From Promethearchaeota archaeon (GTDB taxonomy: Archaea; Asgardarchaeota; Lokiarchaeia; Sigyniarchaeales; SOKP01): 47,774 nucleotides of DNA. The stretch spans positions 1,106,091-1,153,864 of the forward strand of contig CP070831.1 in the NCBI GenBank assembly GCA_020344955.1. Reading direction: 5' to 3'. Both the position numbers and the translations under genes were made by a program. A model generated the notes under the pieces. It searched no databases. It had not been told where the DNA came from and saw only the letters and a list, made by a program, of their open reading frames with translations. Shown here piece by piece: positions 1 to 47,774 of the stretch. Every line of letters begins with the position of its first letter. The first letter of the stretch is position 1.

Positions 1-1
1 A

Positions 2-187
2 CCCCATATATTTAATAGATTCTTTAGATGTGAAGATGTTCATGATATTGAAGGAACGGGACTTGGACTTTCAATTGCGAAAGAGCTTGTTGAATTACAT
101 CAGGGGAATATTTATGTTGAAAGCGAGTATCAAGAAGGATCAACTTTTTTTGTGTTTTTACCTATTTTAAAAAATCCATACAAATAA
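2..187 (+). CDS. sensor histidine kinase, C-terminal HATPase_c fragment (5' part lies outside the window)
   Basis: The frame open from the window edge reads [61 protein letters not shown] with stop TAA at 185-187. The GTGLGL G2 box and terminal strands match a GHKL ATPase. A response regulator gene follows. Confidence 0.7.
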
Positions 188-287
188 GTTTATAAGGGAA
201 TTATTACCTTCCTAAATTTTTCGATACCTTTATAATAATAATTATCATATTTTTAAATATTGATACTTAAATTCAGAGAAAAGAGAA

Positions 288-1169
288 ATGAAACCCTTAA
301 TTTTCATTGTAGAGGACGATAAAAAGATTTTATATAATATGAAATTAATGATGGAATACAATGGTTATAACACATTAACAGCGAAGAATGGTGTTGAAGC
401 TCTTGAAATAATCTCAACATGCGAAAATTATCCAGATATTATTTTGTGCGACATTGTAATGCCAAAAATGAATGGATACGACTTCTTTAAAGATATTTCG
501 AAAAACGAAGAACTTAATAATATACCCTTTATTTTTATATCTGCTCGTAGTGCCCCCGAGGATGTACGCTTTGGAAAAATGTTAGGGGCAGATGATTATA
601 TCACTAAACCATTTGAGGAAGAAGATCTGCTTGCTATAGTTAAGGGTAAATTAGCTCGTTATAGAAAAATCGATCTAATCAATGAGCAAATTGAACAATA
701 CATATTAAAAACAGGAATAGACAAAACACTCGTCCCAGTTGATGAGAAATTGAATCCCTTTACATTTATATGTGTATGGTGGGACGATATCATGGGACCG
801 GTTATCAAGTCTTATTATTCAGAACATAATAATTTATCATCATCCTTAAATACAATAGGACAACAATTATTTCAATCAATTGTGGCCATTACTGGAAAAA
901 ATGAGCTTAAAGAACCAGCAGGTTTACTTTTAAATATTGAAAATATAAAGAGACAAGGTTATGTTTTTTTTGATTCTTTCAAAGATGAAAATTTACGAGG
1001 TAATGAACAACAATTCATGTTAGCTGTAATTGCAAAAAGAGTCAATTATTTTGAATCTTTAAAAATCAAAGAAATATTCCTTGAGATGTCTCATAAAATT
1101 AAAGAAGAAAAAAAATGTGATATAGGAACCTATTCAAATGATCTTAGTAAAATTCTAGCACAAATCTAA
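288..1169 (+). CDS. response regulator: CheY-like receiver plus an uncharacterised ~170-aa alpha/beta C-terminal domain
   Basis: Receiver signature residues are present (IVEDD, LCDIVMP, FISAR, ITKPF). The C-terminal half has no HTH pattern; it shows alternating hydrophobic strand/helix segments (FICVWWDD, GPVIKSYY, LFQSIVAI, GLLLNIEN, YVFFDSF, FMLAVIAK). Confidence 0.8.
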   Translation: MKPLIFIVEDDKKILYNMKLMMEYNGYNTLTAKNGVEALEIISTCENYPDIILCDIVMPKMNGYDFFKDISKNEELNNIPFIFISARSAPEDVRFGKMLGADDYITKPFEEEDLLAIVKGKLARYRKIDLINEQIEQYILKTGIDKTLVPVDEKLNPFTFICVWWDDIMGPVIKSYYSEHNNLSSSLNTIGQQLFQSIVAITGKNELKEPAGLLLNIENIKRQGYVFFDSFKDENLRGNEQQFMLAVIAKRVNYFESLKIKEIFLEMSHKIKEEKKCDIGTYSNDLSKILAQI

Positions 1170-1671
1170 ACAATAACAATCTGCTAAATAGTTCATTATA
1201 TAGTTTTTTAGTGAATAGAATTATAATTAATACTTATAGTATATAAATTACAGGGATACATGCACCACCATTTATAACTTCCTCTAATGAAGTTAAACAA
1301 AAAAGAATCAATAGTTCATAAAATCATTGAAATGAAAAAAAAGAACCAAATTTATTGTTTCGATGAGGAACAAAAAGAAATTGACAACATAATTTTTACT
1401 TTCTATAAAAAACAATTCAATTTACCCTAGCATCTAAAACTAAAATTAGATGAAAAATATTCTATATATCTAAAATCGAATTAAAAAATATGATTATTTT
1501 AAAGAACAAAAAGAAATTGATAGTATTATTTTTATTTTTTATGAAGTTAAATTTGAATTTTCTGAAAATCTTTAAAAATTCATTATGCCCCCTCTCTTTA
1601 TAAAATAAAATTCAAGTTTTAATCATATAAACCTTTTATAGGTATTTTATTATACTTTTTGGATAGGTAAA

Positions 1672-2961
1672 ATGCCTTCTGTTCTAGAAAAGATACGTGT
1701 TTTGGGAGAAAATTCAAAATATGATATTTGTGCTAGCACAGCATCTAGTCGTACTGATAAATATCCAAAACTTTTTGGAAATTCAAAAAATTGGATTGGT
1801 GCTACTGCTAGTGGGGGAATTTGTCATAGTTATACTCCTGATGGACGTTGTATGAGCCTATTTAAAACTCTTTATACTAATAAATGTATCTATAATTGTA
1901 AATATTGTTTTTCTCATAATTGCAAGATTAAGTTGAGTTTTACACCAGAAGAATATGCTCGTACATTTATGAAACTTTATTCTATGAATGTGGCTGAAGG
2001 AGTATTCATTTCATCAGGTGTATGCGGTAGTGCTGATGCAACAACAGAAGAAATGTTAGAAGCAATTCGACTTCTTCGGTTCAAATATAAGTTCCGAGGA
2101 TATATACATTTTAAGTGTTTACCAGGTGTAAGTCAATATCTTCTTAAAGAAGCAGTAACTCTTTCTGATCGTATTTCGATAAACATGGAAGCTTCTTCGA
2201 AAACTCATCTCGCAGAGATTGCTGATCAAAAGGATTTCAATAATGATATAATAACTCGCCAGCGGTGGTTAAAAGAAATTCGTACTAGGCATAATGAAGA
2301 CACTCTTAATCTCATGAAAGATTTAAATCAAGATAATCAATTAAAATTCCAAGAAAAAATGATTAAAGACCGACGAGAAAATGGATATAAAAAATTTTGT
2401 TGGGACTGTGCGCCAATACTTAATAGTGGTCAAACCACTCAATTTGTAATTGGAGCTGCAGATAGTGAAACTGATTATGATCTACTTAAACGAATAAACT
2501 GGGGATATAAACAGATTGATCTAAGAAGAGCTTATTTTTCCTCATTTATACCAATCAAAGGTACACCCTTTGGAGGAAAACAAGCAGCTCCATTAGCTAG
2601 AGAACATCGATTATATCAAAGTGACTGGTTATTACGAATCTATCATTATAAATTGCAAGATCTTAAGGAAATTATAAATGATGATGGAAATTTACCGCAT
2701 GGTGATCCAAAGATTCACTTAGCTCGCAAATATTTTGAAGATCATAATCTTGTAAATCCTAATGAAGCGTCCTATCAAGATTTACTAAGAGTGCCAGGTA
2801 TTGGTCCGATTTCTGCTAAACGAATAATGAATTTGAGAACAAAAAAATTTGTGTTTAACAAAAGAAAGGATCTTAGAGCAGTTGGTGTAGTATTAAAGAG
2901 AGCAGATCCATTTCTTAAATTAAATGGAAATATGCAGACAACACTTCTAAATTTCAATTAA
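1672..2961 (+). CDS. putative DNA modification/repair radical SAM protein with C-terminal helix-hairpin-helix
   Basis: CxxxCxxC cluster motif CIYNCKYC and C-terminal HhH LLRVPGIGPISAKRIMNLR. Architecture and pairing with the next gene match the TIGR03916/TIGR03915-type gene pair as I remember it. Confidence 0.7.
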   Translation: MPSVLEKIRVLGENSKYDICASTASSRTDKYPKLFGNSKNWIGATASGGICHSYTPDGRCMSLFKTLYTNKCIYNCKYCFSHNCKIKLSFTPEEYARTFMKLYSMNVAEGVFISSGVCGSADATTEEMLEAIRLLRFKYKFRGYIHFKCLPGVSQYLLKEAVTLSDRISINMEASSKTHLAEIADQKDFNNDIITRQRWLKEIRTRHNEDTLNLMKDLNQDNQLKFQEKMIKDRRENGYKKFCWDCAPILNSGQTTQFVIGAADSETDYDLLKRINWGYKQIDLRRAYFSSFIPIKGTPFGGKQAAPLAREHRLYQSDWLLRIYHYKLQDLKEIINDDGNLPHGDPKIHLARKYFEDHNLVNPNEASYQDLLRVPGIGPISAKRIMNLRTKKFVFNKRKDLRAVGVVLKRADPFLKLNGNMQTTLLNFN

Positions 2962-2982
2962 ATAAATTAAACTCAGGGATTA

Positions 2983-3648
2983 ATGAAAATGGATAAAAAC
3001 TGTCAAAAAGATCCAATGGAAGTTATTGGGCGAGCTAAGGGATATTCTCATGAAGAATTAATTCAGAATCTTCCACGTCATAATAAATTTTCTCCAACCC
3101 TTATTTCACAAATTAAAAAAATACCAGAAGTAGTATTTCGCAATTCAGGCACTTCATTTGCTAAGAAAATTAATCGAATGATGCGAGAAATTGGAACAGA
3201 AGCATACCGTGCTAAACAGTTTACTCGAACCGATATCAATGATCGTGGTGTATTATATGGTGTTGTATTGCTCAAGCATAAAGTCATGGATAAAGTTTTA
3301 AACTACTTTCATGAAAGATGGCGAGGATGTATAATATGTCTATTTAATGAGTATGATAAAAAGACTAGTTTAATTAATGAAAAGGGAAAGATTCAAGAAA
3401 TTAATTTATCGCTAAAAGAAATAGTTGATCTTGTAAGTAAAGACCGTCCAATAATTCCATACTTTAAAGATATACAATTTTCTGGAGCCGAGATATTTGA
3501 GACATTATATAAATCACAATTCATTCTTGAACGAGAAAATCAGACTTTCTTTAAAAAAATGATTCCTGACAAGTGTTTTGAATTGCCAGGTATGAGAGCA
3601 GGAGTAGAAAAACGTTTTCGAAATAAAAATATTAATGATTATCTTTAA
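2983..3648 (+). CDS. DUF4130 / TIGR03915-like putative DNA repair protein (partner of the radical SAM protein)
   Basis: 221-aa ORF 21 nt downstream of the radical SAM gene on the same strand. The call rests mainly on the conserved gene pairing and size, not on a catalytic motif. Confidence 0.45.
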   Translation: MKMDKNCQKDPMEVIGRAKGYSHEELIQNLPRHNKFSPTLISQIKKIPEVVFRNSGTSFAKKINRMMREIGTEAYRAKQFTRTDINDRGVLYGVVLLKHKVMDKVLNYFHERWRGCIICLFNEYDKKTSLINEKGKIQEINLSLKEIVDLVSKDRPIIPYFKDIQFSGAEIFETLYKSQFILERENQTFFKKMIPDKCFELPGMRAGVEKRFRNKNINDYL

Positions 3649-3649
3649 A

Positions 3650-4429
3650 TTATATTATTTCTGCAAATAATTGTTTTGCAGTTTTATATGCTTTGGTCTC
3701 TGTAGGTAGTTGCAATAAGTTTTCTCCCACAATATTCATCCTACTAATTTCATCGCTGTTGTCAATAAACCCAAGGAGCTTTACATGATCTTCTTTGATA
3801 GATAATACCTCTTTTTCCAAAATATCTCTTATGGAGTTTTCTGGGAACCTATTGCCGAGTATCCAGATGTTTTCAAATTGTAAATCAACTTCTTTAGTTA
3901 TTTCTAATATCCGTTTCATAGTATGGATACCCATTTTACTCGGATCAGAGACTATTACTAAATCAGTTACCTTTTGACCCGTCTTTCGAGAAAAATATTC
4001 TAACCCCGCAGGAGCGTCAATGAGTACGAAGTCATAATTTTTCGCTAATATGTCAATAATGCGTTTCAAATAATTATTAATACTGCAATAGCATCCTTCT
4101 CCTTCTGATCGACCCATTTCTAAAATATCAAATTGATCCGTTTCGATTAATGAATCAAAAACCTCAGATTCGACGATTTGATCCTTAGACACATCGAGAG
4201 GTATTAATCTCTTTTGGATTTTCTGTTTAAACTCAGCCATTTTTCCACCAATAGTTTCTTTAAAATGGATTTCTTTACCGATGATGTCTCCAATATTCGC
4301 GTCTGGATCGGCATCAATTACGAGGATATCAACATCTTTGAATTTATCAAGAAGGTATTTAAGCATTAAGACGAGCAGTGTAGATTTTCCTACCCCACCC
4401 TTTCCAGAAAACGATATAATTTTTTTCAT
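3650..4429 (-). CDS. cooC: CooC/AcsF-type MinD-family P-loop ATPase (nickel-insertion accessory protein family)
   Basis: Deviant Walker A GKGGVGKST at the N-terminus, Walker B VLIDAPAG, and the CxC metal motif (GEGCYCS) typical of CooC. Confidence 0.6.
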   Translation of the reverse strand: MKKIISFSGKGGVGKSTLLVLMLKYLLDKFKDVDILVIDADPDANIGDIIGKEIHFKETIGGKMAEFKQKIQKRLIPLDVSKDQIVESEVFDSLIETDQFDILEMGRSEGEGCYCSINNYLKRIIDILAKNYDFVLIDAPAGLEYFSRKTGQKVTDLVIVSDPSKMGIHTMKRILEITKEVDLQFENIWILGNRFPENSIRDILEKEVLSIKEDHVKLLGFIDNSDEISRMNIVGENLLQLPTETKAYKTAKQLFAEII

Positions 4430-4591
4430 GAAAGCTCATTTGTAAAAAATGTTTATTTTTCAAGTAAAGATAATTGATTTTATATTAAAAATGTAATATA
4501 AATAATTCAAAAGACTAATATCCTTTCTATTATGAAAAATTAATTTAATTGGCATAGAAATTAATAATACATAGAAAACGTTATAGAAATC

Positions 4592-4759
4592 ATGTCAGTA
4601 CGATACATTAAGAAAGATGATATGAGGGAATTATTAAATATTTATACACATCTCCACAGTGAAGATATTCCATTACCAGAAAAATTAACATTATTATCGA
4701 TTTGGGAAGAAATCACCACTAATTCCCTATTACACTATTCTGATGTGATCATAATATAG
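4592..4759 (+). pseudogene. N-terminal remnant of a GNAT acetyltransferase (55 codons, then stop)
   Basis: MSVRYIKKDDMRELLNIYTHLHSEDIPLPEKLTLLSIWEEITTNSLLHYSDVIII* resembles the first strand-helix-helix of GNAT enzymes, but the acetyl-CoA binding core is missing. Only short broken frames follow up to 5030. Confidence 0.4.
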
Positions 4760-5086
4760 AATAGATTAACGCTAAGAAAAAAAGAGAATAGCATTAAGAT
4801 TAATAAATAAAAAGTATATTAACATAAAAAAGAATTTTGAATGAAAAGTAAAAACTACTCACTTTTTAAGAATTACCAAGTAAGTGTTCTGTTTTCAGGG
4901 TTTTGCAATCTATGAATACGGAGGGAAGAGAGCAATAGGTGTCTCTAAAGAGAATGTGATTGCACAATGGGAAGCTGTTCTAAAATGGGGTAATTACAAT
5001 CAAGATGGAAAAATTGATTGGCTAGCTTAAAACTTTAAAGTTAAACGTAATATTTCTATTTATCTAAAAACACTAAGTGTAGAAAA

Positions 5087-6202
5087 ATGAATGATATCAA
5101 ATTTGGAATTCAGTTATTTTATTCTCAGGCTTATGATCTTCTAAAGAAAAAGATAATATCCGCAAATAAGGAAAATTGGGATTCTCTCTGGTTACCTGAT
5201 CATTTAAGTGGTATGCCAGGGGGATCAATTGATGATTTCTTAGCACTCTGGCCTTTGTATGGTGTGCTTTCAGAAATAGCTAAAGAAAAATGGTTTGGCT
5301 CTGCCGTGACCGACCCGCATAGAATGCATCCTGCGGTTTTAGGTCAAATTGCAACTACAATTAATCATATTTCGGGAGGAAAGTTTATATTGGGTATGGG
5401 TGCAGGAGAGGGTATGAATCTAAAAGCTTATAATATTCCTTATGCAAGTGCACTCACTAAAATGCGAGAGAGTATTGAATTGATGAAATTATTTTGGAAA
5501 AAAGGTAAGCGTGTTAATTTTAAGGGTAAGTTTTTCCAAACTAAAAAAGCAGTACTTCTGCCAAAACCGATATCAGAAATTCCTGTTTGGATTGCCGCTA
5601 ATGGTCCTAAGACAATTCAGATGACGGCAGAAATAGCTGATGGCTGGATGCCTCTAGGTGTTTCAACTGATTTTTATAAATCAAATATTGAGAAAATCAA
5701 GGGGATAATTCAGAAAGATAGCAGCCGAGATTTGTCAAAATTTACTTTTGCATGCTTTCAACGTATTTTCATTAATGATGATGAGGAAAAAATTAGCGAA
5801 CAAATAAAAACCAATAAATTTGGTATAGCTTTACAACCTAGTTTTGTACGAGATATGGGATACTGGAAAGATGAATTTGACGAGATATTTTGTGAAGCAA
5901 CAGGATATAAATGTGATGAAATTAGCTTACTTAAATTGGACAGGGATGAAGTAGGAAAGTTTGATGTCAATAAGTTATCTGTGATTGTTGACTCCATTCC
6001 AGATGAAGTCATAAGAGATAATCTGATGATCGGAACTAAAGAAGAAGTTATTAAGAAAATTCAAAAGTACATGAAATTAGGTGCAGAATATTTCCTCTTT
6101 GAGCTCATCAATGGTGTTTCAAGTAGAAATGCTCCTTTTACATACTGGGACGTAACCAAAATGATAAGCGAAGAAATTATTCCTACAATTAAAGGAATTT
6201 AG
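5087..6202 (+). CDS. luciferase-like (LLM class) flavin/F420-dependent oxidoreductase
   Basis: 371 aa with the family-like N-terminus (KFGIQL..., LWLPDHL) and TIM-barrel length. No finer assignment is possible by eye. Confidence 0.6.
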   Translation: MNDIKFGIQLFYSQAYDLLKKKIISANKENWDSLWLPDHLSGMPGGSIDDFLALWPLYGVLSEIAKEKWFGSAVTDPHRMHPAVLGQIATTINHISGGKFILGMGAGEGMNLKAYNIPYASALTKMRESIELMKLFWKKGKRVNFKGKFFQTKKAVLLPKPISEIPVWIAANGPKTIQMTAEIADGWMPLGVSTDFYKSNIEKIKGIIQKDSSRDLSKFTFACFQRIFINDDEEKISEQIKTNKFGIALQPSFVRDMGYWKDEFDEIFCEATGYKCDEISLLKLDRDEVGKFDVNKLSVIVDSIPDEVIRDNLMIGTKEEVIKKIQKYMKLGAEYFLFELINGVSSRNAPFTYWDVTKMISEEIIPTIKGI

Positions 6203-6580
6203 AATTTAGTCTTTCTTAGATTATGCTTTGTTATAGTATATAATTCCATAAGTAATAATCCGTGGTAGTAAGAAATAGAATCAAAATACCCCTCGCCAGC
6301 ATCCACTCCTGCATGCTCTACCATTATTAAACCTATATTTGTGATGCATAATTATAAAAGTTACAACTAATTATGAGATAGAATCATCTACTTTTTATAC
6401 TTAATTATGGAATTTACCACTAATTAGGATCCATTTACCACTACATTGAGGAGAAACATTTTTATTCGGGAAGGCAACAATTAAACAGTGATATATTAAC
6501 TTTAATTATTTTAGTGAAAATGTAATGAGAAAATTTGAATTAGAAGTTTAAAGTTAAGAAAAGATTGAGAGGATGAAAAT

Positions 6581-6883
6581 TTGAAAAATATAAGAATAGC
6601 AGGATTAATAATTCTAATCGTAGGGTTCATGATCTCTCTACTTAGCCTGTGGGGTGCGGGGACAATAAATTGGAATTGGAATTCACTGAATATGTTGAAT
6701 ATGCTATTTTGGTTGATTATTGGCATAATTCTATTGATAATTGGACTAGTGTGTTTGGTGGTAGCAACATTACGTAAAAAATCAAGGAAAAGAAGAGAGT
6801 GTCCGTACTGTAATATTTTTTTGGAATACTTAGAGAAAGAATCCATTTATCAATGTCCTGAATGTAAAAGAAAATTTAGATAG
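6581..6883 (+). CDS. small membrane protein with C-terminal zinc ribbon
   Basis: Two hydrophobic helices followed by CPYC...x17...CPEC. The start is TTG in the ORF track and an internal ATG start is possible. The overlapping antisense ORF 6511..6846 has no motif. Confidence 0.4.
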   Translation: MKNIRIAGLIILIVGFMISLLSLWGAGTINWNWNSLNMLNMLFWLIIGIILLIIGLVCLVVATLRKKSRKRRECPYCNIFLEYLEKESIYQCPECKRKFR

Positions 6884-6995
6884 AAGTTTAGGACTTAGAG
6901 TTCATCTTCTCCTTAAAATCCTCCTTTTTCTTAAAAAAATCAAAAATACAAGATTATAAAGAGAAAAGAGCTTAATAATTAATAAATTATCTTAA

Positions 6996-7805
6996 TTACT
7001 GTTCTTGTCTATACACAGGTACAATCTTAGAGGTAAATTCTTCTAATGTATAGGGAAATTCTTCTTCACTTGAAATTTTACCAAGTTCTAACATGATCTG
7101 TCTTGCTAATAACCAAAATGCTAGACCTAAAGCCTTTTTACCGCGATTATTTGCTGGAACAGCAAGGTCTATTCCATCAAGAGTATCGTCAGTATCGAAT
7201 AAAGATATCACAGGGATTCGAGCTAATTTAGCTTCTCGTAAAATAACTTTATCTGCATGAGGATCCACAATTACTACTACGCTAGCATCTTTAATATATG
7301 TATCAATAATAGGATTTGTTAGTGATCCCGGAATAAATCTCGTGGTTATTGCTCTACAACCTAAGACTTCACAAAATTTTTTTACTGGTTCTTTGCCATA
7401 TCGGCGAACTGAGGTAACAATAACTCTATCACTTCCTTCTTCTACGTACTTACTTAAAAATTTAGCAGCAATATTTAGCCGTTCATCTGTTTGTGTTAAA
7501 TCAATAACATATAATCCATAGTTGGTTTGTCTATAAATAAAACGTCGAGCATCTCCGGTTAACAACTTTGTCCCAATGTGGATACCACAACTTAAATACA
7601 GTTGTTTTCTTTCCTCATCTTTATCTATTAATTCCTCTTTTAGTTCAATTTCTGTATCAATATCTTCAGTATCTAATAAGTCAAGTTCTTCTTCTAAATC
7701 TAGATCTTCTTCGAAATCGATCTCAAAGTCTTCGTTAAAGTCCTCTTCTTCATCAATTTTTTGTGATTCTTTTGGTTCTTCGGTTTTCTTTTTCTTTCGA
7801 GCCAA
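6996..7805 (-). CDS. rps2: 30S ribosomal protein uS2 with a ~65-aa acidic N-terminal extension
   Basis: Core GIHIGTK...FIYRQTNYGLYVIDLTQTDERLNIAAKFL...PVISLFDTD...IDLAVPANNRGKKALGLAFWLLAR matches uS2. The N-terminus is K-rich then D/E-rich low complexity. Confidence 0.9.
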   Translation of the reverse strand: MARKKKKTEEPKESQKIDEEEDFNEDFEIDFEEDLDLEEELDLLDTEDIDTEIELKEELIDKDEERKQLYLSCGIHIGTKLLTGDARRFIYRQTNYGLYVIDLTQTDERLNIAAKFLSKYVEEGSDRVIVTSVRRYGKEPVKKFCEVLGCRAITTRFIPGSLTNPIIDTYIKDASVVVIVDPHADKVILREAKLARIPVISLFDTDDTLDGIDLAVPANNRGKKALGLAFWLLARQIMLELGKISSEEEFPYTLEEFTSKIVPVYRQEQ

Positions 7806-8035
7806 ATTTGTAGCCTTAACAATTTTTTTCTCAGGTAAATAAAATTAAAATATTTTAGAATCTGTCGATTAAAGAATATATTATTGAATACATAATAACT
7901 TTAATATTTTATTGAGTAGATTTTTGTACTACAATAAGGACTAAAGTATTAATATAGCAAAATGATTTTAATTATTATTATAATTCTTAGAATATAACAA
8001 GTAAATAAAGATTCAATTCTATAGTGAGTTAAACA

Positions 8036-8533
8036 ATGACTTCCTATCGATTGGTAATTGGTATTATTGTTGGTGTCATATTTAGTTTTTTCTCAGCATT
8101 TTTCTTTAATATGGGAGTTATTCTAAATCAAATTGAATTGCATGCTGGGGGTGATGTATTAAAAATAGCTGCATTATTAGTTGGGGCTAATTTTGATTTT
8201 AATATGATTTCATTCATTATAGATCCCCTCCAATCCCCCGCAGTTTTAGGATTTTTTGCACCGGAGATTTTAGCATGGATCTTTATTGGTTTTATTTCCG
8301 GGACAATAGCTAAAGGATTAAAGCGAGGTGTTATAGTAAGTTCTTTAGTAGTAGTAATAGTTTTATTATTGTGGATTATACTAAGTATTATTTCTGGAGA
8401 GGATCTAATGACTCTATTCCAAGGAACTCAATTATTTGAGACTTTAGGAGGTATTTTAAGCGCTTTTGTGGGAGTCTTAATTGGAGGATCGATTGGCGGC
8501 CTATTAAGTGGCCCCTATGAGGAATTCTATTAA
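8036..8533 (+). CDS. integral membrane protein, unknown function
   Basis: 165 aa with four or more hydrophobic helices and a glycine-rich C-terminal helix. Confidence 0.45.
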   Translation: MTSYRLVIGIIVGVIFSFFSAFFFNMGVILNQIELHAGGDVLKIAALLVGANFDFNMISFIIDPLQSPAVLGFFAPEILAWIFIGFISGTIAKGLKRGVIVSSLVVVIVLLLWIILSIISGEDLMTLFQGTQLFETLGGILSAFVGVLIGGSIGGLLSGPYEEFY

Positions 8534-8648
8534 AGGATTAAATCTAGGGCTTTATCTAAAATTTTGAAATTCTTTTTATACTTTCAAAAGGGAAATATTA
8601 TTTTCTAATATCTAAAATTTAAAGTTAATTAATTAATTATAAAAATTA

Positions 8649-9185
8649 ATGGTTAAGAAAGAAGATATTTTACCCGAACGAGATTTTGCATTAGACCTAT
8701 TAAAGAGATTGAAAATTCAGCTTTCAGTTAGGCGCCATTCAGAAAAAGTTGCTCAAAAAGCGATAGAAATCGCTTTAAAAATAACAAAAGCTAAAGTTGA
8801 TTTGAATTTAATTGAAATAGGAGCCTTATTACATGATATTGGAAGAACTAAAACTCATAGTTTTAAACATGCTTTAATAGGGGGGAAAATCTTAAAACAA
8901 AGAGGTTTTTCAGATAAGCTTGCTAGAATTTGTGAAACTCATATTCTAGGGGGATTAGACAGAGAAGACGCGAAAAAAGTAGGTTTACCTGAAAAAGATT
9001 ACATACCTATAACTTTAGAAGAAAAAATCATTTGTTTAGCTGATAAACATATGGCTGGTACTAGAGAAGTCTCAATTGAGGATAGATTTAATAGATGGTT
9101 CCAAAAGTATGGAAGAAGTCGGATATTATTAAAATCAAAAAAAAGGATATTAAAAATCCAAAAAGAAATTGAGGATTTAATGTAA
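8649..9185 (+). CDS. HD-domain phosphohydrolase (archaeal TIGR00295-like)
   Basis: H...HD signature (RRHSEKV ... LLHDIGR) and a downstream CLADKH motif. Confidence 0.65.
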   Translation: MVKKEDILPERDFALDLLKRLKIQLSVRRHSEKVAQKAIEIALKITKAKVDLNLIEIGALLHDIGRTKTHSFKHALIGGKILKQRGFSDKLARICETHILGGLDREDAKKVGLPEKDYIPITLEEKIICLADKHMAGTREVSIEDRFNRWFQKYGRSRILLKSKKRILKIQKEIEDLM

Positions 9186-9206
9186 TGAAATTTATCATTT
9201 AACTGA

Positions 9207-10496
9207 TTAACTTTCTTCGCATATGAGTTCCTGATTTTTACATAAATTTTCGTAATCTCTATCTAATGAAAGAGCAACTCTCCGAATTATTAAGCATGTT
9301 TCAAATAATACTTTAGGATCAATTTTATCCGGAGTATCATCCCTGCTATGAGCATACTTAGCACCAGCTCTAGTAGCAATATCAACAGAATCATATTTTC
9401 TTAGATGAAATGGAACCGAGTCAGTATGTGCTCCTGTAGATAGGTGAAATCCTTTAATTTTAACCTTTTCTTCAACAGCTGCTTTTTCTAAGTATTTACT
9501 AAGCAAAGGAGCAATTTTTTTTCGAGGTATTACACCGTATGATTTTAAATATTCAATTTGATTTCTGGATTCACATGCGCACGAAATCATATCTAAATTA
9601 ATTTGAAATACTCTCCCTATTACGAATTCATTTTCATGATTATTTACAAAAACTCTAGAACCCATTGTTCCTAATTCTTCAGCAGAAAATTGACAAAACC
9701 AAATATTAAAATTATTGAGAGGATTGTCTTTGAAATATTTACTTAACTCAAACACTACTGACATTCCTGAAGCATTATCTAATGCTCCTGGTGAATTATT
9801 ATGGGTATTTAAAAAAATCATGAAAATATTTGAAATTGAGATTAATATGGTTAAAAACCAAACTCCAATCCCAACAATCAACAAATCTATGTTCAAAATA
9901 GTATATACATGGATGAAAAGTGCAATAAAAAAACCTCCTAGAATAATCCCACTATATAGCCATAGTCTATAAAAAAAAACCCTCCAATATGTTTTAAATG
10001 TTTGAGATTTTGAGTCTAAATGCGCTGAAATTATGATGTTTCCAGCAATTTCAGTTGATATTTTTTTAGATTCTACTTTTGTAAAGATATTAGTTGCCGA
10101 GATTGTCTTTCCGTAATATTCTCCCCAAAAACCAGGATTTTCTGGATGTTTTAGCCCTCTAAAGATTAATAAGATTACAATTGCCATTATTCCACAAAAA
10201 AAAATCGTAATAAAAAGGTTAATATAGACAAACATTAATATAAATAAAGAAAAAGTTAAGTTAATAATCATAATTAACTTTATAAGTGTCGTAGAATAAA
10301 AATCAGAAAACTCAAAAGGTTCTTTTTGAACTTGGGTATCACTAAAGCCTATTTCTTTAAAAGTATTTATAGTTAATTCAACTGCTTTCTCTTCTCCTTT
10401 TGTTCCAACAAGACGAGGAAAGCTAAAATTATCAACGTATTTAATTAATCTGTTAAGATTAAATGGTTGATCTTTTTTTGAAGGTTTAGTACTCAA
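9207..10496 (-). CDS. membrane-embedded M28-family zinc peptidase
   Basis: M28 metal-ligand motifs SAHLDS, PGALDNASG and SAEELG, with several transmembrane helices inserted between the N-terminal and catalytic parts. Confidence 0.7.
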   Translation of the reverse strand: MSTKPSKKDQPFNLNRLIKYVDNFSFPRLVGTKGEEKAVELTINTFKEIGFSDTQVQKEPFEFSDFYSTTLIKLIMIINLTFSLFILMFVYINLFITIFFCGIMAIVILLIFRGLKHPENPGFWGEYYGKTISATNIFTKVESKKISTEIAGNIIISAHLDSKSQTFKTYWRVFFYRLWLYSGIILGGFFIALFIHVYTILNIDLLIVGIGVWFLTILISISNIFMIFLNTHNNSPGALDNASGMSVVFELSKYFKDNPLNNFNIWFCQFSAEELGTMGSRVFVNNHENEFVIGRVFQINLDMISCACESRNQIEYLKSYGVIPRKKIAPLLSKYLEKAAVEEKVKIKGFHLSTGAHTDSVPFHLRKYDSVDIATRAGAKYAHSRDDTPDKIDPKVLFETCLIIRRVALSLDRDYENLCKNQELICEES

Positions 10497-10587
10497 TTTT
10501 TTATAAAAAATAAATGAATTCTTATAAAATTATCTCTATTTTAAATAAAGTGTTGTAAATTTATTTTTTTCTATATTATTTTATAAT

Positions 10588-11184
10588 TCAACTCATATTT
10601 TTTAGTCTATCAATAATGATCTTTTGAATTTTTTCTTGGACAAATTCTATAATATCATCAGAACTAATTACATAATAGTTTTCTGTTTGAGCACGTGTTA
10701 GATAAAGATTTCTAACTTTATCTAAGAATTGATTATCCTCAAATTTTTCTAAAGCCTTATCATCTTTTCTAGCTAAAGCAATTTTTGGGTCTACATCTAA
10801 GATTATTGTAATATCTGGTAATCCTACAAATTTATTTATTTCTTTAATCCAATCAACTGAGATTTTATCAGATTGCACTGATTGATATACTATGGAAGAT
10901 TCCAAATATCTATCAGAAATGACAATATAATCTTCTTTAAGTTTATTCAATATTTCATTTTGATAATGCAGATCTCTGTCTGCAGCAAATAATAATGCAT
11001 CTGTAGTAGCGGGAATTTCCTTATTTTTCAAAAATTCTCTTAATAATAATCCAATTTTACTTTGAGAAGGTTCACATGTCAAATGTACTTTGTAACCTTC
11101 ATTTTCTAAAAATCCTTTAAGGAGGTGACTATGAGTAGTAGTTCCCGCGCCATCACCACCATCTAATACTATGAATAACGCCAT
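10588..11184 (-). CDS. tmk: thymidylate kinase family protein with atypical P-loop
   Basis: DRY motif (SDRYLESSIVYQ), lid/LDVDP motif and Tmk length. The P-loop reads GGDGAGTTT and lacks the usual lysine of GxDGxGK[ST]T. Confidence 0.6.
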   Translation of the reverse strand: MALFIVLDGGDGAGTTTHSHLLKGFLENEGYKVHLTCEPSQSKIGLLLREFLKNKEIPATTDALLFAADRDLHYQNEILNKLKEDYIVISDRYLESSIVYQSVQSDKISVDWIKEINKFVGLPDITIILDVDPKIALARKDDKALEKFEDNQFLDKVRNLYLTRAQTENYYVISSDDIIEFVQEKIQKIIIDRLKNMS

Positions 11185-11396
11185 ATACTTCAGCCTATTC
11201 TTTAAATAAATTACATTGTAGAAGAAATTTCATTTAAATATAGTCAATAATTATCAATAAGGGCTTATTTTTTTTATTTTTAATTGACTTAATTTATTAA
11301 ATTTTTAACAAATTAAAGCACACTTCAAAAAAATACTAATATCATTTTATTACAATATATCGATAAAATTAAAATGATGAAATTATCATATATTAA

Positions 11397-11780
11397 ATGA
11401 GAGAAATGGGTAAAAATTACTTATATTGCACCAATTGTAACAAAGAAATTTTCAAAGCAAAAAGAAAATCCATTGATAGTATGTATTTTAATGTATGGAT
11501 TCTTACTATTATTTCTTCATTGGGTTTTGCCTTAGTACCTTTTATAATTTATCGCTATTTTATCCTAAAAAAAAATATTTGCCCCAACTGTCAAAATAGA
11601 TTAGAATTTTACGGTTCACGTGAAGATTTTCCAGACCCCAAGGCACAAATTACCCGTATAGTTCAAACTATTGAACAAGAAAAAAAGGAAGAAGAAGGTA
11701 TAAATTGTCCTTTTTGTAAAGAAACAATAAATAATCAAGAGGAAATTTGCCCAAACTGTGGAGCTTCTCTTAAAGAATAA
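11397..11780 (+). CDS. zinc-knuckle / membrane helix / zinc-knuckle protein (LITAF-like topology) with C-terminal zinc ribbon, paralog 1
   Basis: CTNC, then hydrophobic helix WILTIISSLGFALVPFIIY, then CPNC. C-terminal CPFC...CPNC. Confidence 0.6.
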   Translation: MREMGKNYLYCTNCNKEIFKAKRKSIDSMYFNVWILTIISSLGFALVPFIIYRYFILKKNICPNCQNRLEFYGSREDFPDPKAQITRIVQTIEQEKKEEEGINCPFCKETINNQEEICPNCGASLKE

Positions 11781-11857
11781 AATAAGATAAGAATAAGAAT
11801 AAATATCATTATAGATTTTTACATATTAAAATTAATTGTATCAAAAACAAGATCAAG

Positions 11858-12238
11858 ATGACAACTACTAATCCCACTGGATGGTGCCCCCGTTGCCAAC
11901 AGAATGTATTATTAAAACGTGAAGAGATTGATACTTGTCTTGCGATAATACTACTAATTTTTACAGCGGGAATTGGTTTAATAATATACTATGCTATCTA
12001 TCATTCTCGTCCTGAGAATAGATGCGTCCACTGCGGAGGAATAATTACTACACAACAACAAAGCCCATATACTTACCAATCAAGTCCACAAATTCAACAA
12101 TCATCATATTCTGCTCCAGTAAATATCTCTGAAGAAGTAACAGGAGCTAGACCTAATTTTTGCGCATTATGTGGTGAAAAATTGGATGTTGGAGCAAAAT
12201 TTTGTCAAAATTGTGGAAGCCAAATTACTGAAAATTAA
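11858..12238 (+). CDS. zinc-knuckle / membrane helix / zinc-knuckle protein (LITAF-like topology) with C-terminal zinc ribbon, paralog 2
   Basis: CPRC-x13-CLAIILLIFTAGIGLIIYYAIY-x7-CVHC, a Q/S-rich linker, then FCALCG...FCQNCG. Confidence 0.65.
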   Translation: MTTTNPTGWCPRCQQNVLLKREEIDTCLAIILLIFTAGIGLIIYYAIYHSRPENRCVHCGGIITTQQQSPYTYQSSPQIQQSSYSAPVNISEEVTGARPNFCALCGEKLDVGAKFCQNCGSQITEN

Positions 12239-12370
12239 TTTTTTTGTCTTATTTTTTTTTCAAGAGTACTTTTATAGTCAGATTTAAAAATTGGACTCCA
12301 AATTTTTTTAATTCGATTTATATCTCCTCATAAATAAGTAAAAATTAATTATTTGGAGTGATAAAAAAAA

Positions 12371-12742
12371 ATGTATTGCCCTAATTGTAATATGAATGTA
12401 TACACAAGAAAAAATGATTTCAATATTGGACTGGCGATTTTTTTAGCAATATTTACTGGAGGTATTGGTCTATTAATTTATGTTGCTATTTACTTAGATA
12501 GAGAACATAAACCTCGATGTATACATTGTAACAATGTCTGTTATGAACAAAAAGAAGAAATAAACCAACCAGTCTCAAATTACCAAGTAGTAAGTAATTC
12601 TAACCAAATACAGAATCAGAGCCTTATTATAAAGTCTCAGAATTCTGAAGAAAAGCCAAAATTTTGCTATAACTGTGGAAGTGAATTAGACGGGAGCGAA
12701 AACGCAAAATTCTGTGCTCTCTGTGGAAGTTCATTACAATAA
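12371..12742 (+). CDS. zinc-knuckle / membrane helix / zinc-knuckle protein (LITAF-like topology) with C-terminal zinc ribbon, paralog 3
   Basis: CPNC-x13-GLAIFLAIFTGGIGLLIYVAIY-x8-CIHC, a Q/N-rich linker, then FCYNCG...FCALCG. Confidence 0.65.
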   Translation: MYCPNCNMNVYTRKNDFNIGLAIFLAIFTGGIGLLIYVAIYLDREHKPRCIHCNNVCYEQKEEINQPVSNYQVVSNSNQIQNQSLIIKSQNSEEKPKFCYNCGSELDGSENAKFCALCGSSLQ

Positions 12743-12821
12743 TTTTTTTTAATTTTTATTATTTTTTTCGATTAAAGTTTTCATAAATTCAAAGAAATCT
12801 TTATATGAGCTAGGAAAATGA

Positions 12822-12841
12822 CTATCTTCCTTGGAAGATAG
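12822..12841. terminator. perfect 9-bp inverted repeat hairpin between convergent genes
   Basis: CTATCTTCC-TT-GGAAGATAG lies between the stop of 12371..12742 (+) and the stop of aroE (-). T-tracts are nearby. Confidence 0.3.
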
Positions 12842-12898
12842 CAAAAACTTGACTCATCTCTCCTGAGCCAGCTACTATTTTTAAATTAGTTCCTTTCA

Positions 12899-13774
12899 TT
12901 ATTTTAACCTTAGATACTCCATTATTTTTGCTTTCATTAATTGATTATTTGGAGTCTTTCCTGTCCACCATTCAAAAGCCAAGACTCCTTGATTTATTAA
13001 CATATCCAATCCACCTAACACTTTACACCCAATTTTCGCTGCTTCTTTCATTAATTTAGTTTTTAGGGGATTATATACTATATCAAAAACAATTAAACCA
13101 TCATGTAAAAATTTATCAGGTATTGGTGATTCTTCTATATTAGGATACATACCAATTGGAGTTGTGTTAATCAAGATATCGGCTCCTTTAGATTCATCCT
13201 TTAAAACATTAAAACTGTTACTTTTTCCTTCAACATTTATGTTGTAATACTTTTTGATATCATTCGCTAGTTTGATAGCTTTTTTCTCAGTTCTATTTGT
13301 TATGACCATCTTATTAGCATATTCAGCTAAAATAAAAGCTAAAGTTCTTCCCCCACCTCCAGCTCCTAATAACAAAATATTCTTTCCAGAAATAGAATAA
13401 CCTGCATCTAATATTGATTTCAGAGCACCTTCTCCATCGGTATTTCTGCCAATTAAATGTCCCTTATCATTTTTAATAGTATTTATAGCTCCAATTCTTT
13501 GAGCTAAAGGCTCTATTTCATCCAAATACACCATAATTTTTTGTTTAAAAGGCATTGTTACATTAATTCCTTTGATGTCAAATGCTCTAAATCCTTTAAC
13601 TGCAAATTTCAAATTTTTAGGGTGAATTTTAAAAGCTAAATAAACACAATCAAGATTTAATTCATTTATTGCTACGTTATGCATTATTGAACTCATGGAA
13701 TGTTCAATAGGGTATCCTATAACGCAAAATACTTGCGTGTTAGCAGTGATAAATTCCTTTCTACTCATTATCAA
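12899..13774 (-). CDS. aroE: shikimate dehydrogenase
   Basis: Motifs GYPIEHSMS, NVTMPFK, GAGGGGR Rossmann loop and NRT. Confidence 0.85.
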   Translation of the reverse strand: MIMSRKEFITANTQVFCVIGYPIEHSMSSIMHNVAINELNLDCVYLAFKIHPKNLKFAVKGFRAFDIKGINVTMPFKQKIMVYLDEIEPLAQRIGAINTIKNDKGHLIGRNTDGEGALKSILDAGYSISGKNILLLGAGGGGRTLAFILAEYANKMVITNRTEKKAIKLANDIKKYYNINVEGKSNSFNVLKDESKGADILINTTPIGMYPNIEESPIPDKFLHDGLIVFDIVYNPLKTKLMKEAAKIGCKVLGGLDMLINQGVLAFEWWTGKTPNNQLMKAKIMEYLRLK

Positions 13775-13794
13775 ACATTTAGAGTATAACTATA

Positions 13795-14415
13795 TCAATC
13801 TAAAATCTCATCTTTAAAATGATTTTCAAATTCTTGCGATCTTACAATTGTTGCTTGTTTATATCTTTCAATTCTATTTTCCCACTTAGCATCTACATTA
13901 AACGCCACCTTTGCAAATTCAATTGATCTAATGGCTTTAGCTAATTCATCTTGATCCTCTGGACTATAGATTTTAATAGGATTACCAATTCCAATATTGT
14001 TTGGAGGGATAAAAGAATTAGAGGGAACAACAGTATTTGCATGAACGAAAGCTCCTACAGCTACGGCTGCACCAGATTGAATAACAGCTCCTTGTAAAAC
14101 TGTAGCTCCTGTAGCGATATATGAATAAGATTCAACTTTGCATCCAATAAGAGTTGACTGTGGTGAGATAAAGACATGATCTCCAATTACTACAGGATAT
14201 TCTTTAGATCCAGATGCCGTAGCTCTTAAAACAGCATTTTCACAAATTATAGAACATTCACCAATTTCAATCTTAGATCCTTCTGAATCAAGAACAGAAC
14301 CATACATTATCCGTGTGTCTTTTCCAATTAAAACATTACCTATAATTGCGGCTGTTGGTGCTATGAATACAGATGAATCGAATTTAGGTTTAAAGCCTCG
14401 ATGCTTTATTATTAT
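13795..14415 (-). CDS. gamma-carbonic-anhydrase-like left-handed beta-helix (hexapeptide repeat) protein; probable AUA start
   Basis: Hexapeptide repeats run throughout. The ORF track starts at ATG 14307, but family-typical N-terminal sequence (HRGFKPKFDSSVFIAPTAAIIGNVLIGKDTRI) continues in frame up to stop TGA 14422-14424 with no ATG/GTG/TTG. A GGTGA box lies 6 nt upstream of ATA 14413-14415. Confidence 0.6.
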   Translation of the reverse strand: MIIKHRGFKPKFDSSVFIAPTAAIIGNVLIGKDTRIMYGSVLDSEGSKIEIGECSIICENAVLRATASGSKEYPVVIGDHVFISPQSTLIGCKVESYSYIATGATVLQGAVIQSGAAVAVGAFVHANTVVPSNSFIPPNNIGIGNPIKIYSPEDQDELAKAIRSIEFAKVAFNVDAKWENRIERYKQATIVRSQEFENHFKDEILD

Positions 14416-14585
14416 TCTCTTTCACCTTATATATTTTTCAGATAAATTTGATTACTTACTAATTGTTTATTATTTAATAGTTTTATAGAAAAATTTGAGA
14501 TAATTCAAATTAAAACTATTTAATATGTTAAAAATTAAAATAATTAATAATTTCAACTTATATTAATGAAAAAAATAATACGAGA

Positions 14586-15149
14586 ATGAAGAAAGTAGAA
14601 TTAAGCCCAAAAATTTCAACTTTTCCGATGCCTACAGCAGTTATTTCTGTAGGTATAGGAGAAGAAGCTAATCTCATAACATTAGCTTATGTAGGAAAAG
14701 TATGCTTCAATCCTCCTATTATTGCTGTTTCTATACAACCTAAGCGACATTCTTATCAGCTGATAGATAAACACGGGGAATTTGTAATTAACTATCCGAC
14801 AATAGAGCAATTAAAAGAAACTGATTATTGCGGTACAAGGTCAGGAAGAGACATTAATAAATGGAAAGATTTAAATTTAACTAAGGAACAAGCCACAATA
14901 GTAAAAGTACCGATGATAAAAGAGTTTCCATGGAATATGGAATGTAAGGTGATTAAAAAAATAGAACTTGGGTCACATGTATGTTTTTTTGGAAGAGTCG
15001 TTGCGACACATTCTGATCCTAATTATGTTAAAAATGAGGTCCTAGATCCTGAGAAATTCAATTTTCCCGCTTACATAGCAGGTAATTATCTGGAACTAAA
15101 AAAGGGAATTTTAGAAAAGCATGGATTTTCAGAAGAAATAACTAATTAA
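14586..15149 (+). CDS. flavin reductase-like FMN-binding split-barrel protein
   Basis: Pattern PMPTAVISV...NLITLAY...NPPIIAVSIQP.RHSYQLI...GEFVINY is typical of the Flavin_Reduct fold. Confidence 0.6.
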   Translation: MKKVELSPKISTFPMPTAVISVGIGEEANLITLAYVGKVCFNPPIIAVSIQPKRHSYQLIDKHGEFVINYPTIEQLKETDYCGTRSGRDINKWKDLNLTKEQATIVKVPMIKEFPWNMECKVIKKIELGSHVCFFGRVVATHSDPNYVKNEVLDPEKFNFPAYIAGNYLELKKGILEKHGFSEEITN

Positions 15150-15176
15150 AAATAAATATTAGTATAATAATTCATT

Positions 15177-15707
15177 ATGGCTAAAGATTCTATTGCACTT
15201 ATTGGATTTATGGCATCTGGAAAAACAACAATTGGAATTGAGTTAGTAAAATACCTCGGTGAAGATTATACATTTATAGAAACTGATCAAATTATCGTCC
15301 AAGATATTGGAAAATCCATTCCAGAAATTTTTGCTGAAGAAGGAGAATCGAAATTCAGAGAATATGAAAGTTCTATTTGTGAAAAAGTTTCAAAATTACA
15401 TAAGGTAATAATTTCATGTGGAGGTGGAGTAGTTTTGCATAATATAAATATTGAAAACCTGAAGAAAAATTGTCACATAGTTTTACTAAAAGCGCCTTTA
15501 GATGAAATTTATAAAAGATCAATTAAAAATGGGAAACATAAACGCCCTATTATTAATAAAGGTGACTTAAAAACTGAAATAGAAAAAGTCCTGAACTTCC
15601 GTAGACCATATTATGAAAAAGCAGCAGAAGTAATCATTGAAACAACTAATAGAAAAATTGAGGATATTGTTAGTGAGATTGTAATAAAAACCCAATTAAA
15701 AACCTAA
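15177..15707 (+). CDS. aroK: shikimate kinase, P-loop (AroK/AroL) type
   Basis: Walker A GFMASGKTTIG, a D(Q) shikimate-binding region ETDQ, a GGGVV motif and ~175 aa length. Confidence 0.7.
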   Translation: MAKDSIALIGFMASGKTTIGIELVKYLGEDYTFIETDQIIVQDIGKSIPEIFAEEGESKFREYESSICEKVSKLHKVIISCGGGVVLHNINIENLKKNCHIVLLKAPLDEIYKRSIKNGKHKRPIINKGDLKTEIEKVLNFRRPYYEKAAEVIIETTNRKIEDIVSEIVIKTQLKT

Positions 15708-15765
15708 ATTTAAATTTGTCCACTCTACTAAATATTTAAAATATTTATAACAGAGTTAAGATATT

Positions 15766-15965
15766 ATGGCAGAATTTAAAAGAATTAAATGTCCCCAATG
15801 TGGCAATGAGAATCCACGTAAGCTTCATGAAGAACCAGATCGGAATAATGTTCTATACTACAGTATGGGTAAAGCTATCTCAGCCTACCGCTGAAGCAGG
15901 GCACTCCGGTTTATTCAAAAAACATGAAATGTGGAGATTGCGGAAATCTTTTCAAAAAAAATTAA
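15766..15965 (+). pseudogene. small two-knuckle zinc-ribbon protein gene split across two reading frames (frameshift, or a short intervening sequence)
   Basis: The frame from ATG 15766 gives MAEFKRIKCPQCGNENPRKLHEEPDRNNVLYYSMGKAISAYR, then TGA at 15892-15894. The -1 frame continues ...LKQGTPVYSKNMKCGDCGNLFKKN with stop at 15963-15965. Each half carries one CxxC knuckle. Confidence 0.45.
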
Positions 15966-16012
15966 AACGCTTAAGAAAAATCTGAGTTTTTTTATTTTTC
16001 CTATTTTATAAC

Positions 16013-17218
16013 TTACATTAGTGATAAGACAATTTTATTTTGCGCTTTTAGCATATCCTCCATTATAAGTTCCATTGCTTCTTTAATATCTGGATTGTTC
16101 TCAGGAATACTACGTTTTGCGTTTACACTTGCCATTAAAACTTCATTTAATCCACGCAAAATCATATCTGGGCTGTAAAACGGTCTGCGTGAAGCCCACC
16201 ATTGCTGACAGCTGTGAATCCCACGATCTAAAAGATTTCTTGCATTATCAAAGATTCTTTTCTTTTCATCATCCATCCCATCCCGATATTTAGCAGATAG
16301 ATGTATCAATGTAAGGGCATACATAAAGAATTTGTGTTGTTCGATGTGTATTTCATTTTGAGGATCGAACCATAAAGGGAATGGGACATCAGCGGCTATA
16401 TCATACGGCATTGTTGACCAACTTGAATCTCGTGGAACTTGAGTGAAGCCTTTAGGAAATCTATCTACGATTTCTGAGACAGTACATATCTTTATATCAT
16501 TTCTATGAGGAATTGCTTGAAACAATGGGATCAAAAAGTTATTTATCGCATGTTTAACATGGTGTCCAAAAGTTTCACCATCCATGGCTAGTATTACATA
16601 ATAATCCTTAGATGTGTTCTTGTAGTATAAGCGTTTAATAAATGCATCAACATTGTTTATCTTATCAAAAGCACAATCAATTGAAATATAATCATCTCTA
16701 AACAACAGCCTAAGTCCACTAGGATGAACGGATATATAGTCTGTTGGGAATTCAGGTAAGGTATTGGCAATTCCGCTCATTATAATCCAATTAAAACCAG
16801 CTTTTTTAACAATTTTTAAAACTTCTTCAGAAACTGCCATCTCTGGGGGAAAAAATCCTTGTGGATTATAAGCATTTCCAAAAAAGTGTTTGTTAGTTTC
16901 ATTATTTAATTTAATTTGACGTTCAATTTCGGGTTCTGGAATTAAAGGAAGCAATGGATGAAATTTCCCTGAACCCGTGAATTCAATTTGTCCTTTTGAC
17001 GATAGATTTTTAATTACTTCCAATAAGTCATCATAACCAAAATCATGCAACTGTTCGGTTAAGGTTCCATTAATATTTAAGGTAATTTTAGCTTCTGAAT
17101 TATCTCTTAGTGCATTGATTATTGGCTTATAGGATTCATTAACTATCTGTTTTATAACTAGAGGTATTTGTACAGGAGGTTGATAAATATGGAATAAAAA
17201 AGCAAAGTAAACAACCAT
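16013..17218 (-). CDS. glycoside hydrolase family 57 protein (alpha-glucan active)
   Basis: N-terminal FLFHIYQPP (HQP-type motif) and catalytic-region motif ILAMDGETFGHH. 401 aa. Confidence 0.65.
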   Translation of the reverse strand: MVVYFAFLFHIYQPPVQIPLVIKQIVNESYKPIINALRDNSEAKITLNINGTLTEQLHDFGYDDLLEVIKNLSSKGQIEFTGSGKFHPLLPLIPEPEIERQIKLNNETNKHFFGNAYNPQGFFPPEMAVSEEVLKIVKKAGFNWIIMSGIANTLPEFPTDYISVHPSGLRLLFRDDYISIDCAFDKINNVDAFIKRLYYKNTSKDYYVILAMDGETFGHHVKHAINNFLIPLFQAIPHRNDIKICTVSEIVDRFPKGFTQVPRDSSWSTMPYDIAADVPFPLWFDPQNEIHIEQHKFFMYALTLIHLSAKYRDGMDDEKKRIFDNARNLLDRGIHSCQQWWASRRPFYSPDMILRGLNEVLMASVNAKRSIPENNPDIKEAMELIMEDMLKAQNKIVLSLM

Positions 17219-17282
17219 ATACTATATTAAATAACATACTTTTTTTAATCTTCATAGTTTCAATTTTAAAAGATTAATTAAT

Positions 17283-18035
17283 TTAAGAACTGTTTTGTGT
17301 TACATTGTATATTTCTTGCATTTCTTTGATGTTAATCTGTCCTGATGCTGTTTCTTCATCTAAGAAGGTATATGTTAAAAATGAACCTGCTAGAACACAC
17401 ATAATTCTTGATAAAAGCCCCAAAGATCCCATACAAAATGAGATTATTTTTTGATTTGATTTAGACAAATCTTTACATAATCTTAATGCTATCAAGTTAT
17501 CCTCGAAGTTTTGAGCAGTAAAAATAAGCTTAAATATATTTTCCTTGAGTTTTTTTGAATCTAAACCTAATTCTCGAAATAATCTTTCGTTAAAGTTTCG
17601 TATTAGTCTGATTGAATCATCAAATCCCAATGTTTTTTCAAAGTCATGATAAGAAAATATTATTTTAATTTCATTTTGGAAAGCTAAAGTTATAATTTCT
17701 TCTAGAATGCTTATATCAGTATTCATTTCAATGTCAAGATAATCTGGGGTAGAATTTATCAATATTTTTAATATTTTAGAGCGTTCCTTCGGATTTATTT
17801 TAAGATGCCCACCTTCAGATGAATCTCTTAAAGTAAAGATAACAGCAGCATGAGGTCGGATGATTTTCAATAATTCTTTTAGGAAATCTATAGAAAAATT
17901 TTGAATATCAGTAATATAATCAAATCTTAATTCAATTAGATTAGGTTTTGACTTTATTGCTTTATCAATTATGGATTTAACTTTATTAATATTTGTAAAT
18001 CTAATAGGGATAGGGATACACAGATTTAATTTCAT
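17283..18035 (-). CDS. aroD: type I 3-dehydroquinate dehydratase
   Basis: Motifs ELRFDY, SYHDFEKT and CMGSLGLLSRI. Confidence 0.7.
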   Translation of the reverse strand: MKLNLCIPIPIRFTNINKVKSIIDKAIKSKPNLIELRFDYITDIQNFSIDFLKELLKIIRPHAAVIFTLRDSSEGGHLKINPKERSKILKILINSTPDYLDIEMNTDISILEEIITLAFQNEIKIIFSYHDFEKTLGFDDSIRLIRNFNERLFRELGLDSKKLKENIFKLIFTAQNFEDNLIALRLCKDLSKSNQKIISFCMGSLGLLSRIMCVLAGSFLTYTFLDEETASGQINIKEMQEIYNVTQNSS

Positions 18036-18063
18036 AATTTATAATAAAAATGAGATAGAAAAA

Positions 18064-18708
18064 TTAGATTTCTATAATTTGCTTTATTTCATCGTCAGTA
18101 AAACTCAATGTATCTGTGGCATCGACTTTTTTTAGTTTTCCTCTTTTCTTATAATATTTAATAAGTGGTTTGGCATTTTTTTCATATGCATCTAATCTAT
18201 TTTTTAAAGTCTCTTCATTATCATCACTTCTTTGCTCAAATTTAATCTCGGTACCACATTTATCACATATTCCCTCCACTTTAGGTGGAAGGGTGTATTT
18301 ATTATAAATCTCACCGCAATTATTACATCCGTATCTACCTAAAATTCTTTTAAATATAATATCTCTAGACACTTGTAATAGCAGAAGTAGATCTATTTCA
18401 GTTATATCATTTAAAGCTTCTGCTTGAGGTATAGTTCGAGGAAATCCATCAAGGATAAAACCATGTTTTTTAACATCCTCTCTATTCAATCTATTTCTTA
18501 CCATTTCAATAGTGACATCATTAGGTACTAATTCTCCCTTATCCATATAGCTTTTTGCTTTCAATCCCAAAGGAGTTTCATTTTTTAAATTTTCCCGAAA
18601 TATATCTCCAGTACTTATATGGATGATTTCAGGTGCTATCTTTTTTATCTGTCCTGAAAAAGTGCCTTTTCCTGCTCCCGGCGGACCAAATAATATTAGT
18701 TTTTTCAT
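18064..18708 (-). CDS. adk: adenylate kinase, long (bacterial/eukaryotic Adk) type with Cys4 zinc lid
   Basis: GPPGAGKGT P-loop, LDGFPRT, and lid CNNCG...CDKCG. Confidence 0.9.
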   Translation of the reverse strand: MKKLILFGPPGAGKGTFSGQIKKIAPEIIHISTGDIFRENLKNETPLGLKAKSYMDKGELVPNDVTIEMVRNRLNREDVKKHGFILDGFPRTIPQAEALNDITEIDLLLLLQVSRDIIFKRILGRYGCNNCGEIYNKYTLPPKVEGICDKCGTEIKFEQRSDDNEETLKNRLDAYEKNAKPLIKYYKKRGKLKKVDATDTLSFTDDEIKQIIEI

Positions 18709-18794
18709 TATTATTCATAGATTTTTTTTTTATTTGTAGATAATTAAATTGAACATTAGTTAAAATCATTTTGTCCTTAAGCAATTTAATATCT

Positions 18795-19382
18795 TTATCC
18801 TGTAAAATATGAAAATTCAATTTGTTTAATCAAGTTTCCTACAATTCTTTTTTCTCTTAAACTAAATAGAGATGTGAAATCACTTTTTATAGTAGATCCA
18901 TAATAAGAATTTCCAAAAAATGTTTTAGAATTTTCTATTGCGTTTAATAATAAATTTTTATTACCAATATGAAGATAAATTGAAATATCGTTAATAATTA
19001 ATACTTCTGTTGGATTATTGTTGAAGAATTTTAGTAATTTAGAAGTTTTTTTATAATTTTTACATGCATTTTCATAAAGTTCTTTTCTATTTCTTGCTTT
19101 AAAGCGAGGCGGTATAATTTCTCCTTCAAAATATAGATAATTACAAATAATGCTATTTTCATAAAAGTCCTTGATTTTACCACCAATTTTGATACCTTTA
19201 ATTACTTTTAAGGGTGGAGCAAAATCTAATATGCTGATTTGTTTTGGATCAAAATGTTTTGCTTCTATGAGAAATTGAATAAAATTTGCAGTATAAAAAG
19301 TCTTTTTTGTATTAATTTCTCCATATAGAATAGTATAATGTCCAATGTAGCTTTCAAAATTTAAAGATGGATTATATCTCAT
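18795..19382 (-). CDS. hypothetical protein, possibly a degenerate P-loop NTPase fold
   Basis: 195-aa ORF. A Walker-A-like GEINTKKT lacks the second glycine, followed by hydrophobic-strand-Asp segments (ISILDF, VLIINDIS). No confident family assignment. Confidence 0.3.
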   Translation of the reverse strand: MRYNPSLNFESYIGHYTILYGEINTKKTFYTANFIQFLIEAKHFDPKQISILDFAPPLKVIKGIKIGGKIKDFYENSIICNYLYFEGEIIPPRFKARNRKELYENACKNYKKTSKLLKFFNNNPTEVLIINDISIYLHIGNKNLLLNAIENSKTFFGNSYYGSTIKSDFTSLFSLREKRIVGNLIKQIEFSYFTG

Positions 19383-19408
19383 AAAAATATTTTATTATAT
19401 AATGAATA

Positions 19409-19975
19409 TTAAAAAAAATCCTCCCAGGTTACTTTTGCTTTTTTTAAGATCATTAGCATTATAAATCCCATAATAGATCCAGGAATACAACTTAACGCAA
19501 ATAAGCCCCAAAATGTATAAAGACTTTCTATTGCAAAAATATTTCCTGAGATTAAATGTCCAATGGTTCCACCTAAAAAGATAGTTCCTAGTGGTTCTGT
19601 TAAAGCAGCAAATTCCACATATTTTGGAAATTTTTTACGTAAGAAGTAAGCCACCATTCCAACAACAAAAGCTCCAGTGATTCCCCCATGAAATGCATGA
19701 ATTGTACCAATTGAGAATGAAAATCGAAGGATAGCAATATCTAGTGCTATTATGCAAGCAAAATCTAAACCTAATAAAATGCCCGTTATACTATTAATAA
19801 AATGAGCAAAGGGATTGATTTTTGTTCCAAATATTAAAAAATATCCAAACGGGTTAAGATAACTCAAAACTAATCCAACTGCTATAAAAATACCTGAAGT
19901 GGCTATTTTTTTATTTAGAGGATTCTGAAAAAATCTTTTTTCTTTTAAATCTTTATCGGAATTTTGGCCGTTCAT
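19409..19975 (-). CDS. thiW: ThiW-like ECF-type transporter S component (thiamine precursor)
   Basis: Five to six TM helices with ThiW-like motifs: NPFAHFINSITGILLG, GTIHAFHGGITGAFVVG, ALTEPLGT and IPGSIMGF. Confidence 0.55.
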   Translation of the reverse strand: MNGQNSDKDLKEKRFFQNPLNKKIATSGIFIAVGLVLSYLNPFGYFLIFGTKINPFAHFINSITGILLGLDFACIIALDIAILRFSFSIGTIHAFHGGITGAFVVGMVAYFLRKKFPKYVEFAALTEPLGTIFLGGTIGHLISGNIFAIESLYTFWGLFALSCIPGSIMGFIMLMILKKAKVTWEDFF

Positions 19976-20155
19976 TTAAATCTCTTTTTCCTTTTTTTCT
20001 TAATATTTTAATACTTATATTTCTCAATTTTCAAATTTTGCTAAGCGCTAAGTTAAGTTAACCATTAAATTAAAGAGTTTTAATCTATTAAATTAATAAA
20101 AATTATAAAAATTTATGTAAAGTTTATCTTTTTTTACGAGAACTGTGGATAGACA

Positions 20156-20830
20156 ATGAAAATTGGTAAATATACGATTAATCCTACAAAAATTATATGT
20201 GTTGGCACTAATTACATGGATCATATAGAAGAAACCAAATTAGATGTTCCAAAAGAACCAGTTTTGTTTCCGAAGACCTTAAATTGCTTAATTTCAAATA
20301 ATGACCCTATAATTTATCCTAAATTTTTATTTAACCAACGTAAATATAATAGAGTAGATCATGAAATTGAGTTAGCATTTTTGATAAAAGATAAATGTAA
20401 AAATGTTCCAAAAAGAGAAGCATATAATCATATACTTGGATATACAGTATTTAACGATATTACCGCTCGAAAAATGCAAGCTAAAGATATTGTTTCAAAA
20501 TTACCATGGTTTCGTTCAAAATCTTTTGATACATTTGGACCTATTGGCCCGAGAATTGCTAATATAGATGAAATAAAAGATCCACATAATTTAAATATCG
20601 AATTAAAACTAAATGGTGAGATTAAACAGTCATCTAATACTAAAAATTTATTATTTAAATTACCAGAACTTTTAGAGTATATCACAACCTTTTTTACTCT
20701 TGAATCTGGAGATATTGTAGCTACTGGAACACCAAGTGGAATTGGACCTATACAACCAGGTGATATTATTGAAGCAACAATAGAAAAAATTGGAACATTA
20801 ACAAATAATGTAGTTTTGGAAGGTGAATAG
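20156..20830 (+). CDS. fumarylacetoacetate hydrolase (FAH) family protein, copy 1
   Basis: FAH-family motifs: VGTNYMDHIEE, DHEIELAF, FNDITARK, WFRSKSFDTFGPIGP and GDIVATGTPSGIG. Confidence 0.8.
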   Translation: MKIGKYTINPTKIICVGTNYMDHIEETKLDVPKEPVLFPKTLNCLISNNDPIIYPKFLFNQRKYNRVDHEIELAFLIKDKCKNVPKREAYNHILGYTVFNDITARKMQAKDIVSKLPWFRSKSFDTFGPIGPRIANIDEIKDPHNLNIELKLNGEIKQSSNTKNLLFKLPELLEYITTFFTLESGDIVATGTPSGIGPIQPGDIIEATIEKIGTLTNNVVLEGE

Positions 20831-20833
20831 AAA

Positions 20834-21511
20834 TTGAATATTAAAATCGGAGACAGAGTTATATATACTACAAAGATAATCTGTTTAGGACGAAATTATT
20901 TAGACCATGCGCAGGAAATGAAAGCAGAAGTACCTAAAAGTCCAGTATTTTTCGTAAAGACTGTAAATACTTTAGTGACTAACGATAATCCAATAATTTA
21001 TCCAAAATTACTTTACGATAATCAAGATTATAATCGTGTTGATCATGAAGTAGAATTAGCATTCATAATTTCTCAAACTTGTAAAAATATTCAAGCAGAC
21101 CACTCTTATGAGTATATAGAAGGGTATACTATTTTCCTTGATATTACAGCAAGAAAAATGCAGATTAGTGATAGAAATATTAATTTACCATGGTATAGAA
21201 GCAAAAATTTCGATACATTTGGACCTATAGGTCCAAGAATAATTCAACGTGATAATATTGGAGATCCACACAATTTAGATATTCAGTTAAAGATAAATGG
21301 AGAAAAACGTCAACATTCAAATACAAAATATATGATTTTTAAAATTCCAGAAATATTAGAATTTATATCCAAGTTTGTAACATTAGTTCCTGGAGATATT
21401 GTAGCAACTGGGACACCAAGTGGAGTAGGTCCAATCCAACCAGGAGATATTATTGAAGCATATATAGAACAAATAGGACAGATCACCCATAAAGTCGTCT
21501 TGGAAGAATAA
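20834..21511 (+). CDS. fumarylacetoacetate hydrolase (FAH) family protein, copy 2 (tandem paralog, TTG start)
   Basis: Colinear with copy 1 (LGRNYLDHAQE, DHEVELAF, WYRSKNFDTFGPIGP, GDIVATGTPSGVG). It starts 3 nt after the stop of copy 1. Confidence 0.8.
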   Translation: MNIKIGDRVIYTTKIICLGRNYLDHAQEMKAEVPKSPVFFVKTVNTLVTNDNPIIYPKLLYDNQDYNRVDHEVELAFIISQTCKNIQADHSYEYIEGYTIFLDITARKMQISDRNINLPWYRSKNFDTFGPIGPRIIQRDNIGDPHNLDIQLKINGEKRQHSNTKYMIFKIPEILEFISKFVTLVPGDIVATGTPSGVGPIQPGDIIEAYIEQIGQITHKVVLEE

Positions 21512-21621
21512 TAACAGGAATTAATGATAGCGATTAACGAATATTAATCTTAATTTTTATTATCAGAATATATATAAACATGAAATTTCATTATTTTCAG
21601 TAGTAGAAAACAAGATAAAAA

Positions 21622-22764
21622 ATGCCAAAAAAAGTATTAATAGCTTCTGAATCATCATATCGTAGAACTTTATTATCTGAGATGCTTTCCCCTCGTAATG
21701 AAATAAATATAGTTGATATTGCACGAAATGGACAAGAAACTATTAATATTATAGAAATGAAAAAGCCTGATGTTTTAATACTCGATATTGAGCACAAAAA
21801 TAAAGACTGGTACTCACCTTTTAATTTTATAATAAAGAATTTTAATATAACTACTATTGTTTTAACCGACATAGATCCTAACAAAATAGATTCTCTTGAA
21901 ATTCCACATATCCTAAGATTTTATGATTATATTGTTAAACCTGAAGGAATATGGAAGGATGTTATTCCAACTATTAAAGATAAATTAATTTCAAAAGTAA
22001 TTTTAGCAGAGATTAGAAAATTAAATAAAATTGATGACAAAGTAAGGTTATTAAGTAAAAATATTTTTATTCAAAAAAGCCAAAAAGTAAAATTTAAACC
22101 AGACGTGATATCTAATAAAATATTAGATAACTCGGTTAAGCAAAGATCAGAAGAATACTTCTTAGACTTTTCCCCTATTACTATTAAAAAGGTTCCTACT
22201 AAAATTATAGTAATAGGAGCAAGTGTGGGTGGTCCAAGAACTTTAAGAACAATCTTAAGTGACATCCCTCAAGATTTTCCCGCACCAGTTCTAGTTGTAC
22301 AACATCTAAACCATCTTTTCATGCGACAATTTGCTACATCTTTAAAAAATATCTGTAAAGTTAATGTAAAAATAGGTAAAAATTATGAAGAAATAAAATC
22401 GGGTACAATTTATCTTTCACCAGGAGATAAGCACATGCAAGTCATTGTTAAGGGTGATAGACCCTGCATAAGAACTTATGAAGGAGAGCTTGTGAATTTT
22501 TGTAGACCTTCTGTTGATGTGTTGTTTTATTCAACAGCGCGAGTATATAAGGAAAAAACATTGGGAATTTTACTAACGGGAATGGGAGTAGATGGTGCTT
22601 CTGGATTGAAGGCAATCAAGCAAGAAGGAGGGAGAACAATTGCTGAATCTGAGGAGACAAGTATATTATATGGGATGCCCAAAGCTGCTGCTGAAAGTGG
22701 AGTAGCAGATTTAATTCTGCCAAATTATCAAATTATAGATGAAATTATCAGATTTATCACTTAA
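21622..22764 (+). CDS. cheB: CheB-type protein-glutamate methylesterase with partly degenerate receiver domain
   Basis: C-terminal catalytic Ser/His/Asp motifs GASVGGP, VVQHL and TGMGVDG. The N-terminal receiver keeps the phospho-Asp position (LILDIE) and K-P (IVKP), but the acidic pair reads SE instead of DD. Confidence 0.8.
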   Translation: MPKKVLIASESSYRRTLLSEMLSPRNEINIVDIARNGQETINIIEMKKPDVLILDIEHKNKDWYSPFNFIIKNFNITTIVLTDIDPNKIDSLEIPHILRFYDYIVKPEGIWKDVIPTIKDKLISKVILAEIRKLNKIDDKVRLLSKNIFIQKSQKVKFKPDVISNKILDNSVKQRSEEYFLDFSPITIKKVPTKIIVIGASVGGPRTLRTILSDIPQDFPAPVLVVQHLNHLFMRQFATSLKNICKVNVKIGKNYEEIKSGTIYLSPGDKHMQVIVKGDRPCIRTYEGELVNFCRPSVDVLFYSTARVYKEKTLGILLTGMGVDGASGLKAIKQEGGRTIAESEETSILYGMPKAAAESGVADLILPNYQIIDEIIRFIT

Positions 22765-22796
22765 AATTTATTAATTAAAAGCTATAATTAACCATA

Positions 22797-22982
22797 ATGA
22801 CTATGGAAATTAGTGATGAAATTAAGAAAAAAATATGTGAATTAATTTCAACACCGGGGATTACAATTGAAGAAATAGCTAATAATGTTAATTTAGAATA
22901 TGATACTATTATAGAAATTTTATCTGAAGAATATTTTAAACATAATCCTGACTATGGAAGAAGGCTCTGTTGTAGATTTTAA
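22797..22982 (+). CDS. small hypothetical protein (possible helix-turn-helix)
   Basis: 61-aa ORF with an ITIEEIANNVNLEYDTIIEIL helix-turn-helix-like segment. Weak. Confidence 0.3.
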   Translation: MTMEISDEIKKKICELISTPGITIEEIANNVNLEYDTIIEILSEEYFKHNPDYGRRLCCRF

Positions 22983-23188
22983 TTAGACTTTTTTTAATAA
23001 AATTTTTTAACTTTGTTTAATTTTTATTATCACTAAGTTCAAAATATATTCTTCTAAGAACCTTAGGACGCATATTAAAGCGGTTTCAATATATAAAAGA
23101 TATTGAAAATTTACCTCGTAAATAACGCGTTCTCATTCTAAAGAATATTTTTTGAATATAGTAAAAAAAAATTAAACGGTGAGAGTAT

Positions 23189-23711
23189 GTGAGTGGAAAA
23201 GGAAAATTAGTTGTTAAAGCATTGGTTACAGGAGGAAGTGCGTCAGGTGGCCCACCCATAGGACCTGCTGTTGGACCTACTGGCATAAACGGAAATCAAA
23301 TCGATTTTCGATGCATACATTAAGGACGTTGTCGATGAAATCAATAAGCAGACAATGGTATTTAAGGGTTTAACAGTACCAGTTAGAATCGAATGTAATC
23401 CAGAAACAAAACAGTTTGAAATATTTATTGAGACCCCTTCTACAGCCTCACTATTACTTAAGGAGGTTGGTGCTGAAAAAGGGAGCTCTGAACCTTCAGA
23501 AAAAAAAATAGGAAATTTAACTCTAGAGCAAATTCAAAATGTTGTTGAGGGGAAGAGAGAGAAATTTTTGGATAAAACATACAAATCAGCTGTAAAAACA
23601 GTCTTAGGAACAGCTTTATCAGTTGGATTAACAGTAGAAGGAGAAGACCCAAGGATCATCCAAAAACGAATTGATAATGGAGAATATGATGATAAAATGA
23701 AGGAGGAGTGA
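23189..23711 (+). CDS. rpl11: 50S ribosomal protein uL11, coding sequence interrupted by a 28-nt BHB intron (exons 23189..23288 and 23317..23711)
   Basis: GTG 23189 behind a GGTGA box encodes MSGKGKLVVKALVTGGSASGGPPIGPAVGPTGIN, the conserved uL11 N-terminus. The remainder, IKDVVDEINKQTMVFKGLTVPVRIE...GNLTLEQI..., is in the +1 frame. Removing 23289..23316 gives a gap-free 164-aa uL11. Confidence 0.85.
23289..23316 (+). other. bulge-helix-bulge (archaeal endonuclease-type) intron inside the rpl11 coding sequence
   Basis: Central 4-bp helix GCAU(23283-23286)/AUGC(23311-23314), with 3-nt bulges 23287-23289 and 23315-23317. Inner 8-bp helix 23290-23297/23303-23310 with a 5-nt loop. Outer pairs 23282-23318 and 23281-23319. 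Confidence 0.75.
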
Positions 23712-23717
23712 TGAAAT

Positions 23718-24446
23718 TTGAAAGTAGATGATAAATTATTAAAAAGATCATTGAATGCTGCAATCAATTTTTCAATATTGAAGAGGGAGGGTTTCAAAGA
23801 TAAAGTACGAAAATTTGATGAGTCCATTGATCTCATTATTAATATTAAAGATGTTAATTTAAATGATCCAAAAAACAGAATAGAGAAGGAAATTATCCTT
23901 TCAAATGAAATAATTACTGATGATAAACCTAATGTTTGTGTAATTGCTTCAGATGAGATCTTACTTGAAGCAAAAAAACTTGGTATTGATACTATTGATT
24001 CTGATGGCTTGATTAAATTAAATAATGAAGAAAAGAAATTCAAGAAGAAATTTGCTAAAAAATATGAGTATTTTGTAGTAGAAGATAAAATGATGAGGGA
24101 CGTTGCTCGATATCTAGCCAGATTTCTTGGACCTGTAGGTAAAATGCCAAAACCCTTTCCTACGGGATATGGAATTATTTCTAGTCCAGAAGATTTAAAA
24201 GTTGCTTATGAAAGATATAAAAAAATAATTAGAATTCAAATGAAAAAGCAACCCATTATCTTTGCTAAGATTGGTAAAAAATCCATGGATAAAGAAAAAT
24301 TATATGAAAATATGAAGACTATTGTGGATTTTATAGCTGATCAAATGCCTCATAAGTTTAATAATTTTAAATCAATGTTTCTAAAATCTACAATGGGAAA
24401 ACCAGTAAAAGTAACAGAAGAATTCCTAAAAAGTATCGAGGTGTGA
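23718..24446 (+). CDS. rpl1: 50S ribosomal protein uL1 (TTG start behind a GGAGGAGTGAT box)
   Basis: Position after rpl11, length 242 aa, and motifs FDESIDLIINIKD, GPVGKMPKP and the uL1 C-terminal pattern. Confidence 0.85.
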   Translation: MKVDDKLLKRSLNAAINFSILKREGFKDKVRKFDESIDLIINIKDVNLNDPKNRIEKEIILSNEIITDDKPNVCVIASDEILLEAKKLGIDTIDSDGLIKLNNEEKKFKKKFAKKYEYFVVEDKMMRDVARYLARFLGPVGKMPKPFPTGYGIISSPEDLKVAYERYKKIIRIQMKKQPIIFAKIGKKSMDKEKLYENMKTIVDFIADQMPHKFNNFKSMFLKSTMGKPVKVTEEFLKSIEV

Positions 24447-24450
24447 AATT

Positions 24451-25341
24451 ATGATTAAAAATAAAGTAATACCACAACGGAAAATAAAGGAAATCAATAA
24501 TTTAGTTGATTTATTTAAAAATTATAAAAATGTAGCTGTTATTGAAGTAGCAAATATTAACGATATGCAAATTCAAGCTATGCGCAAAATTTTAAGAGGA
24601 AAAGCAGTATTTAGAATGTCTAAAAAATCACTTCAGTTACGCGCTATAGAAGAATTTAAAAATAATTCCAAAAAGAAAAATTTAGATGAATTTGCAGATA
24701 ATATCCCAGGGCAATCAAGTCTAGTATTTACAAATCTAGATTTATTTGAATTAAAGAAAATATTTTTAGAAAACGCGTGGATGGTTCCCGCTAAACCTAA
24801 TGAAATCACACCAGTAGATATTTGGGTCCCAGCTGGAGACACAGGTCTTCCTACCGGACAAGTTATAAGTGAATTGAACATGACGTTAAAATTACCGACA
24901 AGAATTATGAATGACACAATTCATGTTCGTGAGGATACAAGAACACATAAAGCTGGAGATTTAGTCAACATCAAACAAGCTGCGGTCTTAAAAAAATTAG
25001 GGATTACACCAATAGAATCTTTGATTAGACTTAATTTTGCTTGGAGCGATGGCGAAATCATACCTGAAGAAATATTATATATGAATATGGAACAATTTAA
25101 TCAAGATTTTGCTAGAGCTTATCGAGAAGCACTTGGAGTTTTATTTGAAATGCCCTTTTTCTCAGATGATATGACAGAGGAATATATTCGAAAAGCCGCA
25201 TCCGAAGCAAATATATTAAATAGTATTATTTTTGGGGAAGGAATCCAAGAACCAATAGAAGAAGAAGAACCTAAGGTAGATGCAAAAGAGGAAGAAGAAG
25301 ATGATGAAGAAGAAATCGGAATTGGAGGTTTATTTGGCTAA
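24451..25341 (+). CDS. rpl10: 50S ribosomal protein uL10 (acidic ribosomal protein P0)
   Basis: Position in the L11-L1-L10-L12 cluster. The C-terminal stalk tail EEEEDDEEEIGIGGLFG is typical of archaeal/eukaryal P proteins. Confidence 0.9.
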   Translation: MIKNKVIPQRKIKEINNLVDLFKNYKNVAVIEVANINDMQIQAMRKILRGKAVFRMSKKSLQLRAIEEFKNNSKKKNLDEFADNIPGQSSLVFTNLDLFELKKIFLENAWMVPAKPNEITPVDIWVPAGDTGLPTGQVISELNMTLKLPTRIMNDTIHVREDTRTHKAGDLVNIKQAAVLKKLGITPIESLIRLNFAWSDGEIIPEEILYMNMEQFNQDFARAYREALGVLFEMPFFSDDMTEEYIRKAASEANILNSIIFGEGIQEPIEEEEPKVDAKEEEEDDEEEIGIGGLFG

Positions 25342-25413
25342 AATTTACATTTTTTAAATTTAAAATATAATCACAAATATAATGATAAAAAAATAAAAAA
25401 GAGGTTAGATAGT

Positions 25414-25704
25414 ATGGAAAGTATTTATGCAGCTTTATTACTTCATAAAGCGGGAGGTAAAATTACCGAAGCAAACGTAGAAAAGGTATTAACTGCAGCA
25501 GGTGCGAAAGTTGATAAAACAGAAATCACAAAGCTAATTTCTGGTTTAAAAAGTACAAAAATAGAGGATATCATCAAATCAGCTAGTGCTATACCAGTTG
25601 CTACTGCTCCAACTGGAGCTGTGAAAGAGAAGAAAAAAGAAGAAGAGAAGAAAAAAGAGGAACCAGAAGAAGAAGAACCCACAGGTATTGGGAGTCTTTT
25701 TTGA
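25414..25704 (+). CDS. rpl12: 50S ribosomal stalk protein P1 (aL12)
   Basis: MESIYAALLLHKAGGKITE... N-terminus and EEEEPTGIGSLF tail. Confidence 0.9.
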   Translation: MESIYAALLLHKAGGKITEANVEKVLTAAGAKVDKTEITKLISGLKSTKIEDIIKSASAIPVATAPTGAVKEKKKEEEKKKEEPEEEEPTGIGSLF

Positions 25705-25963
25705 TTAACTAATACGACAAATCCACAAATTGAGCTAACAAAAATCAATAAAGCGATAGATTAATAAGAAGAATAATATAAAACGATTTTAATATTTAAA
25801 TGAAGCTGTAGAATTTTATTTTCTAAGTTTTGTTTATATTCTAAATCCCAGATTAAAGCAATTTTAAATCATAAACTTTTTTTAAAATTCAATTTTTTCT
25901 AAATTACATTTCAAATTTAAGATATTGATAATTATTATTATAAATTCACGTTGTTGATTGTAT

Positions 25964-27475
25964 ATGGCTGGAAAGTTTCTTAAATTCTTCTCTCCATTTG
26001 TACGAGCTATGCCAGAAATTAAACAACCTCAGCGTGAAGTTTCTTTTAAAGAAAAATTCATTTGGACTGCAGTTGTATTGATAATTTATTTGATAATGAG
26101 TAATATTCGATTATTCGGTATAAATTTTGAGCAATCAACTGATTATTTCTTTTGGTTAAGAGTAATTTTAGCAAGTCAGAGAGGGATGTTAACAGAATTA
26201 GGAATTGGTCCCATAGTAACGGCAGGTCTTATTATGCAATTACTTTTAGGTTCAAGAATAATCAATGTAAATATGGCAGATCCATATGATAGAGCTATGT
26301 TCAGTGGAGCTCAAAAAGTGCTTGCTATATTCTTAACTATATTCAATGCTGTAGCTTATATTTTAGGTGGTGCTTTTGGTCCTTTAACAGGAGAAGGAGC
26401 GATAGGGATACAAGGAGCATTTTTTATCTTTTTCCAATTGTTATTTGCTGGAATAATCATAATATTATTGGATGAATTACTTCAAAAAGGATGGGGTTTA
26501 GGTAGTGGAGTTTCATTATTTATCGCAGCAGGAGTGGCTGGTCAGATCTTTTGGAATAGTTTCAGTTTTTTTCCGACTCCTTCCCCAAGCGCTGATCCCC
26601 CTGGAGATGGATTACCAAGAGGAATAGTAATTGCCTTCTTTACAGCACTTTTTGATAATGATCCTAATACAACTCTCGGTACAATATTCTTACGAGGAAC
26701 ATACCCATCCCTAGTTGGAATTATCACTACAGTAGGTATATTTCTTTTAGTCATATGGTTTGAGTCAACTCGTGTTGAGATTCCCCTTGCTTACAGAGGC
26801 TATCGAGGTTTTAAAGGTAAATACCCCATGAAACTTCTTTATGTCTCCAATATTCCAGTAATACTAGTCAATGCTTTATATGCAAATTTCCTATTCTTTG
26901 GGCAATTAATTGCAGGTCCCGGATCTGCTCTTCGCTCTACTAATGGAGGGCTTATCCCCGATTTTTGGATTGATATAATCGGAGTATTTAGAGAAGAAAC
27001 AGGTGCAGGAGGTCTTGCGGGTAAACAACTAATACCTATATCTGGTTTAGTTTATCTGCTTACTCCACCATTAGGGATTGATCAATTAGCCTCTGATCCA
27101 TTTCGTGCAGTTTTTTATCTCCTTATATTTGTGGTTTTATGCATATTGCTCGGCCGTGTTTGGGTTGAAGTGTCAGGACTTGCTCCACGTGACATTGCCA
27201 ATCAAATAATTGATTCAAAAATGCAAATTCCTGGATTTCGGAGTTCTGGAAAGATAATCGAAAGGATTTTGAAACGCTATATCCCGACTTTGGTAATATT
27301 AAACGGTATTATCATTGCTGTGTTAAGTTTTACGGCGGATAGTTTAAGGGCACTGAGTTCTGGGACGGGATTATTGATAGCAATAGGCATCATCCAAAAT
27401 TATGGTGAAACTATCGCGAAAGAGCTCGCTGCGGTACAATATCCTGGTTTAAGGGCGATGCTTGGTATGGATTAG
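25964..27475 (+). CDS. secY: preprotein translocase subunit SecY (Sec61 alpha)
   Basis: Ten TM helices with the motifs RGMLTELGIGPIVTAGLIMQLL and KLLYVSNIPVIL. ATG 25964 is preferred over the upstream TTG 25958. Confidence 0.9.
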   Translation: MAGKFLKFFSPFVRAMPEIKQPQREVSFKEKFIWTAVVLIIYLIMSNIRLFGINFEQSTDYFFWLRVILASQRGMLTELGIGPIVTAGLIMQLLLGSRIINVNMADPYDRAMFSGAQKVLAIFLTIFNAVAYILGGAFGPLTGEGAIGIQGAFFIFFQLLFAGIIIILLDELLQKGWGLGSGVSLFIAAGVAGQIFWNSFSFFPTPSPSADPPGDGLPRGIVIAFFTALFDNDPNTTLGTIFLRGTYPSLVGIITTVGIFLLVIWFESTRVEIPLAYRGYRGFKGKYPMKLLYVSNIPVILVNALYANFLFFGQLIAGPGSALRSTNGGLIPDFWIDIIGVFREETGAGGLAGKQLIPISGLVYLLTPPLGIDQLASDPFRAVFYLLIFVVLCILLGRVWVEVSGLAPRDIANQIIDSKMQIPGFRSSGKIIERILKRYIPTLVILNGIIIAVLSFTADSLRALSSGTGLLIAIGIIQNYGETIAKELAAVQYPGLRAMLGMD

Positions 27476-27584
27476 GGATAATAACTTCATTTTTGGTTAT
27501 TTCAATTAAATATTTTCTTATATAATCATGAAACAGATCCTTTATGAAAACTTTAAAACAATTTCAATATAAATTAATATAAAG

Positions 27585-28187
27585 ATGATATTTTTAATCT
27601 CTCAAAATGCTTTTTTAGATTTTATTACAACACCACCTGGTTCCATGTTATTTGTATTTCTTCTAGCTTTAGCAACTGCATTAATCAGTACAATTTTAAC
27701 AAGACTATTAGTTGATACTGAATCAATAAATCGTAAACAAATACAAATTAAAGCTCATCAAGAAGAAAAAGAAAAGATAATTGAATTGGCAGAAATCGAT
27801 CCTGAACGTTATAGGAAAGCTCGAAAAAGATGGGAAAGGAAAGAAGCTATGTTTAAACAGACACAACAAAAAATGGCTTTTCAAAGAATGAAACCTACAT
27901 GTATTACATTTCTTCCAATGATTATTATTTTTGGAATAATGAATACCCTTTTTGCTGGTAAATCAGTAGCGTTATCACCAATGCATGCCAATGATGTCCC
28001 TTTAATAGGCACATTTATAAGCGCTAACGCTATTTGGATTAATTTTACAGCATGGTACTTTTTATGTTCATTAGGCATTAATACACTCACACAAAGATTG
28101 TTAAAACTCCAGTCACAAGCAACAGGAGGTATGGGTGGAATGTTCGCGGGGCAAAAAGCAAAAGCTTTAGAATTTCCAGATGTATAA
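27585..28187 (+). CDS. DUF106 / EMC3-Get1-TMCO1-like (Oxa1 superfamily) membrane insertase
   Basis: TM1, then a basic coiled-coil hairpin (KQIQIKAHQEEKEKI...RKARKRWERKEAMFKQTQQK), then TM2 and TM3. It sits directly after secY, as in many archaea. Confidence 0.65.
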   Translation: MIFLISQNAFLDFITTPPGSMLFVFLLALATALISTILTRLLVDTESINRKQIQIKAHQEEKEKIIELAEIDPERYRKARKRWERKEAMFKQTQQKMAFQRMKPTCITFLPMIIIFGIMNTLFAGKSVALSPMHANDVPLIGTFISANAIWINFTAWYFLCSLGINTLTQRLLKLQSQATGGMGGMFAGQKAKALEFPDV

Positions 28188-28214
28188 GTCAATTGATATT
28201 ATATACTAGAAAAA

Positions 28215-28315
28215 CGCAACGGGAGGGATTTGAACCCCCGAGTGCATTCACACACCGGCTTTTTGGGATACACTCCGCTCCAAGCCGGCGCCGTACCGGG
28301 CTAGGCAACCGTTGC
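28215..28315 (-). tRNA. tRNA-Ser(GGA) with a 17-nt canonical 37/38 BHB intron (28261..28277); no encoded CCA
   Basis: Acceptor GCAACGG/CCGUUGC, T-arm GGGGG-UUCAAAU-CCCUC, a long variable arm, anticodon stem CCGGC/GCCGG and loop UUGGAG..A. The intron 3' end CCAA pairs with UUGG (nt 32-35), flanked by two 3-nt bulges. Confidence 0.85.
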
Positions 28316-28353
28316 TTATCAAAAAAATAGATTTAGTTAATTTTATATTTTAA

Positions 28354-28641
28354 TTATTTTATTGGAATCGAAACTGGTTCACTCATTTTTTTTCCTAATT
28401 TTGCATTTTTAATTGCAGCCTCTACTTCCTCGTGAGATGCTCCCTTTTTAATTTCAACAGTTTCATCTATGGGTTCAATATGTTTATAATTTACTCTTCT
28501 TCTACGAACTTTCATTCCATCAATAAGTAAATAGTTTTTATCAACTATATCAACAATAACGCAGTAATATCCCGCTTCTCTTCCTGTGGTTTTGACACAA
28601 AGCCGTCCTATATCATATATGCTCATATAATTTGTCACCAA
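28354..28641 (-). CDS. rpl14e: 50S ribosomal protein eL14
   Basis: IGRLCVKTTGREAGYYCVIVDIVDKNYLLIDG...RRRRVNYKHIEP is the KOW-containing eL14 pattern. The start may be the internal Met at 28626. Confidence 0.85.
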   Translation of the reverse strand: MVTNYMSIYDIGRLCVKTTGREAGYYCVIVDIVDKNYLLIDGMKVRRRRVNYKHIEPIDETVEIKKGASHEEVEAAIKNAKLGKKMSEPVSIPIK

Positions 28642-28761
28642 ATTATTTCTAAATATATTTTTTTACTGGGGTTTCAAGTTCTCCAGTAATCAAACTCAAT
28701 TTATAGTAATTTAAAAAATCATTCTAAAAATAAAATTTTTTCGAATTTTTATTGGAAAAAA

Positions 28762-29301
28762 TTATTTGATTACTTTCTCTAATTTCAAAATAATTTCTTT
28801 AAAAATTTCCTCAACGCTAAGACTTTCTGTATTTATAATAAGATCATAAATTTGGTACAGTTCTTGTTGATTGCTTAAATCGATGTTATATAATAGTTTA
28901 AACCGTTCTAATTCTGATTTTTCTCTCATCTTAGTTTCTTTTATTTTTTCTTCATAATCACTGTTATCTCTTTGAATCATTCGTTTAACTCTTGTTTCTA
29001 GAGGACAAGTTAATAATATATTAAAATCTGAAAAATCCTTTAATAAATATCCACTTAATTGACTATCAATGATTACATTTCCTTTTTTAGCTATTTCAAT
29101 AATTCTATTATCTAGTTTTTTATCAATTTCAGGATTTCTTTCTACATATTTAGTAAACTCTGCTAATGTCATTTTCATTTCTTGTGCCAAATCTCTAAAA
29201 GCCTGTCCAGTACTATAATACTTGATACCCATTTTTTCAGCGATTAACTTTCCTATGGTTGATTTTCCCGTTCCATGGAGTCCTGAAATTGTTATAATCA
29301 T
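28762..29301 (-). CDS. cmk: cytidylate kinase, archaeal type
   Basis: MIITISGLHGTGKSTIGKLIAEKMGIKYYSTGQAFR, with an archaeal Cmk-like length and lid. Confidence 0.8.
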   Translation of the reverse strand: MIITISGLHGTGKSTIGKLIAEKMGIKYYSTGQAFRDLAQEMKMTLAEFTKYVERNPEIDKKLDNRIIEIAKKGNVIIDSQLSGYLLKDFSDFNILLTCPLETRVKRMIQRDNSDYEEKIKETKMREKSELERFKLLYNIDLSNQQELYQIYDLIINTESLSVEEIFKEIILKLEKVIK

Positions 29302-29405
29302 TTTACTTAATAAATTTAGATTTAAATATTAAGTTAATTTAAAAAGAGCTTGTTTATGATTTTTATTATTAAAACTGAATAATTAGGCTACATGTTTAAG
29401 ATATT

Positions 29406-29675
29406 TTATTGAGTCCAAATAGATTCTTTTATTATTTTGCTTAGACACGCTGCGCAATATCTTCCACTTTCCATTCTATTAGCCCTCCTTGTTGTTTTAT
29501 TAGTTTTAGTCATTTTTGAGGGTTTTAATCTTGGAACTGATTGAAGTGGTCTTTTACATATAGCACACTTTGCTCTACTGGGCTTTTTTCTCCAATAGTG
29601 GGTCACAGTCTGATTCCCTGGAGTGCTGATGTTTTTCCTTGCTTGAGCTTTAGATCGTAAGCCGGGACGGGGAAT
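29406..29675 (-). CDS. rpl34e: 50S ribosomal protein eL34; probable AUU start
   Basis: The track starts at GVal 29604-29606, but the conserved eL34 N-terminus PRPGLRSKAQARKNISTPGNQTV is in frame upstream with no ATG/GTG/TTG before stop TGA. ATT 29673-29675 occupies the position of the usual Met (MPRP...) and has AAGGT 7 nt upstream. Confidence 0.7.
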   Translation of the reverse strand: MPRPGLRSKAQARKNISTPGNQTVTHYWRKKPSRAKCAICKRPLQSVPRLKPSKMTKTNKTTRRANRMESGRYCAACLSKIIKESIWTQ

Positions 29676-29765
29676 TTTAATTACCTTTTCTTTTATATTT
29701 CTTAGAAAATTAATAAATCAATATATTTTTAAATTAGAGAAAAAATATTAATTTTATTATTTTAC

Positions 29766-30389
29766 TTAAGTTTTCAGATTTAATTTATTTTGAAATTCTC
29801 TAAATATTTCATACAATTTATCTATCAATTTATCCTTTAGTTTTGCGTCAGACATTATCAGATCAAGCTGATTGATAGAATTTTTTTGCAATTCTTTAAC
29901 CTTAAATAAAACTTCATTTAATCCTGGAAACTTACTTAAATTATGATTTAGTTCATCAAACAAATTAAAAATTATATCCTTTTTTCCTAAACCATCCAAA
30001 GTTAACGCATCCATAAGTGTTATAAAAGACGTGGTTATTTCAGATGTAATAGCTGGTAATTCTAAAAATGTACGCTTATGTGTGATTGTTTCATTATCAG
30101 GGAAATGTAGTGAAGACAAACGATTTATCATATTTAGAACTGAGTTATATTCTTGGGCTATATCCATTTTTTTAATTAGATCCGACATTTGAAGATTTCT
30201 TTCTTTTAGAGAGAGATTTATCTTTAATAGGTTATTCATAGCAGTTTTTATTGTTTTTCTAAAGAAATTTTCATTAACAATACCTTTTTGATATTTAGTG
30301 TTTAAATTAGTAATTGATTTAACTAATGCAAATATCTCAGACTCTATTTTTGATTCAAATTCAGAATTAATTCTGTTGTTTTCTGTCAT
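29766..30389 (-). CDS. Vps28-like protein (ESCRT-I subunit homolog)
   Basis: The N-terminal half SEIFALVKSITNLNTKYQKGIVNENFF resembles [27 protein letters not shown] of human VPS28 as I recall it. The C-terminal four-helix part SFITLMDALTLDG..D.I..LFDEL resembles LFITVMDKLRLEIRAMDEIQPDLREL. Length is 207 aa. Confidence 0.6.
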   Translation of the reverse strand: MTENNRINSEFESKIESEIFALVKSITNLNTKYQKGIVNENFFRKTIKTAMNNLLKINLSLKERNLQMSDLIKKMDIAQEYNSVLNMINRLSSLHFPDNETITHKRTFLELPAITSEITTSFITLMDALTLDGLGKKDIIFNLFDELNHNLSKFPGLNEVLFKVKELQKNSINQLDLIMSDAKLKDKLIDKLYEIFREFQNKLNLKT

Positions 30390-30454
30390 TTCATACTTGT
30401 ATAATAAAAAAAATCAGATAATTTATATAAAGTTTAGATGGAGAGCTAATAAAT

Positions 30455-31393
30455 TTAACCAAATAATGTTGGGCGTAGAAAGTAGAATAGAATGGCAACT
30501 ATAACACCTATGATAATAGTAGGAATTAATACTCGAGTTGTTGAGGAATTACTTAATTCCCTAATAGCTAAGGTTATTAAAATAGGTACCCATATTGCTA
30601 TAGTTAATGCATCGATAATATCTAACGCTATCCACGTACTGGAACCAAGCATAAGATCAAATATAGCTGGATCAAAAGTAAAGTATTGACTAGGATTATC
30701 ATCAACAGTTACATTTGGATACCCAAACAATACAATTAATACTTTTATGGCATTTATCAATAGAAAAGGTGTGAAGGCACATAACATCATTCTAAATTTA
30801 TATGCTCCTTCTAATTGTAACATTGTACCACCTTTGTAGATACTAAAAGGACTAACATCTGCTTCTTTATATTTTTCTTTCTGTTCTTCAGTTGGTGCAA
30901 AGCGCGTTTCTAATCTTTCTGTAAATCCCACTGCATAATTAGCTCCCTTGCTAAATATCCATATTAGAAACCAGAAGAAGATTAATTGAAAAAGGAAACC
31001 AAAAACAAAGAATGAAGCAAAAATACTTAAATTGTAAAGGAAGTGTAAAATTGTAAAAGGTGGAGCACGGTCAAAATTGAAATGTGATAAGAATGCCAAT
31101 CCCATTAATCCATATAATAGTGAGCAAAATAATAAAATCAGCCAACCAGGAGCTTTACTTCTTTTATGATTAATATCAAAAAAAGCTTTTGGAGCGTTCA
31201 CAAAAAGATACAAAATTTTCATATACCATGGATATGGAGCAGTCCATTCTGCTTCATATCTTCTGAAAAATCTAATTTTTTCAATTCTTTCTATTTTTAA
31301 TCTAAAACCACAAAAATTACATGCAAAACTATCAACAGTATTCTCATTTCCACATCTAGGACACCGCTGAAATGCGGCAACTGTCTGAGACAT
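30455..31393 (-). CDS. multi-pass membrane protein with N-terminal zinc ribbon (possibly Yip1-domain-like)
   Basis: CPRCG...CNFCG followed by five or more TM helices. The Yip1-like assignment rests on topology only. Confidence 0.4.
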   Translation of the reverse strand: MSQTVAAFQRCPRCGNENTVDSFACNFCGFRLKIERIEKIRFFRRYEAEWTAPYPWYMKILYLFVNAPKAFFDINHKRSKAPGWLILLFCSLLYGLMGLAFLSHFNFDRAPPFTILHFLYNLSIFASFFVFGFLFQLIFFWFLIWIFSKGANYAVGFTERLETRFAPTEEQKEKYKEADVSPFSIYKGGTMLQLEGAYKFRMMLCAFTPFLLINAIKVLIVLFGYPNVTVDDNPSQYFTFDPAIFDLMLGSSTWIALDIIDALTIAIWVPILITLAIRELSNSSTTRVLIPTIIIGVIVAILFYFLRPTLFG

Positions 31394-31518
31394 TCTTATT
31401 TGAATATTTTAATAATTTTTATAATAAACATATAATAAAATTATCTTATAAAAATTTCTTCTAATGTTAAAATAAAATCTTGATAAATTCTTTCTTTAAT
31501 TAATATATATCTATTTTT

Positions 31519-32580
31519 TTATTGAAATTCTATTGTAGAATATTTATTTTCATTTTTAATTTGATAATTTCGATTTAAAAATAATTTAATCAATTCCAAA
31601 TTTGTATTGGTGTGACTTGTAACCTCAAGCACCTTTATTTTTGATGGTTCTTGAATGAAAGCCATAAGTGGAATTAGTTGGTCACTTAAATAATTGTCTA
31701 CTGGAATTTCATTTTTGATATATTCTATAAGTTTATCAGCAGCAATATTTCCAAGTTCTTCTGAAGTAATATTTTTTTCCCCAAGAATCGTTCCAGAAGA
31801 AATAATGGCACCATTATCTGAAATCGCCCATAAAGAAAGCCCAACTCCAGGACTTAGAGAATTTACATATTTAAGACTAAGTTTAACGTTTAATCCCAGT
31901 TTTTTTTTTAATTTCAGTTGAGCAGATTTTTCTATTCTTTCACATACATTCCTCGATCTTAAATGACTTGTACTGATTATTTCACCTTGAATTAACTCTA
32001 TATTACCCAATTTAGTTAAATTAATAGGTTTAATTTTATTTCTTGGAGGAAATAAAGTACATTTTACCATCGCTCCTCCTTTAGGATAAAAACCATGTTT
32101 TAGAATATCAATATCGATTTTAAAACCATGTTTCTTAAAAATATTATATGTTACTTGTTGAAGATAATTTAGGCTTGGCGCCCATTTTCCAAATGTACCC
32201 CCTCCAATAACCATGATTTCAATCTTTTCTTGTGAATTAAATCCTAAACAGGCAATTTGAATAGGTTGTAGAAGTAGACCTATACTCCCTGCTGTTCCAA
32301 TCTCAACTTCAATTTTATTTTTTATTGAATTCTTTGGACATAAAGTTATTTCGGTTGTCCCAATTTTACATTCAGACAATTTACTGCTGGTTAATTCTGC
32401 TAAAGTTTTTAACCCCATTAAGTGCTGTAATCTTAAACCAGGTTTAGCTCTATTTGCTCTTATATTCTTTAATCGAATTGAACGTTGGAATAACACCGAA
32501 AAACCAGCTGCAATACGAAGTATCGCACCCCCACCTTCCCCAAAAGAACCATCAATTTCTAGGAAATCCTCAGTTGTCAT
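31519..32580 (-). CDS. rtcA: RNA 3'-terminal phosphate cyclase
   Basis: IDGSFGEGGGAILRIA, RAKPGLRLQHL, YLSDQLIPLMAF and the C-terminal histidine motif TSHTNTNLELIKLF. Confidence 0.85.
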   Translation of the reverse strand: MTTEDFLEIDGSFGEGGGAILRIAAGFSVLFQRSIRLKNIRANRAKPGLRLQHLMGLKTLAELTSSKLSECKIGTTEITLCPKNSIKNKIEVEIGTAGSIGLLLQPIQIACLGFNSQEKIEIMVIGGGTFGKWAPSLNYLQQVTYNIFKKHGFKIDIDILKHGFYPKGGAMVKCTLFPPRNKIKPINLTKLGNIELIQGEIISTSHLRSRNVCERIEKSAQLKLKKKLGLNVKLSLKYVNSLSPGVGLSLWAISDNGAIISSGTILGEKNITSEELGNIAADKLIEYIKNEIPVDNYLSDQLIPLMAFIQEPSKIKVLEVTSHTNTNLELIKLFLNRNYQIKNENKYSTIEFQ

Positions 32581-33710
32581 AATTTAACAGTTTTTGTATA
32601 TAAAGACTTTATACGATTAGTTCCCTTAAATTTTTGAATTAATTTAACAACTTCTTTTGGTACTAAAGTCTTCCATTTTTTATCATTCTTAATAATTAAA
32701 TTTCTAATATTATTACCATTGAATTTTTTTTGAAAAATAGTTATTTTCTTCTCGATTTTAATACCTCTGTTAAAAAACAATGCTCTTACCCAATCACTAT
32801 TAGAAAAAACTGAATCAAAGTCTCCTACAATTGAAATGACATGATTTACCCACTTTTTGGCATCAAAAATATCAGGGATAAAAAATATCTCGTATCTATT
32901 AGGCGAGATATTTCTTTTTTTTAAGGCAGCATTGATAAATGCTTTTCTTTCTTCTTTTGTAAATGGATCATTTAAGCTATGGGATATTTGAGAACTTCCA
33001 ATTCCAATTTTTAATTTAGTATAAGACTTTAAAATATTTTTAATCACATGGATGTGTCCATGATGAAGAGGTTGAAATCTGCCAATAAACAATGATATAT
33101 TATGTTTTTTACTATGCAAAGACTCCTTTTGTTTTTTAAAAAGAGATAAAATATCTGTATTTAATATTTTTCTCCATGTTTCTTTTGAATAATCAATATA
33201 TTTTTCATTTTCTAGCAAGTCTTCTAGTTCTTCTGTAGTATAGAATTTACTAAATTTAACATCTAATTCATCCCGGTTAGGATTTATTTTAATATTTTGG
33301 TCGACTATACCAAAAAAAATGTATGCTGTCTCAAGACCTTCAGTATATATATCGTAAAATAAGATTCTCTGAACTGCATTTGGTGGAATGCCAAATTCTT
33401 CCTCGAGTTCTCTTAATGCATCCTTCTTAATTTTATTTAAATTTAAATTTCTCTCCCAATTGACATGTCCAGAAGATGAGTCAGTAAAATATCCTGGAAA
33501 TGACTTCTTATTTTTGCCACGTTTTTGAACTAAATAAAGCAATTTTCCTTCAGGAGTTATAGATATTATAAAAAATCGAGTAATCAAATGGCTTATTTTT
33601 TTGTCATGGGCTTCATTTCTCTCCATTGGAAAAATAAATTTAGAAATTTGCCCTGATTGTAAAAAAATTTTGTTTTCTTCATCAATACAAGCCAATATCT
33701 CTTTTTCCAT
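32577..33710 (-). CDS. nadM: fusion protein: N-terminal Nudix hydrolase domain plus C-terminal archaeal-type nicotinamide-nucleotide adenylyltransferase
   Basis: Nudix box remnant ALRELEEEFGI in the N-terminal half. The C-terminal half, IGRFQPLHHGHIHVIKNIL...IGIGSSQISHSLNDPFTKEER...NGNNIRNLI...WKTLVPKEVV, is colinear with archaeal NMNAT. Confidence 0.75.
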   Translation of the reverse strand: MEKEILACIDEENKIFLQSGQISKFIFPMERNEAHDKKISHLITRFFIISITPEGKLLYLVQKRGKNKKSFPGYFTDSSSGHVNWERNLNLNKIKKDALRELEEEFGIPPNAVQRILFYDIYTEGLETAYIFFGIVDQNIKINPNRDELDVKFSKFYTTEELEDLLENEKYIDYSKETWRKILNTDILSLFKKQKESLHSKKHNISLFIGRFQPLHHGHIHVIKNILKSYTKLKIGIGSSQISHSLNDPFTKEERKAFINAALKKRNISPNRYEIFFIPDIFDAKKWVNHVISIVGDFDSVFSNSDWVRALFFNRGIKIEKKITIFQKKFNGNNIRNLIIKNDKKWKTLVPKEVVKLIQKFKGTNRIKSLYTKTVKL

Positions 33711-34552
33711 TATATTTTTCTCTCTTCTATATTTATTGTTATAATGTCTCCCGCCTTGAAATTTAATATTTTTGAAGCATTTCCTTGGTTAATTGAGATC
33801 TCAAGATATCCAGTTGACCCAATTATAAAAAGAAGTGAATCTATAGGCATAGATGCAAAATGAGAAGTAAAAATTGCTTCATAATTTTTTTCCTTAATTG
33901 TAAAAGATATTTTTGAATCGTCTTCTAAGTTTAAATCTGTATTCATAATTTTATTGCCCGCCATAGGAATGGATGTTGTTCCATTCCCAAAAGAATCAAC
34001 ATATTGTATTGTACTTTTAATGCTATTTTCTTCTAAGTTTATCTCGTAGACTAATGGAAATTTTATTAAATTATTAAATTTGAAATTTGAACCTAGTTCG
34101 CTTAGAGGAAAATTTTCAAATTTAGTGATGTAAGCACCTATTGGTGCCATTATATCTCTACCATGAAATGTGGATGATACAGGATGATTAAAATAATCTT
34201 CATTCTGAATATTTACACATTCAGATATTTCTGATTTATCAAATACATTTGGAAAAATTCCATTGTTGGGACCAATAAAATAGTAATCAGAATTTGTTTT
34301 TAATGCTATTAATTCTCTTGCACTTCCAACACCAGGATCAACAACAGTGATAAAGACAGTATTTTTAGGAAAATGTATATATGTTGTTTTCAATATGTAA
34401 GATGCTTCAATTACTGAAAATGGAGAAATTTTGTGAGAGATATCAATTATATTTGCAAGAGGATTTATTTTCAAAATAACTCCTTTCATTGCAGCCACAT
34501 AATGCTGCCCTCTTGGTCCAAAATCTGTTAACAATGCAATTATGCGTTCCAT
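33710..34552 (-). CDS. SAM hydroxide adenosyltransferase family protein (DUF62, SAM hydrolase/halogenase-like)
   Basis: N-terminal LLTDFG..G.YVAAMKGVIL, then IIDISHKI and VVDPGVGS.R motifs. Confidence 0.7.
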   Translation of the reverse strand: MERIIALLTDFGPRGQHYVAAMKGVILKINPLANIIDISHKISPFSVIEASYILKTTYIHFPKNTVFITVVDPGVGSARELIALKTNSDYYFIGPNNGIFPNVFDKSEISECVNIQNEDYFNHPVSSTFHGRDIMAPIGAYITKFENFPLSELGSNFKFNNLIKFPLVYEINLEENSIKSTIQYVDSFGNGTTSIPMAGNKIMNTDLNLEDDSKISFTIKEKNYEAIFTSHFASMPIDSLLFIIGSTGYLEISINQGNASKILNFKAGDIITINIEERKI

Positions 34553-34665
34553 TTTATTTTGAAAAGGTGTAAGAATTTTTTTTAAGAGTACTTTTTATAT
34601 GCTATTTTGGGAACATAACTATCATAGAAAAAATTTATGTAATTATATTCTATAGAATCAAATTA

Positions 34666-35565
34666 CTATTTTTTATATTTTTGATCTACTTCATGGAAAT
34701 TTCTTAATGCTTCAGATTTTAGTCTATATTCTTCTTCTTTATCAAATTCTACTAATTTTTTTGAAATTTCACTCGCTTTTCTAAATGAAATATAAGCTGT
34801 ATGAAAATCTTCATTTTTTAAAGCATTTCGTGCTTCTTCTATTATTTTTTCCCTTTCTTTTGATAATTCAGGAGTTTGCTGGTAAAATTCACCTTTGTCT
34901 GTTAATGAAGCAGCAATATCCATAATATAAAGATTTTCTGCTAATTCCCCTGCTTTTAAATAAAACTTTGCAGCTTTTGAATAATCTAAAGATTTTACCG
35001 CATTCTCAGCTGCTTCATAAAATTCAGAAATTTTAAGATGTTCACCATTTTCAATTTTTTCTAAGAGATCTTGAGCTATTTTCCTTTCTTTTTTTCCACC
35101 ACTTAACATAAATTTCGTTATGTTTATAATGCTTTTTTTCAACGCATCAGGTTGAAGAATATCAATTAATGGTTCAAGATGCTCAAGATAAATATCTTTT
35201 AAGATTATTTCAAACTCTTCTTTAGATTTGTTAAGAATATTTAAACTAGGCATTTCAAGAGCTTCAGCAGCTTCTTTAAGGGATGAACGAAATTTTTCTA
35301 TTTCATCATCTTCGTCTAGTAGCAACCCAATAATAGTACCCGAAGCTTTTCTAGCTATTTTTCCTTTAAATTTATAAAGATAAGAAAAAATTTTGTGAGT
35401 CTTAATTTTCAATAGATTATACTCATTTTTTGAATGATCAAGATTTAACCTAAGAAATAAATCATTTGATATTTCAAAATCGGGTTTACTTTCTTTAAAA
35501 TAATAACCCAAAATCTTATAATCAGAATCAGTTGGAAGTAAAATCACAAAACAACCTAGCGGCAT
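34666..35565 (-). CDS. hypothetical protein: N-terminal longin/roadblock-like alpha/beta module plus C-terminal helical (TPR/MIT-like) repeats
   Basis: Pattern only: beta-beta-alpha-beta-beta-beta-alpha periodicity in residues 1-105, then helical hairpins with AAKFYLKAGELAEN and FHTAYISFRKASEISKKL. Confidence 0.35.
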   Translation of the reverse strand: MPLGCFVILLPTDSDYKILGYYFKESKPDFEISNDLFLRLNLDHSKNEYNLLKIKTHKIFSYLYKFKGKIARKASGTIIGLLLDEDDEIEKFRSSLKEAAEALEMPSLNILNKSKEEFEIILKDIYLEHLEPLIDILQPDALKKSIINITKFMLSGGKKERKIAQDLLEKIENGEHLKISEFYEAAENAVKSLDYSKAAKFYLKAGELAENLYIMDIAASLTDKGEFYQQTPELSKEREKIIEEARNALKNEDFHTAYISFRKASEISKKLVEFDKEEEYRLKSEALRNFHEVDQKYKK

Positions 35566-35629
35566 TAGAAATCTTACACTTTTTAATAATTATTATTAGA
35601 TTATGATTAAGCATAAAAAAATAAAAGAT

Positions 35630-36052
35630 TTATGATTGAGTGGCGCTAATTATTCTATTGGTTTCTTCACGAATAGACTGAATAATATTTAATAATTGAG
35701 CAAAATATAGATTATCTGTTACTGCTTGTGAAGCTTGTTTTATGACCTCAATCGCTTTCTTCTCTTCTTCTGTTATTGCTTCAATAGACTTTTTATCCCA
35801 GAGCTCTTTTATTTTGAGATTAAAATCGTCTGATAGATCCTGAAGACTTTTTGTTGATTGAACTCTGAACTGTTTTAAGACTTCTACGATCAATCTAATA
35901 TTTTCTGTCATAGCGACTGTTTGTTCAGAGAAACTTTGACTCATTTGATTAATTGCTCCTCTCATTTGATTAATTTGAGCGATTGTTCCATCCAACGAAC
36001 TCATAATTTGATTTATTTTTTGAATCATTTGATCAAGTAGCTGTTCTGCCAT
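35630..36052 (-). CDS. coiled-coil protein, unknown function (paralog-like partner B)
   Basis: 140 aa, Q/N/I-rich heptad repeats, no TM segment. It starts directly after the stop of the upstream gene. Confidence 0.45.
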   Translation of the reverse strand: MAEQLLDQMIQKINQIMSSLDGTIAQINQMRGAINQMSQSFSEQTVAMTENIRLIVEVLKQFRVQSTKSLQDLSDDFNLKIKELWDKKSIEAITEEEKKAIEVIKQASQAVTDNLYFAQLLNIIQSIREETNRIISATQS

Positions 36053-36466
36053 TTATTCTACCACCTCCTCTTCCTTTACAGATTCTTTAAGAATCTTAAC
36101 TGAATCAATGGCTTCAGATAATAATAAGTTTACTGTGTCTTGATTGAGAACTCCTTCGGAGAGTTTAGCAAAATCTTCCAATTTTTTAATCAAATTTTTA
36201 AGAGCTTCCAAACCTAAGCCTTCCTGAATTACTTTCAATTCTTCTGTAGTTCCCTCCCCAATTTCCTTTACAGTATCAATATGTTTGGTTTGGGTAACAT
36301 CAATCTCATTCGAAAATTCTTCCAGTTTCGCAGTTAAATTTGATATCTTCTCTTCTATATTTTTATTTAAATCATCTAGAGAAGATTTCAGCCCTTGAAT
36401 AGCTGATCCGAGTTGGCTAATTCTTTTATAGATATTTTGAAGGAGGTCTGTTAACATTTCTGCCAT
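36053..36466 (-). CDS. coiled-coil protein, unknown function (partner A)
   Basis: 137 aa, heptad repeats, acidic C-terminus. It abuts the next gene with no spacer. Confidence 0.45.
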   Translation of the reverse strand: MAEMLTDLLQNIYKRISQLGSAIQGLKSSLDDLNKNIEEKISNLTAKLEEFSNEIDVTQTKHIDTVKEIGEGTTEELKVIQEGLGLEALKNLIKKLEDFAKLSEGVLNQDTVNLLLSEAIDSVKILKESVKEEEVVE

Positions 36467-36617
36467 TGATCATCAACTTCTTCTTTAATTCTTTGTTTTT
36501 GACAAAAATCTCTTTTTTTCACTTTAATTATAAATATAACAGATTACACCAATAAAAAAATTTTTATCTTTTTTCTGATTTAATTAGTTTATAATATTAA
36601 TACTTATCAGTCGAATT

Positions 36618-36792
36618 GGGCCATTTGCTTAGCTTGGTTAACAAGGTTTAGGTGCTTGGTCAACAAGCGCAGGTCTTATAAATGACCATCAGACATACAA
36701 TAAATAGAACTGTCTGAAAAAGTAAAAACCTGAGTAAACATTGTATCTCTCAATGTTTAAGGAAATCCGGGGTTCAAATCCCCGATGGCCCA
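36618..36792 (+). tRNA. tRNA-Ile(UAU) gene, 175 nt, with three insertions (D-loop ~22 nt, anticodon loop ~46 nt, variable region ~30 nt)
   Basis: Acceptor GGGCCAU/AUGGCCC plus discriminator A. T-arm CGGGG-UUCAAAU-CCCCG. Anticodon stem CAGGU(36670-36674)/ACCUG(36728-36732) with loop CUUAUAA (anticodon 36677-36679). D-stem GCUU(36627-36630)/AAGC(36665-36668). Confidence 0.7.
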
Positions 36793-36924
36793 TTTTAATT
36801 TAATTATAATTGAAAGTCTTTTGATTCTTGATTTGAAATTCGTGAAACATCTATTTTACGTTTTTTCATATATCTCTAACGAATATGTCTAGATATATTG
36901 AGATAATACATTAAAAATAAGTAA

Positions 36925-37605
36925 TTATTTATCTAAATTCGAACTGATCAAATCAAGAAGCCATTTTTTAATTTGAGTAAGATTTTTAAGGATCCCAGGT
37001 ACAAGATTTTCCGGAAAATTATGTTCTTGTTCTAACCTTTGAGCTGTCTCCATCCATTTATTTAGAGCTAATTGGACTAGACTTGCACCTTCTGCTTCCA
37101 TAAATATAGGAACAACAGCAGCAGATTCTCTCGCATCTCCAATAGCAAAGTAAATTCTTCGATTCATACCTTTTAACATTACTAAATTAGCACATTCATC
37201 AAGTTTTCTTTCTACTAAAATGCTTTTCAAGATCTGGCTTTTCATATCATCATCCATTTTTGCAAAAGCATCTTTTCTCTTTTTTAATAGAGGCTGAATT
37301 TCAGACACAACTTTATCACCAGTAGTTCCCTCGGTAAAATATTTAGTAATTTTTAAAGAATTATCTAAAGCTTCAATAGCAGTAAATTTTTTACTATTTG
37401 AATAAAAAACTGCCTTAGAACCACCTTGATCTTCACTTGTTGATTGCTTTATATAAATATTTCTCATTGATACTGAATTACATGTATGATAAGCTAATTC
37501 AAATAATTCTCGAGGGATTAAAGGAGTATATGATTCTTCAATTTGTTTAGAAAGCCATTGTGAAGTAATAACATTATTAAATTGGTCTAAAAGTCGGTTT
37601 TCCAT
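36925..37605 (-). CDS. hypothetical protein downstream of SepSecS
   Basis: 226-aa ORF, no recognisable motif, same strand and 120 nt downstream of the SepSecS gene. Confidence 0.4.
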   Translation of the reverse strand: MENRLLDQFNNVITSQWLSKQIEESYTPLIPRELFELAYHTCNSVSMRNIYIKQSTSEDQGGSKAVFYSNSKKFTAIEALDNSLKITKYFTEGTTGDKVVSEIQPLLKKRKDAFAKMDDDMKSQILKSILVERKLDECANLVMLKGMNRRIYFAIGDARESAAVVPIFMEAEGASLVQLALNKWMETAQRLEQEHNFPENLVPGILKNLTQIKKWLLDLISSNLDK

Positions 37606-37725
37606 TAAAAATCCCTTACTGACGATTTTGAATCGTTCAAATAATTTTTATTAAAATATAGAACTTCTAGTTTTTATTTATTTTTATTTCTGTTCAAATA
37701 GAATAATGAAATATTTGAAAAACTA

Positions 37726-39093
37726 TTAAGTACGAATTATTTGATTGTATGCTTTTTCAAATCTCTCAACAGCAGAAGTGATATCTTTTTCTGTCGCTCC
37801 AATTGCGGCATTCATTACAATATATGGTGTTGGATAATTGCTACAACATGTTCCAAACGCTTTATCTTTTGGATTATATACTCGTGGTCCAGTTACTCGT
37901 AAATTATATAATGCTCCTCCAAGCGCATACAAATGTTCTTTTTTCATATTCTTTAAAGATAAAGCCACAGCAACTGGATTATATATCTCTAAAACTCTTT
38001 CATTTAATTTTTCAGCAATTTTTCTGAGTTTTGTTTCAAGAATTTTCCGATTTTTTTGTTGTTCTTCAATTAATTTTTGATAACCATTAATGCCCATAGA
38101 TAACATTGAAATTAAGAAATTTACAACGGGGGTTGCTGAAGCCCGACCTGCATATGCTTGGCTGATTTTAGTTATATTTTCTTTCAATGGTGAGGCAATT
38201 ACAGCACCACCGACTGGTGTAAGGAAATTTTTATCTGTAGATTGAATAATTGCATCCACCCTTCCTGCATCAATTGCAGATCTGATTAATTTCATCCATT
38301 CTGGGCTTTGAATGCCATATGCATTTATAACAATATGAATAAGATCGTTTTCTTTTGCAAATTTACTTATTTCTTTGATATCATCATGTTCTCTGGGGGG
38401 AAAAAAACTCGTAACTGAGATGATGGCAAAACAATCATTATCCAAATTTTTTTTAATATCCTCAACTGGAATTCTTACTGCATCCCCAAAAATCTGTCCT
38501 GAGACAATTTTTGCATTAAAACCCATTAGATCAATTGATTTTAAAAGGGATTTATGATCTATTTGAGGAATTAAAACAGTCCGTTTATAATTCAAATTAG
38601 TTTCACTTTGCACTTGTTTTAAAGCTCCTAAACTCAAGGATAAGGACATTCCTGTACATAATGGTACTACAATTGCATCCGTTATATTGGGTAGGCCTGT
38701 ATTCCTCAAGATGTTTCGAGCTAAATAGTTAGTAATTTCATACATTATTGAACCTCCAGGTGCTTTTGGTTGGGGAGCTGTTAAAAAACCACTTCTTCCA
38801 ACACCATGACAAAATCCAGCAGAAGTTTTTAAATGGAGTCTTGAAGCTACTCTTGCCTCTCTCTCACCTACTCTCGCAGCATTATTATCTTTATCTGTAT
38901 CCATATTAGAAAGGGTTTGAAGTAGAAACTCTATTTGCTCATCAGTCCAAGGTTCACTAGGTACAGATCTTTGTTCGAATAGAATTTTCATGGGTTTTAA
39001 GAACTCAGTTAAAACAAGTTGGCCTCTATTTAACATATTTTCAGGAATATTCGAACTTTCGAAAAATTCAATAATTTTATTAAAATCAACCAT
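37726..39093 (-). CDS. spcS: O-phosphoseryl-tRNA(Sec) selenium transferase (SepSecS)
   Basis: PLP-enzyme pattern with QSTDKNFLTPVGGAVIAS (Lys of DKNF) and GRSGFLTAPQPKAPGGS. The start is moved to ATG 39091-39093 because the track's first 33 codons overlap the tRNA-Sec gene. Confidence 0.8.
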   Translation of the reverse strand: MVDFNKIIEFFESSNIPENMLNRGQLVLTEFLKPMKILFEQRSVPSEPWTDEQIEFLLQTLSNMDTDKDNNAARVGEREARVASRLHLKTSAGFCHGVGRSGFLTAPQPKAPGGSIMYEITNYLARNILRNTGLPNITDAIVVPLCTGMSLSLSLGALKQVQSETNLNYKRTVLIPQIDHKSLLKSIDLMGFNAKIVSGQIFGDAVRIPVEDIKKNLDNDCFAIISVTSFFPPREHDDIKEISKFAKENDLIHIVINAYGIQSPEWMKLIRSAIDAGRVDAIIQSTDKNFLTPVGGAVIASPLKENITKISQAYAGRASATPVVNFLISMLSMGINGYQKLIEEQQKNRKILETKLRKIAEKLNERVLEIYNPVAVALSLKNMKKEHLYALGGALYNLRVTGPRVYNPKDKAFGTCCSNYPTPYIVMNAAIGATEKDITSAVERFEKAYNQIIRT

Positions 39094-39116
39094 AAAGATC
39101 ACTATAAGTTTTAAAT

Positions 39117-39241
39117 TGGCGGCTCTCGAGGGGAATCGAACCCCTACCCCTCCGCAGGATAACTGGGTTTGAAGCCCAGCGTCAGAGACCACTTTGGTTA
39201 TCTCACTCTCTAATGTTGTGAGATTCTAACCGTCAAGAGCC
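39117..39241 (-). tRNA. selC: tRNA-Sec(UCA) with encoded CCA and a 32-nt BHB intron in the D-arm
   Basis: 13-bp acceptor/T stack (GGCUCUUGA / UCGAGAGCC; GGGG-UUCGAUU-CCCC). 6-bp anticodon stem GCUGGG/CCCAGU with loop CUUCAAA (UCA = 39170-39172). Long variable arm. After intron removal the D-arm is a 7-bp GUUAGAG/CUCUGAC stem with a UGGU loop. Confidence 0.85.
39194..39225 (-). other. BHB intron within the D-stem of tRNA-Sec
   Basis: Central helix GGUU(39231-39228)/AACC(39199-39196). 3-nt bulges AGA(39227-39225) and AAA(39195-39193). Inner 7-bp helix AUCUCAC/GUGAGAU with an 11-nt loop. The outer helix has only 2 bp (C39232-G39192, A39233-U39191). Confidence 0.7.
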
Positions 39242-39351
39242 TTCATTTTAAGCCTTTAAAATCAACTTAAGCGTCAATTCAAATTATTTATCTTTTTAAA
39301 ATAAGTTTTTGGTTATAAATAAGGGTATAATTATTTGATTAAGAAAATGAA

Positions 39352-40566
39352 TTAAAAAAGATCTGAAACATTTTTACCTTCTTCAAAAATACTACTAACT
39401 TTCTCCATAATCTCAGGGATATTTATATATTGAGGGCACTTTTCAAGGCATTCACCACATTGTATGCATAAACTTGCGGCTCCATCTACCTCTTCTCCTT
39501 CAGAAAGTCTTTGCTCTAAATCTTCTTGTGTTTTGGCCATCCTATCATAAAAAGATAATAGTCTATCTTTACGTGCTTCGCCCCAATATCCTAGTTCATT
39601 TAATAATCTAAAAACCCATGGAATAGAGACACCATTTGGACATGGTAGACAATACCTACAATCAGTACAAGGTACAAGGTCATAAGTTTTATATGCTTCA
39701 CGTAATTTAGAAATAATCTTTAAATCATCTTTAGTTAAATTATTAGCTTTCGAATTATTTGCTGATTCTATATTTTCTTTAACTTGCTGCATTGTACTCA
39801 TTCCACTTAATACGACTGATACTTGAGGATGATCCCAAACAAATTGTAAAGCCCAATCAGCCATAGTTCTTTCAATTTTTGATTTATTAAGAATTTCCTT
39901 AAACTCAAGTTTTTCATCAAGTTTTTTCTCGGGAATAGCTAATTTTCCACCGCGTATTGGTTCCATAATTATTAATGCAATATTCTTACTTCCCGCATAT
40001 TTTAGTCCTTTTGTACCTGCTTGATATTCTACATCAAGATAATTAAATTGGATTTGACAACAGTCCCAATTATAGTAATCAATTATCTCTTTAAACACCT
40101 CATAAGTATCATGAAATGAGAATCCTATATATGTAAACAATCCTTTAGATTTTGCTTGTTCCATTTTCTCAATCAAGTTAAACTTTTTGATTTTCTCTAA
40201 TCTATCTTTGTTTAGTCCATGAAATAAATATAGATCAGGATTAGTTTGTAATCTTTCAATCTGTTCTTTAAGGAATTTATCAAAATCATCCCTTTTCTTC
40301 ACTAACCACATTGGTAATTTTGTTGCTAGATGAACTTTTTCTCTGTAGCCATCTTTTAGCGCCTTTCCTAATAGAATTTCACTTTCTCCATTATGATAAG
40401 GATAAGCTGTATCTATGTAATTTACTCCATTATCTATTGCATATCTAATCATTTCTATCGCTATTTTTTCATTGATCTTTGAGTTTTGATCTACAGGTAA
40501 TCGCATAGCGCCAAACCCAAGAGCAGACACCTCCCAATTAAGAGATCCCATTTTTCGATACTTCAA
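39352..40566 (-). CDS. aldo/keto reductase fused to a C-terminal 4Fe-4S ferredoxin-like domain
   Basis: AKR N-terminus MKYRKMGSLNWEVSALGFGAMRLP and DTAYPYHNGESE. C-terminal cysteine clusters CTDCRYCLPCP and CIQCGECLEKCP. Confidence 0.75.
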   Translation of the reverse strand: MKYRKMGSLNWEVSALGFGAMRLPVDQNSKINEKIAIEMIRYAIDNGVNYIDTAYPYHNGESEILLGKALKDGYREKVHLATKLPMWLVKKRDDFDKFLKEQIERLQTNPDLYLFHGLNKDRLEKIKKFNLIEKMEQAKSKGLFTYIGFSFHDTYEVFKEIIDYYNWDCCQIQFNYLDVEYQAGTKGLKYAGSKNIALIIMEPIRGGKLAIPEKKLDEKLEFKEILNKSKIERTMADWALQFVWDHPQVSVVLSGMSTMQQVKENIESANNSKANNLTKDDLKIISKLREAYKTYDLVPCTDCRYCLPCPNGVSIPWVFRLLNELGYWGEARKDRLLSFYDRMAKTQEDLEQRLSEGEEVDGAASLCIQCGECLEKCPQYINIPEIMEKVSSIFEEGKNVSDLF

Positions 40567-40830
40567 TTTATCTTCTCTTTTCTTTTTTTTTAATTAAAAA
40601 GTTAAAGTGTGAATAATAAATGAATTTTATTATTAATAGTTATAAAAACATATTTTTATCCTATTTTAGGAGTAAATCTATTGAGTTGATATTATAAATA
40701 TTAATAAGCCATCTTCTTTAAGTAAAAGTAATTTAAAGGATGAATTACTAAATTTGTACTGTTTTTTTTTTTATAAAGACATAGTTGTTATTGATTTTCA
40801 AGGAAAACGAAAAACTTAAGTGAAAATGAT

Positions 40831-40983
40831 ATGATGAGTAAAATAGAATTAAAAATTGATTTTCAAATAGTTGAATGCCCTTTTATAGAATCTTGTATGC
40901 TTCCGAAAATACGGTTTTTATGTAAAATTCCAAATTGTAAAAATTGCCCAGATTATATCTCTAAATTAGTTAAAATTAGATAA
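40831..40983 (+). CDS. possible 50-aa cysteine-rich small protein
   Basis: ATG 40831 to TAA 40981-40983 reads MMSKIELKIDFQIVECPFIESCMLPKIRFLCKIPNCKNCPDYISKLVKIR. Below the ORF-track cutoff, no homology recognised. Confidence 0.2.
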   Translation: MMSKIELKIDFQIVECPFIESCMLPKIRFLCKIPNCKNCPDYISKLVKIR

Positions 40984-40992
40984 AAAAGTAAA

Positions 40993-41673
40993 TTATTTTA
41001 TTATCTTATTTTCAATATCACTACAATTTATCCTTCTGCAGCCTGGTGTTTTTAATGGAATATTATAAACCCTTTCAATAAAATTAACAATTATATGACT
41101 AGTTGCTCCAAAAATAACATATCTTTTACCATTTTGAGGTGATTTGTAATTATATTTCCCAACACTAATAGTATCGCCTTTAAGCATGTACGTTCTCTCT
41201 TTATAATTCTGTTTTTTTACAAAAAATGTAATAGGTATTTCTAATATCTCTTTTACTTCTGCATCTTGTTTTATCATTTTTTGATCCTGACTTATAAAAG
41301 CAACAAATGGTGTTATTATAAATCCTTTTGGTGTTAAGTGATCATCAATGCATCCTAAAATGTTTTCATTAGAAAGTTCTATCCCTAATTCTTCCTTTAA
41401 TTCTCTTTTCGCTGTATCTAAATAACTTGAATCAAGGGTAGAATCATATTTACCTCCCGGGAAAGAAATTTCCCCGGAATGCTTATCATTTTCTCTTTTC
41501 GTACGACGTATTAAAATTAATTCATATGATTTAATTTTATATGGAATTAAAAGAAAAAAAACTGCAGATTTTACAAAATTTTCATGTTCCATAGAAATTC
41601 TATATGGAGAATTAAAATCCATTAGTTTGCTTTCTATTAACTCTCTACTGAAAATAAAATTTGTAAATTTCAT
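40993..41673 (-). CDS. Nudix hydrolase, CoA pyrophosphatase-like, copy 2
   Basis: LILIRRTKRENDKHSGEISFPGGK plus Nudix box AKRELKEELGI. Confidence 0.7.
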   Translation of the reverse strand: MKFTNFIFSRELIESKLMDFNSPYRISMEHENFVKSAVFFLLIPYKIKSYELILIRRTKRENDKHSGEISFPGGKYDSTLDSSYLDTAKRELKEELGIELSNENILGCIDDHLTPKGFIITPFVAFISQDQKMIKQDAEVKEILEIPITFFVKKQNYKERTYMLKGDTISVGKYNYKSPQNGKRYVIFGATSHIIVNFIERVYNIPLKTPGCRRINCSDIENKIIK

Positions 41674-41684
41674 TATTTGGATTT

Positions 41685-42407
41685 CTAAAATTTTCTAGTG
41701 ATTTGATTTCTATATTTAACATATTCTTTCATTTGTTTGATTTTTTCAAGTTTAAAGCGTTTTAATCCCAATTGAGACATGTTAAGTTCATAAACTTTTT
41801 CTATAAAACTGATTATCATATAAGCTGTTGCTCCCCAGATGCTATATTCTTGTCCATTAGTTTTATCAATGTAATTGAAATAGAAAACAGGGAATTTTTT
41901 TTCTTCAATGTCAATAGCTTGTTCTTTAAAATTTTTTCTGCTAGTAAAAAATTCGATGGATACTTTAAGAATTCTTTGAACTTCTCTCTCATCTTTTACT
42001 AGAACTTGATTTTTATCTATTATTCCTAAGAAGGGGGTAATTATATACTGAGTCATCGTAGGAAAATCATCTAAACATCCAAATATTTTAATTTTTTCAC
42101 GAGGTACACCAATTTCTTCTTGTGTTTCTCGTAAAGCCGTATCTTCAAGAGAATTATCGAATCGGGAATCAAATTTTCCTCCGGGGAAAGATATTTCACC
42201 CCTATGTCTTAAACCTTTTTCTGAGCGATGAATTAGTATTAATTCATATGGTTTATTAACATATGGAATAATTGAAAAAAGAACTGCAGCACTAGTAAAA
42301 AATTTATCTTTTATGGAAATTCTTAAAGGTGAATCGCAGGGTAACAATTTTTTTTTTATGAAATTTTCATTGAAAATTAAATCTAAGGTATCCATGAGTT
42401 TTAGCAA
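41685..42407 (-). CDS. Nudix hydrolase, CoA pyrophosphatase-like, copy 1
   Basis: LILIHRSEKGLRHRGEISFPGGK plus Nudix box ALRETQEEIGV. Colinear with the downstream paralog. Confidence 0.7.
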   Translation of the reverse strand: MLKLMDTLDLIFNENFIKKKLLPCDSPLRISIKDKFFTSAAVLFSIIPYVNKPYELILIHRSEKGLRHRGEISFPGGKFDSRFDNSLEDTALRETQEEIGVPREKIKIFGCLDDFPTMTQYIITPFLGIIDKNQVLVKDEREVQRILKVSIEFFTSRKNFKEQAIDIEEKKFPVFYFNYIDKTNGQEYSIWGATAYMIISFIEKVYELNMSQLGLKRFKLEKIKQMKEYVKYRNQITRKF

Positions 42408-42479
42408 AAATTTTAAGAGATTAATTATTTAAAAATCATAATATTATATCCTAATAAAGTTTTTAGCAAGTGTGTAATT

Positions 42480-42779
42480 ATGAAACTTCCAAAAGAACTT
42501 AGAGACAGTCGCGATCTAGGCGGATCGGGTAAATCTAGAAAATGTTCAATTAAAGATTGTAGGGAAACTGCTATTCGATCTTTATCAGAAAATTCTTGGA
42601 AAAGATATGTGGAAAAAGCGGGCTTAATATTTATTGAAAATACGCAACATAAAATATATTTATGTAAAAAACACTATAATCAATCTAATAAGTTCAGAAA
42701 ATCCCAAGAGAAGATTTTTCAGAAAAAAGGATTTTTAAATAATTCAATTGGAATTAAAAAGGGAAAATGGGAAGATTAA
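42480..42779 (+). CDS. small basic hypothetical protein with C..C...C..H pattern
   Basis: 99 aa, lysine-rich, with CSIKDC ... CKKH. No family recognised. Confidence 0.35.
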   Translation: MKLPKELRDSRDLGGSGKSRKCSIKDCRETAIRSLSENSWKRYVEKAGLIFIENTQHKIYLCKKHYNQSNKFRKSQEKIFQKKGFLNNSIGIKKGKWED

Positions 42780-42952
42780 GGAATTATTGCCATTTTCTCA
42801 TAAATAGTATTGATTAAGTTAAATTGGCCTTCAATCAATCCTATAGTCAGAAGTGATAATCCTAAAAGCAAAATTATGACTGCAATTAATTTATTTCTCA
42901 TTAATATCGTATTTTTAAATATTACCTAATAAAAATATTTTTACAATTAATC

Positions 42953-43834
42953 TTATTTTGTTAATTTTTCTAATGTATCAATTTTAGTTTCAATTTTTTT
43001 CAATTTTAAGTCAAATTCTTTATCTTTTTCATTAAACTCATCTTCCGTTAGTTCTTTGGCATGATATCTACCTTTATTTAATTTTCTCTCACCTGATAAT
43101 TCTGCTTTTTCTAACTTTAATTCTTGAATCCATAATTTCATTCCTTCTATAAGGTTCTCTCTTTCTTCTTCAAAATCGCTTTTTTCTTGTTTGTATTTTT
43201 CTCTCAATTTTTCGAAAGTCTCTTTATCTACTTTATGTAATTTATATTCTCTGGTTAAATTTTTAAGCTGAAAGATTTTCTCATCAATATCATTTTGTAT
43301 TCTTTGAACAATAAATGGCTCTTCTAAATTCTGTTTAATTATGTTTTCTCTTTCTTTCAATTCACTTATTAAGGTTTTAATTGCCTCTAATTTTATATTA
43401 ACTTCTTTTTTAAATCCTAAATCATATTCATATCTTTCATCCTTAGTAGATTTTGAAAGTTCAGTTAATTTTTCAAGAAGTACTTCTTTATTTAGTTGAA
43501 TATCGCTATACTCAATATAATAAACCATTTGTTCTTTTACATCTTCAGGAAGTGGTTTTACTTCTCTTTTTTCTTTTGATTTTTTATATTTCTTCGTGTC
43601 TTTTTCTTCTTCTTCATCAAAAAATTCTTCCACTCGTTCTTGTTCTGGTTTCACTTTCTCAGCTTTTTTATCATCTTTTTCAATTTCTTCTTTTTTTATA
43701 GGCTGTTCGATTTCAGATTTTTTCTCTGGTTTTGGGATATTAGTTAGTAAAGGTTTACCACATATAATGCAGAATTTATCTGATTCTTTAACAGGCGAAC
43801 CACAATAGACACAAAACTTAGGCATAGACTCCAC
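42953..43834 (-). CDS. N-terminal double zinc ribbon plus long K/E-rich coiled-coil protein
   Basis: FCVYCGSPV...FCIICGKPL, followed by ~250 aa of charged heptad repeats. Confidence 0.55.
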   Translation of the reverse strand: MESMPKFCVYCGSPVKESDKFCIICGKPLLTNIPKPEKKSEIEQPIKKEEIEKDDKKAEKVKPEQERVEEFFDEEEEKDTKKYKKSKEKREVKPLPEDVKEQMVYYIEYSDIQLNKEVLLEKLTELSKSTKDERYEYDLGFKKEVNIKLEAIKTLISELKERENIIKQNLEEPFIVQRIQNDIDEKIFQLKNLTREYKLHKVDKETFEKLREKYKQEKSDFEEERENLIEGMKLWIQELKLEKAELSGERKLNKGRYHAKELTEDEFNEKDKEFDLKLKKIETKIDTLEKLTK

Positions 43835-43897
43835 TTTTAGAAAAATATTAATATAATGATTATATGATATTTAAAATTAAAATTTTAATTAAAATTT

Positions 43898-43917
43898 AGG
43901 AGTCCGATTTTTGAAAT
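43898..43917. repeat. 20-nt motif AGGAGTCCGATTTTTGAAAT, copy 1 (inside a 10-bp inverted repeat 43893-43902 / 43918-43927)
   Basis: 19/20 identical to 45251-45270. The two copies bracket the acyltransferase gene. Confidence 0.6.
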
Positions 43918-43987
43918 CTCCTAAATTATTCTAAATTTTTAGCTATACAAAATGAAATAAAATAAAATCTTTCGGAGATAATTGATA

Positions 43988-45172
43988 CTAACCGAGGACA
44001 TGTTTTGCATAAGGAATTTTGCGAAAGAAGAAATGACTTAAAATGAAACAAAGAGACACAGTAATTAGAGATACAAGAATAAATTTCAATACAGTTGGGA
44101 TGTCTATTGATAAAAAAGCTACATTGAAAGCTATAAGGATTGGTTGGTGTATTATATAGACTGTATATACATTAGCACCTAAAGCTTTAATTACCCGCTC
44201 ATGGTGGGTGGCTCGTTCTCTAAACATATATATAAGCCAAATTGGAATCCCTATCAAAAGAATTGATTCCCAAATGGTATAAGTTAAGGCTTGCCATGTA
44301 AATCCTCCTTTAAAAACGTCATAATTTCCAGTTTCTAACGCCCCTCCTAACAATAAAATGATCGGCGCAAGGATGATCGTAATAAGAGATATGATCCCCC
44401 ACTTTCGGGCATGTGAACTAGATATCCTGCTAAACCAATCTCCCCTATAAGCTAATATGCCGCAGTAAAAGGAAAATGTGTAATGAATAATATGGGCGAA
44501 TTGAACAAAAAAGTACCACTCATCTACCGGAAAAAATAGCCGAATCAAGAAATTTAGAAATGATAGAAGACCAATAGAAAGAATTATTACCCTACTAGGA
44601 GGAAATTTATCTCGAAATAGATGAATAGATTTTTGTGGAAAATATCGATCTGTAAACACCCTGAATATTACATAAACTCCTGCAAAAATCAATAAAACCA
44701 ATAAAAACCAAAGATGCCCGAAATTCAGAGTAAAATTTGTATATTGGTATTGCAAGACTTCCAGAAAAGACCAACTCTCCGTACTATCTACTGCAAAATT
44801 CAGTAAGATGTAAAAATTAATCGGTCGAATTATAAGGATTAACAGAATCAAAGGAATCCCTAAACGGATCAACCTATCTTTGAGAAATTTGAGTGACCCC
44901 TTTTCTTCATAGGATCGAGGAGTGAAATACCCTGCTAGCAGAAAGAAGGCGGACATAAAAAACGATTGATTAATAGCATTAAATAAGGTAAATATGATGG
45001 GACTGATGGAATCTGACGCCGTTTCTCTTATTGCCCAACCACCACTTCCACCGTATGCAATTGCAGCATGGTGTAAAATCTCTAAAATCGTTAAAAGAAT
45101 CCTTAATTTGTCCAAATAAAGGAATCTTGTTTTTAAAGTTGTTACTTGTATTTCTTCTTGCAATTGTTTCAT
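43988..45172 (-). CDS. acyltransferase family 3 integral membrane protein
   Basis: About ten TM helices and the N-terminal motif RFLYLDKLRILLTILEILHHA typical of Acyl_transf_3. Confidence 0.65.
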   Translation of the reverse strand: MKQLQEEIQVTTLKTRFLYLDKLRILLTILEILHHAAIAYGGSGGWAIRETASDSISPIIFTLFNAINQSFFMSAFFLLAGYFTPRSYEEKGSLKFLKDRLIRLGIPLILLILIIRPINFYILLNFAVDSTESWSFLEVLQYQYTNFTLNFGHLWFLLVLLIFAGVYVIFRVFTDRYFPQKSIHLFRDKFPPSRVIILSIGLLSFLNFLIRLFFPVDEWYFFVQFAHIIHYTFSFYCGILAYRGDWFSRISSSHARKWGIISLITIILAPIILLLGGALETGNYDVFKGGFTWQALTYTIWESILLIGIPIWLIYMFRERATHHERVIKALGANVYTVYIIHQPILIAFNVAFLSIDIPTVLKFILVSLITVSLCFILSHFFFRKIPYAKHVLG

Positions 45173-45250
45173 CGAAATATCAAAAACTCTAATCTAATAT
45201 TATGTTTTTAAATTTTTGTTAAATTTAATTAGAATTCTATTTAACACTAA

Positions 45251-45270
45251 AGGAGTCCTATTTTTGAAAT
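45251..45270. repeat. 20-nt motif AGGAGTCCTATTTTTGAAAT, copy 2
   Basis: 19/20 identical to 43898-43917. It lies in the divergent intergenic region between the acyltransferase gene and selB. Confidence 0.6.
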
Positions 45271-45344
45271 TCAACATAATACGATTATTTTTTTCATATT
45301 GAATAACAATCTATAAATTTAGTTCATTTTTTAAGTAATTAAAG

Positions 45345-46763
45345 ATGGAAATTGAAAAGAAAATCCCCATACACATTGGGTTATTCGGACATATCGACTC
45401 TGGGAAGACAGCAATAGCAGAAGTCCTTAGCGAAATAATTTCTACGGCAGGAATTGATGCCCATCCGCAAAGTAAGGAACGAGGAATAACTATAGATTTA
45501 GGTTTTACCAGTTTTATTCTTGATAAATATTTAATTACTTTGGTAGATGGCCCGGGTCATGCTGATTTAATTAAAATAAGTGCGTCATCAGTAGAAATTA
45601 TCGATTGTGCTTTAATAGTCATAGATATTAATAAGGGGCCCCAAGTTCAAACAGGAGAACATCTTATTATGATTGAGTCCCTTAATATTCATAATATTAT
45701 TATAATTCTCAATAAAATTGATATCTTTTTTGGAAGTATTGAGAATGAGATACAGAAAACAAGAGAATTTTTCAATTCAACATCCTTTGGACAGAATGTA
45801 CCGATTTTTACTGTTAGTGCGAAAAAGAAAATTGGTTTCGAAAAATTAAAAAACGGAATATTAGAAACAGTAAAATCTTTAAAAATAGAAAGAAGTACTA
45901 AAGGAGATATTATAATTCCTATCGATCACCATTTCTCAATAAAAGGTGTAGGAGTTATATTAACAGGTACAATTTTAAATGGAACATTAAATACAAATCA
46001 AATTTTAGAAATCTTACCTGTTAAAACATCCGGTAGAGTTAAGGGCATTCAAATATTTCACCAAAATGTCGATTTTGCTAAAGCAGGAGATAGAGTTGGC
46101 ATTAATATCAAAGGTGTAGAATTAAAAAAAATTTTTCGAGGTTGTTATGCAACCAATAACCCAAAAGCCTTTGAATTTTGTGATATAATCGAAGTAAAGG
46201 TAACCATTAATAAATTATTTAAACCAAAAACTAGTTTTGGTACTCAAATTCATATTACCATTGGAATGTTCACTACTACTGGAAGGATTTATCCTTACTA
46301 TGATCTGGATGAAAAAAGAATTCAAACAACAGTTTCAAATAAAGATCAAGGATTTAAGGCTATTATTTTTTTCAAGGAGAAAGTTTTAATTAGAAAAAAG
46401 AATAATATGATGTTATTAAGCCGATTAGATTTAACTCCAACTAGTTTAAGAATTTTAGGCTCAGCAGAGTTATTAAAAATATGGCAAGAATCTCCTTTGT
46501 TTTATAAACATAAAACAAAAAAGGGAACCATCAAAAATCCAGATCACCCTCAAGGAATTGTATGTACAGGTTTAGTAAAAAGTGTTAATGGTGCTAAAAA
46601 GATTGTTGGAAAAAAGTTAGAACCTCCATTCACAAGTGTTTTAGATACATTTGGTACTAAAGGAGCTGTAATTATTGGGATTGAAAATAAGGAAAAAATG
46701 ATTGAAAAAGGAGATCCCGTTTTTCTAAAAGAATTAAGAAGCTTTTATGTAAAAAACATTTAA
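45345..46763 (+). CDS. selB: selenocysteine-specific translation elongation factor, archaeal/eukaryal type
   Basis: GTPase motifs GHIDSGKT, DGPGH and NKID. EF-Tu-like domains II/III plus a short C-terminal extension, 472 aa. Sits in the same neighbourhood as tRNA-Sec and SepSecS. Confidence 0.75.
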   Translation: MEIEKKIPIHIGLFGHIDSGKTAIAEVLSEIISTAGIDAHPQSKERGITIDLGFTSFILDKYLITLVDGPGHADLIKISASSVEIIDCALIVIDINKGPQVQTGEHLIMIESLNIHNIIIILNKIDIFFGSIENEIQKTREFFNSTSFGQNVPIFTVSAKKKIGFEKLKNGILETVKSLKIERSTKGDIIIPIDHHFSIKGVGVILTGTILNGTLNTNQILEILPVKTSGRVKGIQIFHQNVDFAKAGDRVGINIKGVELKKIFRGCYATNNPKAFEFCDIIEVKVTINKLFKPKTSFGTQIHITIGMFTTTGRIYPYYDLDEKRIQTTVSNKDQGFKAIIFFKEKVLIRKKNNMMLLSRLDLTPTSLRILGSAELLKIWQESPLFYKHKTKKGTIKNPDHPQGIVCTGLVKSVNGAKKIVGKKLEPPFTSVLDTFGTKGAVIIGIENKEKMIEKGDPVFLKELRSFYVKNI

Positions 46764-46794
46764 ATTTTCAAAAATTTATATTAACTTAATAAAG

Positions 46795-47238
46795 GTGTTA
46801 AAATTGGAAAAAGCGAAAGATACTGAAATTGAAATTAGTCAGGAGATCTTAGATGAATTAATGCGTAATTTAGAAAAATTAGAAGCATCTACTGACCTAG
46901 AAGGAACTGCTGTAGTTTCAAAAACGGGATTAAGGATTGCGAGTTCTGAAACTGCTGATGTTGTGTGGGATATTTATAGTGCTAGCCCCGCAACATTAAT
47001 TTCATTAGGTGAAAAAATTAGCCAAGGATTAGAGCAAGGTGAATTAAGAGATATTGTTATTCGAGGAACTAAAGGATATACAATTATTTTAGTCGGATCT
47101 GCTGATAATAATTTCATGTTATTTACAAATTGTAAAAAAGGTTATAAATTAGGATATTATTTCCATAAAATTAGGAAAGCCTTCAAAGAAATGGAACCTG
47201 TTTTAAAAAAAATTGAAACTAAAGATATAAAATATTAA
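46795..47238 (+). CDS. Roadblock/LC7 (MglB-like) domain protein (GTG start)
   Basis: LEGTAVVSKTGLRIASSE ... IVIRGTKGYTIILVG ... FMLFTNC matches the alpha-beta-alpha Roadblock pattern. Confidence 0.55.
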   Translation: MLKLEKAKDTEIEISQEILDELMRNLEKLEASTDLEGTAVVSKTGLRIASSETADVVWDIYSASPATLISLGEKISQGLEQGELRDIVIRGTKGYTIILVGSADNNFMLFTNCKKGYKLGYYFHKIRKAFKEMEPVLKKIETKDIKY

Positions 47239-47298
47239 AATTCCTTACCTTTATTCTAATTTTATGTTTTTTTTGAAGAAAAGAAAAAAGTTTAACTT

Positions 47299-47774
47299 TT
47301 AGTGAAAAGTCCATTTGATTATATCTCCCTTTTCCAAGTTGTATTTATGAGCTGAAACACCTGGAGATTCATCATTAACCGAATAAAGCCAATTTCCTCT
47401 TAGATTGTTAATACTTTCTACAATAATTCCCATTTCACCATAATCAGTGTATTCAAGCTCACACCATTTATTTAATGCGTCGAAAGCAGTAGTATTGTAA
47501 TCACTTAACCCAAAATTTTCCCAAGTTTCTATTGTTCCATTTCCATAATCAACAATTAAAGTAATATCCTGAACTTCTTTTAAGGGTTCATTTACTTCAC
47601 CAACTTCTATACTGAAGGTAAATACAAAGAAAGAAGTGAAACTAGCAATAGCTAATATAGCCACCAAGATATATTTATTAAATTTCTTAAATTTTGAAAA
47701 ATATCTCGATATAATTAGAGATGTAGACATTAAAATTACACTCGCTGATGCAATAACAATATATGGTAAAAATA
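47299..47774 (-). CDS. DUF4430 (transcobalamin-like beta-grasp) domain protein with N-terminal membrane anchor; the frame stays open to the window edge
   Basis: C-terminal pattern ...AFDALNK...GNWLYSVNDESPGVSAHKYNLEKGDIIKWTF. ATG at 47728-47730 is a possible start, but the frame has no stop up to 47774. Confidence 0.55.
   Translation of the reverse strand, partial: FLPYIVIASASVILMSTSLIISRYFSKFKKFNKYILVAILAIASFTSFFVFTFSIEVGEVNEPLKEVQDITLIVDYGNGTIETWENFGLSDYNTTAFDALNKWCELEYTDYGEMGIIVESINNLRGNWLYSVNDESPGVSAHKYNLEKGDIIKWTFH

Follow-up and report, generated by a model that had tools for sequence, protein, structure and literature searches.

The gene for selenocysteine tRNA (tRNA-Sec) described here is, very probably, a genuine gene of a Lokiarchaeia-type Asgard (Promethearchaeota) genome from whose D-stem an intron is removed and which heads a tRNA-Sec/SepSecS/Sel_Asgard array, with transcription probably starting at an upstream box. 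The array is conserved, its genes are all on the same strand and tRNA-Sec comes first. The positions of the features in the window, i.e. the whole stretch of 47,774 nt that was analysed, are collected in Table 1.

In the unspliced window, ARAGORN called 0 genes and Rfam gave 0 matches at gathering thresholds; against RF01852 the unspliced gene scored 35.2 bits, with its 3' portion only (39128..39202) and at a gathering cut-off of 47. At lowered thresholds ARAGORN returned, for the unspliced gene, a tRNA-Pro(ggg) with a 29-nt "intron", a tRNA-Met and a tRNA-Pro with a 1335-nt "intron", all of which are artefacts. Removal of the 32 nt from 39225 to 39194 in silico led to a call of tRNA-SeC(tca) of 93 nt, with a 9-bp acceptor stem, a 4-bp T stem, a 7-bp D stem and a 4-nt D loop, and the spliced product folds as a cloverleaf (−44.5 kcal/mol). 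This call, with which the intron-less orthologues agree, bears out the tRNA-Sec identity given in a preliminary description of this DNA, and ARAGORN and the cloverleaf fold also recover the D-arm proposed there (GUUAGAG-UGGU-CUCUGAC, a 7-bp stem with a 4-nt loop). All coordinates of the 125-nt gene with its encoded CCA were reproduced by direct reading and by script, and the 3' terminus reads GCC-G-CCA. The 7-nt anticodon loop CUUCAAA (39174..39168) sits on a 6-bp stem, the variable arm of 17 nt has a stem of 5-6 bp, and a discriminator G precedes the CCA. The T-arm, GGGG-UUCGAUU-CCCC, is uninterrupted; the published T-loop intron is absent here. Both remaining tRNAs of the window were checked and indeed have no encoded CCA, as had been noted before.

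The intron lies between the fifth and sixth nucleotide of the 5' strand of the D-stem (mature nt 16/17). Two 3-nt bulges across a 4-bp helix, with cuts after the second bulge nucleotide, are the unique best bulge-helix-bulge (BHB) solution. Reading, script and BHB geometry confirmed the GGUU/AACC helix, the AGA and AAA bulges and the inner helix, whose strands are AUCUCAC (39224..39218) and GUGAGAU (39206..39200). The register used by the majority of relatives, with a cut after nt 17, was rejected for the window intron, because the central helix GUUA/ACCA would fail to pair, whereas the nt-16 register gives 4/4 pairs. In the unconstrained ensemble the central-helix pairs have a probability of about 0.29 (about 29% populated). 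The BHB conformer (−48.4 kcal/mol) is only 1.5 kcal/mol less stable than the minimum-free-energy fold (−49.9 kcal/mol), which retains the D stem and does not contain the central helix. The outer helix, for which the pair probability is 0.001, has at most 2 bp (C10-G50, A9-U51), as previously stated, and is in competition with the ninth acceptor pair; helices flanking both sides, as in a strict hBHBh' motif, were not found, the outer one being effectively absent in the fold computation. Since the outer helix is essentially missing, the motif is a relaxed BHB (HBh'/BHL-like) and not a strict one. What had been called a well-formed BHB is thus well formed in its central helix, its bulges and its 7-bp inner helix, but not in its outer helix. 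A C/D-box guide RNA within the intron was also considered and rejected, because 32 nt are too small and box motifs are lacking; a self-splicing element was rejected on the same grounds of size and absent box motifs.

Table 1 Features of the tRNA-Sec locus and of the remaining window.
Feature	Position	Strand	Evidence or remark
tRNA-Sec gene (pre-tRNA, 125 nt including encoded CCA)	39117..39241	−	ARAGORN after excision; partial RF01852 match
Exon 1: 9-nt 5' acceptor strand, CG and first 5 nt of the D-stem 5' strand (GUUAG)	39226..39241	−	
32-nt intron AAUCUCACAACAUUAGAGAGUGAGAUAACCAA	39194..39225	−	Missing in 35 orthologous genes
Exon 2: remaining D-arm, anticodon arm, 17-nt variable arm, T-arm, 3' acceptor strand, G73, CCA	39117..39193	−	
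BHB central helix, 5' strand GGUU (exon)	39228..39231	−	Pairs 4/4 with 39196..39199
BHB central helix, 3' strand AACC (intron)	39196..39199	−	AACU in L027 (G-U wobble), AACC in L001 and L029
5' bulge AG-A, 5' splice site between 39226 and 39225	39225..39227	−	Geometry; intron-less orthologues confirm the junction
3' bulge or junction AA-A, 3' splice site between 39194 and 39193	39193..39195	−	Geometry
Intron hairpin: 7-bp inner helix AUCUCAC/GUGAGAU, 11-nt loop	39200..39224	−	Pair probabilities 0.76-0.99
Anticodon UCA of tRNA-Sec	39170..39172	−	ARAGORN and sequence
Genome-encoded CCA 3' end	39117..39119	−	GCCA after the acceptor stem in 77/77 complete tRNA-Sec genes
Promoter-like A/T box AAACUUAUUUUAAAAAG, 51-67 nt upstream of the tRNA	39292..39308	−	Conserved; putative function
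23-nt spacer with SD-like GUGAUC (39102..39097), no T5 run	39094..39116	−	
SepSecS (O-phosphoseryl-tRNA(Sec) selenium transferase), 455 aa	37726..39093	−	TIGR03531, 482.6 bits (cut-off 224.85)
"Sel_Asgard" putative selenocysteine-system protein, next gene downstream of SepSecS	36925..37605	−	NF045535, 227.8 bits (cut-off 132)
Archaeal EFsec/aSelB, 6.1 kb upstream, opposite strand	45345..46763	+	GTP_EFTU, GTP_EFTU_D2, aSelB_III (PF21440)
tRNA-Ser(GGA), canonical intron, no encoded CCA	28215..28315	−	
Candidate multi-intron (three-intron) tRNA-Ile(UAU), no encoded CCA	36618..36792	+	

A comparison with other Asgard tRNA-Sec genes, which had been proposed as a check, was carried out with 76 related loci (77 genes together with the window) and supports both the splice junction and the 9/4 fold. 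Of the 77 genes, 35 are intron-less; seven have an intron in the D-stem only, one in the T-loop only, 28 in both D-stem and T-loop and six in anticodon loop and T-loop. The T-loop intron is thus found in 35 relatives. D-stem introns likewise occur in 35/77 genes, mostly alongside the published T-loop intron, and this feature is therefore not peculiar to the genome studied here. For some of the 35 intron-less orthologues (e.g. L028 and L030) identity of the junction could be stated: their 5' half, GGCCCTTGACGGTTAGAGTGGTCTCTGAC, equals the joined exons 1 and 2 of the window, apart from one compensated acceptor pair, in which C4>U is offset by G>A on the 3' acceptor strand. Because intron-less orthologues match the predicted spliced product, the mature sequence is fixed. 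Three intron-less orthologues exceed the RF01852 gathering score with 62-63 bits, and the sequences with these scores differ from the spliced window sequence at at least four positions. The window allele, with U-A instead of C-G at pair 4:86 and the same insert site, is also present in L001, L027 and L029. The introns of these three differ, yet preserve the central helix and the inner hairpin by compensatory or wobble changes; in L027 a C-G pair of the inner helix has become U-A by compensatory change, and in L001 this helix is re-registered. Covariation is also seen between exon nt 14 and the intron: 30 genes have GUCG/CGAU, and L045 has GUUG/CAAU.

The same comparison bears on the fold class, which had been described as ambiguous between 9/4 and 8/5. 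Among 40 distinct spliced sequences pair 9:81 is A-U in 35, G-C in three, G-U in one and U-A in one, and it is unpaired in none; the rival 8/5 pair 65:81 is broken in 4/40. The D-stem pairs of these sequences are 99.3% paired. Because the ninth pair covaries among relatives, 9/4 and not 8/5 is assigned: the ambiguity is removed in favour of 9/4, and a predicted acceptor/T domain of 13 bp in total can be regarded as settled.

Could the 32 nt stay in the mature tRNA, as an extra hairpin on an enlarged D-arm? The minimum-free-energy fold would accommodate this, in that a D-stem of 6 bp persists and the insert forms a stacked hairpin, and Sun et al. 2021 (PMC9723677) reported Asgard tRNAsec of 86-142 nt with "unusual insertions" that were not termed introns. 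A hairpin in the D-stem would, however, abolish the 7-bp/4-nt D-arm that defines archaeal tRNA-Sec, and the mature sequence predicted after excision is the one found in intron-less orthologues. Moreover, 35/35 D-stem inserts have a perfect 4-bp central helix with two 3-nt bulges, in the sole register that restores the 93-nt tRNA, and the insert sequence is free to drift, in contrast to exons that are 96% conserved. Retention is therefore extremely unlikely. Nearly as improbable is a decaying or silent copy, the work being done by another, intron-less tRNA-Sec in the 3.3-Mb genome. The score below the Rfam threshold would fit such a copy, and the search for a second tRNA-Sec covered 47.8 kb of the genome; within these 47.8 kb there is none. 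Against decay speak the intact exons and the compensated acceptor change shared by four species (window, L001, L027, L029). Furthermore, the slot upstream of SepSecS is filled by a tRNA-Sec, on the same strand, in 77/77 assessable loci, and EFsec, SepSecS and Sel_Asgard are all near the locus.

The window itself is a mosaic with a breakpoint at the tRNA/SepSecS junction. From 42100 to about 39100 it is 96-99% identical to L029, but below about 39050 just 75-84%; in that part its identity to L001 is 86-95%, against only about 77% above the tRNA. Such a pattern could arise if the assembly had joined two related populations at the conserved tRNA, a chimera that we regard as unlikely, albeit with a real chance of being true, since natural homologous recombination at the conserved tRNA would yield the same mosaic. 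The biological conclusion is unchanged by chimerism, because both putative parents have the tRNA-SepSecS adjacency, with spacers of 23 and 22 nt.

From the sequence we infer the following course of splicing and ligation. Exon nucleotides G11-U14 would pair with AACC of the intron to give the 4-bp central helix of the splicing-competent conformer; the 7-bp intron hairpin would serve as inner helix, and the splice sites would sit in the flanking 3-nt bulges. A broad-specificity Asgard EndA may then cut after G39226 and after A39194, and an RtcB-type ligase would join the exons. This would yield a 93-nt tRNA-Sec of the 9/4 type that has a long variable arm, 7 bp in the D-stem and 4 nt in the D-loop, and that ends in G73 and a CCA already encoded in the gene. 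Splicing of introns is apparently routine in this genome, because the window also has the intron-bearing tRNA-Ser and the candidate three-intron tRNA-Ile. Asgard archaea have conserved the specificity loop (L1) of EndA, which permits cuts of relaxed non-canonical introns (PMC5829648), and one to two endA genes are present per Asgard MAG (PMC9723677, supplement).

SepSecS, assigned by TIGR03531 and 100% identical to an NCBI Promethearchaeota protein in a protein search, begins with an ATG at 39093. The gap of 23 nt to the tRNA 3' end, on the same strand, could be confirmed. In 51 genes this gap is 18-33 nt; 38 of these 51 short spacers have an SD-like GUG(A/U) motif and 15 have a T5 run, a possible terminator of the tRNA transcript. 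Boxes related to that of the window, AAAYTTCWTTTWA, were found at most 100 nt upstream of the tRNA in 35/68 loci, at a background of 0.14 per kb. The window has the layout of a co-transcription unit (same strand, 23-nt spacer, no T5 run, upstream A/T box), and co-transcription of tRNA-Sec and SepSecS is plausible from gene order and spacing; the suggestion is strengthened by the tight spacing in 51 genes and by a window spacer without T5 run. Transcription of the tRNA is probably driven by the conserved upstream A/T box. We lean slightly towards read-through into SepSecS, whereby 3' processing of the tRNA would make the 5' end of the mRNA.

Separate transcription has to be taken seriously as well and is quite possible, though we do not favour it: a promoter in the A/T-rich spacer, or in the tRNA 3' end plus spacer, would give a leaderless or short-leader SepSecS mRNA. 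In many relatives the spacer is 33 nt long and opens, about 26-33 nt ahead of the start codon, with a TATA-like TTATATCA or ATTTATTA; directly 3' of the CCA, such a sequence could drive a leaderless SepSecS mRNA, and the T5 runs in 15/51 short spacers could end the tRNA transcript before SepSecS. SepSecS can also be expressed on its own, since it is 130-1090 nt from tRNA-Sec in some genomes. The window spacer, however, has no T5 run, and the centre of its sole TATA-like element, AUUUAAAA, is about 19-20 nt from the SepSecS ATG. By what is generally known of archaeal promoters, this leaves too little room for transcription to begin at the ATG or ahead of it. In addition, a 5' leader is implied by the SD-like GUGAUC, which precedes the ATG by 5-10 nt. 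It is tempting to speculate further, on the side of co-transcription, that a single tRNA-Sec/SepSecS precursor is made across Lokiarchaeia-type Asgard archaea and that tRNA processing is a checkpoint that couples the supply of mature tRNA to release and translation of the SepSecS mRNA. The steps would be the removal of D-stem, T-loop or anticodon-loop introns and 3' cleavage beside the conserved encoded CCA, and gain, loss and 1-nt shifts of the D-stem intron would be tuning instead of neutral turnover. We consider this improbable.

D-stem intron and gene pairing fit the known biology of Asgard archaea, with their intron-rich tRNAs and broad-specificity endonuclease, and since related genomes often have the same arrangement, the case adds modestly to what is known and is no surprise. 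Marck and Grosjean are said to have described, in 2003, relaxed BHB introns at non-canonical positions of archaeal pre-tRNAs. Relaxed (HBh'/hBH/BHL) introns at such positions are cut by (αβ)2 or ε2 EndA with a specificity loop (Kaneta et al. 2018, PMC5829648). The window intron shares with them the 4-bp central helix, the 3-nt bulges, the cut after the second bulge nucleotide and the weak or missing flank, and introns in the D-arm of canonical tRNAs are already known, e.g. the D-loop intron of M. kandleri pre-tRNA-Glu. It differs in its host, a tRNA-Sec, and in a central helix that is formed with the nucleotide before the D-stem and three D-stem nucleotides. The D-stem introns of tRNA-Sec differ furthermore in having two registers 1 nt apart, after nt 16 or after nt 17, that coexist among close relatives.

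The closest known case is the Lokiarchaeota tRNA-Sec with a 31-nt T-loop intron (Mariotti et al. 2016, PMC4989117; Santesmasses et al. 2017, PMC5330540), which a 2022 review named as the sole intron-containing archaeal tRNA-Sec (PMC9499178). Both tRNAs are from Asgard archaea and have UCA, G73, a 9/4 fold, a 7-bp D-stem and a 4-nt D-loop, and both introns are of similar size and at a non-canonical position. The Lokiarchaeum EFsec is about 6 kb from tRNAsec on the opposite strand (PMC4989117), which the window matches. In contrast to the published case, the window has its intron in the D-stem and a continuous T-loop, and its SepSecS is 23 nt downstream, whereas SecS was on a separate contig (Mariotti et al., PMC4989117). 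In Atabeyarchaeia and Freyarchaeia 92-95% of the tRNAs have introns, many of them non-canonical and multiple (Valentin-Alvarado et al. 2024, PMC11291895), and the supplementary table of that study lists SeC tRNAs with what seem to be "3" introns (175 nt) and "1" intron (122 nt). These are other Asgard classes, and neither positions or structures of SeC introns nor a tRNA-Sec/SepSecS tandem are given. Explicit descriptions of a D-stem intron in tRNA-Sec or of a tRNA-Sec/SepSecS gene pairing were not found in the literature. A parallel to the pairing is pylT-pylS of the pylTSBCD cluster, where a dedicated tRNA gene is immediately upstream of its enzyme (PMC9499178). In both cases a recoding tRNA and the enzyme acting on it share a strand, with the tRNA gene immediately ahead. 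The amino acid system is a different one, SepSecS converts a charged tRNA and does not aminoacylate, and co-transcription of the pair in the window is putative.

Current understanding is not overturned by these findings, but they have a practical side. tRNA-Sec genes split by introns escape default tRNA finders and Rfam thresholds, and surveys of the selenocysteine trait in Asgard archaea that are based on tRNA-Sec can therefore under-call it or report "unusual insertions". The 77-gene comparison supplies exact splice junctions and a simple locator, the position immediately upstream of SepSecS. The tRNA-Sec/SepSecS/Sel_Asgard array with its invariant CCA is a candidate case of a tRNA whose expression is coupled to that of the enzyme modifying its cargo. 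As a small essential gene that can be interrupted at as many as three sites (D-stem, anticodon loop, T-loop) by introns patchily distributed among close relatives, tRNA-Sec is also a compact natural system for gain, loss and sliding of BHB introns in the archaeal lineage closest to eukaryotes. As a separate observation, a segment of the intron resembles the acceptor strand in L017, L055 and L058.

The 32-nt insert in the tRNA-Sec gene is an intron of relaxed bulge-helix-bulge (BHB) type that lies at a non-canonical position of the tRNA, and the predicted D-stem intron is widespread among related Asgard archaea. In the window, the unspliced gene received no ARAGORN call and no Rfam match at gathering thresholds; a permissive Rfam search gave a partial match to RF01852 (tRNA-Sec) at 39202..39128, scoring 35.2 bits (threshold 47). 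After deletion of 39225..39194 in silico, ARAGORN called a 93-nt tRNA-SeC(tca) with a 9-bp acceptor stem, a 4-bp T stem, a 7-bp D stem, a 4-nt D loop, a long variable arm, a G discriminator and CCA, and RNAfold returned the same cloverleaf (−44.5 kcal/mol). Both programs thus bear out the 7-bp D-stem with a 4-nt loop that the preliminary description had expected after excision, and its coordinates all proved correct on direct reading and with scripts. The Rfam tRNA-Sec threshold was passed by three intron-less orthologues (62-63 bits); intron-containing orthologues were missed, including L029, whose tRNA-Sec gene is identical to that of the window (L numbers denote SepSecS-bearing loci in related Asgard genomes).

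Features of the window
Feature	Position (strand)	Remarks
tRNA-Sec, 5′ part	39241..39117 (-)	GGCUCUUGA-CG-GUUAG, then insert AAUCUCACAACAUUAGAGAGUGAGAUAACCAA, then AG-UGGU-CUCUGAC
tRNA-Sec, 3′ part	39241..39117 (-)	GCUGGG-CUUCAAA-CCCAGU, 17-nt variable arm, GGGG-UUCGAUU-CCCC, UCGAGAGCC-G-CCA
SepSecS, 455 aa	ATG at 39093 (-)	TIGR03531, 482.6 bits (cut-off 224.85)
Sel_Asgard, "putative selenocysteine system protein"	37605..36925 (-)	NCBIfam NF045535; next gene downstream of SepSecS
Aldo-keto reductase fused to 4Fe-4S domain	40566..39352	gene upstream of tRNA-Sec
Archaeal SelB/EFsec	45345..46763 (+)	strand opposite to tRNA-Sec, 6.1 kb away
Candidate tRNA-Ile(UAU)	36618..36792 (+)	~98 nt extra sequence; just downstream of Sel_Asgard, opposite strand
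tRNA-Ser(GGA)	28215..28315 (-)	17-nt canonical anticodon-loop intron; no encoded CCA, TTTTTC follows
RtcA, RNA 3′-terminal phosphate cyclase	31519..32580 (-)	Pfam RTC, RTC_insert; ~5 kb downstream of Sec gene array
VPS28-like ESCRT-I protein	29766..30389 (-)
Roadblock/LC7 protein	46795..47238 (+)

A SepSecS alignment (A1) yielded 80 loci from species-representative Asgard genomes, and wherever a locus includes upstream sequence, scripts placed a same-strand tRNA-Sec gene 5′ of SepSecS. Complete tRNA-Sec genes numbered 77, 76 from relatives and that of the window; in L010, L024 and L080 the gene is cut by contig ends and L049 is without upstream DNA. No intron is present in 35 of the 77. The 5′ half of several of these, GGCCCTTGACGGTTAGAGTGGTCTCTGAC, equals exon 1 plus exon 2 of the window save C4>U, which in the window is balanced by G>A in the 3′ strand of the acceptor stem. 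The mature sequence is thus independently confirmed.

A D-stem intron alone occurs in seven genes (window, L001, L027, L029, L017, L078, L045), D-stem and T-loop introns together in 28, and a T-loop intron alone, the published type, in one (L011). The remaining six, from one clade (L065, L067, L068, L072, L073, L079) with genes ~190-40 nt upstream of SepSecS, lack the D-stem intron and combine a ~27-nt anticodon-loop intron with one in the T-loop, so that introns occupy no fewer than three sites in the tRNA-Sec of these archaea. The configurations intermingle on a rough neighbour-joining tree of SepSecS: L008 (D-stem and T-loop) is sister to L011 (T-loop only) and L006 (none) to L017 (D-stem). 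This points to frequent gain or loss of introns. In L062, a partial copy of the tRNA-Sec 5′ half (GGCCCTTGATGGTCC..., ~987..1112) lies 33 nt upstream of a functional-looking gene with one acceptor-stem mismatch; it may be left over from a rearrangement, or from the gain or loss of an intron.

The 3-4-3 rule (3-nt bulge, 4-bp central helix, 3-nt bulge) holds for each of the 35 D-stem introns (29-34 nt), the central helix being perfectly paired in the sole register that restores the 93-nt tRNA. In 31 the cut falls after nt 17 of the spliced tRNA; the 5′ bulge is GA|A, GA|U or AA|U and the 3′ bulge AA|G. Here exon and intron covary: the central helix is GUCG/CGAU in 30 and exon GUUG/intron CAAU in L045. 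Four introns (window, L029, L027, L001) are cut after nt 16, with a GGUU/AACC helix (AACU in L027). In the window the two registers would yield one and the same mature sequence because intron and exon 2 each start with A; the central helix forms in the nt-16 register only. A double change from C-G to U-A preserves the inner hairpin in L027, whereas L001 keeps it with the helix in a shifted register and a bulge.

In its minimum free energy fold (−49.9 kcal/mol; z = −3.1 vs shuffles), the 125-nt precursor retains a 6-bp D stem with the intron hairpin stacked on it; with the BHB conformer imposed, the energy is −48.4 kcal/mol. Occupancy in the unconstrained ensemble is ~29% for the four central pairs and 76-99% for the inner helix. 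For the outer helix (C10-G50, A9-U51) the probability is 0.001, and the ninth acceptor pair requires A9. This makes the motif a relaxed BHB without outer flank; the central and inner helices of the preliminary description stand, whereas its term "well-formed" does not. Cleavage of relaxed BHB motifs is restricted to (alpha-beta)2 or epsilon2 endonucleases with a specificity loop, and this L1 loop is conserved in Asgard archaea (Kaneta et al., PMC5829648), whose MAGs carry 1-2 endA genes each (Sun et al. tables, PMC9723677).

From the window alone the fold class had seemed ambiguous between 9/4 and 8/5. Among 40 distinct tRNA-Sec sequences spliced in silico (A2), the 9/4 cloverleaf has 99.6% of cells paired and eleven pairs changed on both sides (2.8 ± 1.2 in shuffles), and no slid control came near it. 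The ninth acceptor pair is AU in 35, GC in three, GU in one and UA in one, and never unpaired. The fifth T pair of the 8/5 alternative (65:81) has an invariant A65 and breaks in four of the 40. Since the ninth acceptor pair covaries and 65:81 fails, the fold class is 9/4.

In each of the 77 genes the acceptor stem runs directly into G-CCA and the spacers beyond diverge freely, in contrast to a review according to which CCA is not encoded in archaeal tRNA-Sec genes (PMC9499178). The other two tRNAs of the window are without it, as first described, and the 23-nt gap to the SepSecS ATG is likewise correct. CCA and start codon are 18-33 nt apart in 51 genes, and tRNA-Sec and SepSecS 130-1090 nt apart in some genomes. 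A GUG(A/U)- or GGAG-like motif lies 4-15 nt before the start in 38 of the 51 short-spacer genes. In the window it is GUGAUC (39102..39097 (-)), a sequence complementary to the 3′ end of archaeal 16S rRNA. T5 runs occur in 15 of the 51 short spacers and not in that of the window. An A/T box (AAAYTTCWTTTWA) is conserved 38-84 nt upstream of tRNA-Sec in 35/68 loci (background 0.14 per kb), with a one-mismatch variant at 39308..39292 in the window. Given the short spacer, the Shine-Dalgarno-like motif, the missing T5 run and the upstream box, we favour a single transcription unit, in which tRNA-Sec and SepSecS would be cotranscribed in the window. In relatives with 33-nt spacers, the spacer could instead hold a promoter for a leaderless SepSecS mRNA. 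The aldo-keto-reductase/4Fe-4S gene ends directly upstream of tRNA-Sec in L028, L030, L031, L037, L039-L043 and L045 (8 nt in L030, the sole locus measured), leaving no room for the A/T box there; tRNA-Sec may be transcribed with, or from inside, that gene.

The Lokiarchaeum 31-nt T-loop intron is the only explicitly described archaeal tRNA-Sec intron (PMC4989117; PMC5330540), and a 2022 review still cites it as unique (PMC9499178). Sun et al. 2021 (PMC9723677) mentioned Asgard tRNAsec of 86-142 nt with "unusual insertions", not termed introns, and a supplementary table of Valentin-Alvarado et al. 2024 (PMC11291895) lists SeC tRNAs (175 nt, 122 nt) that apparently carry 3 and 1 introns, positions not given. 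A 2024 Asgard selenoproteome survey is silent on introns and on the tRNA-SepSecS pairing. In full-text searches of freely accessible papers, we found none that explicitly describes a tRNA-Sec D-stem intron or the tRNA-Sec/SepSecS tandem. The initial interpretation was essentially right and the finding is real; intron-rich tRNAs and split tRNA-Sec were both already known in the host lineage, and the finding is of use mainly for annotation and for comparative work on intron turnover.

Between 42100 and the 3′ end of tRNA-Sec, the window shares 96-99% identity with L029 (JBHLOG010000069). Below ~39100..39050, as far as 34724, identity to L029 is 75-84% and to L001 (JBHLNL010000023) 86-95%; above the tRNA, identity to L001 is only ~77%. 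By these identities 42100..34724 is a sharp mosaic with its breakpoint at ~39100..39050, due either to recombination at the tRNA locus or to chimeric assembly of the MAG with the join in the conserved tRNA.

An NCBI protein of a Promethearchaeota MAG matches SepSecS at 100% identity. A longer GTG-initiated ORF from 39192, overlapping the tRNA, is not supported because every homologue opens with MVDF at the ATG. Sel_Asgard is without a Pfam domain and is conserved directly 3′ of SepSecS in the relatives examined. The tRNA-Sec to EFsec spacing is the same in Lokiarchaeum (Mariotti et al., PMC4989117). ARAGORN called the candidate tRNA-Ile(UAU) once three putative inserts, in the D-arm, the anticodon loop and the variable region, had been taken out by hand. 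This gene does not encode CCA; its T-arm and 3′ acceptor strand (GGTTCGAATCCCCGATGGCCC) also occur in L073 and L079, on the opposite strand, and similar T-arms in L033, L034 and L053. tRNA-Ser(GGA) scored 39.5 bits against the Rfam tRNA model and was absent from gathering-mode output. RtcA makes 2′,3′-cyclic phosphate ends, the substrates of RtcB-type tRNA ligases; its nearness to the Sec gene array may be coincidental. The VPS28-like and Roadblock/LC7 proteins, both of eukaryote-signature type, are consistent with an Asgard origin.
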